Both the position numbers and the translations under genes were made by a program. A stretch of 64,000 nucleotides of DNA from a virus. Under the pieces are notes generated by a model, which made no database searches, was not told where the DNA came from, and saw only the letters and a list, made by a program, of their open reading frames with translations. The stretch lies in the IMG/VR virus record IMGVR_UViG_3300042397_001782, positions 32,001 through 96,000 of that record; one strand, given 5' to 3'. Positions 1 to 64,000 of the stretch are shown here, piece after piece; the first letter of the stretch is position 1, and each line of letters starts with the position of its first letter.

Positions 1-1179
1 TTTTGTCACTCCCACATTTACCCCCACACTAGGAAGCATTACAAAGGGAGATTTCATAAGTACATCGTTATAATAACTTACATAAGGAGAATATACAATT
101 AAGTTTGTAAACTTAACATCTAGTCTTTTATGTAGTTTTAAATCATACATTCCCCCTGTTATAATAGCTGTACCTATAAAACCCTCTTTAAACACTTTCC
201 CCATAGATAATGTTCCTAAATAGATAAGTTTTAACTTCTTAATCTTTTTAAATGTTTTCATTTGGCCAAAAGCTACAGTGGAATAGGCACTTCCTCCTCC
301 CTCTAAAGAGAATGTTACAGTGCCAGAAGCTATTGTTATATTAGAAGGATTTATCCAAGCATAGAACCCTGTTATATTTGGCCCCGCCTGTGCAGATGTG
401 TAATCAAATAATATTCCTGATGAGCACGCCCCATCCCATCTCATAGAAGTGTAACCTCCTGTCCCTTTAACTCCTAAAGGTTTCTCAGAATCTTTAAAGC
501 TAAATCCTACAAAATCAGATGAAGCTACAATAGCGGGTTTCCCCCCTTCTTTACTTCCAGGTTTATTGGCTTTGCCTCCTCCACCACTAGACCCTCCTGC
601 TCCTCTCACAGAGTTGGTACCTCCTGCTGAAATATTTGTGCTACCTCCAGAAGCTTCTTCAGATGAAGATCCTCCACTAGGTGCACCACTACTTGTAGAA
701 CCTACACCCCCTAAGTTACCCCCTGACTCTGTAGATACAGAAGGTCCTTCTCCCATTGAACTTGAGCTTGGCATTATAGAAGATGCTATATTTGCTGACA
801 TACTAGATGTAGCTGAACCAACAGTTTCTGCAATGTTTGATATAGAGTTTATAATTCCTACAGTGTTAAGCACTTGTCCTTGTCCAATATTCATAACTGT
901 GGGAGTACCAATAGCCTCTCCACAAGGTGAACTGTTTTTAAATTTATTGAATAAATTATCTGACCATGTTTGAAACGCACCTGAAACAAAATCATAGTAT
1001 GTGAAATTTTCTGTGTTTCCATAATAGGAAACTTTTGTACTCCCATTAATGGGGACACTAATAGTTTTAGCTACTTGTGTACAAGGGTCAGTATATTGAT
1101 AGGAATAGGTTTGAGAGTAAACAAAAGTGTTTACATTTAATAAGAGTAATAAAGCTATTAGTTTATTTATTAAAGACAC
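1..1179 (-). CDS. Secreted/outer-membrane protein (signal peptide, Gly/Ser linker, probable C-terminal beta-barrel); runs off the window edge
   Basis: Not in the ORF track. Manual translation from GTG at 1179 gives an open frame to position 1: (V)SLINKLIALLLLLNVNTFVYSQTYSYQYTDPCTQ..., a GS-rich linker, then amphipathic strands such as MLPSVGVNVGVTK. Confidence 0.75.
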   Translation of the reverse strand, partial: MSLINKLIALLLLLNVNTFVYSQTYSYQYTDPCTQVAKTISVPINGSTKVSYYGNTENFTYYDFVSGAFQTWSDNLFNKFKNSSPCGEAIGTPTVMNIGQGQVLNTVGIINSISNIAETVGSATSSMSANIASSIMPSSSSMGEGPSVSTESGGNLGGVGSTSSGAPSGGSSSEEASGGSTNISAGGTNSVRGAGGSSGGGGKANKPGSKEGGKPAIVASSDFVGFSFKDSEKPLGVKGTGGYTSMRWDGACSSGILFDYTSAQAGPNITGFYAWINPSNITIASGTVTFSLEGGGSAYSTVAFGQMKTFKKIKKLKLIYLGTLSMGKVFKEGFIGTAIITGGMYDLKLHKRLDVKFTNLIVYSPYVSYYNDVLMKSPFVMLPSVGVNVGVTK

Positions 1180-1867
1180 CTTTTTTAATTAATCTCGTTA
1201 TAACCCTAGATGCTGCGGTTTCAAGAGATTTCTTGGTGGTGATTCCTATAGTGGATTGATTAAATTTAATATCATCAACATCTGCAAGGATGGAAGATTT
1301 TTTAACAGTATTAGCTTCTCCTAATCCTGAACCCACTATGATTTCTCCTGTAGTAGCATCTACAAATTTACATTGCAATCCCAACCTAGTTGTTTGAGTT
1401 GCCTCTGCTTTGCCATTCATTTTTACCACTTCATCTTCTGATACAGAAAAATCATATACTTCAATATAAACAAAGTAGTTAGCTAATAATACATTACCAA
1501 ACACTTCCATCTTATTTGAAGAGATTCCTTTTCTAGATGCTTTATCCTGAGAAATCATTTTATTTTTAATCTCTGCTTTATCTTCAGTGATTACAAAACG
1601 GTTTGTATTTAAGAAATATTCAGTGACAATGTTGGTTACACCAAGCCCCACTTTCTTTTCTTTAAGTTCAGGATAAGATTCGTATAATTCTTCATTAAAC
1701 CCTATTTTAAGAATAGAAATAGGAATTTGCAATGTATCATCATAATCTGATACAACTGCCAAACTCTGTTTCTTTTCAAAATCAGCTACATAAGCTTCTG
1801 TTTTAATAGAACCTATTTGAGAGAAAGCAAAAAGAGGTAAAAAGATTAGACTACCAAGGACTTTCAT
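1163..1867 (-). CDS. csgG: CsgG-like (curli assembly/transport family) protein
   Basis: Signal peptide; GLGVTNIVTEYFLNTNRFVITE, ANYFVYIEVYDF and LQCKFVDATTGEII match the CsgG family pattern. Confidence 0.7.
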   Translation of the reverse strand: MKVLGSLIFLPLFAFSQIGSIKTEAYVADFEKKQSLAVVSDYDDTLQIPISILKIGFNEELYESYPELKEKKVGLGVTNIVTEYFLNTNRFVITEDKAEIKNKMISQDKASRKGISSNKMEVFGNVLLANYFVYIEVYDFSVSEDEVVKMNGKAEATQTTRLGLQCKFVDATTGEIIVGSGLGEANTVKKSSILADVDDIKFNQSTIGITTKKSLETAASRVITRLIKKGVFNK

Positions 1868-2150
1868 CTTCAGCTTTTTCTTTTTTAGCGGGCTTCTCTA
1901 CAACTCTTTCTTTAATGATTGTAGTAGGAGCTGCACTTTGCTTTTGTTGATTAGTGTTTTCAATATTCACTACAATTGGCGCCACAGGAGATGCTGTTTC
2001 AGTTTTAGCTTCTTCCTTGTGCTCAGTTTCTCCCCCAAACAAATGTGTAGAAGCCCACACACCTGCTGCTGTAACTAATGTACCTATTGCTCCAATAATA
2101 GTTTTTTTCAAACTATCCATAGAACCATCATTTTGAATTTCTTCTGACAT
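1851..2150 (-). CDS. Small single-TM membrane protein in the csgG cluster
   Basis: Hydrophobic IIGAIGTLVTAAGVWAS; overlaps the csgG start. Confidence 0.7.
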   Translation of the reverse strand: MSEEIQNDGSMDSLKKTIIGAIGTLVTAAGVWASTHLFGGETEHKEEAKTETASPVAPIVVNIENTNQQKQSAAPTTIIKERVVEKPAKKEKAEDESPW

Positions 2151-2161
2151 AATATTTATTT

Positions 2162-4081
2162 TTATTGCTTAATAATTTTTGATACTAATACTCCTTTATT
2201 ATTTAGGAGTAATTTTGCTGTATAAACTCCTGCTGATAAGTTTCCTAAATCTGCTCTATAAGTGAATTGCCCTTTAGCAACAAGTTCGTCTAACACTTTA
2301 ATACGCAAACTTCCCAACATATCATATACCGCCAATGTGGCATTTGTGCTTTCTTCTACATTAAAAACAATATCTATAATTCCAGTTGTAGGATTTGGAT
2401 AAACTTCCATAGTGTTAGCATCTATAATTCTACCAATATTAGTGGGAGACATTTTTCTAACTTGTATAATATTATGACTAGGAGTTATAGATAAATCTTT
2501 TGAGGTAAAGTTTCCTGCAAATTTATTAGAGGTGAATAGAGGACTCACACCCCAATCTGCTTGTGGTTTCAAAGCTATAAATTGGAAAGTGATTATTTCA
2601 TCTCCATTTTTTAAAGCATTGTTATTAGTGGTAGGATCATAGCCTCCCCAAGATATTTCTCCTTCATTAGGGTTCACATAAGTAATCCATTTTTGAGCAT
2701 TTGCACTTGAATAGATTCCTTTGAAAGATAATAAGCTACTATCATATTTCAATCCAAATTGCAAAGCTAATACACTAACACTATCTGACTTTAAACTTAC
2801 AGGAATGCTAACCATATTTCCTTCGTTAACATTTAACTTAGGAATAGTTAATTCAATATTATTTGTTGGGAAGTCATATTCCACTCTAGTGTCAATAACT
2901 CTATGAGTTTGTGGGTCTAAGTCTTGCGGACCATTTATAAGGATTTCCATTGGAGTTGTTCTAGCCATATTGTATCCCGTAGAGTTGGCATCTCCAGGAA
3001 CCACTACATAATATGTAACCGAGTCAGGTTGTCCTGGTAATATATCAAAGTAAAAATTAGTTACACCTGAAATAGTTGATGTATAGTTTGTTGTAGGCGT
3101 TCCTGTAATTGTAGCATATTCTGCTGCTGTAAAGAATTTAATATCTTTTACATTATTAGACCAACTTGTTATTCTTCCTGCCACTCTTCCAAATACTCCA
3201 AAAGCATCCGCCACTGTAATATTAGAGTTTCCATTTACATCCGCTGTATAGAAATCAAAATCTTTCGGAGTACCAACTCCTAACACCCATTGGTTAATCA
3301 ATTGAGCGTCTGTTGTAGATACTACATTACCTACACCCATTGTATCTCCTTTAACAGCCAATCTAACATCCCAGAATGTTGTATCTAATATTTCTGAGAA
3401 TGAGAATTTACCTGATGTATTAGTTTTATAAGAGTTTACTTGAGTCCAAGATGACCCTGCTTTAGGCTTCTTTTCTAAAGATAAAGTTAAATTTTTAGCT
3501 CCAGTTCCATTCACATTTGCGAATGTACCTTTGAAGCTAAGTTTCGGTCTTTTGAATTCTCCATTATAACTGTATAGTCCTAAAGTTGTGTCCATCCCTG
3601 CTTGTGTAGAAGCATATTGTGGAAAGGTAGATACTCCTGAAAATTTCAAAGAGTCTATAAAAGTTAAATTATTAAAAATAGATGGAGCAGCATGTGTAAG
3701 AGTAAGTTCAAAAGTCTCTCCATTAGCAAGGGAATAAGCACTACTATTACCTGTATAAATTAATGTTATAGTTGAAAATCCATTTATAGAATCCGTTACA
3801 TATTGTAAATCAAGATTGGTTGTACTTCCCACTAAGCTAACCACTGAGTTTTTAAAAGCAACTTTGTCATAAAAAACTCTGAATTGCACACCTGTTACTT
3901 TTGTAGTGGTGGTATTTTTTAATGTAACTCTTGCTTTTGTAAATCCTTGTGTAGTTGTTCCTACATTATAAGCGGTGTCAATTAATGCCCATATTCCGCT
4001 GGAAGGTGCTGCTGGACCTGTCTGTCCATAAATGTTCATACAAGCTAACAAGCTTATAATCAATAATTTAAGTGTTTTCAT
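2162..4081 (-). CDS. Secreted cohesin + dockerin-like protein with T9SS C-terminal sorting domain
   Basis: Signal peptide; two cohesin-like segments (VTGVQFRVFYD; VSIPVSL..VLALQFGLKYDSSLLSF); dockerin/EF-hand-like STTDAQLINQWVLG...ADVNGNSNITVADA; T9SS CTD VYPNPTTG...VYDMLG...LSAGVY...KIIKQ. Confidence 0.8.
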   Translation of the reverse strand: MKTLKLLIISLLACMNIYGQTGPAAPSSGIWALIDTAYNVGTTTQGFTKARVTLKNTTTTKVTGVQFRVFYDKVAFKNSVVSLVGSTTNLDLQYVTDSINGFSTITLIYTGNSSAYSLANGETFELTLTHAAPSIFNNLTFIDSLKFSGVSTFPQYASTQAGMDTTLGLYSYNGEFKRPKLSFKGTFANVNGTGAKNLTLSLEKKPKAGSSWTQVNSYKTNTSGKFSFSEILDTTFWDVRLAVKGDTMGVGNVVSTTDAQLINQWVLGVGTPKDFDFYTADVNGNSNITVADAFGVFGRVAGRITSWSNNVKDIKFFTAAEYATITGTPTTNYTSTISGVTNFYFDILPGQPDSVTYYVVVPGDANSTGYNMARTTPMEILINGPQDLDPQTHRVIDTRVEYDFPTNNIELTIPKLNVNEGNMVSIPVSLKSDSVSVLALQFGLKYDSSLLSFKGIYSSANAQKWITYVNPNEGEISWGGYDPTTNNNALKNGDEIITFQFIALKPQADWGVSPLFTSNKFAGNFTSKDLSITPSHNIIQVRKMSPTNIGRIIDANTMEVYPNPTTGIIDIVFNVEESTNATLAVYDMLGSLRIKVLDELVAKGQFTYRADLGNLSAGVYTAKLLLNNKGVLVSKIIKQ

Positions 4082-4107
4082 TTTATAGATTTGTAATTTA
4101 GTAACTA

Positions 4108-4115
4108 CAAAAATA
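4108..4115 (-). promoter_or_regulatory. Bacteroidetes sigma-A -7 element (TATTTTTG)
   Basis: Matches TAnnTTTG, intergenic, just upstream of the 4081 start. Confidence 0.55.
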
Positions 4116-4146
4116 TAAAAAAATTTTAATTTTATTTGAGATTATT

Positions 4147-4395
4147 TTAATCAAATAGTTCTTCTGTGTTAATATTATGTTTAGATAAAATATATTGTAT
4201 TTTTTCAAAAACAATCTCTAAAGCACCATATTTATCAATATCTTCTTTACTATCAAGTTCAAACTCTAATTTTTTTTTAGTGTTATATATTAATTCAAAC
4301 AAAGCAGATGCCATAGCAGAACTTGCAACAGCTTGTTTAAAATCCCTATAATCATCAGGATCACTTAAATCGTAATCTATTCTTGCTTTTGCCAT
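4147..4395 (-). CDS. Hypothetical phage protein
   Basis: Co-oriented ORF with tight packing. Confidence 0.7.
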   Translation of the reverse strand: MAKARIDYDLSDPDDYRDFKQAVASSAMASALFELIYNTKKKLEFELDSKEDIDKYGALEIVFEKIQYILSKHNINTEELFD

Positions 4396-4401
4396 AATTT
4401 T

Positions 4402-4971
4402 TTATTTAATATTAGTATATAAAATTGTACTACTGTCTTTATTCACTTTGCATTTATAAAATATATCTTGGTGGGTTATGAATTGGTTAGTATTAAAGGG
4501 CCTTGTAATAATATGTGCCCCATTAGGTGTAGGTATCTCTGCTATAATATTTTTACCTCCAGGTTCACAATCATTAATTGCCTTTTGAATTTTAATAATA
4601 TCATTATCAGATACATCTTTAAAATCTATATCTATTATCCAATGCTCAAAATTAGATTTTAAGTTGTCGATAGATTCCTCAATTAATAAAGAGTAGTTTA
4701 ATTCTTGCTTCTCTAATTTTTTAGACAAGGTTTCTATTATTTTATATCCTAGTTTTTCTTTAGAATAAGAGCCTAGTTTAATATATACACTAGCATCTAA
4801 ATAATCCGCAATACGTTTCATTTCATCGTAATTAGCCATTAAATTTTGCAAACTATCTACCATGTAATGCTTAATTACTTTATTATTAGAGTTTTGTATG
4901 ACAAGTATTTCATAAAAACTACTATTTTGAAATACTAATAAAGGAATTATTTTTTTTAAATTGTCTTTCAT
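4402..4971 (-). CDS. Conserved phage protein with AEP/prim-pol-like motifs
   Basis: WIIDID and IPTPNGAHIIT resemble AEP motifs I and II. Confidence 0.5.
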   Translation of the reverse strand: MKDNLKKIIPLLVFQNSSFYEILVIQNSNNKVIKHYMVDSLQNLMANYDEMKRIADYLDASVYIKLGSYSKEKLGYKIIETLSKKLEKQELNYSLLIEESIDNLKSNFEHWIIDIDFKDVSDNDIIKIQKAINDCEPGGKNIIAEIPTPNGAHIITRPFNTNQFITHQDIFYKCKVNKDSSTILYTNIK

Positions 4972-4972
4972 G

Positions 4973-5284
4973 TTAAATAAGAGTTAAAATGTATGAAGAT
5001 ATTTTATATCCTGTAAAGGCACCTAATGCTGAAGGATAGGGGAATACCACTAATTTGCCTAAATCTGTAACGTATTTTGGCCTATTAATAATTTTGCTTA
5101 AAAATGTATAATAAACTATATAAGACCCCAAGACAGCAATATCAGATTTAGTAGAGACAAATACTATTATTATAGACCCTAGAAAGCCCCAAATAAAGTT
5201 ATCTCTGACTCCTTCCCATATTTCCTGTCTTGTAGCGTCTTTGTATTCTTTTACAATCCTATTTAGTGATTGTTTTTTTCTCAT
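4973..5284 (-). CDS. Small multi-TM membrane protein
   Basis: Hydrophobic segments; probable start MRKKQ at 5284. Confidence 0.65.
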   Translation of the reverse strand: MRKKQSLNRIVKEYKDATRQEIWEGVRDNFIWGFLGSIIIVFVSTKSDIAVLGSYIVYYTFLSKIINRPKYVTDLGKLVVFPYPSALGAFTGYKISSYILTLI

Positions 5285-5504
5285 TTTTAGGAGTTTTTGG
5301 TTTAACCACTGGTTTTGTTTTAACCTCATCTAAAGCGGTCTGAAGTTTATCCAAATCTTTTAAGGTGTCTTCAAAAAATGTAACTGATTCTAGTAGATAT
5401 TCTTTGTATTCTTTGTTAATCCTTTTATATTCTTTTTGTAGAATGTAAATTGTCACCATCCCTAGTATGTTAGCGGCCAATAATATGTATTCAAGTGTGG
5501 TCAT
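5259..5504 (-). CDS. Small protein with N-terminal TM helix
   Basis: YILLAANILGMVTIYIL; TAnnTTTG element at 5527-5534 upstream. Confidence 0.65.
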   Translation of the reverse strand: MTTLEYILLAANILGMVTIYILQKEYKRINKEYKEYLLESVTFFEDTLKDLDKLQTALDEVKTKPVVKPKTPKNEKKTITK

Positions 5505-5594
5505 AATAAATAATTTTAATTTTATGCAAATATACTGGTTTTTTAATAAACAATGGTGATTAATTTTTTTAGCTTTGAAATTTTATTTAGTTTA

Positions 5595-6038
5595 TTAAAA
5601 TCCTGTGCTGCCAAATCCCCCATCTCCTCTTTCAGTTGTAGGTAATTCATCCACTTCTTCAAATTCTATTTTAGGGTAAGGCATGATTATCAATTGCCCT
5701 ATTCTTTCTCCCACCTCATACATTGATTTTGCTTTTTCGTTTCCATTAGGCATTTTCATAGTAGGCTTGAACTTGAATTTTATTTCTCCAACGTATTGCG
5801 AATCTATAACTCCTACGGAATTTGTCAATGATTGTGTCACCTTGCAAATACTACTTCTTGGGAATATAAGCCCAACGTGCCCTTCTGGGATTTTTATAGC
5901 TAAGTCTGTTCCATACTCGTAATTTCCGAACTCATCAATAGTTAAGCTTGTAGCGGTTAAATCCATTCCTGCGTCTCCTGGCTTTCCGTAAGCTGGTATC
6001 ACCGCAAGTTCACTCAATTTTTTTATTTTTACTATCAT
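5595..6038 (-). CDS. dut: Trimeric dUTPase
   Basis: AGMDL, PRSS, GVIDSQYVGEI, RIGQL, RGDGGFGSTG motifs. Confidence 0.97.
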   Translation of the reverse strand: MIVKIKKLSELAVIPAYGKPGDAGMDLTATSLTIDEFGNYEYGTDLAIKIPEGHVGLIFPRSSICKVTQSLTNSVGVIDSQYVGEIKFKFKPTMKMPNGNEKAKSMYEVGERIGQLIIMPYPKIEFEEVDELPTTERGDGGFGSTGF

Positions 6039-6043
6039 TTTTA

Positions 6044-7048
6044 TTAATTTTTATTTGTTAAAATAACCTTGTCTCTTGAAAATTTTTCTTTTATAACTTC
6101 CTTTAAAGAATCTACTCCTAAATCTTTGATAACATCAGAAGGATCTGTTTGTGCCCAATAAGAAGGGTTGTTGATATATTTCAATCTATTATCAATCTCT
6201 AGGGTTAATAGTCTTGAAAATCTCTTGCCCGCTTCGTCATTGTTGAGGTATACGAAAACATGGTCAAACTTGCTGAATAGTTCTTCAATTATAGGAAGTA
6301 GTATTTTGTAGCTATTTTCACTTGGAAGATTAAATGCATCATATCCTAAAGAATCTAAGCACATAGTGTCCTTTAAAGAAGAAGTGATAAAGCATACATT
6401 TGTTTTGTATTCAAGTTGTGGGTAGCCCTCTAGCACTGCTTTAATTGTTCTCCACTTTTGCATAGGAATACCTAGTGGATTATATACTTTAAAAAGCTGA
6501 TTATTTTGGTAGTATCCGAATATAGGATTATATTCACTACTAGAATAGTTTAGTACTCCGTTTCGTAAAACAAACTTTACAGGGCATACATCATATTTTT
6601 TTAATGTAGCTTCTGTAATACCAAATTTTTTCCAGTAATCAATATCTTCCTTTGCAAAGAAGTTTTTCTTTATTACAGAATAATTTATCTTCTCGGCTAC
6701 TTGTTGAGTGTATTTATCTTTATTTACAGAAGAAGAAAGGGGTGTTACTGCCACCCCTTTGTTTTCTCCTGAAAAACCTCCCTTCACTCTATCCGTGTAC
6801 TTTAAATCATAATTTATTTTTGTAATAGCTTCTTTATTTGTTAAGTTATACTTTTGCGATACAAAAGAAATACAGTCAGAATGTGTAGGATGATGTGCCC
6901 AATCTATAAATAAAATCTTATCATTGATAACTTTAAAATAGCATTTAGGGCTTTTATCATGCCTTAGCGGATTACTATAAGTACCCTTACTTTCCCAACT
7001 TCCAAAGTAATTTCTCCATATATCGCTCTGTTGATCTAAAGTGAACAT
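6044..7048 (-). CDS. DNA primase (crAss-like, TOPRIM)
   Basis: NPLRHDKSPKC N-terminal region; ITSSLKDTMCL, PSEN, YLNNDEAGK and DPSD TOPRIM-like motifs. Confidence 0.8.
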   Translation of the reverse strand: MFTLDQQSDIWRNYFGSWESKGTYSNPLRHDKSPKCYFKVINDKILFIDWAHHPTHSDCISFVSQKYNLTNKEAITKINYDLKYTDRVKGGFSGENKGVAVTPLSSSVNKDKYTQQVAEKINYSVIKKNFFAKEDIDYWKKFGITEATLKKYDVCPVKFVLRNGVLNYSSSEYNPIFGYYQNNQLFKVYNPLGIPMQKWRTIKAVLEGYPQLEYKTNVCFITSSLKDTMCLDSLGYDAFNLPSENSYKILLPIIEELFSKFDHVFVYLNNDEAGKRFSRLLTLEIDNRLKYINNPSYWAQTDPSDVIKDLGVDSLKEVIKEKFSRDKVILTNKN

Positions 7049-7057
7049 AATTATTGA

Positions 7058-7906
7058 TTAAAAAGGAAGTGCATCATCAAATGCCATATTATTTGACGAG
7101 GAAGCCATTGTTTCTTCAGTGCCTTCTGCCATCAATTCATTTGGGTCAAATTCTTGGAAGTTAGATGTGATTGGGGCAATATTCTTTTTAAATGCAGAAT
7201 ACTCTCCTTTTAGAGCATTGATAATTTTATCAAAGCTTTTAATCCCAGGATAGTCTTTTATGAAAGCTTTGGTATAAATATCCATATCATAATATGTCTT
7301 GCCATTACTTTCACTTGAACGAATACCTACATAAACTTTGATTCCTCTTCCTTCTTCAAATAACGGATTTATGTCAGAATAATCTTGCTTAAACAATTTC
7401 TCTAATGGAAGAAAAATACTTGGAACATCTCCATCTTTCAGAGTGTATTTTGACAACTCAGTTTCCCAGTTTTTCAAGGTTATGAAAAAGTCCACTAAAG
7501 CATCTTCTCCCACCATTGCTTTTCTTTGGTTGTCTCCATAATACCACACTTTGTTTTTATTCATAACAGCAGGGTCTTCATTATAAGAAGTAAGCCCTTG
7601 TCCATTAATGTATTTTTGCTTTCCACTTCTTGAAATATCGGGTCTAGCTTCAAGCCAAAATGTAACCTTTGTTTTTGTGTTTTCAGCTTCAGGAAGAGTT
7701 CCCCAAATATCAATCTTTAATATTCTCACTTGCTTACCATCTATATCTTTTGTAGATAGATATTCAGGGTCTTTTTCCAAATCTTTTCCTAAGAATGAGG
7801 CTAGGGCAGCTTTGTTAGGGTTAATCATACTAGGAATAAAAGTAGATACTCCGTAGAATAGTTTTCTGGTTCCTGAACCAGATGACGTTTTGACATTGTT
7901 GTTCAT
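7058..7906 (-). CDS. Probable single-stranded DNA-binding protein
   Basis: Lies between the ATPase and primase; acidic tail ending DDALPF. Confidence 0.6.
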   Translation of the reverse strand: MNNNVKTSSGSGTRKLFYGVSTFIPSMINPNKAALASFLGKDLEKDPEYLSTKDIDGKQVRILKIDIWGTLPEAENTKTKVTFWLEARPDISRSGKQKYINGQGLTSYNEDPAVMNKNKVWYYGDNQRKAMVGEDALVDFFITLKNWETELSKYTLKDGDVPSIFLPLEKLFKQDYSDINPLFEEGRGIKVYVGIRSSESNGKTYYDMDIYTKAFIKDYPGIKSFDKIINALKGEYSAFKKNIAPITSNFQEFDPNELMAEGTEETMASSSNNMAFDDALPF

Positions 7907-7948
7907 GTTTAAAAAAATTAAAAATTAAAAAATATTGTTTGTGTGTTA

Positions 7949-8680
7949 TTAAATAAAAATCTTGTCCCAATGAGTCTCTAGCTTATCATCATTTATAAGT
8001 TCTGAGATTTCAAACTCCTTGTTTCTAAGGTGCTTACATCTTGTGCCCCCTACAATTTCTTCAGAGTGGATAAATGAAAGCATATTTACATTTGGTTTTT
8101 CTGTATTTCTATACATATACCCAATTGCATCTACTCTTAGAGCAAGTAAATCTTTCAACTTACCTTCAAGATTCAGCTCTTTAATTGTTTGTCCTGAAGT
8201 AGAAATACTTTTATCCGAAACGTGTCCTACAATAATCAACGTATCACAGAATCTTGTAAAGAATTCCATAATTTTGAATAAGGCTTCTCGTTTATAGACT
8301 TGACCTTTTCCATACTCTAGTCTATCAATATCAAAGTCAGCAGCTTCTGATTTACCTGTATCTTTGTTATAGGTTCTCACTGCTAATTGATTCAATAGTT
8401 TCTCTTTCAAAGAAGTCACCGTATCAAGGGTAATAAACTTGTAATGAGGGGTTTCTTTGTGGAAAAGTTTAGCTAATTCATCAAACTGTTGCAGGGAATC
8501 TATGTTAATCCTCATGGATTCATAGAAATCTGCTCCGTGCTCGAAGTTAATAATCAGGTTATCCTCCAACTCACTGAGTGCGTGGGTTTTCCCTGTCTTT
8601 TTCTGGCTAAAAATAACCATAGTTCTTGGATTGACTACTGAAGGGGCAATCTTCCCTGTTGGCAATGTTAAATTACTCAT
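7949..8680 (-). CDS. AAA/Sak4-like P-loop ATPase
   Basis: Walker A SQKKTGKT, Walker B ITLDTVT, IIVGH. Confidence 0.8.
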   Translation of the reverse strand: MSNLTLPTGKIAPSVVNPRTMVIFSQKKTGKTHALSELEDNLIINFEHGADFYESMRINIDSLQQFDELAKLFHKETPHYKFITLDTVTSLKEKLLNQLAVRTYNKDTGKSEAADFDIDRLEYGKGQVYKREALFKIMEFFTRFCDTLIIVGHVSDKSISTSGQTIKELNLEGKLKDLLALRVDAIGYMYRNTEKPNVNMLSFIHSEEIVGGTRCKHLRNKEFEISELINDDKLETHWDKIFI

Positions 8681-9797
8681 CTTTTAAAATTTTTTGTTTA
8701 TAGGTTAATAATTGGTTTAAATTTTGGGTGTCATCATTTTTTGGCATACTGAAAAAACTAAAGCCTTTAGGGTTGAAAAACAAAGGTTCTGCAACTCCTG
8801 TTCTACCGAATCGGTTTTTACAAATATGAATAGTTCTAAAGCATTCTTCAAAGCCATCTACTCTATCAGAAGCTAAAATCGGATACTTATAGTAATTTGT
8901 CATTTTGTGCTTATAAGGAGAAAATAATCCTAAGATAACTTGGTAAGATCTTGCTACCTTTATATTATCTCCTAATTTCTGAGGCTCAGGCTCAAGCTTA
9001 CCTGCTTTATAGTGGTTTAGGTCCCCTGCTGCCATTTGTTGCTGTTGTACACAACATACATGCCATTTCCAATGCTTTGTAACTTGCTTTCTCATATAAG
9101 TATTCACAAGTCTATCTATACATCCTGACAAATCAAGCGACATTCCTAATTCATTTTTTTCTAATTCCAAAATGTTTACGTTATCTATAACTACTGCCAC
9201 TATTTCATTAGGGTCGTTTTGAGTGTAATGACTGTAAATATTAATCACTTTCCCCCCACCCAATTGTTTTTCTTTATAATGGTGCTCACCAATTTCTTTT
9301 GAATACTCTTGACAAGTTTTATAAATACCTGTAGCATGGCCAGTTTGATCGTCAAATTTGGTGAAAGATTTTACAGTGTCGAAATACCTTTGAACAGGAT
9401 CTGATTTTATCATAGCAATTACTTCTTCCGAAATAGGCTCTATCCTGCTTAATAATTCATCTTGTGTACAATGTTTATTGAAATATTTAGAGATGGCATA
9501 TTGTAGTACACTAATATCAAATTCTTCCTCAGACTCTTCTAATCCAAACCATATACATTTATATTTAAAAGACTTAAACGCAGGGTCATCTAAAATATAA
9601 TCAGCAACACTAAATAAATATAAGTACTTGGCCAAAGAAGTTTTACCTACAGAGGTTTCAGCAGTAACACACACAAGTGCCCCTGGAAATATACCACTAA
9701 AGGATTTTCTTGTTCCGTTGAATGGCATAGGAATACTATTAATATGTCCTAGTATTAATGAATCCCTGCTCTCTTCTATTACTTTTAAAATATCCAT
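8673..9797 (-). CDS. dnaB: DnaB-like replicative helicase
   Basis: AETSVGKT, FGLEES, VVIDN, KNRFG. Confidence 0.85.
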   Translation of the reverse strand: MDILKVIEESRDSLILGHINSIPMPFNGTRKSFSGIFPGALVCVTAETSVGKTSLAKYLYLFSVADYILDDPAFKSFKYKCIWFGLEESEEEFDISVLQYAISKYFNKHCTQDELLSRIEPISEEVIAMIKSDPVQRYFDTVKSFTKFDDQTGHATGIYKTCQEYSKEIGEHHYKEKQLGGGKVINIYSHYTQNDPNEIVAVVIDNVNILELEKNELGMSLDLSGCIDRLVNTYMRKQVTKHWKWHVCCVQQQQMAAGDLNHYKAGKLEPEPQKLGDNIKVARSYQVILGLFSPYKHKMTNYYKYPILASDRVDGFEECFRTIHICKNRFGRTGVAEPLFFNPKGFSFFSMPKNDDTQNLNQLLTYKQKILKDE

Positions 9798-10291
9798 TAA
9801 AATACGAGTTTATCTTGGTCACTAAATATTCCTTCTTTCATTTCATTAATAGTATCTAACAATAAGCTGCCTCCCTCTTTCTCAATAAAATATTGAGCAT
9901 CCAATGTATAACGAATATCGTCAGCATTTTGATGGTAATAGTTAACAGCGTCTAGAATTTCTTCACTAGAAACTTTATACTTTTTCATAAATGATTCTAA
10001 CTTAGTTATAACTTTATTTTTAGGACTAAATGCTTTTTTATTTATTCCTTGTAAATTTTGTTTACTAAATAATATCATATATTCATCTAAGAATTGTTCA
10101 GAAACAAGAGGTTGATATTTTTCTCCATTAAGAATAGCTTGACCAAACTCTGTTATTTCAAAATCTAAAGGATTATTAGTATTTATTTTTGTAAGATGTA
10201 TATTTCTAATAAACCCTTTCTTTATTAAGTATTGGATAATGTTTAATTGGGGAAGATTAATAGCTAATTTTCCCATTTCTTCGTAACTCAT
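9797..10291 (-). CDS. Hypothetical replication-module protein
   Basis: Translationally coupled to the helicase; TAnnTTTG at 10318-10325. Confidence 0.7.
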   Translation of the reverse strand: MSYEEMGKLAINLPQLNIIQYLIKKGFIRNIHLTKINTNNPLDFEITEFGQAILNGEKYQPLVSEQFLDEYMILFSKQNLQGINKKAFSPKNKVITKLESFMKKYKVSSEEILDAVNYYHQNADDIRYTLDAQYFIEKEGGSLLLDTINEMKEGIFSDQDKLVF

Positions 10292-10336
10292 ATTCCCTTT
10301 GTTTTAAAAAACTTCTGCAAAATTAATATATTTTTT

Positions 10337-10759
10337 TCAAATGTCAAGCGTTATTTTACTTTTTTCTGTAAATTTTTTGTGACAATCTTTACAAAGCACC
10401 TCTAGCTTGCTTATATCCTCTACAAATAGCCTGTCGTGGAATGGTTTTATTTCGGAGTAATCCCTTAAACTACCACAGGGCTCAATGTGATTTACTTCTA
10501 CATCTTTTTTTAAGAACATTTTTTTACAATGATTGCATTGCCATTTTTTTAACAAGGCAGAATAAGCCCTTTTAAGTATCTCTTTTCTAAAAGGACAAGA
10601 GTATAACCACCTCTGTCTTAAAAAAGCTCTAATGGCACCAAAAAAAGCTGATTTGGTCATTGTACCTCCACAATATTCTCTCACTACTCTAGGATTAACT
10701 ACCTTTTTCTTTTTTCTAGGAGTTGTGGTGTTGGATTTTTTTACTGTCTTTCTTCTCAT
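10337..10759 (-). CDS. HNH endonuclease
   Basis: CNHC...EVNHIEP...LCKDCHKK. Confidence 0.85.
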   Translation of the reverse strand: MRRKTVKKSNTTTPRKKKKVVNPRVVREYCGGTMTKSAFFGAIRAFLRQRWLYSCPFRKEILKRAYSALLKKWQCNHCKKMFLKKDVEVNHIEPCGSLRDYSEIKPFHDRLFVEDISKLEVLCKDCHKKFTEKSKITLDI

Positions 10760-10774
10760 AACTTTAAATTTAAT

Positions 10775-12805
10775 TTATTTGGCTTCATACCATGATTTTC
10801 CAATATTACTTTCAGCACTCATAAATAGTGTAGGGTTGGTGAGAAATATATTACCCCCCTCTATCATACTCTTTTCCAGTATTCTAGCATATTTTTCTGA
10901 TAGGTGAGTCTCAGTCTCCAAAACTATCTCATCATGGATTACATTAGCTATTCTCGCTTTCCAATAGTCATTGTTTTTTTCAATTTCATTGAATAACAAC
11001 ACTGAAGCCATTTTAGTTTGATGGGCAGCAGTGCCTTGTGTGGGAGCATTTAAGCATAGTCTCATATATTGAGATTTTAAACTGAAATAGTCTTTCATCA
11101 TTAGTTTATTAGCATTAAAGCAATTGTAAGCCCCCATATCTGATATTACATACGAACTCCCTTTATCTTTAGCTTTCTCAAATTTCAGATTTTCTTGCTT
11201 ACCCACTCTATATTTATTCCAAAAATCTCTACCCATATTTGAAATCTTCTCATCAAGGTCTTTGAAAATATCAAACATTGGTAGCTTTAATTTAAATCCC
11301 ATTGCATATTGAATATACCCAAATTCTAAAGCTTCCTTTAGCTTATTTTCCCCATAAGAGTACACTCCATTATGTAATTCTTTGAATAATTTTTCAATAC
11401 GTTCTCCTTCCTCTATAGATAATCCTTCATTCTCTGCTAAAGTAAACCCAGTGCCTCCAAATTGGAAACAAAACCTAGGTGCTTTAGAAGCATTTCGCTT
11501 GGCTTTATGGGTTTTAATAATTTCTTCGTCAGAAAGATCTAATAATTCAGGGTAGAGAACTCTAGCAAAGGCACAGTGTAAGTCCTTTCCTTCCACTATA
11601 GAAGAAATCATGGCTTGGTCTCCAGTAATATCAGCCCCTACAACTGTTTCTTGCCCTGCGTAGTCAGCTACGATAATGTCAAACCCTTCATTTGCCACGA
11701 AACATTCTCTTGTTTCTTTGTTAGAGGGAAAATTTAAAAAGTTTATCTCTCCCTTTCTTGAAGATAGTCTAGCAGTGTCTACTATCGGTTTGAAGTGGGT
11801 GTATATTCTTCCATCCCTTATTTTAGAATAAATACCCTCTCCAAAAGTAGTTACATTATGCTCCACTTCTTTATATTTAAGCCACATTTTTACAAACTCA
11901 TGATTTGACTTAGCTATAACTCCTTTTTCTAAACTTTCTTTTATCTCTCCTTTTTCTTTATAAGTGACATTTATACCTAAATCTTTAAACACTTCTATCA
12001 TTTGTTTAGGAGAACTTAATAGGCAATTTACTTTCCTTTCGTTGCTAAACATATCCATCTGTAAAACTCTATATTTAGGCAGGGTGTCAAAAATATAATC
12101 AATTATTTCTCTCTCACATTTTTTGTATTGGGAATAATCTTTATCCATTTTTGCTTTCCACCTATCCTTTGATATTGGAAGTCCGCATAACTCCATATAT
12201 GTAAGTGCCCTGATATGTCTACAATGCAATTTATAAGAATCTATTGCTTCATAATCTTTTAATTTAATCACTAAATCATTGTGTAACTCTAATAGTCTAT
12301 CAACATCATTAAAGCAATATTGAATTGTGGATGGCTGCGATAACTGAACTCTAGCAATATTAGCTTGTTCTGTTTTGTCGTATATAACCCCAAGCTCTCT
12401 TTGCATACAATTCTTAAAAGAATGTGATACTCCGAATTCTCCATTGTGTAGAATCATAGATGCCAACATCGTATCTCCCACTTTTTTAGGGAAGTAATTC
12501 TTGATAAAGAAGAAACTCAAATCGAAGGCACTATTATGAAATATCATAACCTTATCCAATATAAAAGGCATAACTTCCTCTAAATTAATTATATTCTCTT
12601 TATGTGTCTGCAAATCAATTAGATAATTATTTGTCCCTGTTCCTATTTGAATGGCAAAAATTTCTCCTTCAAAAGCAGAGAGGGAAGTAGTCTCTGTATC
12701 TACCGCTATTATTTCAGGAAGCACCATGTCTTCAAGATTACAGTAACTATACTCCCCTATTTTTTGGAAAAAGGATTTGTTTTTTGTGATTATGTGGTTT
12801 GTCAT
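10775..12805 (-). CDS. polA: Family A DNA polymerase with 3'-5' exonuclease
   Basis: Exo DTET and HNSAFD; motif A ADYAGQE; motif B RNASKAPRFCFQFG; motif C VIHDEIV. Confidence 0.95.
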   Translation of the reverse strand: MTNHIITKNKSFFQKIGEYSYCNLEDMVLPEIIAVDTETTSLSAFEGEIFAIQIGTGTNNYLIDLQTHKENIINLEEVMPFILDKVMIFHNSAFDLSFFFIKNYFPKKVGDTMLASMILHNGEFGVSHSFKNCMQRELGVIYDKTEQANIARVQLSQPSTIQYCFNDVDRLLELHNDLVIKLKDYEAIDSYKLHCRHIRALTYMELCGLPISKDRWKAKMDKDYSQYKKCEREIIDYIFDTLPKYRVLQMDMFSNERKVNCLLSSPKQMIEVFKDLGINVTYKEKGEIKESLEKGVIAKSNHEFVKMWLKYKEVEHNVTTFGEGIYSKIRDGRIYTHFKPIVDTARLSSRKGEINFLNFPSNKETRECFVANEGFDIIVADYAGQETVVGADITGDQAMISSIVEGKDLHCAFARVLYPELLDLSDEEIIKTHKAKRNASKAPRFCFQFGGTGFTLAENEGLSIEEGERIEKLFKELHNGVYSYGENKLKEALEFGYIQYAMGFKLKLPMFDIFKDLDEKISNMGRDFWNKYRVGKQENLKFEKAKDKGSSYVISDMGAYNCFNANKLMMKDYFSLKSQYMRLCLNAPTQGTAAHQTKMASVLLFNEIEKNNDYWKARIANVIHDEIVLETETHLSEKYARILEKSMIEGGNIFLTNPTLFMSAESNIGKSWYEAK

Positions 12806-13681
12806 TTAGAAAAAAGTTAAGCTATCTTCTTCAGGGATTTCTTGCCAATCATTTTCAATGTACTTGTCAATCTTATCCAAAGTTTCTTCTAAAATACGTT
12901 TACCTTCCATCTCGTCTTTATAAGATAGGGGGTATACCAGCACACTATCTACTTTGGTAGAATTGCATACCACCCAATGAAAAGTTTTTAGCACATAATG
13001 GTTCAAATCATTTTTCTCCATCCAGTCTTCCACCCCTTTTGTATACAAAGCCCCCTGTAAGTGATACAAATATTTTTGCACACTATCAGGAAATTTCGGA
13101 GGGTAGCTGCTGGATTTCAAATCAGTGATAATAATCTCTTGTCTATCATGATCCACTTTTAAATAATCTGTCTTTATAAAAAAGTTATATCCTCTGTATT
13201 GAAAACTCCACTCAAACTGAGCCTTACCATTACTGAATAAATAGGTGGCTTCTCTATCTTTTAGCACATTATTGGCAATAGAGGTTCCTAATTCAAAATT
13301 AGGTTTTAGAAACTTACCTTTTGGATTTTTTGCATATTCAATATATTCAGGAAACTCCAGAACGGATTCTTTTATTTTCTCAAAATTCTTAGATTTCACA
13401 TCTAATATACCACAAACCTTTTCTAAGTTTTCCGCAGAGAGGTCGTAGTTATACTCCTCTGTAAAAATATTTTCAATAATAGCCTTAATTTGAGGCTTTG
13501 GGATAGGAATATCTATAATAGTTTCAGTGATAGGCTCATCAAAAACTATCTTATCTATAATAGACCCTTTCTCTAAAGCATTGTTTCTTTTGTATACAGG
13601 GTTTAAAAATCCTTGTACTCCTTCTTTTATAAGTCTAGTGAGAGAACTATAACTTAATCTGTCTTTTTCTTTATTAAACAT
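12806..13681 (-). CDS. PD-(D/E)XK exonuclease (RecB/Cas4-like)
   Basis: LSYSSL, KTDYL, TDLKSS, YHLQGALY; TAnnTTTG at 13702-13709. Confidence 0.8.
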   Translation of the reverse strand: MFNKEKDRLSYSSLTRLIKEGVQGFLNPVYKRNNALEKGSIIDKIVFDEPITETIIDIPIPKPQIKAIIENIFTEEYNYDLSAENLEKVCGILDVKSKNFEKIKESVLEFPEYIEYAKNPKGKFLKPNFELGTSIANNVLKDREATYLFSNGKAQFEWSFQYRGYNFFIKTDYLKVDHDRQEIIITDLKSSSYPPKFPDSVQKYLYHLQGALYTKGVEDWMEKNDLNHYVLKTFHWVVCNSTKVDSVLVYPLSYKDEMEGKRILEETLDKIDKYIENDWQEIPEEDSLTFF

Positions 13682-13720
13682 AATTATTATTTTTTTAGGT
13701 GCAAATGTATTATTTTTTTT

Positions 13721-13903
13721 TCAAAATGGGCAATATTCTTTTTTGCTTTTTTCTTTAAGGTCATCATAATCACGCTCTATTTTTTCTTTGATTGCATTCC
13801 TAACAAACTGCGAAACATTTACGTTATATCCTTTTAATTTATCTAAGGTTTGCTTTTGCTCTTTTGATATTCTTATGTTTAATATTTCGGTATTTATTGG
13901 CAT
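13721..13903 (-). CDS. Ribbon-helix-helix-like small DNA-binding protein
   Basis: LNIRISKEQKQTL...NVSQFVRNAIKEKI pattern. Confidence 0.65.
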   Translation of the reverse strand: MPINTEILNIRISKEQKQTLDKLKGYNVNVSQFVRNAIKEKIERDYDDLKEKSKKEYCPF

Positions 13904-13945
13904 TTAAGTTTAATTTGTGTTACAAAAATTTCGTAAAGCATCGAG

Positions 13946-14179
13946 TTAGTGATAATATTTCTTTAAGTAGTCAAAAAGTTGTTGTCCTTCTTCAATGTAT
14001 ATCGTATTGAAAGTTCCATTACTTTTTGTTGTTTTTATACTTATATTAGTTTCACCAACTTTTACCCTAACTTTTTCGTAATCCTTCGTTTCAAAAGAAA
14101 TACTATCACTAACATCAGATATATGTAATTTTTCATTACTCTTATCTAAGTTTTGTTCTAAATTTTTACTTTCTCCCAT
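13946..14179 (-). CDS. Cassette 1 hypothetical protein
   Basis: ATG inside the attC-like loop; stop TAA is the complement of TTA in the GTTAG core at 13945. Confidence 0.7.
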   Translation of the reverse strand: MGESKNLEQNLDKSNEKLHISDVSDSISFETKDYEKVRVKVGETNISIKTTKSNGTFNTIYIEEGQQLFDYLKKYYH

Positions 14180-14226
14180 TTTATTAAATTTTGTGTTAAA
14201 ACTACATATATCTGTGACCGTTAGCG
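14107..14226 (+). repeat. attC-like site A
   Basis: CACTAAC-at-CAGATATATGTAATTTT ... AAAACTACATATATCTG-tgacc-GTTAGCG. Confidence 0.8.
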
Positions 14227-14922
14227 GTTATTCTGAAAGAACGCCTCTGCAAATCCTGCAGAACACATTGAACGAATATCCGCATCACATTTTATTTTAT
14301 CTTTTGCCCATTGCATTTCGGGAATCAAATCCACCGCTGACTTATGTAAAAATGCAAGTGCAGGTTTTGGTCTTCCTGGTCTTATATAAAGTTTATCGTT
14401 TTTAGGCACTTTATTCCAATCAGTATATTTCTTTTCAGGTATATTAAATTCTCCCCATAAAGCCGTTTTTTTAGTCCAAGGGCTTCCGTATTCCCAAGGT
14501 TGATAAACAAGTTTAGGTTTACCTAAAAACTCTTTTAATCTACCATTTGCTGGATTTTCAATTACCCACCATTTAGGTTTTGCTTCTTTAATAATTCGTA
14601 AACAATGATTTACTAAAAACATTCCTTTTTCTAAATCGTTTTGTTTATGAAATCCATTTGCGGTTGAAAATTCAGTACACACAGGATTTGCAATTATACC
14701 ATAAACATTTGGCGGTGGGTTATAATTTTCTACACCTATTTCTTCGCCTATCATTATAACTTCGTATTCATCAGATAATTGGTAAAATAAACTATCACTA
14801 CCTAAATCAGCACATAAGTGAAGTATAATTTTAGGAGAAGAACAACCGCTAACACTGCATATACGCAATGTGGGGTTTAGTGCTTCAACAACGTTTTCGT
14901 TTTCAAATAAACTTTTCTGCAT
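14221..14922 (-). CDS. Short C5-cytosine DNA methyltransferase-like protein (cassette 2)
   Basis: ILHLCADLGS (motif I variant), ANPVCTEFS (motif IV), VIENP (motif VI). Confidence 0.75.
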   Translation of the reverse strand: MQKSLFENENVVEALNPTLRICSVSGCSSPKIILHLCADLGSDSLFYQLSDEYEVIMIGEEIGVENYNPPPNVYGIIANPVCTEFSTANGFHKQNDLEKGMFLVNHCLRIIKEAKPKWWVIENPANGRLKEFLGKPKLVYQPWEYGSPWTKKTALWGEFNIPEKKYTDWNKVPKNDKLYIRPGRPKPALAFLHKSAVDLIPEMQWAKDKIKCDADIRSMCSAGFAEAFFQNNR

Positions 14923-14977
14923 AATTTAAAATTTAGTTTTCATAATCCCACACTGCGTATATGCTTTTACGTTATAG
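14847..14977 (+). repeat. attC-like site B
   Basis: CGCTAAC-act-GCATATACGCAATGTGGG ... CCCACACTGCGTATATGC-ttttac-GTTATAG. Confidence 0.8.
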
Positions 14978-15010
14978 GTAAGTGCTACAACCATTCTTCG
15001 ATTAAACATT

Positions 15011-16120
15011 TTAGTTAGAAAAATCATTAAAAATTTCCCCTCCTTTTAAAAAAGAAAAAATATGAGCAATCACATCTACTGTCCAGCCATCACCCAAAAG
15101 ACAAGCTGCATCGTTTCTTTTTAAAATTCTTGTATATCCTTCGGGAACGGTTTGTAATCTTTCTAATTCTGTTTGTGTAAAGTATCTCAAATCACCATCT
15201 TGAAAAACAAAGTATTGGTTATTTCTTAAAAGGCAATTTGATTTATCTTTCATTGATCTACCTCTTCTTGTTTCGCTTGTTGGATAACTCAAATCAACTG
15301 CTTCATTATTTCCAATATCTACAAATCCAATTTTAGTAGCTTCTTTTACTCTTAAAAATGTTTCTTTGTCTTTTGCCACAAGCGTAATAAATCCTTTTTC
15401 TAAAAATCTATGAGCCATTTTGTGTTGGCTTTTTAATGGTCTGCTTTCACTTTCTAAAATGCAAACACTTTTTTTCCTATCTGTATATCCACTTTCAAGT
15501 ATATCCTGCAATTTTATTTTTTTGTCTTTTGGCTGTGGTATTTTGCAATATCTAAATCCAAATAAATCAAAATCTTCCGGACCTATATTTGTCCAATAAA
15601 ATCTATTCCTCATTTGTGCTGAAACTAATTCGCTGTTTATGTTTACAGGATATGTTCCTAAATATTGGCTTATTAATTCCATATCCTTATCAGTCATTGA
15701 TACATTTTCAAGTAAAAAATATTTTGGTTTGCATTCTTTTAGCAATCTCAAGTATTCAAAAAATAAACCGCTTTTTGCACCTTCAAGTCCTTTACGTTCT
15801 TTATTTGCAAGACTAAAATCTTGACAAGGACTTCCACCTATCAATAAATCAATTTGTGGTAAATCACTTGCTTTTACATCTAATACGCTACCTAATTGTA
15901 TTGTATTTGGAAAATTGTGTTGAGTTACTTTTATTGCGTGTGGTTTTATTTCACTTGCAAAGTATTGATTAACTTTTATTCCTGCCTTTTGTAAAGCTAA
16001 TTGACCACAAGACATACCATCGAAAAGAGATAGTACATTTAAACCCGTACTGCCTGTAACAGGTGTTTGGCAAAAGCTGGGCTTCTGTGCTAAATCAAAG
16101 TTTGTACTTTCTATAATCAT
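15011..16120 (-). CDS. dcm: C5-cytosine DNA methyltransferase (cassette 3)
   Basis: LSLFDGMSCG, GGSPCQDFS, LENV, RNRFYW, LGDGWT. Confidence 0.93.
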   Translation of the reverse strand: MIIESTNFDLAQKPSFCQTPVTGSTGLNVLSLFDGMSCGQLALQKAGIKVNQYFASEIKPHAIKVTQHNFPNTIQLGSVLDVKASDLPQIDLLIGGSPCQDFSLANKERKGLEGAKSGLFFEYLRLLKECKPKYFLLENVSMTDKDMELISQYLGTYPVNINSELVSAQMRNRFYWTNIGPEDFDLFGFRYCKIPQPKDKKIKLQDILESGYTDRKKSVCILESESRPLKSQHKMAHRFLEKGFITLVAKDKETFLRVKEATKIGFVDIGNNEAVDLSYPTSETRRGRSMKDKSNCLLRNNQYFVFQDGDLRYFTQTELERLQTVPEGYTRILKRNDAACLLGDGWTVDVIAHIFSFLKGGEIFNDFSN

Positions 16121-16199
16121 TTGTTTTAAATTTAAAGTTTAGTTCTTTGGTTAAGCATTTGTAGTAGCCACGCCTTCGCCAAGCCCGAAACCGTTATGC
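16054..16199 (+). repeat. attC-like site C
   Basis: CTGTAAC...TTGGCAAAAGCTGGGCT ... AGCCACGCCTTCGCCAA...GTTATGC (imperfect inverted repeat). Confidence 0.72.
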
Positions 16200-16460
16200 A
16201 CTAGCTTTATTCAATGACTTTAAATTGTACTGCTCTGGCATTTTTTTTGCCTTTACTAACTTATAATACCATATCGCAACGCCATCTTTGTACCCCTCTA
16301 AAATAGTGTCTATTTTCCATTCAAATGAACGTCTTAGTGCCATTACCCTCGCTCCTACGTTGTTTGCTTTACATTTTTTTTTCATGTCATGAATGTAGCT
16401 TTTTTTGTTTTCCTTTAGATACGCTGCTACTAAGTAAGTAGAATTTAATTGCTTTTTCAT
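16194..16460 (-). CDS. Small winged-HTH-like protein
   Basis: NVGARVMALRR..WKIDT pattern; stop codon overlaps the GTTA core at 16193. Confidence 0.55.
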   Translation of the reverse strand: MKKQLNSTYLVAAYLKENKKSYIHDMKKKCKANNVGARVMALRRSFEWKIDTILEGYKDGVAIWYYKLVKAKKMPEQYNLKSLNKASA

Positions 16461-16494
16461 TCTTTTAGTTTTTAGTTGGTTAATTTATTGGAAA

Positions 16495-16776
16495 TTAATT
16501 TTTAAATAATTCATTTATATTTTTTGCAGATTCAAAATCATTCATTGAATTAGCAAATTCCTCAAGAACTCCTTTTGGTGTGAAACATATAGTTACATCG
16601 TATACTTTATTATTGCACCCTACTTCTGCTAAATATGCAGTTAATCCATTTTCAGGAAGTTCAGTTTCTTTTGCAATATCCATAAAAACATTCATTGTTT
16701 TTATTGTCAATACTTTACTCATGTCTTCTTGACTATTTATTTTTTTATTACCTGTGAATTTTTCCATTTTACTCAT
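16495..16776 (-). CDS. Hypothetical protein
   Basis: Co-oriented packed ORF. Confidence 0.65.
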   Translation of the reverse strand: MSKMEKFTGNKKINSQEDMSKVLTIKTMNVFMDIAKETELPENGLTAYLAEVGCNNKVYDVTICFTPKGVLEEFANSMNDFESAKNINELFKN

Positions 16777-16777
16777 A

Positions 16778-17839
16778 TTAATTTTTATTTTTACTAAGGT
16801 TAACTACTGCTATCTTATCTTTAAATTTATCCATACCATTCAACACCCACTTTTCTTCTAAAGTTCCCTCAGCTACTAAGAAATATATAAAACTTTTCTC
16901 ATGTACTGCTATCCTGCAAAATCTTCCGATAAGTTGTTCTTTTGATGAAGGAGAACTATCTATTCCTAGCACAAATCCATACTTTAAATTTGGTATACTA
17001 ACGGATTCTTTTAGGATTCCTACATTTACTAGTCTACCTGATTCAGAGTGATAGAACTCATCATAGTTTTTCTTCTTAGTTTTATTATCCATAGAAGAAT
17101 TAAATTGAGAAAACCCAAAACTAGCACCTTGCTCAATACTTCCTGCATATATTAATAACTTTTTATCCGAAAATTTCTCATTAATTAGTCTATTAGCTAG
17201 AGCCACTTTGCTAGGCAATGTATTTAAGAACTGCTTCAGTTTGCCTAATTCAGGAGGGTAGGATTCATTATATGGAGATGTTAAATAATTTTTGTGATGA
17301 TAATCATAAACACTTTTTTCTTCAGGAGTCATCTTATACTTAACCACAACCATTTGAAAATTATTCAATAAATTATTATCAATAGCATTATTGATAAGGT
17401 AGGAATAACAAATAGGAAAGTATTTGTGAATTTCATGAGTATTGCTTGGAGTACCTGTAAGTCCTAGAATAGATACCGCAGGGTTTATTCTCATAAGTCT
17501 CAAACAATTTTCCAATATAAGATCTTTTTCCTTGTGCATTTCATCTATAATAATCAAATCGTACTTTTCGTTGTAATTTTTCAAAGATTTATTGCATATA
17601 AAGGTAATGTTAGTTTCCAAACAACCCCATTTAGTTAATTCATCTTTAAAGTTTTTAATATAAATTTGTCTTGCACCACTAAATAAAATTTTACAATAAG
17701 GGTTAGTACTTCTATAGTGTTTAATAATATCAATAGCACACTTTGTCTTTCCCATTCCTACCGCTAGAGCAATAGTGGATCTTCTATCTTTAGAGGATAG
17801 GAAAGCGTTTACTGCTTTTTCCTGGACTTCTGCTTTCAT
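16778..17839 (-). CDS. Superfamily 2 (DExH) helicase
   Basis: GMGKT, DEMH, GLTGT, QLIGR. Confidence 0.88.
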   Translation of the reverse strand: MKAEVQEKAVNAFLSSKDRRSTIALAVGMGKTKCAIDIIKHYRSTNPYCKILFSGARQIYIKNFKDELTKWGCLETNITFICNKSLKNYNEKYDLIIIDEMHKEKDLILENCLRLMRINPAVSILGLTGTPSNTHEIHKYFPICYSYLINNAIDNNLLNNFQMVVVKYKMTPEEKSVYDYHHKNYLTSPYNESYPPELGKLKQFLNTLPSKVALANRLINEKFSDKKLLIYAGSIEQGASFGFSQFNSSMDNKTKKKNYDEFYHSESGRLVNVGILKESVSIPNLKYGFVLGIDSSPSSKEQLIGRFCRIAVHEKSFIYFLVAEGTLEEKWVLNGMDKFKDKIAVVNLSKNKN

Positions 17840-18075
17840 AGGTAAAATTCACAATCTTCTTTTACCTCTATTTTTTTGTCTTGACTAAAATCAGACATTA
17901 ATATAAGCTCTTCACTTTGCCTATCATAAAGATAGTTTTGTAGCCTAGCACAATCTCTAGCAGGGCAATCTACAGAAATACATCTTGAATAGTCTTTTGG
18001 AAGCAAGTAGGAGGGCTTGGGTATAATTACTATGCCGTCTCCGCCCTCTGGGCAATTATCTATTTTTTTTGTCAT
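17836..18075 (-). CDS. Small Cys-rich protein
   Basis: DYSRC...CPARDCAR...CEFY. Confidence 0.6.
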   Translation of the reverse strand: MTKKIDNCPEGGDGIVIIPKPSYLLPKDYSRCISVDCPARDCARLQNYLYDRQSEELILMSDFSQDKKIEVKEDCEFYL

Positions 18076-18105
18076 TTTAATTTAATTTTAAGGGTGATAA
18101 TTTAT

Positions 18106-18750
18106 TTATTTGTAATAAGGTAGTTTATAATGTATAACTCCGCCTGTGTATTCTTTATGTACTAATTGCCAATTTTTATATTTTTCGAATAAAAAATCAA
18201 GATAAATGCACATTACCTTCACTTGTTTAGCTTCATTAAACCTACCAGATATATCCATTCCTCCTTTCTTACACATAGCATTCCAGGTACCATTTATAAA
18301 TTGAAACATGCCCTGAGCTGAAGAACTAGAATTTTTAGCGTTTAAGTTTAATCTTGATTCTTTAAATGCAATATACCATAATAAGTTATGAGGACAATGA
18401 TGCTTATCTATTAAACTTTTATAGGTAAAGTACAAATGATTCAATCTTTTTTCTTCTTTTAGAGTTAATTTAAGGGGCAAACTTCTTCTGAAATCAGTAT
18501 ATTCAGTAGCACTATCTTGATCTTTAACTTCCAAGTGTTGTATAATTTGGTTTTTTGTTTGTAATATTTTTATTGTAGAAATATATTTAAAGTTAATATC
18601 AAGATTATTGGTTAATAATTTACCAATAATAATTATATTAAATATAATTGAAATATATAATACATATAACCATTTACCTACTTTAAAAGTTAAAGTATCT
18701 TTATCATAATAATAAAGATTAGTTTTATTTAATAATTTGTTTAAATTCAT
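18106..18750 (-). CDS. Membrane-anchored lytic transglycosylase (SLT domain)
   Basis: N-terminal TM; KESRLN..A.N..SSAQGMFQF...TW. Confidence 0.85.
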   Translation of the reverse strand: MNLNKLLNKTNLYYYDKDTLTFKVGKWLYVLYISIIFNIIIIGKLLTNNLDINFKYISTIKILQTKNQIIQHLEVKDQDSATEYTDFRRSLPLKLTLKEEKRLNHLYFTYKSLIDKHHCPHNLLWYIAFKESRLNLNAKNSSSSAQGMFQFINGTWNAMCKKGGMDISGRFNEAKQVKVMCIYLDFLFEKYKNWQLVHKEYTGGVIHYKLPYYK

Positions 18751-18766
18751 AAATTTTATTTAATTT

Positions 18767-19129
18767 TTAGAATTCTGCTTGAAAATTACAATAGTCTTCT
18801 TGCTCTAAGCATTCTTTTATTTTTTTGCCTAACAATAAATCTGCATATTCGCTTAACATACTATCTGTAATTTCAGCTTTATGTAAAGCCAATGAAGGCT
18901 CAATTGGCTTGTCTTTAAAAAAATCTTCTATTTTTTGAAAATTATCTCCTAAGTTTGTTTCTATTTTTTTAATTTCCTCACAAACTTTTTCATAATGATC
19001 TTTTTTAGTAAATTCATAATTGATAATTTGTGGTTCATAAGAATTACCTCCAAATCTATCTGCCGCATTGCTTGATTGAATAGCAAACCAAAACTTGCCT
19101 TCTATGTCTCCTGAATAATATCTTCCCAT
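18767..19129 (-). CDS. Conserved hypothetical phage protein
   Basis: MGRYYSGDIEGKFWF N-terminus; co-oriented. Confidence 0.7.
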   Translation of the reverse strand: MGRYYSGDIEGKFWFAIQSSNAADRFGGNSYEPQIINYEFTKKDHYEKVCEEIKKIETNLGDNFQKIEDFFKDKPIEPSLALHKAEITDSMLSEYADLLLGKKIKECLEQEDYCNFQAEF

Positions 19130-19146
19130 AATTTTTAATTGTTTAT

Positions 19147-19338
19147 TTAAATTGTGCCAATTTTTTTAATTGTGTATACATGTCCTGAATCTGAATTAAC
19201 CTCAAATCTAGCTCTCATTTCTTCTGCTTCTTCAATTGTATGATATTCTAATACTTCTCCATGAGTGTCTAAAAGAATAACTGGTAATTCTTTATTTGTT
19301 TTTGGATCTTTAATTTTTTTAATAATTACATAGTTCAT
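19147..19338 (-). CDS. Hypothetical protein
   Basis: Co-oriented ORF. Confidence 0.65.
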   Translation of the reverse strand: MNYVIIKKIKDPKTNKELPVILLDTHGEVLEYHTIEEAEEMRARFEVNSDSGHVYTIKKIGTI

Positions 19339-19455
19339 AAAATTTATTTTATTGTTTTAACTTTCTTTTTGTAGCAGTGTTTAATTTTTTTATTGCTGTA
19401 GGATTTTCTCTACAATAATAAATTGGAGGGAATTACCATAGTTAGTTTTTTATTA

Positions 19456-19605
19456 TTAATTCATACAATGAATATACAACCCCATAAATGTTGCATTGGG
19501 GTATTCTATTTCCCATTGTTGGTAAGCCTCGCAAACAGTACCTTCGTATGTTTTTCCGTTGCTAAATAAATCTTCTTTTTCAAGTTTAAATACTATATGT
19601 ATCAT
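19456..19605 (-). CDS. Small hypothetical protein (49 aa)
   Basis: Manual translation MIHIVFKLEKEDLFSNGKTYEG...; below the ORF track cutoff. Confidence 0.5.
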   Translation of the reverse strand: MIHIVFKLEKEDLFSNGKTYEGTVCEAYQQWEIEYPNATFMGLYIHCMN

Positions 19606-19639
19606 AATTTATAATTTTTTTATTTGGTTTGGTTCTATA

Positions 19640-20113
19640 TTATTGAGGTCTTTTTATTGTAGATTCGTTTGCATTTTTTACACTAACTTTTTCCGCTTCG
19701 TAATAATTCCAATAGGCTTCCACGCTATTACCTGGAACTTTGTATTTATCGGGCATACATTGTGGCATAGGGGTTAATTCTGTTTTGGTTACATTAACAG
19801 GGGGATTCCTAAGCATATCACTACATTTTAATATAGTTAAATGTTGTTTACCATAACGTCTTGTATACTCTTCCCCTAGTGCAACCATATGTTTATACAA
19901 CCACTTGTAATTAGAGATGGACTCCCTTGCCCATACCGCTGATGGGTGATTTTTATGAGTTACTTTGTAAGGAACATTAGCCTTATCTCCATCAGAAATG
20001 ATATGAGCGGTGCATAGTAATTGTGCAGACTCTAGTATCATCTTTACTACATGTTTGTTATACATGTACTCAGCGGCTTTTTTGGGATCTGTAGACAGAT
20101 AGAATATATTCAT
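19640..20113 (-). CDS. Pyrimidine-dimer DNA glycosylase/endonuclease V-like protein
   Basis: MNIFYL...HVVKMILESAQLLCTAH...THKNHPSAVW...EYTRRYGKQH. Confidence 0.8.
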   Translation of the reverse strand: MNIFYLSTDPKKAAEYMYNKHVVKMILESAQLLCTAHIISDGDKANVPYKVTHKNHPSAVWARESISNYKWLYKHMVALGEEYTRRYGKQHLTILKCSDMLRNPPVNVTKTELTPMPQCMPDKYKVPGNSVEAYWNYYEAEKVSVKNANESTIKRPQ

Positions 20114-20137
20114 ATTTTTTGATTTTATTTGCTAGGT

Positions 20138-20323
20138 TTAATAATTTCTAGTGGTATCTCTGATGGCTCTTTCTCTTTGTTTTTCTTGTTCCCAATAATA
20201 CCAATTTTTCTGCTCATCAGTAAGTACAAGGGTCTTTGCATCTTTCTCTGCCTTTAGATAGCCTTCATCAAAAATTCTAGTGTGAGTTTGTGGAAATACT
20301 TTTTTTATTATTCTTTGTAACAT
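20138..20323 (-). CDS. Hypothetical protein
   Basis: Start moved to MLQRII (20323) because a TAnnTTTG element lies at 20344-20351. Confidence 0.55.
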   Translation of the reverse strand: MLQRIIKKVFPQTHTRIFDEGYLKAEKDAKTLVLTDEQKNWYYWEQEKQRERAIRDTTRNY

Positions 20324-20393
20324 ATATCTATTAAATTTAAGTGCAAAATTAATAATTATTTTTTTAAACAAGTTATTTTTTTTAAGACTATAA

Positions 20394-20600
20394 TTAACCA
20401 TTATAGTTTCTATCTACTTTTACTATATGAGAATAGTTATTCCCTCTACTTGTAAACGCACTTCTAGTATTGGGAGACAATGTACTCGGCCAGAGTTTAT
20501 TTAGGTCAACAGGGTTGTTATCTACGCTTTTAGCTTTTTTACGAGCCACTAAAGCAGCTAATTTAATGTCAATGGGGTTTGTTAAAATTGGATCTTTCAT
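20394..20600 (-). CDS. Hypothetical protein
   Basis: Co-oriented ORF. Confidence 0.55.
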   Translation of the reverse strand: MKDPILTNPIDIKLAALVARKKAKSVDNNPVDLNKLWPSTLSPNTRSAFTSRGNNYSHIVKVDRNYNG

Positions 20601-20726
20601 TTTAAAAATTTTTAATGTTAATAATTTTAATGTTAATAGTTTAAAAACTACACCTAACAGATATTATATACTATTAGGTGTAATTCAATTAAAGGGTTTA
20701 TAGTTAAGTTTAATGTCTTTATAAAT

Positions 20727-20960
20727 TTATTGTAAATAATCAGTCATTAGACTATCTAATTGTCCTTGCAATTCTACTCTTCCTACAAAGGTATTGTTGT
20801 CAAATACTTCTACAGAAGAATCTACTACATATATTCTAAAGCTACAATCAGTTGGCTCTGAATGAGAATGAATTGTAGTTTCTAAAATCATAGCTAACAT
20901 AATAGCTAAAATTATAATTAAAAATGCAGTGGTGCTTATCAAAAAAGTTGTTACTTTCAT
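20727..20960 (-). CDS. Small protein with N-terminal TM
   Basis: Hydrophobic N-terminus. Confidence 0.6.
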   Translation of the reverse strand: MKVTTFLISTTAFLIIILAIMLAMILETTIHSHSEPTDCSFRIYVVDSSVEVFDNNTFVGRVELQGQLDSLMTDYLQ

Positions 20961-20990
20961 ATTTATAGTTTTAAGGTTAATAATATAAGT

Positions 20991-21182
20991 TTAATTAAGA
21001 TAATCCATTAACTTTCCATAAACAAAGTCTATATCATTATTTAATTCGTTAAGTTGATTTTCAGTCATTTCTTCTCCATTATATTCTGCTCTTACAATAT
21101 AAGCATCACAATAATCGGGATAGTCATTATGGTTGATACCATCAAATTCTATGTCTTTAATCAATTTGTAATCTAATGTCAT
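20991..21182 (-). CDS. Conserved small phage protein
   Basis: DGINHNDYPDYCDAYI motif. Confidence 0.7.
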   Translation of the reverse strand: MTLDYKLIKDIEFDGINHNDYPDYCDAYIVRAEYNGEEMTENQLNELNNDIDFVYGKLMDYLN

Positions 21183-21398
21183 AACTTTTATTTTTTAATT
21201 TATAGTGGAGTAATTAGGGTGAGCATTGTTATCACTTACCCTAAATGGGGTTTCTTTTTTACTACCCTCGTCTAAAAATGACATAAATGCTCCTATGTTT
21301 TCAGTTTCAAGATTACTAAATATACCTCCATTTATTATCTCGTCTAAATCTTCAAAAAATTCTTTAAAGTCCATATTGTTTATTTTTAATTTATAAAA

Positions 21399-21638
21399 CT
21401 AATTAGATGCTTTTATACCTTTATATGTGAAGAAGCCACACAATTCATCTACTAGAAACCAATGTTCTTCATTTTGTTCGTCTATTATTACAACTTCATC
21501 TTCATCATCATCATCTTTAGTGAGATCAATAATTTTGTATTCTTTACCTACAACGAGGGCTTCTTCGCCTGTGCTTCTCATTAAACAAGGGTTAATGGCT
21601 ACTAATTCTGTTCCGATTTGCAATTTACTTTTATCCAT
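21399..21638 (-). CDS. Small SH3-like hypothetical protein
   Basis: LVVGKEYKI...IIDEQNEEHWF; TAnnTTTG at 21672-21679. Confidence 0.6.
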   Translation of the reverse strand: MDKSKLQIGTELVAINPCLMRSTGEEALVVGKEYKIIDLTKDDDDEDEVVIIDEQNEEHWFLVDELCGFFTYKGIKASN

Positions 21639-21735
21639 TTTATTTTATTTTATTTGTTATTAATTTTGGTGCAAAAATATGCTTATTGAAAGGGTGGGTG
21701 TTATAAATTTTGTTGCAATTACTTTAATTTTTGTT

Positions 21736-21966
21736 TCAATTTACGAATAATTCATTATAAATACCCTCTTCTTGAAATTTCAATAGGTATGCTTGACACT
21801 TATTTGTAAAACTTTCTGTGTCTAGTCCTTGCACCTCTACAAATCCGTTAAAGTTAAATGTTTTGAGGGGTTCGCAATGCACCACTTGTTTTTTGCTCTG
21901 AATAAATACATAGTTACCTAGTTGTATTACATTTGTGTTTCCGTCTGTTAAGATCTTTTTTGTCAT
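21736..21966 (-). CDS. Hypothetical early protein
   Basis: Co-oriented; leader motif variant. Confidence 0.6.
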   Translation of the reverse strand: MTKKILTDGNTNVIQLGNYVFIQSKKQVVHCEPLKTFNFNGFVEVQGLDTESFTNKCQAYLLKFQEEGIYNELFVN

Positions 21967-21977
21967 TTTTATGGCTT

Positions 21978-22322
21978 TTAATTATTTTTATAAATTTTAA
22001 TAAATTCTACTATTGCTTGATAAATTGCCTCAAACATACTTCCCTCAATAATGTCTACTAGTACTTCACTTTTTGTATTGTTCACTATTTTTACATGATT
22101 ATCATGTATCTGCACCACGTTATTAAGGTCGTTTATTCTTCCCACTACCTCCATAAGCCAACGCCAGTCGGTGTAGTAGTGTAGTTCACTAGTCATATAC
22201 CCTTGCTCGAAGTATAAGCCATCTGACTTCATTTCTTTTAAGGTTTCTAGGTATTTGCTATCATCGGTATGACGCACCCCCATAAACTCTGCTATTAACT
22301 TATTATTTTCTTGTGTGTTCAT
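21978..22322 (-). CDS. Hypothetical early protein (paralog of 22345-22737)
   Basis: NNKLIAEFMG...YTDWRWLMEVV. Confidence 0.75.
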   Translation of the reverse strand: MNTQENNKLIAEFMGVRHTDDSKYLETLKEMKSDGLYFEQGYMTSELHYYTDWRWLMEVVGRINDLNNVVQIHDNHVKIVNNTKSEVLVDIIEGSMFEAIYQAIVEFIKIYKNN

Positions 22323-22344
22323 TTTTTATGATTTTTAATGTTAA

Positions 22345-22737
22345 TTATTTATTTTTGTTATACCATTTTACAAATTCTACACAAGCATTGTAAACTGCTT
22401 CTATTTTTGAATAGCAATTAGTAACATCTATAAAATAGTCACAGTTTGTTAAGTTTGTTGTTAGGTGCTGAATAATACAGAAATATTCCCCCGTTAAATT
22501 TCCCGATTCATCATCTATAAATGGTGCTGAATTAAAAAAATACCCTAAACTCTCAATCTTTTCAACTACTTGCATAAGCCAATTCCAGTCTGTGTCAAAA
22601 TGCAGAAGTTCAATTCTATTTGCCCATACATCATTTGGAGTAGTAAAGTATTGCCCAAACCACCTTTCATTAGGGTCTTGTTGTAATTTAAACCCCATAA
22701 ACTCTGCTAATAATTTGTTGTTTGTTGTTGTTGTCAT
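22345..22737 (-). CDS. Hypothetical early protein (paralog of 21978-22322)
   Basis: NNKLLAEFMG...DTDWNWLMQVV. Confidence 0.75.
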   Translation of the reverse strand: MTTTTNNKLLAEFMGFKLQQDPNERWFGQYFTTPNDVWANRIELLHFDTDWNWLMQVVEKIESLGYFFNSAPFIDDESGNLTGEYFCIIQHLTTNLTNCDYFIDVTNCYSKIEAVYNACVEFVKWYNKNK

Positions 22738-22740
22738 TTC

Positions 22741-22962
22741 TTATTTATTTATCTGATTAAGTAATTCTTCTTGATGATGTAGGGGCAAATCGGTACATTT
22801 AGTAACGTATTCATTACCATAGCAATCAATTTCTGCTTCTTCTTTGCTACCATAGATAACTATATCATCGTTACTACCAAAACGAACTAAATTGTCGTTG
22901 GCTTTATCCCATATTACAAAATCCGTGTCAAATAATTGTTTTTTTCTTTCTATTGTGTTCAT
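22741..22962 (-). CDS. Hypothetical early protein
   Basis: Preceded by the conserved leader motif. Confidence 0.7.
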   Translation of the reverse strand: MNTIERKKQLFDTDFVIWDKANDNLVRFGSNDDIVIYGSKEEAEIDCYGNEYVTKCTDLPLHHQEELLNQINK

Positions 22963-22974
22963 TTTTTATGATTT

Positions 22975-23232
22975 TTAATTGTTTAATTCATCAAGATTTT
23001 CCTCTAATCCTTCCATTTCTCCAAACTCTCTAATACTGAACCATATTTGCTCCATTGTAGCTTCATTGGTCAATGCACTATATAGCACACTCTGAGCTTC
23101 TTCGTCAGTGCAATTAAATTTAGACTTAACGTCTTCCACCTGCCAAAGATTGTCTGTAAAATATCCAGCGTCTTTAAGTATTTGTTTTGCTTGTTCTACT
23201 TGTTCTTCTTGTTTTGTTGTAATGTTTGTCAT
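22975..23232 (-). CDS. Hypothetical early protein
   Basis: Preceded by the conserved leader motif. Confidence 0.7.
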   Translation of the reverse strand: MTNITTKQEEQVEQAKQILKDAGYFTDNLWQVEDVKSKFNCTDEEAQSVLYSALTNEATMEQIWFSIREFGEMEGLEENLDELNN

Positions 23233-23244
23233 TTTTTATGATTT

Positions 23245-23838
23245 TTAATTGTTTAATAATAAGTCATTTAATCTTTCATTTAGTTGATCTATTGTTGGTA
23301 TTGTTTCACCATTTAATTTACCATCTTCTTTTAAGATTAAATATTTTAATTTATAAGGGGTGTTGACAAAGTAATCATTGTAATTTTCTATTGCATCTTT
23401 TACTTTTATTATTTTTCTTTCATTATCTGTTAATGACTCCCATAAAATAAAGTTTTCTCCAAATACATTTTTTACTATATTTGAGTTAGGAACAATAGAA
23501 AATATAGCTTTTTGTATTTCTTCAGTGCTAAAATCAAGACTATCTGAAAGTGTTTTTAAGCCACTATTTTCTAATGTAGTTCTAAGTTTAGATATACTAT
23601 CTATTTTAAGATTGCCTAACATAGTAGTATGTGTATCCCAGTCCCACTCTTCCATTGTTATATAGTTAGTGTTATTAAAATTCATTTCACTAACATTTCC
23701 CCAATATGTAAATGATTGAGAAAAATTTCCTTTTTGCAGTTTAATAGTTCCCCCTAAATTAAGAGTTAACCATTCTTTTTCTGTAATTACTTTAATGTCT
23801 CCTGTTGGTGCTTGTAAATTGTTAAATAAATTTTCCAT
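23245..23838 (-). CDS. Hypothetical early protein
   Basis: 197-aa co-oriented ORF. Confidence 0.7.
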   Translation of the reverse strand: MENLFNNLQAPTGDIKVITEKEWLTLNLGGTIKLQKGNFSQSFTYWGNVSEMNFNNTNYITMEEWDWDTHTTMLGNLKIDSISKLRTTLENSGLKTLSDSLDFSTEEIQKAIFSIVPNSNIVKNVFGENFILWESLTDNERKIIKVKDAIENYNDYFVNTPYKLKYLILKEDGKLNGETIPTIDQLNERLNDLLLNN

Positions 23839-23911
23839 TTTTTTTTAGTTTTAATTGTTAATAAAGTTAATTTTTTATGAGTTTTAATTGTTTAAATTTT
23901 TACTTGTTTAA

Positions 23912-24100
23912 TTAAGATTTTTTAAATTTGCTATATATGTACCCTTTTTTTTCTGCTAATAGATCTTTAATCTTCCACTCCTCCGATATACTACAGAATA
24001 GTTTTTTACTCGTATGAGTAGAAAATTTACAATACTCCTTTATAATAGCTTTTTTTTCTGCCTCTGTATAGGCAAATGGTTTGATTTTTCCTACTTTCAT
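23912..24100 (-). CDS. Hypothetical early protein
   Basis: Co-oriented ORF. Confidence 0.55.
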   Translation of the reverse strand: MKVGKIKPFAYTEAEKKAIIKEYCKFSTHTSKKLFCSISEEWKIKDLLAEKKGYIYSKFKKS

Positions 24101-24108
24101 TTAATTAT

Positions 24109-24363
24109 TTATTTAGTGGCGTTATTAATTACTTTCTCAATTCTGACTAATAGCCACAACGGCATATCATTCCAGTTATCTTTTCTTTGATAATACTCCT
24201 GTATTTCCTTTAGTAGTTCTAATTTTTCATCTTCGGGATTATGTTTATCTAAATAGTCTCTTAAATCTGATTTTAAATTATACAATAATTCATCTTCATC
24301 TTTATCATTATAGGTGGATGATTGGTATATATTAAATAGTTCGCTATATTGTGTCTCTGTCAT
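24109..24363 (-). CDS. Hypothetical early protein
   Basis: Preceded by the conserved leader motif. Confidence 0.7.
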   Translation of the reverse strand: MTETQYSELFNIYQSSTYNDKDEDELLYNLKSDLRDYLDKHNPEDEKLELLKEIQEYYQRKDNWNDMPLWLLVRIEKVINNATK

Positions 24364-24389
24364 TTTTTATGATTTTAAATTGTTATAAA

Positions 24390-24545
24390 TTAGTTTAATT
24401 TGCCAAATATTTTCTTATAGATAGCATTCAAACTTGTTGCACTATATTGTCTTTGATCCTTTTTGGCTATATAAGTTCCATTCATTCCTAGAGTAATTGA
24501 ATATCCGTTTTTTGATAGTTTTTTTCTTATTGATTCAGTTGTCAT
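24390..24545 (-). CDS. Small basic early protein (51 aa)
   Basis: Manual translation MTTESIRKKLSKNGYSITLG...FGKLN*; has the conserved leader motif. Confidence 0.7.
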   Translation of the reverse strand: MTTESIRKKLSKNGYSITLGMNGTYIAKKDQRQYSATSLNAIYKKIFGKLN

Positions 24546-24576
24546 TTTTTATGATTTTTAAAGTGTTATAAATTTT

Positions 24577-24942
24577 TTATATAGTAGCCTCAGTCAGTTC
24601 GTGAATAGTCAAAAAGATATTATTCGCATATAATTCTAATTTGTCTTTTTTCCATAGTTCTATATCTTCTTCACTTGCTTCACTATTTTCATTGTCCACT
24701 AGTACGCTATAGTGTAAGGTATTTTTTGAAGTGTTTATTCCTTCTTCGTGGTCTATATGTGCATAATCAAAATTAAATTTGTAATATAGTTCGTATTCAA
24801 AATATTTTTGAATAGCTTCTTTTGTAGTTTCTGAATTGATTATTTTACTTTTTAAGGAATAGCCGTTTACATAGTCGGTTTCGCCCTCGTTATAGCTATC
24901 TTTGAAAATTTCGTGGGTACTTGAAATGATAAATTTTTTCAT
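24577..24942 (-). CDS. Hypothetical early protein
   Basis: Co-oriented ORF. Confidence 0.7.
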   Translation of the reverse strand: MKKFIISSTHEIFKDSYNEGETDYVNGYSLKSKIINSETTKEAIQKYFEYELYYKFNFDYAHIDHEEGINTSKNTLHYSVLVDNENSEASEEDIELWKKDKLELYANNIFLTIHELTEATI

Positions 24943-24971
24943 TGGTTTACTTTTTTAAGATATTAATAAAA

Positions 24972-24993
24972 CGGGCGTTTTTAGGCACGCCCG
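24972..24993. other. GC-rich intergenic hairpin
   Basis: CGGGCGT-ttttaggc-ACGCCCG; possible terminator or processing site. Confidence 0.45.
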
Positions 24994-25009
24994 AAGCCTC
25001 TGTAATTAA

Positions 25010-25855
25010 TTAAAAATGTTTTTTTGCTAATTGGTTAAGGTATGCAATTTCAAACGTATGGCACCCGATTTTAATTATTTTTTTGTCTATATAGTTTATG
25101 GAGTAGTCTAGGACACTATCGCCCACCTTTAATATATTTTTTTCTAAACATTCATAAAACTTTTTAGCAATTACGAAAGGAATTTCAACTCTCTGCGTAG
25201 TTTCAAAACGATTTTTTTCTGTGTTATACCTCAAAAAGTCTCTATCCAGTCTTTTATATAGATAGTTAGTTTCGAAATTATACCACTTTGTCAACTCTTT
25301 TTTAAGTAATTTTTTGGCTTCTGCTAGTTTCTTTTTTGCTTCTGTTTTTTGTAGTTCGGATATTTTACTACTAAACTCTAAAAACTCGTTTTTATTTTGT
25401 ACGTTTAGGGCTTCTGCAAGAGTTAAAGGCGTTTCAATCTCAAAAAATTGTACATACTTATCAACTTGACTTTTGATATTATTTAATTGGTTTATATAAA
25501 TTTCGGGTTTTTTTGCCTTTAATAGGCTACGCCCTATATTTTTAGCCTCATTTAGCCACGTTTTAAAGTTTTCCTCGTGGTCTGTTAAATGATAACAATA
25601 AATTTTGTCTATATGACTACTTGCACCCCTTACAATACTAATCTGCTTAGAGGTGGTGTTGCTATAAGATCTTAAAGTGAAAAGTATTTTATTTTCCCCT
25701 CCCCGCTCTATATGTTTAGCAATTGGAAAATGACTCCCGTACGAGTATATCGTATCATTGTGGAAATAAAAATTATTTGTTGGTGTACGGGCTTCGTTTT
25801 GTAATTTATTTGCCCATAGGTGTGCTACTTGTTGTTTATTTACTACTTTTTTCAT
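25010..25855 (-). CDS. Hypothetical early protein
   Basis: VAHLWA...IYSYGSHFPIA...YSNTTSKQ...IGCH; promoter at 25891-25898. Confidence 0.75.
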   Translation of the reverse strand: MKKVVNKQQVAHLWANKLQNEARTPTNNFYFHNDTIYSYGSHFPIAKHIERGGENKILFTLRSYSNTTSKQISIVRGASSHIDKIYCYHLTDHEENFKTWLNEAKNIGRSLLKAKKPEIYINQLNNIKSQVDKYVQFFEIETPLTLAEALNVQNKNEFLEFSSKISELQKTEAKKKLAEAKKLLKKELTKWYNFETNYLYKRLDRDFLRYNTEKNRFETTQRVEIPFVIAKKFYECLEKNILKVGDSVLDYSINYIDKKIIKIGCHTFEIAYLNQLAKKHF

Positions 25856-25887
25856 ATTGTTACTTTTTTAAAGATTTTAAAATAATA

Positions 25888-25918
25888 GGGCAAAGATATA
25901 GTTTTTTAATCTTTGCCC
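25888..25918 (-). promoter_or_regulatory. Hairpin overlapping a TAnnTTTG promoter element
   Basis: GGGCAAAGAT...ATCTTTGCCC; left arm reads TATCTTTG on the minus strand. Confidence 0.5.
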
Positions 25919-25936
25919 CTGTTAATAGTTGTTAAT

Positions 25937-26608
25937 TTAAGACTTTTTAGCTATGGTATAAACATCAAAAGTTTTTCCCGATGCTATTGTTTTGAACTCA
26001 TAGCCTAATTTTTCAAATATTCTAGGATAGCACGAAACGCCAACGCCTCCCTCAATACTCGGAGTTATTCCGTAGCCACTACCATAGCCGAAAATATCCC
26101 TATTTTCTTTGTCTAAATTATCATTCTTTATTGAATATAGGGGCTTTAATACCTCATTAATTTGATTCAGACAATTAGCCACAGACGTACTTTGTTTATC
26201 GTACCCGCACCCGCTTACACTACCCGAAAATACTTTGTTTGTTCTCGTATTGCCTTCTATATCTTTGTAGCTATAAACACACTCAGCCGATGGGTTCATT
26301 CCCCACGTTTTAGATTTTTTCCACTCTATCAATATTTGAGCCTCGATAAATTCCCCCGCCTTGCCAATGGTTAAGACTTGATTAACTTGTCTCTCTATGC
26401 TCTTAAATACTTGCTTTTCTTTACGCTTGATTAAATAGGCTTTAGCCTCCTCTAGCGTTGATTCTTTTAGGCTTTTTCCCTTTGGGAGTAGATTATTATA
26501 GTACCAAATGTCAAGGTCTTGCACCTCGTTAATTTTTTCTAGGTCTGTGATAAAATCGGTTAACCTTGTTTTTTCTTTTGCCTCTATGGCTTTTATTATA
26601 TTTCTCAT
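25937..26608 (-). CDS. Hypothetical early protein
   Basis: SGCGYDKQSTSVA...GGVGVSC. Confidence 0.75.
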   Translation of the reverse strand: MRNIIKAIEAKEKTRLTDFITDLEKINEVQDLDIWYYNNLLPKGKSLKESTLEEAKAYLIKRKEKQVFKSIERQVNQVLTIGKAGEFIEAQILIEWKKSKTWGMNPSAECVYSYKDIEGNTRTNKVFSGSVSGCGYDKQSTSVANCLNQINEVLKPLYSIKNDNLDKENRDIFGYGSGYGITPSIEGGVGVSCYPRIFEKLGYEFKTIASGKTFDVYTIAKKS

Positions 26609-26669
26609 TCTATCCCGTTTATTTATTCAGTTTTGACGGGTTACTGGGTTTTTAATTTAAAGATATTAA

Positions 26670-26834
26670 TTATTTATTATTTTGTTTTATTCCTGTTATA
26701 CACTCTATATAGTTTTTTGTTGGCTTACCCTTACAAGCCTCCATAGCGTTTCTATATTCTATTTGTTTAAATAGATACATCATCGAACATAACGCTAAAA
26801 AGAATAGTATTGTTTTTATTATGTCTTTTTTCAT
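26670..26834 (-). CDS. First leftward gene, small TM protein
   Basis: Start MKKDIIK at 26834, downstream of the promoter. Confidence 0.6.
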   Translation of the reverse strand: MKKDIIKTILFFLALCSMMYLFKQIEYRNAMEACKGKPTKNYIECITGIKQNNK

Positions 26835-26868
26835 ATTGATTATATTTATTTGGTTATGAATTATAGTG

Positions 26869-26899
26869 CAAAGATAGTACATATACAGAACTTGTCAAG
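26869..26899 (-). promoter_or_regulatory. Leftward Bacteroidetes sigma-A promoter
   Basis: -7 TATCTTTG (26869-26876) with TTG about 19 bp upstream. Confidence 0.7.
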
Positions 26900-28060
26900 C
26901 CCCCTAGACGTTAAAGATTGTAAAAAGATATTAATAAATGTAAACTAAAAGATCGCCCCTTTCTTAACACAATTTAACGAAACCACGCATATAACATTCT
27001 AAACTAAATACCCCCAATTATCTTGTTAAACTTTGTTAATGTTTCAGAGATCTATAATAGTATTTTGCTATATCTAAGCTACTAGGATATTGATATGTAA
27101 ATAGGCTTTAATGGGTGGATAGGGGCGAGAGTGGGTATAATAGGTCACTTACCCTTACCCACCAGAAAATAATCGCTTAGAACGCCTCTAATGAGATAAT
27201 GTATAAATATATTCGGACAAATTTGTCTTTTTTTCCTACTGCTAGTTGCACTCCTCCCGTTTTCCCGCCCCTACTTTGCCCCTCCTCTGTACTTTGCACC
27301 CTGTCCGCCCTACTTTGTCCCGCCCTCAATATCCCGCCCCTGTATTGTGCGGGGATATGTAGCCACCCCACCCTATATATATTATTCTATTAGAACTCCC
27401 CTCCCCCCTCCGCCCTATGTATATACCCCGCCCTATATATACCCGCCTATGGATATTCTGTATACTAGTAGATAGACAGACAGACAGACTAGACAGACAG
27501 AGAAACCCTAGAGACTATAGACTAGAGACTAGTCCACCACCACCCGCCCCCAGTCCACAGACTAGGCACAACGCCCACGCCCTAGAGATATTCCCCAAAA
27601 CTATTTCTCGCTAATGGAAAACCGAGTTTTTGGAATTTATGGGAGGGTATTTGAAAATTGGGTCATGCATACGGGCTATGTTATTGATACACCCCACTTT
27701 TCATTCTCACATAACATACGGGGGGATAGTTTTTTTGTTCTACTGGGGGGGATATGATTTTGGGTAGGGCTAAAAAAATTTTAGGGGGGTGGGGGGTGTA
27801 TAAAAAATAAAAAATTAGGGGGAGATTTTCGGGGGTTTGGTTATAGGTAAAACTTGCATATAAATAATTAAAGAAGCGTTAAAAAAAGTACCTAGGAAAA
27901 TCAAGGGTTCCGAGAGGGTGAAAGTACATTTTTGTACTTTTCGTGTACATTTTTGTACTTTTGACCCGCTGAAACCCGCATTTCTTCGTTGAGGGGTTTT
28001 TGGAAAAGGGTGTGATAAATGTGTAAAATAAATTCTTTCTAATAGAAAAATAATTCTTGC
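26900..28060. other. Non-coding divergence region; putative origin or terminus region
   Basis: No credible ORFs; C-rich block with CCGCCC repeats then a G-rich block; AGAC microsatellite; 18-bp direct repeats. Confidence 0.6.
27924..27962. repeat. Two 18-bp iteron-like direct repeats GTACATTTTTGTACTTTT
   Basis: Copies at 27924 and 27945, 21-bp period, each internally palindromic. Confidence 0.85.
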
Positions 28061-28086
28061 TATTTGTATAAAAGTTTGTATCTTTG
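28056..28086 (+). promoter_or_regulatory. Rightward Bacteroidetes sigma-A promoter
   Basis: TTG, 19-bp spacer, TATCTTTG (28079-28086). Confidence 0.7.
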
Positions 28087-28102
28087 CAGAAATATTAAAA
28101 AT

Positions 28103-28531
28103 ATGAAAAAATTAGAAATAGGAACTAGAGTATTTGATATTAGATGGGGGTGGGGAGAAGTTGTAGAATATAGGGAAGATTTTAATGAAATTTCCTATCC
28201 TATTATTGTTAGGTTTGATGGAAAGGGAATAAGTACATACACTCTAAGTGGGGTACATAGTATGGGGGATTCATCTCCTCTATTATCTCTTACAGAATAT
28301 TCTTTAGAGAACGGGGGCTTCACTGATATAAGTGAGTGGGGTAAGCCTAAGGTGGGGGATTTGGGGTATTTCTGGAATTATGAGACTAAATCTTTTGTAT
28401 TCTATTCTAAGCTAATAGGTATTGATAGTTCTTCCACATACAAATATACTATGGCAGATAGTACTGATTGGACATATTTTAGCAAAGAAGTTCCAGAATG
28501 GTTTTTAGATAAAATAAATAAACAAATATAA
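28103..28531 (+). CDS. Hypothetical phage protein
   Basis: Start MKKLEIG at 28103 after the promoter; YPIIVRF...PLLSLTEY. Confidence 0.75.
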   Translation: MKKLEIGTRVFDIRWGWGEVVEYREDFNEISYPIIVRFDGKGISTYTLSGVHSMGDSSPLLSLTEYSLENGGFTDISEWGKPKVGDLGYFWNYETKSFVFYSKLIGIDSSSTYKYTMADSTDWTYFSKEVPEWFLDKINKQI

Positions 28532-28600
28532 AACAATTAGTTATGACGGTTGATATAGTGGAAATAGATGTATTAGGAGGATAGAAAATAAATATATTGT

Positions 28601-29122
28601 ATGTACGAGAAGGTAATTAAATTAAAACATAACGAAAGGGCTGCTAAGATAGACTTAGACACTGGAGAAGTGGCAGAAGTGGCAGTGCATAATAGGGAAA
28701 AAAAGCAGCCAAAGGACCCTTCTATGAATTTCTTTATCAGTACTGAGAGTTATTCTAGATTTTTTACAAAGGCTTGGCAATTATTAGAGACTCAAACCAC
28801 TGATACAGAGTTTAAAGTGGCTTATAAGATGTCTATGATGGCTCATGCCTATACAAATAGTTTAGAACCATTAAGACCAGAGAGTACAATGAAGGAATTA
28901 TCGGAGTTTTTCAATGTTGATAGGAGAAAAATACAGAATATAATTGAAAAATTATTTAAATTAGGGGTGATAGGAAAGTTTCAGGTGTATGATAGGTTTG
29001 AAAATCATCATAACTACTGGGTATTCAACCCTTATTTGTCTTTTAATGGAAAAATAATTAAAAAAGACGTACAAAGTTTATTTAATAACACGCACTATGC
29101 GGCACTATCCCCTATTTTATAA
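28601..29122 (+). CDS. RepL-like winged-helix replication/DNA-binding protein
   Basis: IDLDTGEV N-terminus, HTH (TMKELSEFFNVDRRKIQNIIEKL..LGVI), YWVFNPYLSFNG. Confidence 0.6.
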   Translation: MYEKVIKLKHNERAAKIDLDTGEVAEVAVHNREKKQPKDPSMNFFISTESYSRFFTKAWQLLETQTTDTEFKVAYKMSMMAHAYTNSLEPLRPESTMKELSEFFNVDRRKIQNIIEKLFKLGVIGKFQVYDRFENHHNYWVFNPYLSFNGKIIKKDVQSLFNNTHYAALSPIL

Positions 29123-29138
29123 ATAAATTAACATAACA

Positions 29139-29462
29139 ATGAGTGTAAGAGTTATCTGTATTGACGAAAAGAATAAGCCAAAGGAAATCCCAGCAAGTAA
29201 ATGGGTGAAAGAACAAGAACTCTATCATATTCTAATGATATTCTATTCCATTCCCTCTAAAACAATGGCATACACTTTGGAAGAAATAGATCTTGACGAA
29301 TCCTGTGCTCCTTATGGAGTATTTGATGCTAAAAGATTTGCCATACATCAGGATGATTTAGAGGAATTTATAGAACTTGCTAAAAATTGCACAGAGTTAA
29401 ATGATATTGAGATAAAGGAATTAATTGAACAAGAAGAATTTGAAATAATAGAAAATGAATAA
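29139..29462 (+). CDS. Hypothetical protein
   Basis: Co-oriented ORF. Confidence 0.7.
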   Translation: MSVRVICIDEKNKPKEIPASKWVKEQELYHILMIFYSIPSKTMAYTLEEIDLDESCAPYGVFDAKRFAIHQDDLEEFIELAKNCTELNDIEIKELIEQEEFEIIENE

Positions 29463-29634
29463 CATAGCATATTGTATAGGGGGTATTCTCATTATATTGA
29501 AGGCATTAGGATATATACAAGATTTGTCTTGGTGGTGGTGTACGTTTCCTTTTTGGATAGAAATAGTTTCTATAATTGTTGTTGTGGGAGTTATTAATGT
29601 AATGGGAATATTAAAAGAATTTTTTAATTCATAA
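29455..29634 (+). CDS. Small membrane protein (59 aa)
   Basis: Manual translation ...LKALGYIQDLSWWWCTFPFW... Confidence 0.65.
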   Translation: MNNIAYCIGGILIILKALGYIQDLSWWWCTFPFWIEIVSIIVVVGVINVMGILKEFFNS

Positions 29635-29638
29635 GGAC

Positions 29639-29866
29639 ATGGAGTTTGAGATAGATTTCAATAGACACAATAATGATAGATTTCTAATTGATAGATTAGG
29701 TGCTTGGGTGGATAGATATGATGATTTTGACGCTATTAAGATAGAAATAAAAGACTTAGAGGAATTAGAAATGCTTTTAGCAAAAGTAAATCACTGTTTA
29801 GGAGGGGAGTATTCTGCAATAGTTTCTTTCGATCCTCCCGCTATATTCTTAGATGACAAAGTTTAA
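29639..29866 (+). CDS. Hypothetical protein
   Basis: Packed ORF. Confidence 0.65.
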   Translation: MEFEIDFNRHNNDRFLIDRLGAWVDRYDDFDAIKIEIKDLEELEMLLAKVNHCLGGEYSAIVSFDPPAIFLDDKV

Positions 29867-29890
29867 TCATTAAAATTAAAATATAAAAAA

Positions 29891-30079
29891 ATGGCAGAAA
29901 TAATTATTACAGACTTACAAGGAAATAAACAAACTATATCTTTTCCTGAAAAATTTAATATAGAGGTGGGGGAGTATAAAACCACAGATGTCATCTCTAG
30001 GGAAACTTTTATTAGGAAGATTCAAGATTTAGTGTCTTTTTCTAACTTTTTAAATGAAAAAACTGTTTTTAAGGAGTGA
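29891..30079 (+). CDS. Hypothetical protein
   Basis: Packed ORF. Confidence 0.6.
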   Translation: MAEIIITDLQGNKQTISFPEKFNIEVGEYKTTDVISRETFIRKIQDLVSFSNFLNEKTVFKE

Positions 30080-30126
30080 TGGAACTTTTTTAAAATAATA
30101 ATTGTTAAATAAAAAACACATACAAA

Positions 30127-30543
30127 ATGGGAGTATATAAACAAAGTATAAAAAAAGGCAAGAAAGAGTGCTTTATAGAAAGGGCTAGAGTATTACTAGC
30201 CACTAGAGGGCTATTACTTTCTGACAAGACCCTAGAGGTTTTATATTGGGTATTGTATTATAAAATAGACTACCCTGCATTAGATGCTAATAATGTGGGA
30301 AAATTTAAGAATATGAATCAAATGCATGTAGTGATTGCAAAGCACATGCAAGTATTTTCTTCTTATATTGGGGCTTATATAAATGATAGAATCATTCCTT
30401 TTAAGATTTTAAAGAAGACAGTTTCAATACCAGCAGATAGATTCTCTAAACCTAGGGTATTGGATTATGAAATACCTCAATGGCTAGAAAAAATGTACAA
30501 AGATAAAGAATTTAAATTAGATATAAATTTTATATATGAATAA
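30127..30543 (+). CDS. Hypothetical protein
   Basis: Packed ORF. Confidence 0.65.
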   Translation: MGVYKQSIKKGKKECFIERARVLLATRGLLLSDKTLEVLYWVLYYKIDYPALDANNVGKFKNMNQMHVVIAKHMQVFSSYIGAYINDRIIPFKILKKTVSIPADRFSKPRVLDYEIPQWLEKMYKDKEFKLDINFIYE

Positions 30544-30727
30544 GAGCATTGTACAGATAATAAAAGAAATGAACTCTCCATATAGAAAGCTTATGATAAT
30601 GGATAATGCCACCTATGACATGCTTAAAAGAGAGCTAGGTATGGAATACTATGAGGAGCTAGTAAAATATAAAAACCTCACAATAGCTATAAGCTTAGAC
30701 GATAACTTAAAATTAATGTTAGTATGA
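30536..30727 (+). CDS. Hypothetical protein
   Basis: Overlaps both neighbours. Confidence 0.6.
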   Translation: MNKSIVQIIKEMNSPYRKLMIMDNATYDMLKRELGMEYYEELVKYKNLTIAISLDDNLKLMLV

Positions 30728-30918
30728 TGGTGATATTGGCTGTAAAATTACTTTTAATCTTAACTTTTCTGCTCACCATGGCAGCTTTAAATATATTTTT
30801 TAAGGTAGAAGAAGACTGTGATTTTAATATAATGATTAAAAGAATAGCCAGAGACTTTTTAATTATATTGGTGCTATTTTGTTTCATATCCACCTTAGTG
30901 ATTGCAAATGTCCAATAG
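30724..30918 (+). CDS. Two-TM small membrane protein
   Basis: Two hydrophobic segments. Confidence 0.55.
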   Translation: MMVILAVKLLLILTFLLTMAALNIFFKVEEDCDFNIMIKRIARDFLIILVLFCFISTLVIANVQ

Positions 30919-31189
30919 TATATTTGAGGAAGTTTCTAGTAATCTTGGGGATGTTTCCCCCGAAATGGTGGAAATCATTTATAAGGATTATGTAAAAACG
31001 CTTTCAAAGGAAATGTCAAAGTCTCCAGATAGGGAGATGTATTTGCCTAAGTTTGGTAAAATAGCTCCAAGCATTATAAAGATAAAGAAAAGGCTTAGGA
31101 TGTTCTTTAAGTTGAGGCATGTAGAAAAAACACAAAAAATGATAAATACAATTAGATCATTAAGAAATAATAAAAATAAAAGAAAATAA
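30908..31189 (+). CDS. IHF/HU-like DNA-binding protein
   Basis: Helical N-terminus then EMYLPKFGKI (HU-like LxxFG); basic. Confidence 0.5.
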   Translation: MSNSIFEEVSSNLGDVSPEMVEIIYKDYVKTLSKEMSKSPDREMYLPKFGKIAPSIIKIKKRLRMFFKLRHVEKTQKMINTIRSLRNNKNKRK

Positions 31190-31243
31190 AAATTATTTTC
31201 GTATATTTGTAAAAATTTTAAAACACACAAAACAATCAAAATT

Positions 31244-31672
31244 ATGACAATTAAAGAATTCAAAGAACAACCAATTCCAGATTTTGGATTTGAAATCAAA
31301 AGAGAAAATCACATTTTAGTACAATGTTACGCTAAAAAAAGTGCATTGGCTTCTCAGCTAGTGGGTATGGACAACCGTAAAACCACTGAAATTAAAAATG
31401 CTTTTAAAGTATTGATGGCTAATGGTTCTAAAACCTTTAAAGAAGGAGATATTATTTCTCTTGGAGATAATATGGTGGATAAACCAATTGTAAGCTATAA
31501 GCCACCTGTAGGAGGAGATCCTGAGGGAGAAGCTAGACCAGTATTCGGCTCCTATCTACAAGGACTAATGCCATTTGCATTCTTCTGTAATAAGTTAGAA
31601 GACGCAGACGATGCTTTAGAGCTTACATTTTTAATACCAGAGGATCTTGTCACCGTAAAACATAATATATAA
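31244..31672 (+). CDS. Hypothetical protein
   Basis: TAnnTTTG at 31202-31209 upstream. Confidence 0.7.
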   Translation: MTIKEFKEQPIPDFGFEIKRENHILVQCYAKKSALASQLVGMDNRKTTEIKNAFKVLMANGSKTFKEGDIISLGDNMVDKPIVSYKPPVGGDPEGEARPVFGSYLQGLMPFAFFCNKLEDADDALELTFLIPEDLVTVKHNI

Positions 31673-31673
31673 A

Positions 31674-31928
31674 ATGGAAAAAAATATCAATAAGAAAAAA
31701 ACACCCGCTTCTCCTAAGAAGAAATCGTCTAGAGTGACTAAAAAAGAAGAGACCTCTTTGTTAGAGAGCAATAAGATAGAGGATAGTATTATAAATGAAA
31801 CTCCAATTGTTTATAATACCCCAAAATGCACTGTTCCTTCTTCAGATATTCTTGGAATAAAGTCATTTACGGAGTCTTTACGATACAAAATTGTAAATTT
31901 TATAAAACTATTACTAACCTATAAATAA
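31674..31928 (+). CDS. Hypothetical protein
   Basis: Packed ORF. Confidence 0.6.
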   Translation: MEKNINKKKTPASPKKKSSRVTKKEETSLLESNKIEDSIINETPIVYNTPKCTVPSSDILGIKSFTESLRYKIVNFIKLLLTYK

Positions 31929-31933
31929 AAAAA

Positions 31934-32254
31934 ATGAAACCAATGATGATGATGAACAACAAAAAGAAAATTCTTTCATTAACAAAAGAGACTAATTCAG
32001 AGAAAGAAACTTATGCCCTTAAAAAAAGAACTGAGAAAGAAGAAGTTACAAAAACTTTAGAAAAAATCAGCAACGGATGGCTTTTAACAGTGGATAAATA
32101 TTCTTTAGATGGAGGAGATGAGTATTCTTGCATTAAAAAGTATTTTGAAAAAAACCCTTTAGAAATGGAAGAAGAAGAGGATAAAGAAGAGGAAGAAGTT
32201 GGAAAAATGGCAGGAGAAGGGTTTATGGAAAATTGGGATGTTTTAAGCCTATAA
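31934..32254 (+). CDS. Hypothetical acidic protein
   Basis: EKISNGWLLTV; Glu-rich tail. Confidence 0.65.
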   Translation: MKPMMMMNNKKKILSLTKETNSEKETYALKKRTEKEEVTKTLEKISNGWLLTVDKYSLDGGDEYSCIKKYFEKNPLEMEEEEDKEEEEVGKMAGEGFMENWDVLSL

Positions 32255-32266
32255 ATAATTTTCAAT

Positions 32267-32572
32267 ATGTTTGCCAATCCAAATGCAGCTAATCCTGCAA
32301 AGATTAATTTTAAGAATGTAAAAAACTTCCTCTCTGCACAAGTCAGGGAGGCAGGTTTTTTGCCTGAATGTGAAAAAGAACAAGTGCTCTGGAGAGCAGA
32401 AGTGGCTAAAGAATGCACTGTAAATGGTAGCTGCTTAGAATGTGGGTGTGAAACCCCCGACCTATATTACGGTACAGATGGGTGTAAGAGAAAGGAAAAT
32501 CCTTGCTTCCCTGATATGATGGGAGAAGAGGAGTGGGAGAAGTTTAAATTAGAAAACAATATAAATTTTTAA
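32267..32572 (+). CDS. Cys-rich putative metal-binding protein
   Basis: C....C..CGC.TP......C.....CFPDM. Confidence 0.65.
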   Translation: MFANPNAANPAKINFKNVKNFLSAQVREAGFLPECEKEQVLWRAEVAKECTVNGSCLECGCETPDLYYGTDGCKRKENPCFPDMMGEEEWEKFKLENNINF

Positions 32573-32576
32573 TAAA

Positions 32577-32906
32577 ATGACAGATAATATCAACCCAAAC
32601 TTAAAGCTCACCACAGTGGTATTTGAACCAGACGTAGTATTGGTTACAGGTAGAAGAAATGACACTGTAAGCGGAAAAGCATTAGTAAAAAACATAGGGA
32701 ATGAAACCTTTGTATGCCAAAGTGTTTCTAAAAGTTGTGGGTGTACCACTCCTTCAGGAATCAATACAGGAACTATTATAGAGCCAGGAGAAAGCAATGA
32801 GTTAAATTTTAGTATTCAACTAGGCACTCCTTCAGATAAGTTCATTTATGTCCATGGTAATGCCACCGCAATATCTCTTAGAATCACAAAAAACATTATT
32901 TCTTAA
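32577..32906 (+). CDS. DUF1573-like Ig-fold protein
   Basis: VKNIGN...VSKSCGCTTP...IEPGES. Confidence 0.7.
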   Translation: MTDNINPNLKLTTVVFEPDVVLVTGRRNDTVSGKALVKNIGNETFVCQSVSKSCGCTTPSGINTGTIIEPGESNELNFSIQLGTPSDKFIYVHGNATAISLRITKNIIS

Positions 32907-32915
32907 ACTTTTATT

Positions 32916-33428
32916 ATGGAACTAATTGTAGATAATAAAAGATTAACTTATATTTTTCATAATGATTTTGAGTTATCAGCAATTAATGATGCCTTAACAT
33001 TTTTAAATAATAATGATTTACCTATTAATTTTTTCATTAACACTCCTGGAGGTTATACAAGTTTTGTACATCCTTTATCTAAAGCTATTGAGGATTATGA
33101 GGATATAGTTCTCTACCCTATTGAGGAATGCTCAAGTGCAGGATTTTTCTTATTAATGAACACTACCGCTCCAATTTGTTTTTTAGATAAATCAATGAGG
33201 GCTATTGTTCATTTTCCAAGAATAGATTGTTTAGTGGACCTTAATGAAACTCCTATTTATGATAAAAAAGAATTAAAACTTAGATCATTGAATAATAAAT
33301 TTAAAGACCTTTTGTTAAAACTACCCTTAGAGCAAAAGCAACTAAAAAAACTATTAAAAGGAGAAGACATAACCCTATATTATAATGATTTATTAGAGAT
33401 TTTTAAAGATAGAATAATACATGAGTAA
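32916..33428 (+). CDS. ClpP-like protease
   Basis: FFINTPGG, CSSAG (catalytic Ser region), IVH. Confidence 0.7.
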   Translation: MELIVDNKRLTYIFHNDFELSAINDALTFLNNNDLPINFFINTPGGYTSFVHPLSKAIEDYEDIVLYPIEECSSAGFFLLMNTTAPICFLDKSMRAIVHFPRIDCLVDLNETPIYDKKELKLRSLNNKFKDLLLKLPLEQKQLKKLLKGEDITLYYNDLLEIFKDRIIHE

Positions 33429-33834
33429 CCATAATAATCATTTTGAAATTAGAAAAAGTAAAAGACTAAAACAAGTACATTCTACAAGGGATTTCTTTAC
33501 TGGCGAGACTATTCTTTTTATATGTTGCGAAGAATCAAAGATACCTACTCAACACACAATACAATTAGACGTAAATTACCATGTGCTAGACCCTATTGTA
33601 AAATACATTAAGCATTCCTTTGACCCCAACGTAAGAGTAGAGGGACATTCTTTAGTAGCCACTAGGAGAATAAGAGAGGGGGAGGAGATTAAGAGAAACT
33701 ATTACGAAACTGAGGAAATTATTGTAAAAGAGTTTACAGATAAGGAAACAGGAGAAAAGGTAAACACAAAGAATCTCTATTTATTTAATAATAAAAACAC
33801 AGACGATGGATTATTATTTAATGCAGAATTTTGA
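33421..33834 (+). CDS. SET-domain protein (putative lysine methyltransferase)
   Basis: STRDFFTGETI, YIKHSFDPNV, ATRRIREGEEIKRNY. Confidence 0.75.
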   Translation: MSNHNNHFEIRKSKRLKQVHSTRDFFTGETILFICCEESKIPTQHTIQLDVNYHVLDPIVKYIKHSFDPNVRVEGHSLVATRRIREGEEIKRNYYETEEIIVKEFTDKETGEKVNTKNLYLFNNKNTDDGLLFNAEF

Positions 33835-34357
33835 TTATGAGGTTAATAGAATTTTATTTTGGGAAGTGAATCCTGAATTTAAATTTACAGAACCTTTTGA
33901 TAATTTTTATAATTCTTCAGAGAACAAGGACTACACTTCAGAAGTAATGTGGGCCATATATCTTTTTTGTGATATAAAGTCTCCAAAGATTAGACTTAGA
34001 AAAGATGAAAGAGCAGAAGACATTAAAAAATACTTTTTAAAAGAAGATTCTTTTGATTTTGACCATCACGAAGACTTGATAGATGCCTATCCAAAGGTAG
34101 TGATGACAAAGATACAAAGAGAGTTGAAGGTATGGCAGGATAAGATAGAGGAGAGAAATAAGTTTCTAGAAACCCTTTCTTATAGCTTAGATACCTTTGA
34201 AGCCCTTGATAAGATGATGAAAGACTCCAAGCTTATCTGGGAATCTTTTGGAAAGGTTTACAAGGAATACCAAGATGAGAACATTGAAACTAGGGCTAGA
34301 GGAGGAAGAGAAGAATCTTTCACTGAGAAATTAGTAAGCAAAGCAAGCAAAAAATAA
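33806..34357 (+). CDS. Conserved hypothetical protein (possible small terminase)
   Basis: Helical protein ending RARGG upstream of TerL; function inferred from position only. Confidence 0.45.
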   Translation: MDYYLMQNFDYEVNRILFWEVNPEFKFTEPFDNFYNSSENKDYTSEVMWAIYLFCDIKSPKIRLRKDERAEDIKKYFLKEDSFDFDHHEDLIDAYPKVVMTKIQRELKVWQDKIEERNKFLETLSYSLDTFEALDKMMKDSKLIWESFGKVYKEYQDENIETRARGGREESFTEKLVSKASKK

Positions 34358-34396
34358 ACAACACACACAAAACAATAATTTATAAAACTAAAAAGT

Positions 34397-34591
34397 ATGT
34401 ACCCAGTAAATAAACCAAATATTTATAATCAGCCAAAACCAGGAGAAAGATTTTCTTTAAAAGAAGGGAGATATTTTTGGTATTCAAGTATTATGAAAAC
34501 GTATAATAAAGCCCAACAAGCTGCTTGGCAGAAAGAAATGGAAGAAAAAACCAAGCAAGACCCTCAAACAACAGATGATAATATTAATTGA
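34397..34591 (+). CDS. Hypothetical protein
   Basis: Packed ORF. Confidence 0.55.
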   Translation: MYPVNKPNIYNQPKPGERFSLKEGRYFWYSSIMKTYNKAQQAAWQKEMEEKTKQDPQTTDDNIN

Positions 34592-34832
34592 TACGGAAGA
34601 TAAAGTAATTGAAGTAGAAGGTGTTGATAACGCAAAAGAAACAAAAAAAATTATTAGAGAAACTCTAAAAAATTTTGATGATTTTGAGCACATTATAACT
34701 CCATCTATAGAAATTAAAATTATTCCTATAAATACAGATTTTATAATGAATAATTTTTTTAAAAATTTTACTAACCTATCTGGTGACAAAAAAAATAGTT
34801 TAGACATAAAACCTGGTCCGCCAAAACAATGA
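34575..34832 (+). CDS. Hypothetical protein
   Basis: Overlaps the TerL start (ATGA). Confidence 0.6.
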   Translation: MIILIDTEDKVIEVEGVDNAKETKKIIRETLKNFDDFEHIITPSIEIKIIPINTDFIMNNFFKNFTNLSGDKKNSLDIKPGPPKQ

Positions 34833-37132
34833 TTATAGATACTTCTTATATTTTTCCAAAAATATATGACAATACTCCTTTTATTAAAAACCACCCTGTT
34901 TTACACCCTCATAGTACAGCTTATTCTGAATATTGGACTAAAGAACTTGAGGAATTTATTTTAGGGATGTGGAGAGAGGAACAAACTCCTGAAGGACTGC
35001 GTTGGAGGTACATGAACCCTCAATTAAACTACTTTGCCAACTATCACACCATCACTATTCAAGATGGTAAGCAACGTATTAAATCTAGACCTAGCCTATT
35101 GGATATAAATTGGACAATTTTAAATTGTTGGTTTATTTGTAGAGGCTTTAGCGGGTTTGATGAGGATGATGAATACACCTGTAATTGGACTGCAAAGTTA
35201 AAGCAAGATAAATTGTTAAACAATAGTCTTCCTGATATTCCTCTTAAATTTTTAAATAACCTCACTGATAATTGTTATAAGAAAGATGGCACGTTAAAGA
35301 CTTATGTAGATCCTTTAGAATATCTTAATGGTACCCATGAAAAACCTCTTGGTAATCCTTTTTATGAGAATAACGCATTGAACCTCTTTGTGTTAGGGTC
35401 TAGGTCTGGAGGAAAAAGCTTTATGGCATCAGCGTTAATGGAACATGAGTGGTTATCAGATGGGGCAAAGACTGTGGAGGATTATCTATCAGGTAGGAAT
35501 AAAGTGGAAATATTTTGCGGGTCAGCCAGTTCAGGAAAATCTTCTCAGCTTTTAGATAAATTCTCAAACTCTTTAAAGAATCTTCCTGGGGAGTATTTTG
35601 ACAGGGATTATTTTCCTTCTCCTTTTAGTAGGACTTTTTCAGGAACATTGAAGGTAGGTAACTCTAAAAATCCTTATAGGTTTGAGTATGAGAAAAAGAT
35701 AGGAAATTCTCTAGTAAAAGAAGGTACAGGGTCCTTGTTGATACATGAAACGTATAAAGACAATAAGCAAGCAGCCGTTGGGGGTCGTTACAATGTCCTA
35801 GTGGTAGAAGAGGTGGGTTTGGAAGATAAGATTCTCACCGTACATGGAGCGAATGAGTCTACACAGGATATGGGGGCAGGTAAGTTTGGATCTTCCTTAT
35901 ATTTAGGAACAGGCGGGGATATGGATAAAGTTATTGAGTCTGAGATTATATTCAGAGACCCTGAAGCTTATGATTTTCTAGGATTTAAAGATATTTATGA
36001 AGGAAGAGGAACTATAGGCTTCTTTCTTCCAGCTATTTACACCAATTTAGCATATAAAGATGAAAATGGTAATACGGATGTAGACACCTCTCTTAAATTT
36101 GAGATGGAAAGACGTGAAGAAAAGAAGCAAGCTAATAATACTTCTGCTTATGATGAGTATATTATGTCTAGGCCAATTAAGCCTTCTGAAATGTTTCTCT
36201 CAAAAACAGGTAATAAATTCCCTATCGTTATGCTCAGAGAACAACAAGCTTCCAATGATAGATACCAGTTTAAAAAACATTTAAGAACATTGGGAAACCT
36301 TGTTGAAGACCCTGATTTTATTACAGGTGTTAAATTTAAACCTAACTTTGATTTAAGACCTATAGATAGATTTCCACATGATTCTAAGTCAGATTTAAAA
36401 AGTGCTTGGGAATTTTATGAGCACCCTCCAGTGGGAATTATACCCCCTAATTTATTTAAAATTGTATATGACCCTATTAGAGATGAAGGCGGAGGTACCT
36501 CATTAGCAGCAATTTACGTTTACAAGTCTAATAATACCTTAGACAATAACGGTAATGAAATTGTGGCTTGGTGGGTAGGAAGATATGATATGCCTGAAGA
36601 AATACATTTAAATTGTGTATTGGCTGCTAAATACTTTAATGCTCAAGTGATGTTTGAGAATAACATTATTGACTTTAAGAATTATTGTATGCGTACAGGA
36701 AACTACCATATACTTGCCTCCACCCCAAAACAAATAATTGAGAAAGCTATAAAAGACCCCACATTAAAGTATGATGTGGGAATTCCAATGACAAACCCTT
36801 TGAAGCAATATGCTTTAAGATTGGCACAACAATGGTTGTTGGAGGAGAAGAAAAAATATGCAGAAGAGCTAGAGGATGGGACAAAGAGAGAAATAGTGGT
36901 GAGAAACTTAAACACTATTAAAGATGATTTGCTATTAGAAGAACTTGTACAATTCAACGATAAGGGAAACTTTGACCGTGTGTCTGCTTTCCTGTTATTA
37001 ATGCTTTGGCTAGAGCAAGATAAAGAAATGGTTATAAAAGAGTCTGAAGACATAGTGAAAAAAACTTCAAATGATTTTTATAAAGACTTATATAATAACC
37101 AGTTAAAAAACACTAATTTACTGAAATATTAA
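34829..37132 (+). CDS. terL: Terminase large subunit (crAss-like)
   Basis: Walker A GSRSGGKS, Walker B VVEEVG, GTGG, nuclease YDP, FENN and NFDRVSAF. Confidence 0.92.
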   Translation: MIIDTSYIFPKIYDNTPFIKNHPVLHPHSTAYSEYWTKELEEFILGMWREEQTPEGLRWRYMNPQLNYFANYHTITIQDGKQRIKSRPSLLDINWTILNCWFICRGFSGFDEDDEYTCNWTAKLKQDKLLNNSLPDIPLKFLNNLTDNCYKKDGTLKTYVDPLEYLNGTHEKPLGNPFYENNALNLFVLGSRSGGKSFMASALMEHEWLSDGAKTVEDYLSGRNKVEIFCGSASSGKSSQLLDKFSNSLKNLPGEYFDRDYFPSPFSRTFSGTLKVGNSKNPYRFEYEKKIGNSLVKEGTGSLLIHETYKDNKQAAVGGRYNVLVVEEVGLEDKILTVHGANESTQDMGAGKFGSSLYLGTGGDMDKVIESEIIFRDPEAYDFLGFKDIYEGRGTIGFFLPAIYTNLAYKDENGNTDVDTSLKFEMERREEKKQANNTSAYDEYIMSRPIKPSEMFLSKTGNKFPIVMLREQQASNDRYQFKKHLRTLGNLVEDPDFITGVKFKPNFDLRPIDRFPHDSKSDLKSAWEFYEHPPVGIIPPNLFKIVYDPIRDEGGGTSLAAIYVYKSNNTLDNNGNEIVAWWVGRYDMPEEIHLNCVLAAKYFNAQVMFENNIIDFKNYCMRTGNYHILASTPKQIIEKAIKDPTLKYDVGIPMTNPLKQYALRLAQQWLLEEKKKYAEELEDGTKREIVVRNLNTIKDDLLLEELVQFNDKGNFDRVSAFLLLMLWLEQDKEMVIKESEDIVKKTSNDFYKDLYNNQLKNTNLLKY

Positions 37133-37190
37133 AATAAATTTTATAAAAAAATAATTTTTAATTAATTTTGTTTTTTTAAATAAACTAAAA

Positions 37191-39701
37191 ATGGTAATAA
37201 ACGATAGTTTAACCGCACAATTCTTAAACATGCCTGGAAGTGATAGGCTAAGTTATAAGAAAAAAATAGCTGATAACTATGCCTGGGCAAGGCAAAGAAT
37301 GGATTACCTATGCAATCAATACAACTATTATAACGAGAGAAAAGAAAAATTCAAGATAAACTACGAACTATATAACGGTAGAATGGATTTTACCAGTTAT
37401 ATAAATACAGGGAATATAATTGAGAATGAATTAGGAATGGATATTCCAGAAATAGAAATCAATCAAAGTGATTTTATACATTTTCCTATATTACAAAACG
37501 TATTACACGATCTAGAAGGAGAGGAGATAAAAAGACCTTTTAATCTTAGAGTGGTTAGTACAAACTCTACAAGTGAGTCAGTTAGACAAAGAAAGCGTAG
37601 AGAGCTTTTAATTGAGAATACTTCTAAGATTGTAAGACAAGAATTGCTTTTAAAAGCAAAGGCAGTTAATCAAAAAAGACTAGAAGAAATAAAAGCCCAG
37701 ATGGACCCTTCAATGGACCCTCAGTATTTAGAAAAGCTACAAGAAATTACTGCTAATCTAGATGCACAGCTTGAGGAAACCATTAATAAAATGACTCCAG
37801 TGGAGGTAGAAACTTACATGGCTAAAGGCTTTAGATTACCTGAAGAGAAGCTTACCGATGAGCTATTACAATACCATATTCGTACAGATAGAATTAAAAA
37901 AGTTTTTGATAAAGGCTGGAAAGATGTAATTATTACAGGAGAAGAAGTATATTGGACAGGAGAGTTAAATGGTAGACCTACTATCAGAGCTTGTAATCCC
38001 CTGTATTTTAACTATGCTAAGTCAAAAGATGTTGACTTCTTGGATGAAGCAGACTGGTGTACTTACGATGAGTATCTATCTATTTACGAGATATATCAAA
38101 AATTTGGTAATATAATTACCGAAGAAGAAAGAGAAGTTTTTGACAAATATGAGTCTACATTAAACTCTCCTTCAGATTCTAAGGTGTGGGAAATTATTCC
38201 TAACGCTATTATGAATCCTACAGATTCCGAAGCTACTCCTAGCTGGGTAGACCCTTGGGAAGATAATTACAGTGATAATTTTAAAATTAGAAGACTTAGA
38301 GTAACGCATGTTGTTTGGAAGTCTTTGAAAAAAATTAAATATATCTTTAGGTTAAATGAAAATGGCACCCTAGAAAAAACTATTGCGGATGAAACTTATG
38401 TTTTTAACAAAGAAACAGATGTTAAGCAAGAAATTTTATGGATACCTGAATTTTGGCATGGATATAAAATATTCACCAATCCAAAGATTTATATAAAAGT
38501 TGAACCTATTCCTAATCAATATAGAGACGTTGACAACCCTTTTCAAATTAGAGGCCCTTATACAGGCTCTGTTTATTCGGCAAGAAACTCCGCCCCTATA
38601 GCAATTGCTGACTTAGGAAAACCTTGGCAGTTCTTGTACAATGTAGTTATCAATCAAATTATTGAATTGATGAAGACAGATATAGGTAATGTATTGCTAG
38701 GATTACAAGAACAAATTCCAAAGGAAATGACTCCTACACAGTGGATGACTTATATTAAGAAATTCAAGGTGGCTTTAATTAGTGCTTCTAAAGAAGGAGA
38801 TTTAAGAAATATGGGAATAGATCCTAACTATTGGAAATCTATCAACCTATCTCACGCACAAGAAATAAATCAAAAAATACAACTATTAGAATATATTGAG
38901 AAAAAAATGGCACAGTCTATGAGCTATAACCCTGGTAGACTAGGACAGCAATCTCCTTATGAGTCTATAGGCAATAACCAACAAAGTATTATACAATCCT
39001 CTAATCAAACGGAGAAATGGTTCTACATGCATAATTATGTAAAAGAAAGAACCGTTGAGAACTATATTGAAATATGTAAAGTAATCTATAAGGAAAACCC
39101 ATTAAAGGCTTCTTATATTCTTTCAGATTTAAGTATAGCTACTTTGAATACAGAGGTGGCAGATTTTGCAAATTATAACTATAAAGTATTCATTACAAAT
39201 ACATTAAGAGATACAGAGATTATTAGTCAATTGAAAACCTTAATTCAACCTATTATCCAAAATAGTGGAGGAGATTTAAGAGTGGCTACAGAAATTCTCA
39301 CTACAGAGAATGCTACAGAAGTTAAAAATATCATTGCTAGGATTCAGGAGCAAAAAGAAGCTAAAGAAGAGCAAATGCAAAAATCTCAACAAGAGCAACA
39401 AATGCAAATGCAACAAATGCAGATTCAAGCTAAACAAGAAGAAATGAAAATGCAGAAACAAATAGCTGATGATAGAAACGCTGTAACATTAAAGGCTGCG
39501 GAGTTGAATGCTCAGAGATTAGAAAGAGCAAACGATATTGACCAAGATGGAACAAACGACTTGATTCAATTGCAGATGGAAAAAAATGAAAATGAGTCAA
39601 GCGTAGAGCTCAATGATGCCAAGATAGCACAGATACAACTTCAGAATAAAAAAATTGAAACTGAAATTCAACTAATGAAAAAAAAGGGTAAAAAGGAGTA
39701 A
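37191..39701 (+). CDS. Portal protein (crAss-like)
   Basis: Follows TerL; NYELYNG, L.GEE.KRP, Q-rich coiled C-terminus, DIDQDG; TAnnTTTG at 37163-37170. Confidence 0.88.
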   Translation: MVINDSLTAQFLNMPGSDRLSYKKKIADNYAWARQRMDYLCNQYNYYNERKEKFKINYELYNGRMDFTSYINTGNIIENELGMDIPEIEINQSDFIHFPILQNVLHDLEGEEIKRPFNLRVVSTNSTSESVRQRKRRELLIENTSKIVRQELLLKAKAVNQKRLEEIKAQMDPSMDPQYLEKLQEITANLDAQLEETINKMTPVEVETYMAKGFRLPEEKLTDELLQYHIRTDRIKKVFDKGWKDVIITGEEVYWTGELNGRPTIRACNPLYFNYAKSKDVDFLDEADWCTYDEYLSIYEIYQKFGNIITEEEREVFDKYESTLNSPSDSKVWEIIPNAIMNPTDSEATPSWVDPWEDNYSDNFKIRRLRVTHVVWKSLKKIKYIFRLNENGTLEKTIADETYVFNKETDVKQEILWIPEFWHGYKIFTNPKIYIKVEPIPNQYRDVDNPFQIRGPYTGSVYSARNSAPIAIADLGKPWQFLYNVVINQIIELMKTDIGNVLLGLQEQIPKEMTPTQWMTYIKKFKVALISASKEGDLRNMGIDPNYWKSINLSHAQEINQKIQLLEYIEKKMAQSMSYNPGRLGQQSPYESIGNNQQSIIQSSNQTEKWFYMHNYVKERTVENYIEICKVIYKENPLKASYILSDLSIATLNTEVADFANYNYKVFITNTLRDTEIISQLKTLIQPIIQNSGGDLRVATEILTTENATEVKNIIARIQEQKEAKEEQMQKSQQEQQMQMQQMQIQAKQEEMKMQKQIADDRNAVTLKAAELNAQRLERANDIDQDGTNDLIQLQMEKNENESSVELNDAKIAQIQLQNKKIETEIQLMKKKGKKE

Positions 39702-39829
39702 ACCCTTATAAACACTGGGCTCATTAATGAATTTTTTTATTCTAAGAAAAAAATAATTTATAAAAAAATAATTTTTTTTCAATTTTGCAGTACAAAACAA
39801 TTATTTCACACACACATAAACAAACAAAC

Positions 39830-40972
39830 ATGCAAGATAACAATTTAGATTTTGAAATTATAGAATTCAATGAAGATCTTTTAAATGATAATAATTTATC
39901 AGATAAAATAGAATCTATAAACGAAACGGAACAAACAGAGGAGGAAGAAGAAGATGAGGATAACGATTCTTCTTTAGTTAATGCTGATTTAGTAGATGAA
40001 GACAATATTGATGACCTTGACCTCAATGACGAAGAAAAGGAAGCAATATTAAATAAGAAGAAAGAAAGCTCCTCTTCTCAAAAAGAAGAAGAAGAAGAAG
40101 AGTCTTCAGAAAATGAGGAAGAAAATTCAGAAGTAGATCCTTTAAAAATATTCGCTTCAGAATTACAGGAAAAAAACCTTTTAAATCTTCCAGAAGATTG
40201 GGATGGATCAGAAGAAGCTTTATTTGAAGCTTATGAAGCCACTTTAGATGAAAGGGCTTTAAATTTAATAAAGAGTTCTTATAAAATAAATGACCCTAGA
40301 GTAGACGGTGTTCTTAATTTTTTAAAGAATGGGGGAAATATTGATGATTATGTCAATTTACACGCAGAAACAAATTGGGTGGATGTAGACATTGAAGATG
40401 AAGATAATGCTACAGCTCTTGTAAAAACATATTTAACTTCGGTTAAAAATTTAGAAGAAGAAGAGGCAGAATCGTTATTGGATGGGTATAAAGAAAAAGG
40501 AAAGCTATTTAGTCAAGCTAGTAAAATTCAAGCTGATTTAAAAGTTTTCAGAGAAAAACAAGAAGACGATCTTATAAAATCTCAACAAGAATATGCTCGT
40601 ATACAAAGAGAAGAATACATTAAGAGTGTAAATAAAATAAGAGAAACTATTCAAAGCGGCAAAAGTAATAATGTAGTTATTGCTAAAAACCAAAAAAGTA
40701 ATTTTGAAGATTTTATTTTTTCACCTCAAGAGATAAGAAACGCTAGAGGAGAAGTTGTAGGAAGAGCTACAGGCTTCAAACAAAAATTAAATGAGTATCT
40801 TTCTGACCCTGAAAAAATGGTAGCATTAGCTTACAAAATATTTGAAGGATTGTCAGATAAGTCAGATAAAGTTGAAGTGGCAAGTAAAGAAAAAAGTAAG
40901 TTGGCAGAAAGTTTAAGAAGAGCTTCTGGAAAAACAAAGCCAAACACAATTAAATTAGAATTCATAAATTAA
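39830..40972 (+). CDS. Acidic scaffold-like protein
   Basis: Very acidic N-terminus; between portal and MCP; start MQDNN at 39830. Confidence 0.7.
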   Translation: MQDNNLDFEIIEFNEDLLNDNNLSDKIESINETEQTEEEEEDEDNDSSLVNADLVDEDNIDDLDLNDEEKEAILNKKKESSSSQKEEEEEESSENEEENSEVDPLKIFASELQEKNLLNLPEDWDGSEEALFEAYEATLDERALNLIKSSYKINDPRVDGVLNFLKNGGNIDDYVNLHAETNWVDVDIEDEDNATALVKTYLTSVKNLEEEEAESLLDGYKEKGKLFSQASKIQADLKVFREKQEDDLIKSQQEYARIQREEYIKSVNKIRETIQSGKSNNVVIAKNQKSNFEDFIFSPQEIRNARGEVVGRATGFKQKLNEYLSDPEKMVALAYKIFEGLSDKSDKVEVASKEKSKLAESLRRASGKTKPNTIKLEFIN

Positions 40973-40997
40973 ATATAAAAAATTAAATTAAATTAAC

Positions 40998-42575
40998 ATG
41001 AAATTATCACAAAGTAAATTCGGTATTATAAAGGCCCCTACGATTACAGGCGATCGTAACTGGGGTATGAACTATACCAACTTAAACAATCTATATGCTG
41101 CAGGTTTGATTAAAACAGACGTAGACGCATTAGGTGGTATGGGTCAATTAGCCTCTATGAAAACATTGTTTGACGGTACTGCACCACTATTGGAACTTGC
41201 CCAAGGTTCTGACACTATCACTGTTGAAGGTGACAAAGTAGAATGGGAATTCATGGTTTCAGGATACAGACCCGCTCTTATAGTTGAAGACGTTGAAGCA
41301 GGAAACCTTACAAAAGGTATTGCTCAAAGAGAGTTTAAAATTAAACTTGACATTGGAACATTTGTAGAAGGTGATACACTAGTATTCACTGACAGCAAAA
41401 AATTCAACATGCGTGTAAGTAAAGCTCCTGTTAAAGAAGGATCTTTTACAGTTTACACAGTTAAATTGATGACTGACAGCCCAAGCTTGTTTGTTGACAA
41501 TAGTTTGTTCACTCCAGGAACAAGAGTGATGAAAATGCACTCCACTTATTCTGAGGCATCTGTAAAAGGTGGTTCAATGAGTGTTGATGCTATCGGTAAA
41601 ATTAAATTCCGTTCTGGATTGACAAGATTTAGAAAACAATATGCAATGACAGGAGATGCTGCTCAAAGAAAATTGAACGGTAACTTGTCTGAGGCAGATT
41701 TGTTAATCTTAGCAGGAAGAAAAGCAGGTGAGAGCCAACAAGCTTTCCAAACAAGAATTGCTAACGCATTGAGCAAAAAAAATACAGGTAACATGTATAT
41801 CACTTCCGTTGCTGAGGTTAAATTCAACAAAGAATTTGAAATGGAAAAAGAACTTCACTTGATGTATCAAAGAAGTACTTCTACAGTTATTGACGAGTCT
41901 ACAGGATACTTTGTAAACCAAGGTCCAGGTCTTCAAGAGATTTTGGAAGATGGATATAGAGAATTCTATAACACTTTCTCTATTGGTCTTATCAAAGACT
42001 TCCTACAAGATATATTCTTCGGTAGAGTTGCTTACGATCAAAGAAATGTTGTAATGTGGACAGGTGAAATAGGACTAAGATTATTTGATGAGGCTATCAA
42101 CCAAATAACTCAAGGTTTCTTCAAAGATATGAAAGATTATTTCATCAAAACAGATGGTGCTTCATTGGTACCAGGTGGACCAACAGGATTGTCTTACACT
42201 GAAACTCCATATACTCAATACAAATTGAAATTTGGTGGTTCATTGACAGTTATGCACATGAAAGCTTATGATGATGTAACTTTCAACACTATCCTAGATG
42301 AGAATGGTTATCCAGCAGAGTCTTCAAGATTTACATTCGTTAACTACGGATTAGGTGATGGTTTTGGTAAAAACATTTCCTACTTGAAATCTAAGAGAGA
42401 TGTAGCTTACGGTTACGAAGGTGGATTGTCAAGTCCTTACGGTAATAACCAAGGAGGATTGATGTCTCACTCAGGTGACTTCTGGACAGTACATAGAATG
42501 GAATACGCAGGTATCTTGGTAAAAGATGTTACAAAATGCGGTGAGTTGATTCCAGCAGCATTAAGAGGAAAATAA
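40998..42575 (+). CDS. Major capsid protein (crAss-like)
   Basis: Synteny, strongly biased codon usage, G.GL.E.LE, TGE.G...FD motifs; terminator follows. Confidence 0.85.
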   Translation: MKLSQSKFGIIKAPTITGDRNWGMNYTNLNNLYAAGLIKTDVDALGGMGQLASMKTLFDGTAPLLELAQGSDTITVEGDKVEWEFMVSGYRPALIVEDVEAGNLTKGIAQREFKIKLDIGTFVEGDTLVFTDSKKFNMRVSKAPVKEGSFTVYTVKLMTDSPSLFVDNSLFTPGTRVMKMHSTYSEASVKGGSMSVDAIGKIKFRSGLTRFRKQYAMTGDAAQRKLNGNLSEADLLILAGRKAGESQQAFQTRIANALSKKNTGNMYITSVAEVKFNKEFEMEKELHLMYQRSTSTVIDESTGYFVNQGPGLQEILEDGYREFYNTFSIGLIKDFLQDIFFGRVAYDQRNVVMWTGEIGLRLFDEAINQITQGFFKDMKDYFIKTDGASLVPGGPTGLSYTETPYTQYKLKFGGSLTVMHMKAYDDVTFNTILDENGYPAESSRFTFVNYGLGDGFGKNISYLKSKRDVAYGYEGGLSSPYGNNQGGLMSHSGDFWTVHRMEYAGILVKDVTKCGELIPAALRGK

Positions 42576-42591
42576 AACTTCAATAGGCTTT

Positions 42592-42622
42592 AGGGTATGA
42601 GCCATCTAATCATACCCTTTTT
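42592..42622 (+). terminator. Rho-independent terminator
   Basis: AGGGTATGA-gccatctaa-TCATACCCT followed by a T-run. Confidence 0.7.
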
Positions 42623-42624
42623 AT

Positions 42625-42695
42625 AGCAGGAGGGAGGTATGGATCTCTCTGGTCTCATAAACCAGTTTAACCAGTTCGAGTCTGAGTCGTTGCTA
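42625..42695 (+). tRNA. Degenerate tRNA-Met/Ile2 (CAT)-like element
   Basis: D arm GGAG/CTCT, perfect anticodon arm CTGGT-CTCATAA-ACCAG, T loop TTCGAGT; acceptor and T stems imperfect; ends ACTA, not ACCA. Confidence 0.65.
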
Positions 42696-42725
42696 CTATT
42701 TTTTAATCACACAAACAACAAAACA

Positions 42726-43637
42726 ATGAGTACATTATTAAACAAGAAGGTAAAAATTTACCCTAACATTAAAAAAAATAAGCATTGGCAAGTAAATATT
42801 GACCCTGCTTATAGACAAGCTTCTGAAAGCTATGCATTTTTGGCTAATGCTAACACCATTAGACCTCAATTTGATGAGAATGCTTACAGATACAATCTAG
42901 GTCCTATCAATGATAGATACACTGATGAACAAATAAATGAATTAGTAAGAAAACTTGCATTAAATGATGAGTATACTAATCAAAAAATAACTTCAGCAGA
43001 TCCTTCTAATAGAAAAGACCCTTTCTTTACACATAGTAAGTGTAGAGCTAAATTAGGAAGAGATATTCAAACTCTTGACCTAAATAAACCGACAGAAGAA
43101 TTGATTTATGCAATCATGTCGGCAGATTCAATGACAGTGGTGGGAGAGACTTCTCTATCTAAACACCCAGCCGCAGAGTGGATTATTGAAGATGAAATAG
43201 CAGATGCTACTGTGAGAGAGTCTAAGCGTGAAAAAACAAGTAAATTACACGAAAGATACAATAAACTCACACTATCTCAAAAGAGAGACATGAGTACCGC
43301 TTTAGGTATTAAATTGACAGGAGATGAGAAAGAAGTGATTATAGAAGACTTGTTGTATTCTAAAATTACAGAAAACAGTAATAAAGAAACTTTGACAGCT
43401 ATACAAGATTTATTTATTGAGCTATCAGATTCTAAAAATAAAGCAAAATTGGAAGTTACTATCAATGTTGAGAAAATGTACCAATATGCAGTGTTAAGAA
43501 AAGAAAATATAAAAGTATTTTTTAACGGAGAGCAACTTCAAACAGATACTATAAATATTATTGATTTCTTACAAAAACCAGAAAATTCTTCACTATATTT
43601 AAGCCTAGAAGAGGCTTTAAAAGCTAAGATGAAATAA
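42726..43637 (+). CDS. Conserved virion-module protein after the MCP
   Basis: Start MSTLLNKK at 42726; the upstream extension in the ORF track overlaps the tRNA-like element. Confidence 0.7.
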   Translation: MSTLLNKKVKIYPNIKKNKHWQVNIDPAYRQASESYAFLANANTIRPQFDENAYRYNLGPINDRYTDEQINELVRKLALNDEYTNQKITSADPSNRKDPFFTHSKCRAKLGRDIQTLDLNKPTEELIYAIMSADSMTVVGETSLSKHPAAEWIIEDEIADATVRESKREKTSKLHERYNKLTLSQKRDMSTALGIKLTGDEKEVIIEDLLYSKITENSNKETLTAIQDLFIELSDSKNKAKLEVTINVEKMYQYAVLRKENIKVFFNGEQLQTDTINIIDFLQKPENSSLYLSLEEALKAKMK

Positions 43638-44341
43638 TGTTTTCAATAAAAGAAGCCCATTATAAATTTAAACAACATGCAAACAAGGTAGATGGGTTAA
43701 GAAACGCTAACTTTCTTATACCTCAGATAGACGAATACCTTTTTGAAGCTTACATAATTTATATTGAAAACATTTGTGAGCAATTAGAGATAAACCAAAA
43801 AAGAAGAGATGACATAAGGGAGCTAGAAATTAAAAATTTTCTACTCCCAGTCACTAAGATTAACGATGACTATTACACTGCAGATTTACCCGCAGATTAC
43901 TATAGATATTTAGAGTCTTATTCTGTATGTTTTACAGATAAATGTCCAAAGAAAAGTATTAAGAATTTTTTCATACAAAAGGATGATATTTATACAAATG
44001 ATCCTATGTTTAATTCTTCCTATGTTTTTGAAAGAGTTAACATGGATATGTCAGGCAATAAGTTATACTTATACTATGAAGGATTTGATATAGACAAAGT
44101 TTTTCTTTCTTATATTAGAAAACCTTTAAGGCCAGGAAATCCACAAGACTTTTTAAATGGAGGGGGCACTTATAACTTACCTAATGGAACTCCTGCAGTT
44201 CAAAGAGATATAGAAATCAACTCAACTTTCCAAGCAAACAAAATTATAGATATTGCAGTATTAATAGCAATGAGAGATATAGGCAATACTATAGATTTTG
44301 AGTCACAATTAAATAAAATTTTAAACATATCAAAAATTTAA
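43637..44341 (+). CDS. Head-tail connector/ring-like protein
   Basis: NKVD...IDEYL..A, LPADY, YIRKP, IIDIAV; crAss-like synteny. Confidence 0.6.
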   Translation: MFSIKEAHYKFKQHANKVDGLRNANFLIPQIDEYLFEAYIIYIENICEQLEINQKRRDDIRELEIKNFLLPVTKINDDYYTADLPADYYRYLESYSVCFTDKCPKKSIKNFFIQKDDIYTNDPMFNSSYVFERVNMDMSGNKLYLYYEGFDIDKVFLSYIRKPLRPGNPQDFLNGGGTYNLPNGTPAVQRDIEINSTFQANKIIDIAVLIAMRDIGNTIDFESQLNKILNISKI

Positions 44342-44363
44342 TAAACCTTAAATAAATTTAAAA

Positions 44364-45539
44364 ATGAGATCAAGAATTCAAAAACAAATTTTCCTTCCAA
44401 CTGCCGCAGTATCAGGTAGTGCAACAGGATACGGTATTGTCCCAACGGGTACTGCATTTTACAATGCTACCACTAAGCAATACTTATTAAGACCAGGTCA
44501 AATCGGATTTTACAATGCCGAGACCAACACAGCAGTAAATGCTACTACTATCGTAGGAGTAAAATCTATTTTTATTGCAATTGGTGTAGATAAAACTGCA
44601 TCTAAATTAACTTCTGACAGTGTAAGATTAGCTTCAGGTGAGACTATTACATCTTGTTCAATTGATGATGCAAGTGTAAAAGCTCCTCAAGAGGGTGAGT
44701 CTAACAAAGCTAAGTTTAACTTCTCTTGTACAGATTGTTCACAAAACTATTCTATTGGAATCAGAATTAACGATCCTACATTGAACTTTTTCTACCCAGA
44801 AAACAGATACCATGTAGAATTGATTTCTGTTCAATCAGAAGAATGTCCTTCTTGCGATGGTGATTGTGACTACACTCATGATTGTGAAGAAGTTGCATTG
44901 AAATTGAAAGCAGAAATTGAAGCAAACGAGTTGTTGTCTAAATATGTAGATACAGTAAGAACTTCTGCAGACCCAGTTAGTCCAATAACTCCAGCAGCAG
45001 GTTTCTCTTGTGCAATCGAAATTACTTTCAAAGTAAACACTGCAGAGTGTGTATGTTTCCCTCCATCAGAGGCTATCATTGATAGATATACTATCGGTTC
45101 TATTCAAGTTATCTTAGGTTCAGCTTGGGCTCCAAATTCTACAAGTGTTTCTGTAGACAATACAGGAATGCAATTGCCAGAAGGTCATGGTGCTAAGTTG
45201 CAATGGGAAGAGTATCATGAAATGCCAGGTGGTACAGGTTTCGATGGTTTGAACAATGAAGTTGAAACTACAGGAGCTCCTTACTATGCTCAATTAAATG
45301 TATCAAGAACTAAAAACTTACTAGTAGATTGTAATGAAACATATTGCCAATATGTGTTAGGATACCATACAGTTTCTCCAAATGAGAATGCAAATGGTAT
45401 GAATTGGAATCCAAACTTTATCACAACTATCTTAGTACCAGAAGCTCATAGCACTACTCAAACAGCAGTGGAAGCTACTTTGAATGCTTTTGTTACAACA
45501 GGACCTTGTGGTAAGACAATTGAACTTGAGTGTCTATAA
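44364..45539 (+). CDS. Abundant structural protein (auxiliary capsid or tail)
   Basis: Codon bias like the MCP; Cys-rich; followed by a terminator. Confidence 0.6.
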   Translation: MRSRIQKQIFLPTAAVSGSATGYGIVPTGTAFYNATTKQYLLRPGQIGFYNAETNTAVNATTIVGVKSIFIAIGVDKTASKLTSDSVRLASGETITSCSIDDASVKAPQEGESNKAKFNFSCTDCSQNYSIGIRINDPTLNFFYPENRYHVELISVQSEECPSCDGDCDYTHDCEEVALKLKAEIEANELLSKYVDTVRTSADPVSPITPAAGFSCAIEITFKVNTAECVCFPPSEAIIDRYTIGSIQVILGSAWAPNSTSVSVDNTGMQLPEGHGAKLQWEEYHEMPGGTGFDGLNNEVETTGAPYYAQLNVSRTKNLLVDCNETYCQYVLGYHTVSPNENANGMNWNPNFITTILVPEAHSTTQTAVEATLNAFVTTGPCGKTIELECL

Positions 45540-45593
45540 GACATTCTACAAAAAAAGAATATTATTAATTAATATATTGTTTTGTGTGTGGAG

Positions 45594-45629
45594 TAGGTGG
45601 TAGAGGAAACTTTGCCGCCTATTTTTTTT
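45594..45629 (+). terminator. Rho-independent terminator
   Basis: TAGGTGGTAGAG-gaaa-CTTTGCCGCCTA followed by T8. Confidence 0.85.
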
Positions 45630-45701
45630 ATACATATAACATAAATTTTATAATATAAAAATTAATACTTATTTTTGTTTATTATTATTAAAAATAAATA
45701 C

Positions 45702-46151
45702 ATGAAAAACACTTTAATTCTTTCAGAGGCGATTTATAAAGGCAAAATAAAACAAGTCAATCAAGATTCCTTTGTAAATATGACAGATATTGTCAATGAG
45801 ATTTTTGCTTGTTTTAACATTCCTTGTTGTGAAAACCAATCAGATTTTTTTATTAGAAAAGCCTACTTATTAAAAGGAAGAAAAAAACCAGGAGCTAACT
45901 GGACTTCCCTTAACAAAATAGTAATGGATATTTATAATTGTGAATTCACAGAAACCTTCTGCCCTGGATTAAGAAGTGAACAGTGGTGGATTACCACTGA
46001 TGTCATAAGACCTGCAAAAACTGTTGAAACTATTAGCTTTACAGGAGTAATTAAAAAAGTTTTTGCATGTTGCAATTTATTAACAAATATTGTTACTCAA
46101 AATTCAAATTGTTTATTATCTCAAAATGGTCAATATATTGTAACTCAATAA
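45702..46151 (+). CDS. Cys-rich adaptor-domain protein (paralog of the 48600 and 49820 N-termini)
   Basis: KKPGANW, WWITTDVIRP; TAnnTTTG at 45670-45677. Confidence 0.75.
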   Translation: MKNTLILSEAIYKGKIKQVNQDSFVNMTDIVNEIFACFNIPCCENQSDFFIRKAYLLKGRKKPGANWTSLNKIVMDIYNCEFTETFCPGLRSEQWWITTDVIRPAKTVETISFTGVIKKVFACCNLLTNIVTQNSNCLLSQNGQYIVTQ

Positions 46152-46162
46152 ACTAAAAAAAT

Positions 46163-46813
46163 ATGTCAAGTGTAAAAATAACAGAACTATCAAGTTCAGG
46201 ACCTTTAACAGGTTCAGAAGTATTACCTATTGTGCAAGGTAATCAAACAGTAAAAACAACAGTACAAGAAATAGGTTCATTTACTAGACCTTACAAAGTT
46301 TATACAGCTTTATTGACTCAAAGTGGTGGGGATGACCCGCTATCAATTGATTCAGGTTTATTAACTATTGGAGTAACGTATTATATAAATAATAATTCTT
46401 CCGGAATGGATTTTACAAATGTTGGAGCGCCAAATAATATTGCAGGGGAATCTACATACTTTATTGCAACAGGAACTACTCCTAACTCGTGGGGGGCAGG
46501 AGAAGGAACAGGAAACGGTACTTTAAGCTACAACACAGGAGCTCCCGTAGTAACAGTGTTAGAGAATACTATTGGGAATATTTGGTTTACTTATGATATG
46601 GTTGGAAGATATAATGTAAATTCTGATGGATTATTTACAACAAATAAAACTTATAGTGTGCCTTATGTGTATAGTCCTCTTTCAGATTTACCTAATGGCA
46701 TTTTTATAGAAAATTTAACAGTAAATTATTCACAAATTATTTCTATATATAATGCAGATACAGTAGATAATCAATTATCAAACACCTCAATCGAGATCAG
46801 AGTTTACGAATAA
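46163..46813 (+). CDS. Tail fibre/spike-like protein
   Basis: MSSVKITEL N-terminus; YKVYTALLTQSG...VLENTIG...IEIRVY. Confidence 0.6.
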   Translation: MSSVKITELSSSGPLTGSEVLPIVQGNQTVKTTVQEIGSFTRPYKVYTALLTQSGGDDPLSIDSGLLTIGVTYYINNNSSGMDFTNVGAPNNIAGESTYFIATGTTPNSWGAGEGTGNGTLSYNTGAPVVTVLENTIGNIWFTYDMVGRYNVNSDGLFTTNKTYSVPYVYSPLSDLPNGIFIENLTVNYSQIISIYNADTVDNQLSNTSIEIRVYE

Positions 46814-46843
46814 AAATAAATAAAAGATATTAAATAAATAAAA

Positions 46844-48226
46844 ATGGCAAGTGTAAAAATAACTCAACTTCCTAATGTATTAGGAAATCAAATAAATCCA
46901 GCAGTGGATATTTTACCTATTGTAAGAGTAGGTGCAGATTCTACAGATAAAATAACTGTAGAAGAATTAGGAACCCTTTTTGGAGGAGGATTAGAAGGGA
47001 CTCAATATGTTTATGTAGCAGCTAATGGTACAGATGTAGAAAATGCTGCTGAACTTCAAGCTGCTTATGTTACTGCTCAGGGTATGTCTTCAAGTATAAC
47101 AAATAGAATTACTATAATTGCTGCACCCGGAAATTATAATTTTAGCACTGCTAATTTTGTAATGAATAAACAATACATTGACTTAGTTTCATTAGATGGA
47201 AATAAAAGTATAGTATTTAACGGCTCAAATACAATAGAGATAACTGAAAATGATGTATTTGTCAAAGGTGTAGATGTTGGAACATTAAACTTTACTATAG
47301 CAAATTCATTAAATTTCTTAAGGGTTGAAAACTGCACAGGTGGAGAGGGTTCATTTGCTGGTTACGGCGGCATAGCAAGTGGCACGTTTACTAACTGCAC
47401 AGGTGGAAAGAATTCATTTGGTGGTGACGGTGGCACAGCAAGTGGCACGTTTACTAACTGCACAGGTGGAGATAATTCATTTGGTGGTGCCGGCACAGCA
47501 AGTGGCACTTTCACTAGTTGCACAGGTGGAAATAATTCATTTGGAGGTGACGGTGGCACAGCAAGTGGTGTGTTTACTAACTGCACAGGTCTATATGCTT
47601 CATTTAGTGGCGATGGTGGCACAGCGAATGGTGTGTTTACTAATTGCACAGGTGTAGATAATTCATTTGGTGGTAACGGTGGCATAGCAAGTGGTGTGTT
47701 TACTAATTGTACAGGTAGAGATTATTCATTTGGTGGTGCCGGCATAGCAAATAGCACTTTCACTAATTGCACAGGTGGAGATTATTCATTTGGTGGCGAT
47801 GCCGGCACAGCAAGTGGTGTGTTTACTAATTGTACAGGTGGAAGGGGTGTATTTGGTGGCAGTGGCGGCACAGCAAATGGCACGTTTAATAGTTGCACAG
47901 GTGGAGATGGTTCATTTGGTGGCGGTGGCACAGCGAGTGGTGTGTTTACTAATTGTACAGGTGTAGATTATTCATTTGGAATAACGTCTTTAGGAACTTT
48001 TACAAATTGCACAGCAGGAATTAATTCATTTGGAGGTAGCGGAACATCATCAGGAATATTTACTTCTTGTGTAGGAGGGGAATATTCATTTGGTGGAGAT
48101 TTAATGGGAACATTATCAGGAAAATTATTTTATTGTCGTATAACATTAGGTACATTTGCAACCGTATCAGGTAGTGGAAGAACTTATTACTGTGTAGATG
48201 GAAATGGAAACCCTAATAATCAATAA
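46844..48226 (+). CDS. Tail spike-like protein with Gly-rich beta-solenoid repeats
   Basis: About 12-13 repeats of ASGxFTNCTGGxxSFGGxGGT. Confidence 0.7.
   Translation: MASVKITQLPNVLGNQINPAVDILPIVRVGADSTDKITVEELGTLFGGGLEGTQYVYVAANGTDVENAAELQAAYVTAQGMSSSITNRITIIAAPGNYNFSTANFVMNKQYIDLVSLDGNKSIVFNGSNTIEITENDVFVKGVDVGTLNFTIANSLNFLRVENCTGGEGSFAGYGGIASGTFTNCTGGKNSFGGDGGTASGTFTNCTGGDNSFGGAGTASGTFTSCTGGNNSFGGDGGTASGVFTNCTGLYASFSGDGGTANGVFTNCTGVDNSFGGNGGIASGVFTNCTGRDYSFGGAGIANSTFTNCTGGDYSFGGDAGTASGVFTNCTGGRGVFGGSGGTANGTFNSCTGGDGSFGGGGTASGVFTNCTGVDYSFGITSLGTFTNCTAGINSFGGSGTSSGIFTSCVGGEYSFGGDLMGTLSGKLFYCRITLGTFATVSGSGRTYYCVDGNGNPNNQ
47330..48100 (+). repeat. Coding tandem repeat, 60-63 bp units
   Basis: gcaagtggYRYgtttactaaYtgcacaggt...tcatttggtgg repeated. 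Confidence 0.9.
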
Positions 48227-48246
48227 CATAAAAAACAAATAAAAAT

Positions 48247-48579
48247 ATGAAAAATTATCAATTAATAATAGAAGGAACTTGGATAGAATTATTACCTGTA
48301 GAATTAACAGAAACTCAAATAGAGTTATTAAAGTCTACTAAAGAAACAGATGCAGAAGCTAAATCTGAATTAATAGCAGAGATTAAAGAATCAAGAGAAG
48401 GAGCAGTATCTTCTGAATTGACTGAAAAGTTAAATACACTTTACACTTCTTTAAAACCTGAATTAAAAGAAGAAGATATTTATCAATTAATTTCTGCTGA
48501 CTTTTCTGAAAAAGAAAATAAATTTACAGGAATTATTAACTATAGAGTTAATGGAGAACATAAGCAAGTAAGATTCTAA
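48247..48579 (+). CDS. Hypothetical protein (possible fibre chaperone)
   Basis: Follows the spike-like gene. Confidence 0.55.
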   Translation: MKNYQLIIEGTWIELLPVELTETQIELLKSTKETDAEAKSELIAEIKESREGAVSSELTEKLNTLYTSLKPELKEEDIYQLISADFSEKENKFTGIINYRVNGEHKQVRF

Positions 48580-48599
48580 AAATAAATAAATAAAAATAC

Positions 48600-49781
48600 A
48601 TGAAAAGAATTAATATTATTTCAGAGACAATTTACAAAGGGCAACATAAACTTGTTAATAAAGGTGCTTTTATTAATATGTCAAAATTAATTTCAGACAT
48701 ATTTGCTTGTTTTAATATTCCTTGCTGTGACAAACAAGCAGATTACTTTGTAAGAAAATCTGCTTTAATTTATAGTAGAAAAAAACCAGGAGCTAATTGG
48801 CAATCTTTAAACAAATTAGTTTTAGATGTTTATAATTGTTGTGCAAATACAACCTTGTGTTCTAATAACCAAAGTCAATGGTGGATAACTACAGATGTTA
48901 TTAGACCTAGAAAAACAGTTGAAACAATTAACTTTACAAATATAATAATTAAAGTTCTTACTTGTTGTGAACTATTAGATTGTTGTGCACCTGTAGTGCC
49001 TCCAGGACCTCTTTATAATTTTGATATAACAGCATTAGATTGGCCAGGTATTAATGGAGTAACAGATCAAGCTTCTTTTGAAGCATTTATATTAGGTTCC
49101 TCAGATTATACTAATATTACTGTAACTTCTTTTAATTATACTCCTACAAGAGTTCAAGCAAATATAAATGTTACTGGGGGATCAATTGTTAATTTTGGAA
49201 TTTTTGGGAATGGTTTTGAAATTATTCACGCTTTAAGTGGTTTTGATAATTTATCTAGTTTATATTTAAGTAATAATTTACTAACAGCCTTTAATCCAAC
49301 TATTCCTTTAGATTCTACCCTAGGTAATATAGAGTTAGTTAATAATCAAATAGTAAACTTTAACCCATCAATTGCTTTACCAAGTGGTTTGATGGGATTA
49401 AATTTAAATAATAATCAAATAGTAACTTTTGACCCTACTATTGCGTTACCAAGTACTTTGACTCAATTACAACTGCAAGGTAATCAAATAGTTACTTTTA
49501 ATCCTACTAATCCTCTTCCTTCTCCTATCTTTTTATTAAATTTAGATAATAATTTGTTAACAGAGTTTAATCCAACTACACTATTTCCAACTACTAGTTT
49601 AACAGATTTAAGGTTAAAAAATAATTTAATAACTACTGCAGGATATGTTGCTTCTGAACCATGGGCAAATAGTTTATCAGTAGGTATATCAGCTATTCAA
49701 TTTACAGGTAATGTTAACTCTGTAGCTGGTACAAATTTAGAAAGCATATTAATAGGTAAAGGATATAACGTAATACCTTAA
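48600..49781 (+). CDS. Adaptor domain + leucine-rich repeat protein
   Basis: 23-aa LRRs LxxLxLxxNQIVTFNPxIxLPS. Confidence 0.8.
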   Translation: MKRINIISETIYKGQHKLVNKGAFINMSKLISDIFACFNIPCCDKQADYFVRKSALIYSRKKPGANWQSLNKLVLDVYNCCANTTLCSNNQSQWWITTDVIRPRKTVETINFTNIIIKVLTCCELLDCCAPVVPPGPLYNFDITALDWPGINGVTDQASFEAFILGSSDYTNITVTSFNYTPTRVQANINVTGGSIVNFGIFGNGFEIIHALSGFDNLSSLYLSNNLLTAFNPTIPLDSTLGNIELVNNQIVNFNPSIALPSGLMGLNLNNNQIVTFDPTIALPSTLTQLQLQGNQIVTFNPTNPLPSPIFLLNLDNNLLTEFNPTTLFPTTSLTDLRLKNNLITTAGYVASEPWANSLSVGISAIQFTGNVNSVAGTNLESILIGKGYNVIP

Positions 49782-49819
49782 AATCTATAATAACTATAAA
49801 ATTAAATAAAAATAAAAAC

Positions 49820-51073
49820 GTGAAAAAAATTAATATTATTTCAGAGACAATTTATAAAGGAAAACACAAACTTGTGAATCAAGGGGCTTTTGTTAATATG
49901 TCAGACTTGATGGGAGATATATTCTCTTGTTTTGGTATAACTTGTTGTAATGGGTTACTTGACAGCAAATCAGATTATTTTTTAAGAAAATCTGCTTTAA
50001 TTTATGGTAGAAAAAAACCAGGTGCTAATTGGCAATCTCTAAACAAATTAGTCTTAGACGTATATAATTGTTGCAAAAAAACAACTTTATGTCCAGGCTC
50101 AAGAAGTGCACAATGGTGGATTACAACAGATGTGATTAGGCCAGCTAAAACTATTGAAACTATTAATTTTACCACTATTATAGATAAAGTATTAAACTGT
50201 TGTGGAATAACTGAATGTGGATGTCCTCTTTCTTATAATTTTGATATAACAGCAGATTGGCGTTTAGTAGGAACAGTACCTGTAAGTGACCAAGCTACTT
50301 TTGAAGATTGGTTAACTAATGATTTAGGGGCTACGTCTGTAGTAATAAGTTCTTTTGATTTAACAGGTAATAGATTACAAGCTAATATAACAGTAGCTGG
50401 AGTAGTAACTATTAATTTAGCTAGTAAAAATGTTACTTTAGTAGAAAAGATTGGAGGATTTGACAGTAGTTTATTAATACTAGGATTAAATGGTAATCAA
50501 ATAGTTACTTTTAACCCATCAATTCCTTTACCAAGTAGTTTAGGGATATTACAATTAAATGGTAATCAAATTGTAACATTTAATCCAACTATTGCGTTAC
50601 CAAGTAGTTTAGCTTTGTTAGGTTTATCTTATAATCAAATAGTTACATTTAACCCTAGTATTGCCTTACCAAATAGTTTAATTAGCTTAACTTTAGATGG
50701 AAATTTAATTGTAACATTTAATCCAACTATTGCGTTACCAAGTAGTTTAACTCAATTACTACTGCAAGGTAATCAAATAGTTACTTTTGACCCTACTTTA
50801 TCTTTACCTAGTAGTTTAATTGAGTTAGGTTTATCTGGTAATCAAATAGTAATATTTAATCCATCTAATGAACTGCCTATTTCTTTAACTCAATTAGCTT
50901 TAGATAGTAATCAAATGACAACGGCAGGATTTACATCTAGTGAACCTTGGGCAAATGCTCAAACTGCTTTTTCTTCTACTTGTACTGTAAGTATGTTCAG
51001 TAATATTAATTCAATTACAGGCACAAACTTAGAGACTATATTGCTAACTAAAAACTGTACAATAATTCCTTAA
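49820..51073 (+). CDS. Adaptor domain + leucine-rich repeat protein (paralog)
   Basis: Seven 23-aa LRR units with a shared C-terminal cap (SEPWAN...GTNLE). Confidence 0.8.
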   Translation: MKKINIISETIYKGKHKLVNQGAFVNMSDLMGDIFSCFGITCCNGLLDSKSDYFLRKSALIYGRKKPGANWQSLNKLVLDVYNCCKKTTLCPGSRSAQWWITTDVIRPAKTIETINFTTIIDKVLNCCGITECGCPLSYNFDITADWRLVGTVPVSDQATFEDWLTNDLGATSVVISSFDLTGNRLQANITVAGVVTINLASKNVTLVEKIGGFDSSLLILGLNGNQIVTFNPSIPLPSSLGILQLNGNQIVTFNPTIALPSSLALLGLSYNQIVTFNPSIALPNSLISLTLDGNLIVTFNPTIALPSSLTQLLLQGNQIVTFDPTLSLPSSLIELGLSGNQIVIFNPSNELPISLTQLALDSNQMTTAGFTSSEPWANAQTAFSSTCTVSMFSNINSITGTNLETILLTKNCTIIP

Positions 51074-51147
51074 AATATAATTAAACTTTAATTTATAAAC
51101 TCAAAATTAATTCTCATATTTGCAATAAATCTTACGAAAAATAATTT

Positions 51148-51816
51148 ATGCCAGAATTTGCAAATGAAAGAGAAAAAAATATAAAATTCCAAATTACTTT
51201 AAATGAGGAACAAAAACAAGCGAAATCAGTTATACTTCAAAATAGTATAACGTATATTGCAGGAAAGGCGGGGTCAGGAAAAACACTGGTATCTTGCCAA
51301 GTAGCTTTAGATTTGTTTTTTAAAAAGCAAGTAAAGCATATTATAATAACAAGACCTGCTGTAGAAGCTGGAGAAAAATTAGGGTTTTTACCTGGGGGTA
51401 TGGAAGAAAAACTTGACCCTTATGTACAAGCCATCTATCAGAATTTCTATTCTTTATATAAGAAAGACAAGATAGATAATATGATAAAAGAAGGGTCTAT
51501 ACAGATAAAACCTTTTGCTTATATGAGAGGTAGTACATTTTGTGAAGCTGTAATTATAGTGGATGAAGTACAAAATACTACTGAAAGTCAGGTAAAAATG
51601 GTTCTGGAAAGATTAGGTAAAGGAAGTAAGATGATGCTATGTGGAGATATTAACCAAATAGATTTAGGTAGAGGAATTACTTCAGGAATAAAATTTTTAG
51701 ATTTTTTACAAGAAAAAGAATTAAAAAATTATACTAAAATTGTTTTAAAAACTAACCATAGAGATCCAATTGTAGAGGAAATATTAAACTTATACGAAAG
51801 CTTTAAAGCACAATAA
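51148..51816 (+). CDS. phoH: PhoH-family ATPase
   Basis: GKAGSGKT, RPAVEAGEKLGFLPG, YMRGSTF, DEVQN, GDINQID, HRDPIV. Confidence 0.95.
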   Translation: MPEFANEREKNIKFQITLNEEQKQAKSVILQNSITYIAGKAGSGKTLVSCQVALDLFFKKQVKHIIITRPAVEAGEKLGFLPGGMEEKLDPYVQAIYQNFYSLYKKDKIDNMIKEGSIQIKPFAYMRGSTFCEAVIIVDEVQNTTESQVKMVLERLGKGSKMMLCGDINQIDLGRGITSGIKFLDFLQEKELKNYTKIVLKTNHRDPIVEEILNLYESFKAQ

Positions 51817-51817
51817 A

Positions 51818-52384
51818 ATGAATTTAAATTTAGAATTTAGTCAACATAGTTGCAAATATATTTATGTTAATAATACTTCAGAGTATGATTTAACATTAGG
51901 TGCAGTTAAAACAACTTATATTAAAGTATTAAATCCAGGTCAAACTGAAACTATACAACTATCAATTCCTTTTGAAGGACAACTTACTTTAAATGCTAAA
52001 AATTTAGGCCAACAAACTGATTTAAACGCACTTTTACAGGATATATTAGAAGGTTATTATACTATTGAGTTAGTGGTAACACAACAACTAAATAATAGTA
52101 GTCCTATAGTAACTAGTAGCGAAACTTTTTGTTATTATAATACTTGTCAATTAGATTGTACTATTGATAAGAAAACCTTGGAATTTTTACAAAACAAATG
52201 TTGTAATGAACAAGATTGTACAGGTAAATTAAGACAAGAAACTAAAGATATTGAAACTTTAAAGTTATATAGAGAAGGATTAAAATCTTCTGCAAGTCTA
52301 TGTAAAAAAGAAACTGCCACGGAAATACACGAATGTCTTCAGTATAAATTAGGAGTATTAAATATTGATTGTGGTTGTAAATAA
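51818..52384 (+). CDS. Cys-rich putative structural protein
   Basis: Resembles 53053-53919 (C.Y, ETFCYYNTCQLDC vs ETQCFFADCTIKC). Confidence 0.6.
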   Translation: MNLNLEFSQHSCKYIYVNNTSEYDLTLGAVKTTYIKVLNPGQTETIQLSIPFEGQLTLNAKNLGQQTDLNALLQDILEGYYTIELVVTQQLNNSSPIVTSSETFCYYNTCQLDCTIDKKTLEFLQNKCCNEQDCTGKLRQETKDIETLKLYREGLKSSASLCKKETATEIHECLQYKLGVLNIDCGCK

Positions 52385-52392
52385 CTAAATAT

Positions 52393-52989
52393 ATGACTTT
52401 AAGTACTTATAAAGATTTATTGTGTAAATTAGATGCTGAAATTTCAAAGTTAGTGCAATCTTTTTGTAGATCAGAAACTTATGGGTATAAGACTTGTAAA
52501 GATAAATTACAAAAATTAATTTATACTAAACAACTTTTAAAAAACAATTTTATTAGAATAAAATTAGATAAGAACTTTTATTGCTTAGAAGAGACTGAAG
52601 ATTATACAATTACAAAGACTTTAATTAGAATAATAGGAACTAAAGCTGAAATACTTGTAAAGAAAATAAAAAAAATTATTAAAACTGATAAAAGTTTTGT
52701 GTGGGATTTTCCCCCACTTCCACAACCAAATGGAGTTTGGGTAGGGTCTTTTTTTGTACCAGTGCCTGTCAATACTCTTGCTGATATAGAAAATGTAAAA
52801 ATATATTTAGAAAATAAAAAATTATTTTCTTTCTTTGCATTTGCAGTTGATTACAGTAAAAAACAAATACTATCTTCTAAATATCTTGAAGAAGAAATAG
52901 AGGAATGTATTGAGTATCAAGAAATAGATAAATATTGTCTACAGTGTTTAGATGAATTAAAACTAAAAAGACTGATAGAAACTATTTAA
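52393..52989 (+). CDS. Hypothetical protein
   Basis: Packed ORF in the tail region. Confidence 0.6.
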   Translation: MTLSTYKDLLCKLDAEISKLVQSFCRSETYGYKTCKDKLQKLIYTKQLLKNNFIRIKLDKNFYCLEETEDYTITKTLIRIIGTKAEILVKKIKKIIKTDKSFVWDFPPLPQPNGVWVGSFFVPVPVNTLADIENVKIYLENKKLFSFFAFAVDYSKKQILSSKYLEEEIEECIEYQEIDKYCLQCLDELKLKRLIETI

Positions 52990-53052
52990 TATTATTAAAC
53001 ATATAAATAACTTTCCAATAGAATTTATTGGATATATAAAAAAAATATAAAA

Positions 53053-53919
53053 ATGTTAACAGTAGAAAACTATAATTGCCAGTACCTTAAATTAGATTCT
53101 CCTACAATTCAAAGATTAAAGGAAAATTTGTTATTAATGCCTTCTGAGTTTACAAAAGTAGAGTTAGAGTATAATATTAATTGTGGAGACACCCCTATTA
53201 AAAAGGAATTGCAATACACTCATTTTAATTATTGGTCAATAGATTTGTCTCAGAATATTGCTAAAAGTGATGTTTTAGATGAAATTATTTTTAAACATAT
53301 AATAACTGGCCAAGAATTTTCTATAGATAACTTAAATATAGATATGGCTACTGCTACAGTAGGAGATTACTTAACTGCAATAACTGATTTGTTGATAAAC
53401 AATGGATTAAGTACTGTAGGGTTAAGTGTTGTACTTGTGGGCAATGAACTTAGAATAACAGGATTACCTACAGGTATAGTTCCTATTAGTTTTAATATGT
53501 CTACAACTATTGAGATATTTTTATTTAACTTTAATAGCCAAGGAAATTGGTTTTATGGGTTAGATTATTTATACTTACGACCAGCATCTTTTAATCTTGT
53601 AAACTTTATAGATGGGGTTTATAGAATTAAACTTATATATACATTAGTAGATGGCTCAACTATAGAAGAAACTCAGTGTTTTTTTGCTGATTGTACTATT
53701 AAATGTAAAATAGCCTCATTATTAGAAGATGCCTTAGAAGATGATACATTAAATAAAAACATGTATCTATATTATTTAGCCCTAACTACTTCTGGAAATT
53801 GCGGAGGTTGTAATTGTGCAGAAATGTGTGAATTATACGAAAGAATAGTTGCATATTTAAATAACCCTATTATAATAGATAAATTAAATTCTAAATCTTG
53901 TTGCAGTGGATGTAATTAA
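53053..53919 (+). CDS. Cys-rich putative structural protein
   Basis: CGGCNCAEMC, terminal CCSGCN. Confidence 0.6.
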   Translation: MLTVENYNCQYLKLDSPTIQRLKENLLLMPSEFTKVELEYNINCGDTPIKKELQYTHFNYWSIDLSQNIAKSDVLDEIIFKHIITGQEFSIDNLNIDMATATVGDYLTAITDLLINNGLSTVGLSVVLVGNELRITGLPTGIVPISFNMSTTIEIFLFNFNSQGNWFYGLDYLYLRPASFNLVNFIDGVYRIKLIYTLVDGSTIEETQCFFADCTIKCKIASLLEDALEDDTLNKNMYLYYLALTTSGNCGGCNCAEMCELYERIVAYLNNPIIIDKLNSKSCCSGCN

Positions 53920-56533
53920 GTGCTCATTACCACAACTGGTAATTAATTTTATTGACCATATTGGACCTGACTCTCAAGAATTAGAGTCTGTTATTATACA
54001 AAACTATATAAATAGTTTAAATTGTAATACTAAAGAGATAATTTGTGTGTCAAAATACGATACTATATGTGAAGACACTGTAAATAATTTATGTAAATTA
54101 TTTATTAACGCTCTTACCATAGAGGCAACTCCTACTGGAATTAAAATAACTCCAGTTATATTTAATAGTTTTGGAACTATTACATATAATTGGACTTTTG
54201 ATCCTACAAAATTTACTTTGCCTAGTGGTAAAACTGTAACAGACCCTGTATTATTTCTTGATTGGATTAATGGAAATATTGTTTCAGACTTTGAGGTTAG
54301 TTTAAAAATAGTAGATGGAAAAGGTTGTAATTTTGAAATACAAAAGGATATAAGTTATTGTGAATCATGTTTAAACCCCACTTTATCTATAGAATATGCT
54401 CCTTGTTGGGTTTACATAGGTAATGATGATTATTTATTAAAAATAACCCCTGATTTTTCTTGTGTAGGACTTCCTAATTACAATAATTACTTAACTAATA
54501 TTTACATATCTAGTCCTGATATTTCTATAGTAAAAGATACAAATAATGATTGGAATTTAAAAGTAAAAGATATAAATGCTTTTAAAGCTTTAAATTGTGG
54601 AAATGATGGGAAGATATATTTTGGAAAGTCATTTGCCAGAGAAATATATGAATATAACGTAAATACAGGAGATGCTACGTTTAAACTTACATTTCCTCCT
54701 AGTGTAGTTTACAATCACCCTACATTGGGAAGCATTACAGTGCCTTTAAACACAGGAGATGGGGATATAGCAGTAACGGCAAATAAGATTTTCTTCCTAA
54801 ATTGGTTTACAGCACCAGACCCTACAGGAACATTTCCTATGAATTATTCATTTGTAGGCAGATATGATATTGATTGGAATGCGTTAGTTTTATCTAACTT
54901 TACAATGATAGCAGAACCTTCTGGAGCAGACTATGAAGATGGGTTTTATGTTTCTTTAGAAGCAGTAAGCGATGATTTAGTATTAGTAGATTGGGTTCAA
55001 GGAATGCAGCCTGGAGGATTTCTTCCTGCAACAGAATATGAGATTAGAGAATACGATTTCTCAACTTTAACTTATACTTTATTTTCAGATATAACTGCTC
55101 TTTATGGAGTTGATAGTTGTGTAAATGATATTGCATTTGATGGTACACATGTTTACATGTTACAGGGCAATTTTACTAGTAATCCTGTATTTATAATAAG
55201 AAAATTTAATTATATTACAAAGGCTCTTGTAGCTTCAAGTTCACCCTTATCATTCTCTATAAATGCTGTGAGTCCTCCAGGAATAGCAGTATTAGATGGA
55301 AAGATATATGTTGCCGAAGATTTTGGAAATGTATTAGTGTATGATGCTACTACATTTAATTACTTATACAACAGAGATATAACTAACATAAATATCAGAG
55401 GAACTGTTCCTCCTGCTGCTCCTCTAGATGCTATTTCTGGAATGGGTCAAATACCTCCTTCACCTTCTGAAAATTTAGAAATAAATTATACTGTAGACTA
55501 TAACGAATGTGGAGTAGTAAAAACTATAGAATTAACTGAAGATTTTCCTTGTGATATACCATTGTGTTGTGAAGATTGCGAACTAGATTTAAATATTACA
55601 TTTGCAGACTGCTATATTCCTTATTCAGATGAAGGTATAGTTGGTGGTGCAGTAGAAGTTACTATTACATCTAATGGTTGTGTAAATGTAAATAATATTG
55701 ATTTTGAAGGAGCAGTAGTCACTGATAATACATTGGGTACCTCAAATATACTAAAATTTGTAAAAATAAACAATAAGTGGCATATTCTTTCATCTGAAAG
55801 TTCTTGGCCAGTAGGCATGATTAGTGTAATATTTGGGTATACAGTTTGCGGAGTTTCTAAAAATTATTCAGGAACTTTTGGAAAAAATGACATAAATGAG
55901 TGTTGTGCAGATTGTCCAGAAGAAAATGCTTTTACTGTAACAATAGCAGATTGTTATGAGAAAACAGAGGGTATCACCATACTAGCTAACTATACAATAA
56001 ATTGTCCAGGTTGGACAAACACTAGTAGCGTTGTAGCATCTGTAATAAAAAATGGAGTTCAAATAGGAACAGTGTCTACTTTTGGTGGTGGATATAGAAT
56101 AGAATTTTCAACTAATGAAATTTCAGAAATTTGTGACATTGAACTACAATTAACTTCAAACATAGATGATTGTAATGGAGACCCAACTTTGTTTTATAGT
56201 ACATTAACAATCCCTTGTGATATTGCAGAATGCGGACCATGTGTTGATTGTGATGATATTAATGAAGCCGATTATAGTATAAATATAAATGATTTATGTT
56301 GGTCTGAAACTAATCCTGCATTAAGTAAGTATGAAGCAGTTATTCCAAACGTGTTCACTTGTGCAGGTAAAGTATTAAAAGTTAGTTCTATAACAGTACT
56401 ATCATCTACGGGTTGTACTTATACTACCGTAGTTAGAGATGGAATTTGGTACTTAACAGTAGATAAAACCTGTGCGGACATTAACCCTAATTCAACTATA
56501 AATTTAAGAATCTGTTGGAATGATTGCGACTAA
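53906..56533 (+). CDS. Large Cys-rich multi-domain protein (repeated Ig-like modules + probable beta-propeller)
   Basis: Four CxxC...C(Y/W) modules; DIAV, DIAFDG and GIAVLDG blade-like motifs. Confidence 0.6.
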   Translation: MDVIKCSLPQLVINFIDHIGPDSQELESVIIQNYINSLNCNTKEIICVSKYDTICEDTVNNLCKLFINALTIEATPTGIKITPVIFNSFGTITYNWTFDPTKFTLPSGKTVTDPVLFLDWINGNIVSDFEVSLKIVDGKGCNFEIQKDISYCESCLNPTLSIEYAPCWVYIGNDDYLLKITPDFSCVGLPNYNNYLTNIYISSPDISIVKDTNNDWNLKVKDINAFKALNCGNDGKIYFGKSFAREIYEYNVNTGDATFKLTFPPSVVYNHPTLGSITVPLNTGDGDIAVTANKIFFLNWFTAPDPTGTFPMNYSFVGRYDIDWNALVLSNFTMIAEPSGADYEDGFYVSLEAVSDDLVLVDWVQGMQPGGFLPATEYEIREYDFSTLTYTLFSDITALYGVDSCVNDIAFDGTHVYMLQGNFTSNPVFIIRKFNYITKALVASSSPLSFSINAVSPPGIAVLDGKIYVAEDFGNVLVYDATTFNYLYNRDITNINIRGTVPPAAPLDAISGMGQIPPSPSENLEINYTVDYNECGVVKTIELTEDFPCDIPLCCEDCELDLNITFADCYIPYSDEGIVGGAVEVTITSNGCVNVNNIDFEGAVVTDNTLGTSNILKFVKINNKWHILSSESSWPVGMISVIFGYTVCGVSKNYSGTFGKNDINECCADCPEENAFTVTIADCYEKTEGITILANYTINCPGWTNTSSVVASVIKNGVQIGTVSTFGGGYRIEFSTNEISEICDIELQLTSNIDDCNGDPTLFYSTLTIPCDIAECGPCVDCDDINEADYSININDLCWSETNPALSKYEAVIPNVFTCAGKVLKVSSITVLSSTGCTYTTVVRDGIWYLTVDKTCADINPNSTINLRICWNDCD

Positions 56534-56545
56534 AAAATAAAAAAT

Positions 56546-57637
56546 ATGGCAGAAAAATGTATAAATAAGGGTTTAGAAGCTCTTACAGAATTTGATAAAA
56601 CTTGTTGTGGGTGTCCTGCAGAAATTACTTCTTATTATCCAAGTGCTGATCCTTATATTTCTTATGAGGTTGGTCCAGAAGATATGTTAAGTTTTTCTAC
56701 GACTCAATGGGTAATCCCTATTAAATTTCATTGTGGATGTAATGAAGTTTACAATCCTGGGGGAGGGGCAACTAAAACAGAATATTATTCTAAAATACAT
56801 TCTGTAAAAGTTGTAGGAACAAATACTGCTAATGTATCTTTTGTATATTTAAACAACGCTACTTTTTCAAATGCATATCCCTCTAATTTTGGAGGAAATA
56901 CTTATAGCCAAACATTAAATGGATGGGCAATGGTTGTAGATAAAGACCCTACAAATGTTTTACAAGCTAAATCTTCTGGACTAGGGGGAGTTAATATAGA
57001 GGTTCAAAAATGTTCAGATAGTACACCTTTTCCTTTCTCGTTATATACTGAGTATTTTTTTGCAGACAATTTTAGAAGATATAGCAATACGACAGGTTGT
57101 AGTAATACAGGTGGAGCAACAAATCAAATTTATTTATGGCAAGGTGCCCAAAATGGTGGAGGTGACACATTTTTAAATGGAAGCACTGGAACTGGATATG
57201 TAGGATGCTACAAAGATTTAACTACATACTTTGCAACACCTGTAGTTTTTTCAGACAGTTGTCTTGTTAGTCAGACAGGTTCTAATATTAGATGGCAAGC
57301 ATTAAAGACAATCCAATCTATAACTGTAGTTGGTTCAAATGAGCCTTTAACTTGGGGGTCAAATACTCCAAATAGTGTTTGGGCTACTTATAATGGTTCC
57401 CAAGGATTATGGTATATAAATGTAGATAAAAATCCTGGAGGAACTTATCATACTAAAACAGTGGCTAATCCAACTATTGATTCAACAGTTGATTTAGAGA
57501 TAGTGGTATTGGAAGCCAATACCCCTTGTAAAGTAGACCCAAATGACGCTTTTGATAACTCTATAAAAACAAGTACAATTACTGTTACTAATTTGGCTCT
57601 AAGTAATTTTAACAATACTACTTTCTGTACTTTTTAA
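56546..57637 (+). CDS. Cys-rich putative tail protein
   Basis: Tail region; internal repeat (I.S..VVG...VDK.P). Confidence 0.55.
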   Translation: MAEKCINKGLEALTEFDKTCCGCPAEITSYYPSADPYISYEVGPEDMLSFSTTQWVIPIKFHCGCNEVYNPGGGATKTEYYSKIHSVKVVGTNTANVSFVYLNNATFSNAYPSNFGGNTYSQTLNGWAMVVDKDPTNVLQAKSSGLGGVNIEVQKCSDSTPFPFSLYTEYFFADNFRRYSNTTGCSNTGGATNQIYLWQGAQNGGGDTFLNGSTGTGYVGCYKDLTTYFATPVVFSDSCLVSQTGSNIRWQALKTIQSITVVGSNEPLTWGSNTPNSVWATYNGSQGLWYINVDKNPGGTYHTKTVANPTIDSTVDLEIVVLEANTPCKVDPNDAFDNSIKTSTITVTNLALSNFNNTTFCTF

Positions 57638-57654
57638 TTAATTAAACAAAAAAT

Positions 57655-58650
57655 ATGTGTGTAGACTGTAACCCTTTAGAAAGCAATACTGGATTAATTC
57701 AATATTCAGGACCAGATTTAGTTATTTGTAATGGGAATACCATTACTAATGGAGAATTACTTACATCTGTAATTGCTAAGTTTGATAATTGTATTGGAGT
57801 AATCCAAAGTCAATTAGATATGTCAAGTTTAGTAGAAAATAGTCCTTGTATTAATTTAACTAAAACTTCTTTATTAACAGTACTACAAAGTATTTTAGAC
57901 ACTGAGTCTGCTTATTGTACTCAGTTGCAAACATTAAATACTCAATTAACTGCTTTACAAATTCAAGTAGATAATTTAAATTTAACAAAGCCTGTTACTG
58001 TAACTGCTTGTGACCCCACTAGAGTTACTTTAACTGAAACCCCTAGTTCAAAGACTTTTAACGTAAGTGGATTAGTTCCACCAAAAACTATTCTTCCTTA
58101 TTTTGGATTACTTACAGATTTTTCTCCATCAGGTTTAGGGCTACCTAATACGCCAATGGCGGGATGGGCAATTGCAAATGGAAATAATGGCACTATAAAT
58201 GCTTTAAACCGATTTATAAAGTATGGTCCTAGTGCAATTACAACCCCAAGCGGTAGTAATACAGTTCTATTAGATGATACCAATATTCCTCCAGTATCTT
58301 TTACTACCAATGCTAATTTTACTGTAACAGGTACTACTAATGAGTCAGGAAAACATACTCATAGGATTAGACATGCTTTTAATGAAGGACCTTTAACAAA
58401 TTGTCCTGATTGGTTTGAAAATTCTGGTGAAGACCCTTGTTGTGCAAATGGTTCAGGAGTAGATCCTGGAACTGATTGTGGGGGGTCCCAATATGGAACA
58501 ATTGGATATTCAGGATTACATTCTCATACATTTACAGGAAGTGCTACAGGGTCATTTACAGGAAGTACTATAAATTCTAGTGTTCAATCTATAAGTGTTC
58601 AACCTGTTCATATACAAGCTATTCCTATTCAATGGGTTGGACAATGCTAA
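57655..58650 (+). CDS. Tail fibre/collar-domain protein
   Basis: GWAIANGNNGT..L.RF collar motif; H.H motifs (KHTH, HSH). Confidence 0.7.
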   Translation: MCVDCNPLESNTGLIQYSGPDLVICNGNTITNGELLTSVIAKFDNCIGVIQSQLDMSSLVENSPCINLTKTSLLTVLQSILDTESAYCTQLQTLNTQLTALQIQVDNLNLTKPVTVTACDPTRVTLTETPSSKTFNVSGLVPPKTILPYFGLLTDFSPSGLGLPNTPMAGWAIANGNNGTINALNRFIKYGPSAITTPSGSNTVLLDDTNIPPVSFTTNANFTVTGTTNESGKHTHRIRHAFNEGPLTNCPDWFENSGEDPCCANGSGVDPGTDCGGSQYGTIGYSGLHSHTFTGSATGSFTGSTINSSVQSISVQPVHIQAIPIQWVGQC

Positions 58651-58663
58651 TAATAAATAAATA

Positions 58664-59905
58664 ATGACTAAGCAAAAAATTATAGACCTTTTTGGGTATA
58701 AAGCAGGAAGAAAGTTATATAACTTACTATATAGTAGTTGTGCTAATTTTTGTTGCATGGTAAAAGACTGTCTTGGAATTAGTTCTTTAGGAAGTCCAAC
58801 ATTGTATTTAAATCAACAAGGAGAATGGAGTGCTTCAACAGGACCTCAAGGACCCCAGGGTCCGCAGGGACCACAAGGTATCCAAGGTATTCAAGGGATT
58901 CAAGGTCCAGTAGGTGCAGCATTAACAGTATTAGGTTCTTATCCTGATCTTGCTTCATTTTTAGCAGGACCTGGAGGAAGTCCAGGAAACCCTGGAGAAG
59001 CTTGGATTATAGAATCTGATGGTTCTTTATATGTATGGCATACAATAACTAATACTTGGGATGATGTAGGAGATTTGCAAGGACCTCAAGGTTTACAAGG
59101 TGTTCAAGGGATTCAGGGTATTCAAGGAATACAGGGTTTACAGGGAATACAGGGTGTGCAAGGTCCTCAAGGACTTTCAGGATTTGAATGGGACCCAACA
59201 AGAATAAGTCCAAATCAATATTTAATAGGAGATATTGTAAACTATCTTGGCAATTATTATATTTGTATAGCTAACAATGATGCATTAATTCCTCCTTCTT
59301 CTTTAGGGGTTTATTGGAACACATATTCATTTGTTGGTCCTCAAGGACCTCAAGGTATTCAAGGGATACAAGGTGTCCCAGGACCTGTAGGTATGCCAGG
59401 ATTATTTGCTCAAACTGGTAATAGTACAATAATTTCAGGAACAACAGTAGAAAGTTCTTTAATTAACGGAGGTGTGGGTACTTTAAGTGTACCTGCAAAT
59501 GGATTTCAAGTTGGCGATAGTTTTAGAGCAGTATTTGGAGGGGTTATGAATGCTGCTAATAACCAAACTATAAGAATAAGAGTAAAAACAAATGGAACTA
59601 TACTATTAGATAGTGGTGTACAGGCTTTGACAAACTCAATTATAAATGATATTTGGAGTTTAAATATTGATTTTACCATTAGACAAATAGGCGGTGCAAC
59701 TGTAGCATCTATAGTTTCACTTGGCTCATTTCATTATATTAAAACTTCTAATGCATCAACTCAAGGCTTTGCATTTAACGTGGTCAATAATACTACATTT
59801 AACACTACAATAAACAATACATTAGATGTAACTGTACAATGGGGTTCCAATAATGCAGGTAATAATATTTATAGTGATATATTTATATTAAATAAAACAT
59901 ATTAA
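58664..59905 (+). CDS. Collagen-like fibre protein with a CBM5/12-like module
   Basis: (GPQ/GIQ)n tracts; [16 protein letters not shown]...YW. Confidence 0.75.
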
Positions 59906-59918
59906 AAAAGTTAAATAA

Positions 59919-60815
59919 ATGAGCAGATTAAGTAGAGCAGATATTTTAACAATGTTTGGGTACAAAGCAGGTACCAAACTATACAATTTATTATACAGCA
60001 GTTGTGCTAACTTTTGTTGTATAATTAAAAATTGTTTAGGTATTTCTAGTGGAGGTAATGCAGGTTTAGTTTTAAATCAACGGGGAGATTGGGTTACTGC
60101 AGGTGGTGGAGGTAGTCAAAACTTATCAAGTGTTTTAGTAGTAGGCAATACATCTGGAGCTAATGATATAGTTTTTGACGCTACTCAAGGATTATATTTT
60201 GCGAATAGCTCACGATTAAGAGAGGGAACTATAGATGCATCACTTGGAGGTGCAAAAGGTATAGCTCAAATTTGTGCGGTTGGCTATGAATTAAAGTGGG
60301 AAGCTGGGAGACTTTATGTAATGGATGGTAATGGTACTGGAATTAGACAATCACTATATAATTTCATAACTGCTCCAACAGTAAATGATGATGTTACAAA
60401 AGGATATGGAATAGGGTCTTTATGGACACTAGATGATAATACTACTTATGTATGTTCTGATGCAAGTACAGGAGCTGCGGTGTGGGCTAGATTTGTATCT
60501 ACTCCTAGTGTTCAGTTTTTTGTAAGTTCTGCAACAGTAACGCCTGTATTCGGAAATGACTTAGTAGTTATAACAGCTCAGGCTGCAGGATTAACACTAG
60601 CAAATCCTACAGGAACATGGGTACAAGGTAAAGACTTAGTAATAAGAATAAAAGACAATGGAACTCCAAGGTCAATAGCATACGATACAAAATATAGAGC
60701 TATAGGAGTAACTTTGCCAATTACAACGGTTGCAAATAAAACTACTTATTTAGGTATTGTTTACAACTCAACAGATGATACATTTGATATAATTGGAGTA
60801 ACTACACAAGCATAA
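59919..60815 (+). CDS. Fibre protein sharing its N-terminal domain with 58664
   Basis: [28 protein letters not shown] shared. Confidence 0.7.
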   Translation: MSRLSRADILTMFGYKAGTKLYNLLYSSCANFCCIIKNCLGISSGGNAGLVLNQRGDWVTAGGGGSQNLSSVLVVGNTSGANDIVFDATQGLYFANSSRLREGTIDASLGGAKGIAQICAVGYELKWEAGRLYVMDGNGTGIRQSLYNFITAPTVNDDVTKGYGIGSLWTLDDNTTYVCSDASTGAAVWARFVSTPSVQFFVSSATVTPVFGNDLVVITAQAAGLTLANPTGTWVQGKDLVIRIKDNGTPRSIAYDTKYRAIGVTLPITTVANKTTYLGIVYNSTDDTFDIIGVTTQA

Positions 60816-60816
60816 T

Positions 60817-61617
60817 ATGAGCTATCGAACTATAATATCTTTAATGCCAAAACCTTTTTCTATTGATCCAGATGCTCAAGCTTTTTTAACGGCTGCTAGT
60901 ATAACAAATGCTACTATTTCAGGAGCTATTAATACTTTAGTAGTTCAAATGAAAACTGATAATATATGGTCTAAAATGAAAGCTATATATCCTATGGTAG
61001 GAGGTACGGCATCTACTCACAAGTTCAATTTAAAAGACCCACGAGATTTAGATGCAGCGTTTAGATTGCAATTTAATGGAGGATGGACACATTCAGCTAA
61101 TGGTGCTTTGCCAAATGGAGTAAATGCTTTTGCTAATACATATTATAATCCACGAAATAGTGGTCAATTAAATTCCGCACATTTATCATATTATTCTAGA
61201 ACAAATTTGGGTACATCAGGACTTCAAGTTGAAATTGGGGCTTTTGATGGCAACTCTCAATGGTTATTATATACTTACGCTAATAGTAGCACTCAAGGAA
61301 TTAATGGTAGTTTTGTTAATATACCTTATGGTGCTATAATACCAACAAATGGGTTTTTATTAGGTCAAAGATTAAACAACACTACAATTAATTATTTTCA
61401 CAAAGGAGTTAAAATACAAACTTTGACCAATAATTCAACTAACACCCCAAATAGTTCAATTTACTTAGCAGCCAGAAATGATGGAACACCCGTTTTAGTT
61501 TCCTCAAAAGAATGTGCATTTGCATCATTAGGTGATGGATTAACCGACACAGAAGCTGCTAATATGTATACAGCTTTGCAAACCTTCCAAACCACTTTAA
61601 ATAGGCAAATAGTTTAA
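60817..61617 (+). CDS. Putative receptor-binding/lectin-like protein
   Basis: DPDAQAFL.AA...KAIYP.VGG.A..HKFNLKDP...FQT.L.R. Confidence 0.55.
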   Translation: MSYRTIISLMPKPFSIDPDAQAFLTAASITNATISGAINTLVVQMKTDNIWSKMKAIYPMVGGTASTHKFNLKDPRDLDAAFRLQFNGGWTHSANGALPNGVNAFANTYYNPRNSGQLNSAHLSYYSRTNLGTSGLQVEIGAFDGNSQWLLYTYANSSTQGINGSFVNIPYGAIIPTNGFLLGQRLNNTTINYFHKGVKIQTLTNNSTNTPNSSIYLAARNDGTPVLVSSKECAFASLGDGLTDTEAANMYTALQTFQTTLNRQIV

Positions 61618-61628
61618 AAATAAATAAC

Positions 61629-61844
61629 ATGATATTAGTAGGGCTTTTAACAGAAACACAAAAAGAACAATTAGTAGGACAGTGGTATGAAACAGACAGT
61701 TTTTTTAACCCAATACAAGACATTAATGATAATTGGGTTATATCTATTGAGGAGATGCATGATTGCGTAAACCCTGACTTTATGTGGGTAAAAGACTTAG
61801 AGCAGATAGAATACCAACCGAAACCAATTGAGCCTCCTTTTTAA
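61629..61844 (+). CDS. Small conserved protein after the fibre gene
   Basis: FNPIQDINDNWVISIEE. Confidence 0.65.
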   Translation: MILVGLLTETQKEQLVGQWYETDSFFNPIQDINDNWVISIEEMHDCVNPDFMWVKDLEQIEYQPKPIEPPF

Positions 61845-61885
61845 TTATTAATTAATAAAATTATATAATTTAAATATAAAAAATA

Positions 61886-62314
61886 ATGGGAAAATATTTT
61901 AATGCTTTTATAATGTCCATAATAACTTTTTTTTCTCCTATAGTAGGATTATTATTAGCTGTCGGAGCTATGATTATTTTAGACACTGTATTAGGAATTA
62001 CAAAGGCTATTAAAAATGAAGGATGGGAATCTGTTACTTCAAGAAAAGCAAGTGTTATTATAAGTAAATTTTTACTTTACCAATTAACAGTAATAACATT
62101 TTTTATAATAGACTATAACTTAATAAATGAGTTTACAAAAGTACATTATCAAAACAATTATTTATTAACTAAATTTATAACACTCTCTTTATGTTTTGTT
62201 GAAGCAAAAAGTATAGATGAAAATATTAAATCTATATTTGGATTTTCTATTTGGACAACCCTAAAAGAAGTTTTAATGAGAACACAAGAAATAAAAAAAA
62301 CTATAAAAAAATAA
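61886..62314 (+). CDS. Holin
   Basis: Several TMs; ILDTVLGI, TSRK, EAKSIDEN; precedes an endolysin. Confidence 0.75.
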   Translation: MGKYFNAFIMSIITFFSPIVGLLLAVGAMIILDTVLGITKAIKNEGWESVTSRKASVIISKFLLYQLTVITFFIIDYNLINEFTKVHYQNNYLLTKFITLSLCFVEAKSIDENIKSIFGFSIWTTLKEVLMRTQEIKKTIKK

Positions 62315-62318
62315 AATT

Positions 62319-62786
62319 ATGAAATTATCAAAACATTTAGATCTAGCGGAAGTTACAAGATCAGAAACTGCAAAAAGAAATGGAGTTAGCAACATACCTA
62401 CTCCTGAGCATATTGAAAACTTTAAATTATTGGCTGAAAAAATATTCGAGCCTATTAGAGAGCATTTTAATGTTCCTATTTTTATATCTAGTGGATATAG
62501 AAGCAAAGCTTTAAACCAAGCTATTGGTGGGAGTTTAACCTCACAACATTGCCAAGGTGAAGCAATTGATATTGATATGGATGGTAGCTCAAGCGGAGTT
62601 ACTAATGCTCAAGTATTCCAATTCATTAAAGACAACTTGAATTTTGACCAAATGATTTGGGAATTTGGAACAGATAAAAATCCTGATTGGGTTCATGTTT
62701 CTTATGAATCAACTGGTAAACAAAGAAAACAAATACTTAAAGCCATAAAAGTTAACGGTAAAACAAGTTATGTTCCTTATAAATAA
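62319..62786 (+). CDS. Peptidase M15 endolysin
   Basis: SSGYRS..LN.AIGGS.TSQH..GEAID...WVHVS. Confidence 0.9.
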   Translation: MKLSKHLDLAEVTRSETAKRNGVSNIPTPEHIENFKLLAEKIFEPIREHFNVPIFISSGYRSKALNQAIGGSLTSQHCQGEAIDIDMDGSSSGVTNAQVFQFIKDNLNFDQMIWEFGTDKNPDWVHVSYESTGKQRKQILKAIKVNGKTSYVPYK

Positions 62787-62818
62787 ATTAAAACTACAAA
62801 AACTTAAAAAATAAAACT

Positions 62819-63079
62819 ATGAAATTTTTTAGAGAAATGTTTAGCGATGATAATTCAATTAATGAGAAATCTGTTATTGGATTCCTGGCATTTATTATGA
62901 TGTCCTTATTCGCAATTGTAGATATTGTTACAGGATATTTAGGAAAAGAGCTTGTTGTAAATGAATTTATATTCAATGCTTTTGAAGTGCTAGTGTTAGG
63001 TTCATTTGGTATTGCAGCTACAGAAAAAATTACAAGCATTATAAAATCTAATAAAAACGAAGAAAATGAGTCTGAGTAA
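62819..63079 (+). CDS. Small two-TM holin-like protein
   Basis: Two TMs; overlaps the GH19 start. Confidence 0.55.
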   Translation: MKFFREMFSDDNSINEKSVIGFLAFIMMSLFAIVDIVTGYLGKELVVNEFIFNAFEVLVLGSFGIAATEKITSIIKSNKNEENESE

Positions 63080-63677
63080 ATTACAAGAAAAAATTGGGGT
63101 AACTGCTGATGGAGCGTTTGGCCCTGGAACAATGAAAGCTGCTATGGCTTTTTATGGGTTTACACCTGAGAGAGCTGCACACTTTTTTGCACAAACAGCA
63201 CATGAGTCTGGAAACTTTAAAGCGTTCTCTGAAAACTTAAACTATTCTGCTGACGGATTGGTAAAAATCTTTGGCAAATACTTTACAGCGGCCACTGCCC
63301 CTAAGTATGCTAGAAACCCTGAAAAAATTGCTAACAAAGTTTATTCTTCTAGAATGGGCAATGGTGACGAAGCTTCAGGAGATGGCTGGAAATTTAGAGG
63401 AAGAGGGGCTCTTCAATTAACTGGTAAATCAAACTATCAAGCATTTTCAGATTATTTGAATAACCCTGATATTATGACTAATCCTGACTTAGTTGCAGGT
63501 GAGCTTTCTTTTGAGTCTGCTAAATTCTTTTTTGATAAAAACAAACTTTGGGATATATGTGATAAAGGTGTAACCAAAGAAACTATTTTAGCCCTTACTA
63601 AAAGAATAAATGGGGGTACCCATGGTTTGGCTGATAGAGAAGAAAAAACCTTTAAATATTATACATACGTTAAATAA
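63066..63677 (+). CDS. GH19 (chitinase-like) endolysin with a short PG-binding segment
   Basis: ADGAFGPGT; AQTAHESG, ENLNYS, FRGRGALQLTG, TKRINGG. Confidence 0.9.
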   Translation: MSLSKLQEKIGVTADGAFGPGTMKAAMAFYGFTPERAAHFFAQTAHESGNFKAFSENLNYSADGLVKIFGKYFTAATAPKYARNPEKIANKVYSSRMGNGDEASGDGWKFRGRGALQLTGKSNYQAFSDYLNNPDIMTNPDLVAGELSFESAKFFFDKNKLWDICDKGVTKETILALTKRINGGTHGLADREEKTFKYYTYVK

Positions 63678-64000
63678 TGAAATATTTATTTATAATTCTT
63701 ATTGTTTTACTAGCAGTATATATGTGGCTATCACATGATAAGTTTGTTCAAAACGAAGCTATTATACAAAGACTAGAAGACAGTTTGTCTAGAAAAGTAG
63801 ACACCTTGATAGTAGAAAGAGATGTGGTAAAAGACCATTACATTAAATCTAAAGAGATTGTATATAAGATAGACGAAAGATACATTGCAGGCAAAGATTC
63901 TGTTTGTGATAGCTTAGTAGTAGCCCTAAAAACATCTCTTACAAACTGTGATAAAGTAATAGTTAAATCAGATACTTTAATCAAAACCCTTCTTGTGAGA
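63677..64000 (+). CDS. Spanin-like membrane-anchored protein; runs off the window edge
   Basis: Manual translation MKYLFIILIVLLAVYMWLSH... followed by a helical region; directly after the endolysin. Confidence 0.5.
   Translation, partial: MKYLFIILIVLLAVYMWLSHDKFVQNEAIIQRLEDSLSRKVDTLIVERDVVKDHYIKSKEIVYKIDERYIAGKDSVCDSLVVALKTSLTNCDKVIVKSDTLIKTLLVR

Follow-up and report, generated by a model that had tools for sequence, protein, structure and literature searches.

The window analysed here is a stretch of 64,000 nt covering positions 32,001-96,000 of the IMG/VR record IMGVR_UViG_3300042397_001782, and all coordinates below refer to it. The remaining 56 kb of the phage genome, which totals 119,980 bp (about 120 kb), were scanned as well. 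The phage is a large freshwater phage of Bacteroidota, of the Flavobacterium type. Between its helicase and exonuclease/polymerase genes, at about 13945-16200, lies an array of three cassettes whose cargo comprises two DNA methyltransferases and one small gene without family assignment (Table 1). Read in gene sense, each cassette begins with a G, a 4-5 nt spacer, a stem and a loop of ~65 nt that holds the start codon, followed by the return stem, a 2-3 nt spacer, the box GTTAxxxxxx, the gene body and the box xxxxxxTAA.

Table 1. Features of the cassette array and its borders (window coordinates)
Feature	Positions	Strand	Details
60-aa ribbon-helix-helix (RHH) protein	13721..13903	-	adjoins attI-like end; DUF6290 / CcdA-like
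attI-like backbone flank	13905..13944	-	directly after the TAAC of the last cassette; sense TAAC|TCGATGCTTTACG...
Cassette 1 (275 nt)	13946..14220	-	hairpin E1 and 77-aa ORF (13946-14179)
Hairpin E1	14104..14231	-	stems 14116-14132 / 14198-14214; ATG 14179 in 65-nt loop
Cassette 2 (751 nt)	14221..14971	-	hairpin E2 and 233-aa C5-methyltransferase-like gene (14221-14922)
Hairpin E2	14844..14982	-	stems 14857-14877 / 14944-14964; ATG 14922 in 66-nt loop
Cassette 3 (1222 nt)	14972..16193	-	hairpin E3 and 369-aa C5 cytosine DNA methyltransferase (15011-16120)
Hairpin E3	16051..16204	-	imperfect stem of the CTTGGCGAAG / TTTTGCCAA type; ATG 16120 in loop
88-aa gene	16194..16460	-	stop within terminal TAAC core; borders the array upstream

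Pfam and PHROG searches found no family for the 77-aa product of cassette 1. The protein of cassette 2 is a phrog_757 DNA methyltransferase (3e-28), with a weak PF00145 match below the cut-off, and that of cassette 3 matches PF00145 at 5e-38 and phrog_116. A PD-(D/E)XK exonuclease VIII-like protein is encoded beside the array. A preliminary description of the locus, made from the window alone, had noted no integrase, and this holds for all 119,980 bp, in which there were zero matches to PF00589, PF01797 and PF00239. In addition, a tblastn search with a bacterial array recombinase (see below) returned no match in the phage genome or in nine phage loci.

Hairpins, complementary boxes and loop start codons

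The three attC-like hairpins of the preliminary description are present in the sequence with every feature ascribed to them. The arms of E1 extend over 17 nt and are 94% complementary, those of E2 extend over 21 nt and are 90% complementary, and the arm sequences of E1, E2 and E3 are unrelated to one another. All three stems are flanked by TAAC ... GTTA, the invariant AAC/GTT of imperfect inverted repeats. None of the + strand cores (GTTAGTG, GTTAGCG, GTTATAG, GTTATGC) has three purines followed by a pyrimidine, and they therefore depart from the core consensus GTTRRRY / RYYYAAC, as quoted by Qi et al. 2023 (PMC9892861).

Each cassette is further defined by a pair of complementary boxes. The pair 14220-14229 / 14844-14853 matches at 10/10 positions, as had been reported. 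A second perfect pair had been described at 13945 / 14104; the complementarity is there but exceeds ten positions, forming a 20-nt, 95% (19/20) inverted repeat at 13945-13964 / 14094-14113 that brackets cassette 1. The third pair, 14971-14980 / 16051-16060, matches at 8/10 positions, with both differences being G.T on the + strand. The ATGs of all three cassette genes do lie inside the hairpin loops, stops at 13946, 14221 and 16194 fall inside TAAC cores, and the N-terminal peptides said to be hairpin-encoded (LHISDVS, LRICSVSG and FCQTPVTG) appear in the translations.

Folding of both strands as DNA gave z = -3.7 to -3.9 for E1 and E2 on either strand, while E3 folded weakly (z = -1.3 and -0.7). 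In integron attC sites, extrahelical bases mark the recombining bottom strand. Here, the stems of E1 and E2 are ungapped and a bulge was seen by eye in one relative only (L012); the strand asymmetry observed consists of a conserved G.T wobble and the G.T closing pair TAACG/TGTTA, which may set these stems apart from those of classical integrons.

Generic motif counts do not exceed chance in this AT-rich genome and were for that reason dropped as evidence, leaving positional and comparative support. TAAC-hairpin-GTTA candidates numbered 23 vs 20.5 in shuffles, exact 10/10 GTTA..TAAC pairs at most 4 kb apart 5 vs 8.6, and box pairs with at most one mismatch 108 vs 137.8, none of which is an enrichment. 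Arms of at least 17 nt occurred in only two of the 23 candidates, namely E1 and E2. Among known RNA families, the sole Rfam match on 13500-16800 (E <= 1) was RF02625 at 26.3 bits, compared with its gathering score of 65.3, which we treated as no known family; Rfam contains no attC family.

A hairpin family in phages and Bacteroidota chromosomes

Comparative support comes from a covariance model, R1, whose 14 source elements all come from other phages and from bacteria, with zero window sequences among them. At E <= 10, R1 returned four matches in the window: E2 (102.6 bits, E 2.3e-22), E3 (70.4 bits, 1.1e-14) and E1 (37.7 bits, 6.8e-7), all on the - strand, and a + strand echo of E2. Outside the window, the remaining 56 kb gave zero matches. 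Across 13 other phage loci it found 50 matches on the gene-sense strand and three opposite-strand echoes of the strongest, and three Baltic Flavobacterium phages held 14, 13 and 11 gene-sense sites (per 12 kb). In the R1 alignment of 14 sequences, 14/18 consensus pairs show compensatory changes and one consensus pair is G.U in 13/14 sequences. These compensatory changes indicate that the hairpin structure is under selection. Non-Watson-Crick stem positions read on the TAACG strand are biased towards G.T over C.A both in phage loci (51 vs 15) and in bacterial loci (218 vs 68). The bias persists in those bacterial arrays that encode their genes on the opposite strand, where a manual sum gives 106 vs 33, and it points to DNA as the folded strand. 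Box complementarity of at least 9/10 was found in 60/81 bacterial and 11/26 phage intervals.

Individual window elements also recur. In 27 Flavobacterium phage records, matches to E2 at ~80% stand ahead of methyltransferases from another family (PF01555), and E3 has matches in 17 such records. E1 resembles a sequence in the uncultured huge phage LR756500.1 (84.8% over 105 nt), which we rejected as a structural homologue, as it keeps the loop and right arm, its left arm is non-complementary and R1 scores nothing there.

Hairpin cassette sites of this kind are common in Flavobacteriia phages and are also found on Bacteroidota chromosomes, where a different tyrosine recombinase adjoins them. A stem-specific pattern of the E3 type was found in 93 genome stretches vs ~0.1 estimated by chance, with ~83 titled Bacteroidota, and in Bacteroidota genomes the TAACG-stem-loop-stem-TGTTA family forms strand-consistent arrays. 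Homologous tyrosine recombinases were present in 9/96 bacterial 8-kb blocks, among them a 33% match from a block that carries a Bacillota title, and the geometry of recombinase and array was identical in 7/7 blocks with positions examined. Some arrays (e.g. L043) have no recombinase within their 8-kb block. The array-linked enzymes are Xer/IntI-like and match PF00589 and PF13495; on the integron-integrase model TIGR02249 they score 204-206 bits in an alignment broken into two stretches, below the cut-off of 265. Recombinase-linked arrays mostly have classical gene order, with the recombinase co-directional with the cassettes, and the array ends beside the recombinases also read TAAC|T followed by a TATA(C)-like word. 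Given that the hairpin family adjoins such enzymes in Bacteroidota genomes, none of them tied to the actual host of the phage, the earlier suggestion of a recombinase acting in trans is plausible.

Cassette boundaries and turnover

By the standard of the preliminary description, indel boundaries unrelated to the GTT cores in related genomes would have counted against its reading, and the comparison came out in its favour. The helicase-nuclease interval is absent or replaced in 12 related IMG/VR contigs, and the boundaries of indels and replacements coincide with the cores. In 5/12 relatives the whole region is missing and the nuclease ATG directly follows the helicase stop. At the downstream end, the same backbone flank is joined at TAAC|T by five different last cassettes (the window, L008, the L006 type, L010 and L012). 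At the upstream border, the end of the 88-aa gene, ...GTGCATAAC (in L008 ...GTGCCTAAC), continues into four distinct sequences across the window, L008, L006 and L010. L006 and L008 contribute three further perfect 10/10 box pairs. The RHH gene accompanies the array in the window, the L006 type, L008 and L012; L010 has lost most of it, and it is missing from L011 and from L013-L017, which are without the array.

Closely related genomes show the same pattern. Baltic Flavobacterium phages that are ~99% identical differ by cassettes swapped at TAAC|G, with one of the joins being empty. In one exchange among the Flavobacterium phages the crossover lies within a box and part of an arm stays behind, and a further non-core joint in relatives fuses the left arm of E3 and half its loop to another gene at 16133. 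Gain, loss or replacement among related genomes, as read from their sequences, supports the proposed cassette boundaries at G|TT. The reversed polarity that had been described, with genes antisense to the attC top strand and the hairpin before the gene, is borne out as well, and on the gene-sense strand the apparent crossover lies in the 5' box, at TAA|C.

Cassette 2 recurs as a unit, its body and its own 10/10 boxes being found in other IMG/VR viral contigs. Its homology ends at the TAAC core (14217-14220) in 11/12 loci that reach the 3' end, with the twelfth ending at 14209, and it has ten different right neighbours, the window counted. At the other side, homology begins exactly at the TGTTA box in four loci, and the body is found behind at least six different hairpins. 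In Flavobacterium suncheonense, a protein 91% identical to that of cassette 2 is encoded behind another hairpin. The swapping of hairpins relative to gene bodies implies exchange also at a second core, which a one-cut integron model does not explain.

Metagenome evidence was taken from Logan contigs, rather than raw reads, of four lake metagenomes. Breaks in the contig graph lie at 13949, 14110, 14223, 16057 and 16188/16190; of the 22 loose ends listed, most lie elsewhere than at cassette cores. The joints 13695-13869, 14133-14198, 15730-15845 and 15736-15821 are not at cores and were set aside as cassette evidence.

Interpretation and relation to known systems

Our reading builds directly on the structure of the elements, their family membership, the cassette-specific boxes, the core breakpoints, the lack of a phage recombinase and the linkage to recombinases in bacteria. 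On these grounds, the locus at 13945-16200 is in our judgement probably a recombinase-less array of three mobile cassettes that belongs to a hairpin family common to Flavobacteriia phages and Bacteroidota chromosomes, with exchange presumably carried out by a host enzyme. The earlier interpretation as an integron-like cassette system without its own integrase is therefore supported by the comparisons. Mechanistically, the gene-sense ('bottom') strand would fold as single-stranded DNA, and a host-supplied Xer/IntI-like tyrosine recombinase would cut and exchange at TAA|C. Cassettes would enter at the TAAC|T end beside the RHH gene, or be excised or replaced. In a circularised cassette, its own two boxes would extend the hairpin into a long stem; the folding, the circles and the acting enzyme are predictions of the model, as is an anti-restriction role of the cargo. 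The methyltransferases and the small gene most likely guard the phage DNA against host restriction.

The main competing explanation is that the hairpins are conserved regulatory modules, comparable to the PeSLs of T4-type phages, and are shuffled by homologous or short-homology recombination, perhaps through the exonuclease VIII-like nuclease encoded beside the array, with no site-specific recombinase. PeSLs are stem-loops that flank accessory genes in hyperplastic regions and mediate modular shuffling, and the detection of their small circles provides a precedent (Arbiol et al. 2010, PMC2839356). Such a process would fit the hairpin types and loops common to different genes, the junctions inside a loop or box, and the exchange of hairpins relative to gene bodies. 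However, PeSLs recombine through homology between nearly identical promoter-terminator units (PMC2839356), whereas the hairpins here differ in sequence, have their own complementary boxes for each cassette and break at a 4-5 nt core. We rejected the array as a set of PeSL cassettes, as its three elements have unrelated arms instead of near-identical repeat units, so there is little homology to recombine. Moreover, genomes that are ~99% identical break at TAAC|G between non-homologous flanks, complementary boxes specific to each cassette are not expected from homologous exchange, and bacterial members adjoin a dedicated tyrosine recombinase in fixed geometry. We consider shuffling by homology unlikely.

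Less probable still is a role of the hairpins in mRNA alone, in which they would control translation or processing of each cistron, displaying the start codon in the loop and closing the cistron by long-range pairing, with DNA mobility incidental. The folded strand is indeed the mRNA strand in the phage, the stem mismatches are G.U-compatible, and the loops are conserved in sequence and hold start codons and A-rich leaders. In bacterial arrays with genes on the opposite strand, however, the TAACG strand retains both the G.T bias and the conserved wobble, so the selected fold there cannot be that of the mRNA, and the core breakpoints, empty joins and fixed recombinase link are left unexplained. 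An additional RNA role of the hairpins in phages may exist alongside mobility. Finally, chance inverted repeats in AT-rich DNA would account for genome-wide motif counts that equal those of shuffled sequence, but have a negligible probability given the independent R1 matches (2e-22, 1e-14 and 7e-7) confined to the three sites and the homologous elements with compensatory changes in dozens of other phages and bacteria. Together with the cassette 2 breakpoints, these rule out a chance arrangement. An IS200/IS605-type transposon was likewise rejected, with no PF01797 (Y1 HUH) match and one hairpin per cassette instead of one at both ends.

The recombinase-less cassette array shares several properties with classical integrons, including imperfect hairpin sites with AAC/GTT cores, first cassette bases that complement the cassette's own inverse core, a crossover consistent with G|TT (AA|C when the folded bottom strand is read), a strand-specific fold, an attI-like array end and site types common within a lineage. 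Unlike in classical integrons, there is no IntI, neither in the phage nor above the TIGR02249 cut-off in host arrays, the cores miss GTTRRRY, and box pairs are 10-20 nt long. In addition, on the folded strand the hairpin comes first and the phage gene second, both in the window and in every scored phage interval (25 same and 0 opposite), the bacterial recombinase is co-directional with the cassettes, and hairpins are also exchanged at a second core. Integrons are the textbook gene-capture system. They have been thought rare in Bacteroidota, for which the IntegronFinder 2.0 preprint (10.1101/2022.02.28.482270) lists nothing beyond In0 elements from earlier work, plus one complete integron in Salinibacter, and in phages they have passed for a curiosity.

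The closest published work is that of Qi et al. 2023 on phage CALINs and of Ross et al. 2019 on rAID-1. CALINs, attC clusters without an integron integrase, were detected with attC models 17 times among 10,705 phage genomes, their cargo is enriched in orphan DNA methyltransferases, and one attC of the virulent Flavobacteriia phage P12002L (Polaribacter) was recombined by IntI1 (PMC9892861). In P12002L, we find that the methyltransferase gp54 is surrounded by elements that have this TAACG ... TGTTA core with 6/3 spacers and that may be the published attC sites. Phage CALINs resemble the window in being attC-like arrays in a phage with no integrase and with methyltransferase cargo, whereas the portion of that paper used here contains neither this hairpin family, its Flavobacteriia spread and core turnover, nor the flipped polarity, loop start codons and Bacteroidota recombinase arrays (PMC9892861). 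The rAID-1 arrays of Bacteroidales have the same geometry as the recombinase-bearing bacterial arrays here; in the part of the source drawn upon, their description concerns gut Bacteroidales and genes for immunity and includes neither phages nor methyltransferases, and the criterion for them is a recombinase that shares at least 44% identity with the B. fragilis reference (Ross et al. 2019, 10.1101/471110). The recombinase feature is absent in the phage and present in 7/7 examined bacterial arrays of the same hairpin family. This likeness in description makes kinship with rAID-1 a possible lead. Within the literature covered, which left most subscription journals outside its scope, we found no link between phage methyltransferase cassettes and Bacteroidota recombinase arrays, and no description of flipped polarity or loop start codons.

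More broadly, and more tentatively than for the array itself, it is possible that Bacteroidota and their phages share an IntI-free analogue of the integron. It would combine one family of folded single-stranded DNA sites, an Xer/IntI-like host enzyme serving them, chromosomal promoterless cassettes in classical order and a separate flipped phage pool, in which the hairpin serves as translation start region and encodes the N-terminus. Either arm of a site would be exchangeable, unlike in integrons, so that hairpins and bodies reassort independently.

The locus and its relatives constitute a well-defined second family of cassette sites, and they raise a design question, as the recombination hairpin sits inside the coding region and supplies the start codon. 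They also offer a concrete route by which virulent aquatic phages may gain or lose orphan methyltransferases and hence shift host range. The plating efficiency of the same Baltic phages has been linked to their methyltransferase content (Nilsson et al. 2020, PMC7077304), and the system is testable with cultured phage-host pairs. If our reading is true, virulent phages without a recombinase of their own would have a plug-in methyltransferase arsenal matched to the restriction systems that local hosts carry.

The array and its hairpins

The source is a single IMG/VR virus record of 119,980 bp, complete by CheckV, of which the window covers bases 32001-96000, and its genes run on the minus strand up to ~27 kb of the window. 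The array is placed between a helicase and an exonuclease VIII-like PD-(D/E)XK nuclease, with a family A DNA polymerase after the nuclease (table). Between window positions ~26000 and 28000, coding strand and GC skew change and G+C reaches a local peak of 0.377; a divergent promoter or an origin may lie there.

Features of the array and its neighbours (window positions; E1 and E2, two of the three hairpin elements)
Feature	Position	Strand	Remarks
Exonuclease VIII-like PD-(D/E)XK nuclease	12806-13681		array neighbour
60-aa ribbon-helix-helix protein	13721-13903	minus	DUF6290/CcdA-like
77-aa ORF	13946-14179	minus	without family
E1 arms	14116-14132 / 14198-14214	minus	17 nt, 94% complementary
233-aa methyltransferase-like ORF	14221-14922	minus	phrog_757 DNA methyltransferase 3e-28; PF00145 weak
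E2 arms	14857-14877 / 14944-14964	minus	21 nt, 90% complementary
E2 loop	14881-14943	minus	long type
369-aa C5 cytosine methyltransferase	15011-16120	minus	PF00145 5e-38
88-aa ORF	16194-16460	minus	without family
Helicase	16778-17839		array neighbour

All the sequence features listed by the preliminary description, which had proposed an integron-like cassette array from the sequence alone, are present in the window, including three ATG codons inside hairpin loops and three stop codons inside TAAC cores. The complementary core sequences (boxes) that it paired at 13945 and 14104 are also there, at a corrected length, the actual repeat being 20 nt at 95%. DNA folding gave z = -3.7 to -3.9 for elements 1 and 2 and was weak for element 3 (z = -1.3 and -0.7). 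Simple motif counts showed no excess over chance in this 31% G+C genome, and the pattern is therefore not trustworthy on such counts alone.

Two further observations concern the locus. The ribbon-helix-helix gene occupies the position equivalent to that of intI in an integron, is found only in relatives having the array end, and is mostly deleted in one of them (L010); in the Baltic Flavobacterium phage hemulen6-1, a 65-aa gene without any family stands at the equivalent place. In Rfam, E2 (14841-14982, minus strand) gives a full-length sub-threshold match to RF02625, Wolbachia sRNA 46 (26.3 bits, E 0.029; gathering score 65.3), which is probably a resemblance between AT-rich hairpins.

The hairpin family and its folded strand

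In 27 Baltic Flavobacterium phage records, annotated methyltransferase genes have a relative of E2 at the 5′ end, E3 has matches in 17 such records, and E1 has a match in an uncultured huge phage (LR756500.1). The same anatomy is repeated in hemulen6-1, with arm sequences that vary compensatorily and a conserved loop; the methyltransferase gene behind its E2-like sequence is annotated as PF01555, not as C5 family. We aligned 14 elements (two phage, 12 bacterial contig), none of them from the window, for which RNAalifold predicted 18 pairs, 14 of them changed on both sides; one consensus pair is G.U in 13 of the 14 sequences. The covariance model derived from this alignment, R1, recovers exactly the three elements on the minus strand of the window (E2 at 102.6 bits, E3 at 70.4 and E1 at 37.7), with an additional weak opposite-strand echo of E2, and has no match over the remaining 56 kb of the phage genome. 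It also finds 14, 13 and 11 sites on the gene-sense strand of hemulen6-1, sniff9-2 and mumin6-1, all Baltic Flavobacterium phages, as well as eight in the window's relatives, three in LR756500 and one in Polaribacter phage P12002L. On the gene-sense strand, the family layout is xxxxxxTAACG, 4-5 nt, a stem of 15-22 bp, the loop, the return stem, 0-2 nt and TGTTAxxxxxx, with loops of ~65-76 nt in a long type and 10-45 nt in a short type.

The E1-like sequence of LR756500.1 (3001-3105 of the locus) retains the GTTAGTG box, the right arm and the loop, while its left arm is non-complementary and R1 gives no score; apparently this is a decayed site still providing a start codon. By eye, the long-type loops of ~72 nt, in E2 and in the bacterial elements of the alignment (A1), resemble four tandem units of ~18 nt in which a GAAGCAC/GAAAAC word and TTCAA/TTGAA half-sites occur. 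As phage and chromosomal elements have these words in common, again by eye, putative DNA-level binding sites may have produced the conserved 'MQKSLFENEN' leader as a by-product.

Recent joints lie within the 5′ TAA|C of the gene-sense strand, and the hairpin therefore stays with its downstream gene. These joint positions bear out the earlier proposal that the gene-sense strand is the bottom strand in integron terms. An mRNA structure would be another reading of a hairpin that contains a start codon, and the wobble pairs bear on this choice. Non-Watson-Crick stem positions on the gene-sense strand of phage loci are G.T in 51 cases versus C.A in 15, those on the TAACG strand of bacterial loci are G.T in 218 versus C.A in 68, and the outer stem is likewise closed by a G.T pair (TAACG / TGTTA). 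Because the bias remains on the TAACG strand in bacterial arrays with genes on the other strand (106 versus 33, hand-summed), the data argue that the selected fold is that of single-stranded DNA and not of mRNA.

Cassette turnover at the cores

The window's lineage comprises 12 IMG/VR contigs with the same helicase at 77-100% identity, of which eight were read in sequence; by block coordinates, L007 and L009 are of the L006 type, and L014 and L016 of the L013, L015 type. L013-L016 and L017 have the nuclease ATG immediately after the helicase stop, L011 is without both the array and the ribbon-helix-helix gene, and different cassettes are found in the L006/L007/L009 type, L008, L010 and L012. 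Across this lineage, TAAC|TCG is the joint of one backbone with five different last cassettes, and the TAAC at which the 88-aa gene stops has four different continuations. L006 and L008 contain more perfect box pairs, GTTAGCTGCC/GGCAGCTAAC, GTTATATGCC/GGCATATAAC and GTTAGGCGAT/ATCGCCTAAC.

For cassette 2, the E2 hairpin with its gene, a search with the protein gave 22 viral contigs. At the DNA level 21 contigs were compared, and among the 12 that reach the 3′ end of the cassette, homology to the window ends between 14217 and 14220 in 11 and at 14209 in the other; ten different sequences come after AACCGCTAAC, the window counted. In the Flavobacterium phages, blocks of 97-99.9% identity are broken by replaced segments whose upstream joints lie immediately past TAACG (one TTTCTTATAAC followed by three different hairpins) and whose downstream joints lie immediately past TAAC (three different boxes before one hairpin). 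In mumin6-1 that hairpin is fused straight to the TTTCTTATAAC of the upstream flank, and this phage thus has an empty join; TAAC|TACAATATT is the backbone joint of three different last cassettes. Contigs of four lake metagenomes break at 13949, 14110, 14223, 16057 and 16188/16190, and are supportive only, as many other loose ends of theirs lie elsewhere.

The 5′ core is not the only point of exchange, and it is for recent events alone that hairpin and gene behave as one mobile unit. The cassette-2 body with both its boxes stands behind at least six different hairpins, and its homology begins exactly at the TGTTA box (14854) in four loci and at 14858-14965 in five more, indicating exchange at the 3′ core too. 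Among cassette-2 loci the whole E2 hairpin is common only to L119, a viral contig, and Flavobacterium suncheonense encodes a protein that is 91% identical over residues 16-233 and has the same box, GTTAGCGGTT, behind another hairpin. Since cutting of either arm would yield a circle closed by the boxes of the cassette itself, we speculate that a recombinase using either arm could account for the 3′-core exchange. Some joints are plainly not site-specific, namely one inside the E3 loop at 16133 in relatives and a partial arm in mumin6-1.

Two rearrangements were noted beside these joints. In L006 (~2850-2880 and 3530-3560) and also in L011, a direct repeat of ~26 nt, made of the helicase 3′ end and an A-rich leader, brackets a two-gene insertion upstream of the array, which looks like duplication or homologous recombination and not core-site exchange. 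In L010 (9505-9600), a tRNA-like gene, called by ARAGORN as tRNA-??? with a four-letter anticodon, replaces part of the 93-aa gene region.

Bacterial arrays, recombinases and known systems

The E3-type stem pattern occurs in 93 stretches of one-genome-per-species contigs, against a chance estimate of ~0.1 (24 fixed bases, 31 gap lengths and 596 Gb, uniform base composition assumed). About 83 of the 93 bear Bacteroidota names, and among them are isolates of Pedobacter, Flavobacterium, Dyadobacter, Pontibacter, Nibrella, Arcicella and Spirosoma. The 40 blocks with at least two elements are always predominantly on one strand, and box pairs match at 9/10 or better in 60 of 81 intervals. Two kinds of locus are seen: phage-type loci have genes on the TAACG strand (e.g. 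L019, L092, L072), and chromosomal-type loci have them opposite, in the classical ORF-then-site order (e.g. L096, L043, L022, L023, L026, L031, L074).

A tyrosine recombinase adjoins the end of a ~16-kb array in a Saprospiraceae genome. Homologues were found in nine of 96 bacterial 8-kb blocks, one of the nine being a 33% match in a block titled Bacillota, and none in the phage loci searched or in the whole phage genome. The seven arrays examined all have one arrangement: the recombinase is on the strand opposite the bottom-strand array and 3′ of it, which puts it upstream of the cassette genes and in the same direction as they are. PF00589 and PF13495 are both present in these enzymes, which score 204-206 bits on the integron integrase model TIGR02249 (cut-off 265, alignment in two stretches) and 203-229 bits on NF040815 (cut-off 220), and fall under the cut-offs of the XerC and XerD models. 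The array ends beside them have TAAC|T and then a word resembling TATA(C), the same as phage array ends.

Chromosomal arrays of a Pedobacter isolate and a Saprospiraceae genome are also flanked by ~117-aa proteins with a CxxC...FCxxxC N-terminus (L096 4383-4736, minus; L112 4822-5178, plus; 26% identity, E 1.5e-8) that match no Pfam or NCBIfam family and could be an accessory factor or merely a neighbour. Within the Pedobacter ginsengiterrae array, three minus-strand ORFs (L043 2347-3420) look, from their N-terminal sequences by eye, like an insertion-sequence transposase.

A classical integron has GTTRRRY cores, which those of the window do not fit, and IntI, which is not involved here; the phage genes are in addition flipped. 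According to Qi et al. 2023, attC models yielded 17 phage CALINs, and in that of Polaribacter phage P12002L, which holds two methyltransferases, one site was recombined by IntI1 (PMC9892861). Elements of the present family lie around gp54 and gp53 of this phage and may be the published attC sites. Ross et al. 2019 describe integron-like repeats adjoining a XerD-like recombinase, and the recombinase-array geometry described for the rAID-1 clusters of Bacteroidales is that of the bacterial arrays here (10.1101/471110). The literature searched held nothing linking phage CALINs to recombinase-adjacent integron-like repeats, and no account of flipped polarity, loop-internal starts or core turnover.

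The locus is a real and well-supported recombinase-less cassette array that carries methyltransferases and forms part of an integron-like system shared by Bacteroidota and their phages. For this system we infer the acting enzyme, circular cassettes and an anti-restriction role.
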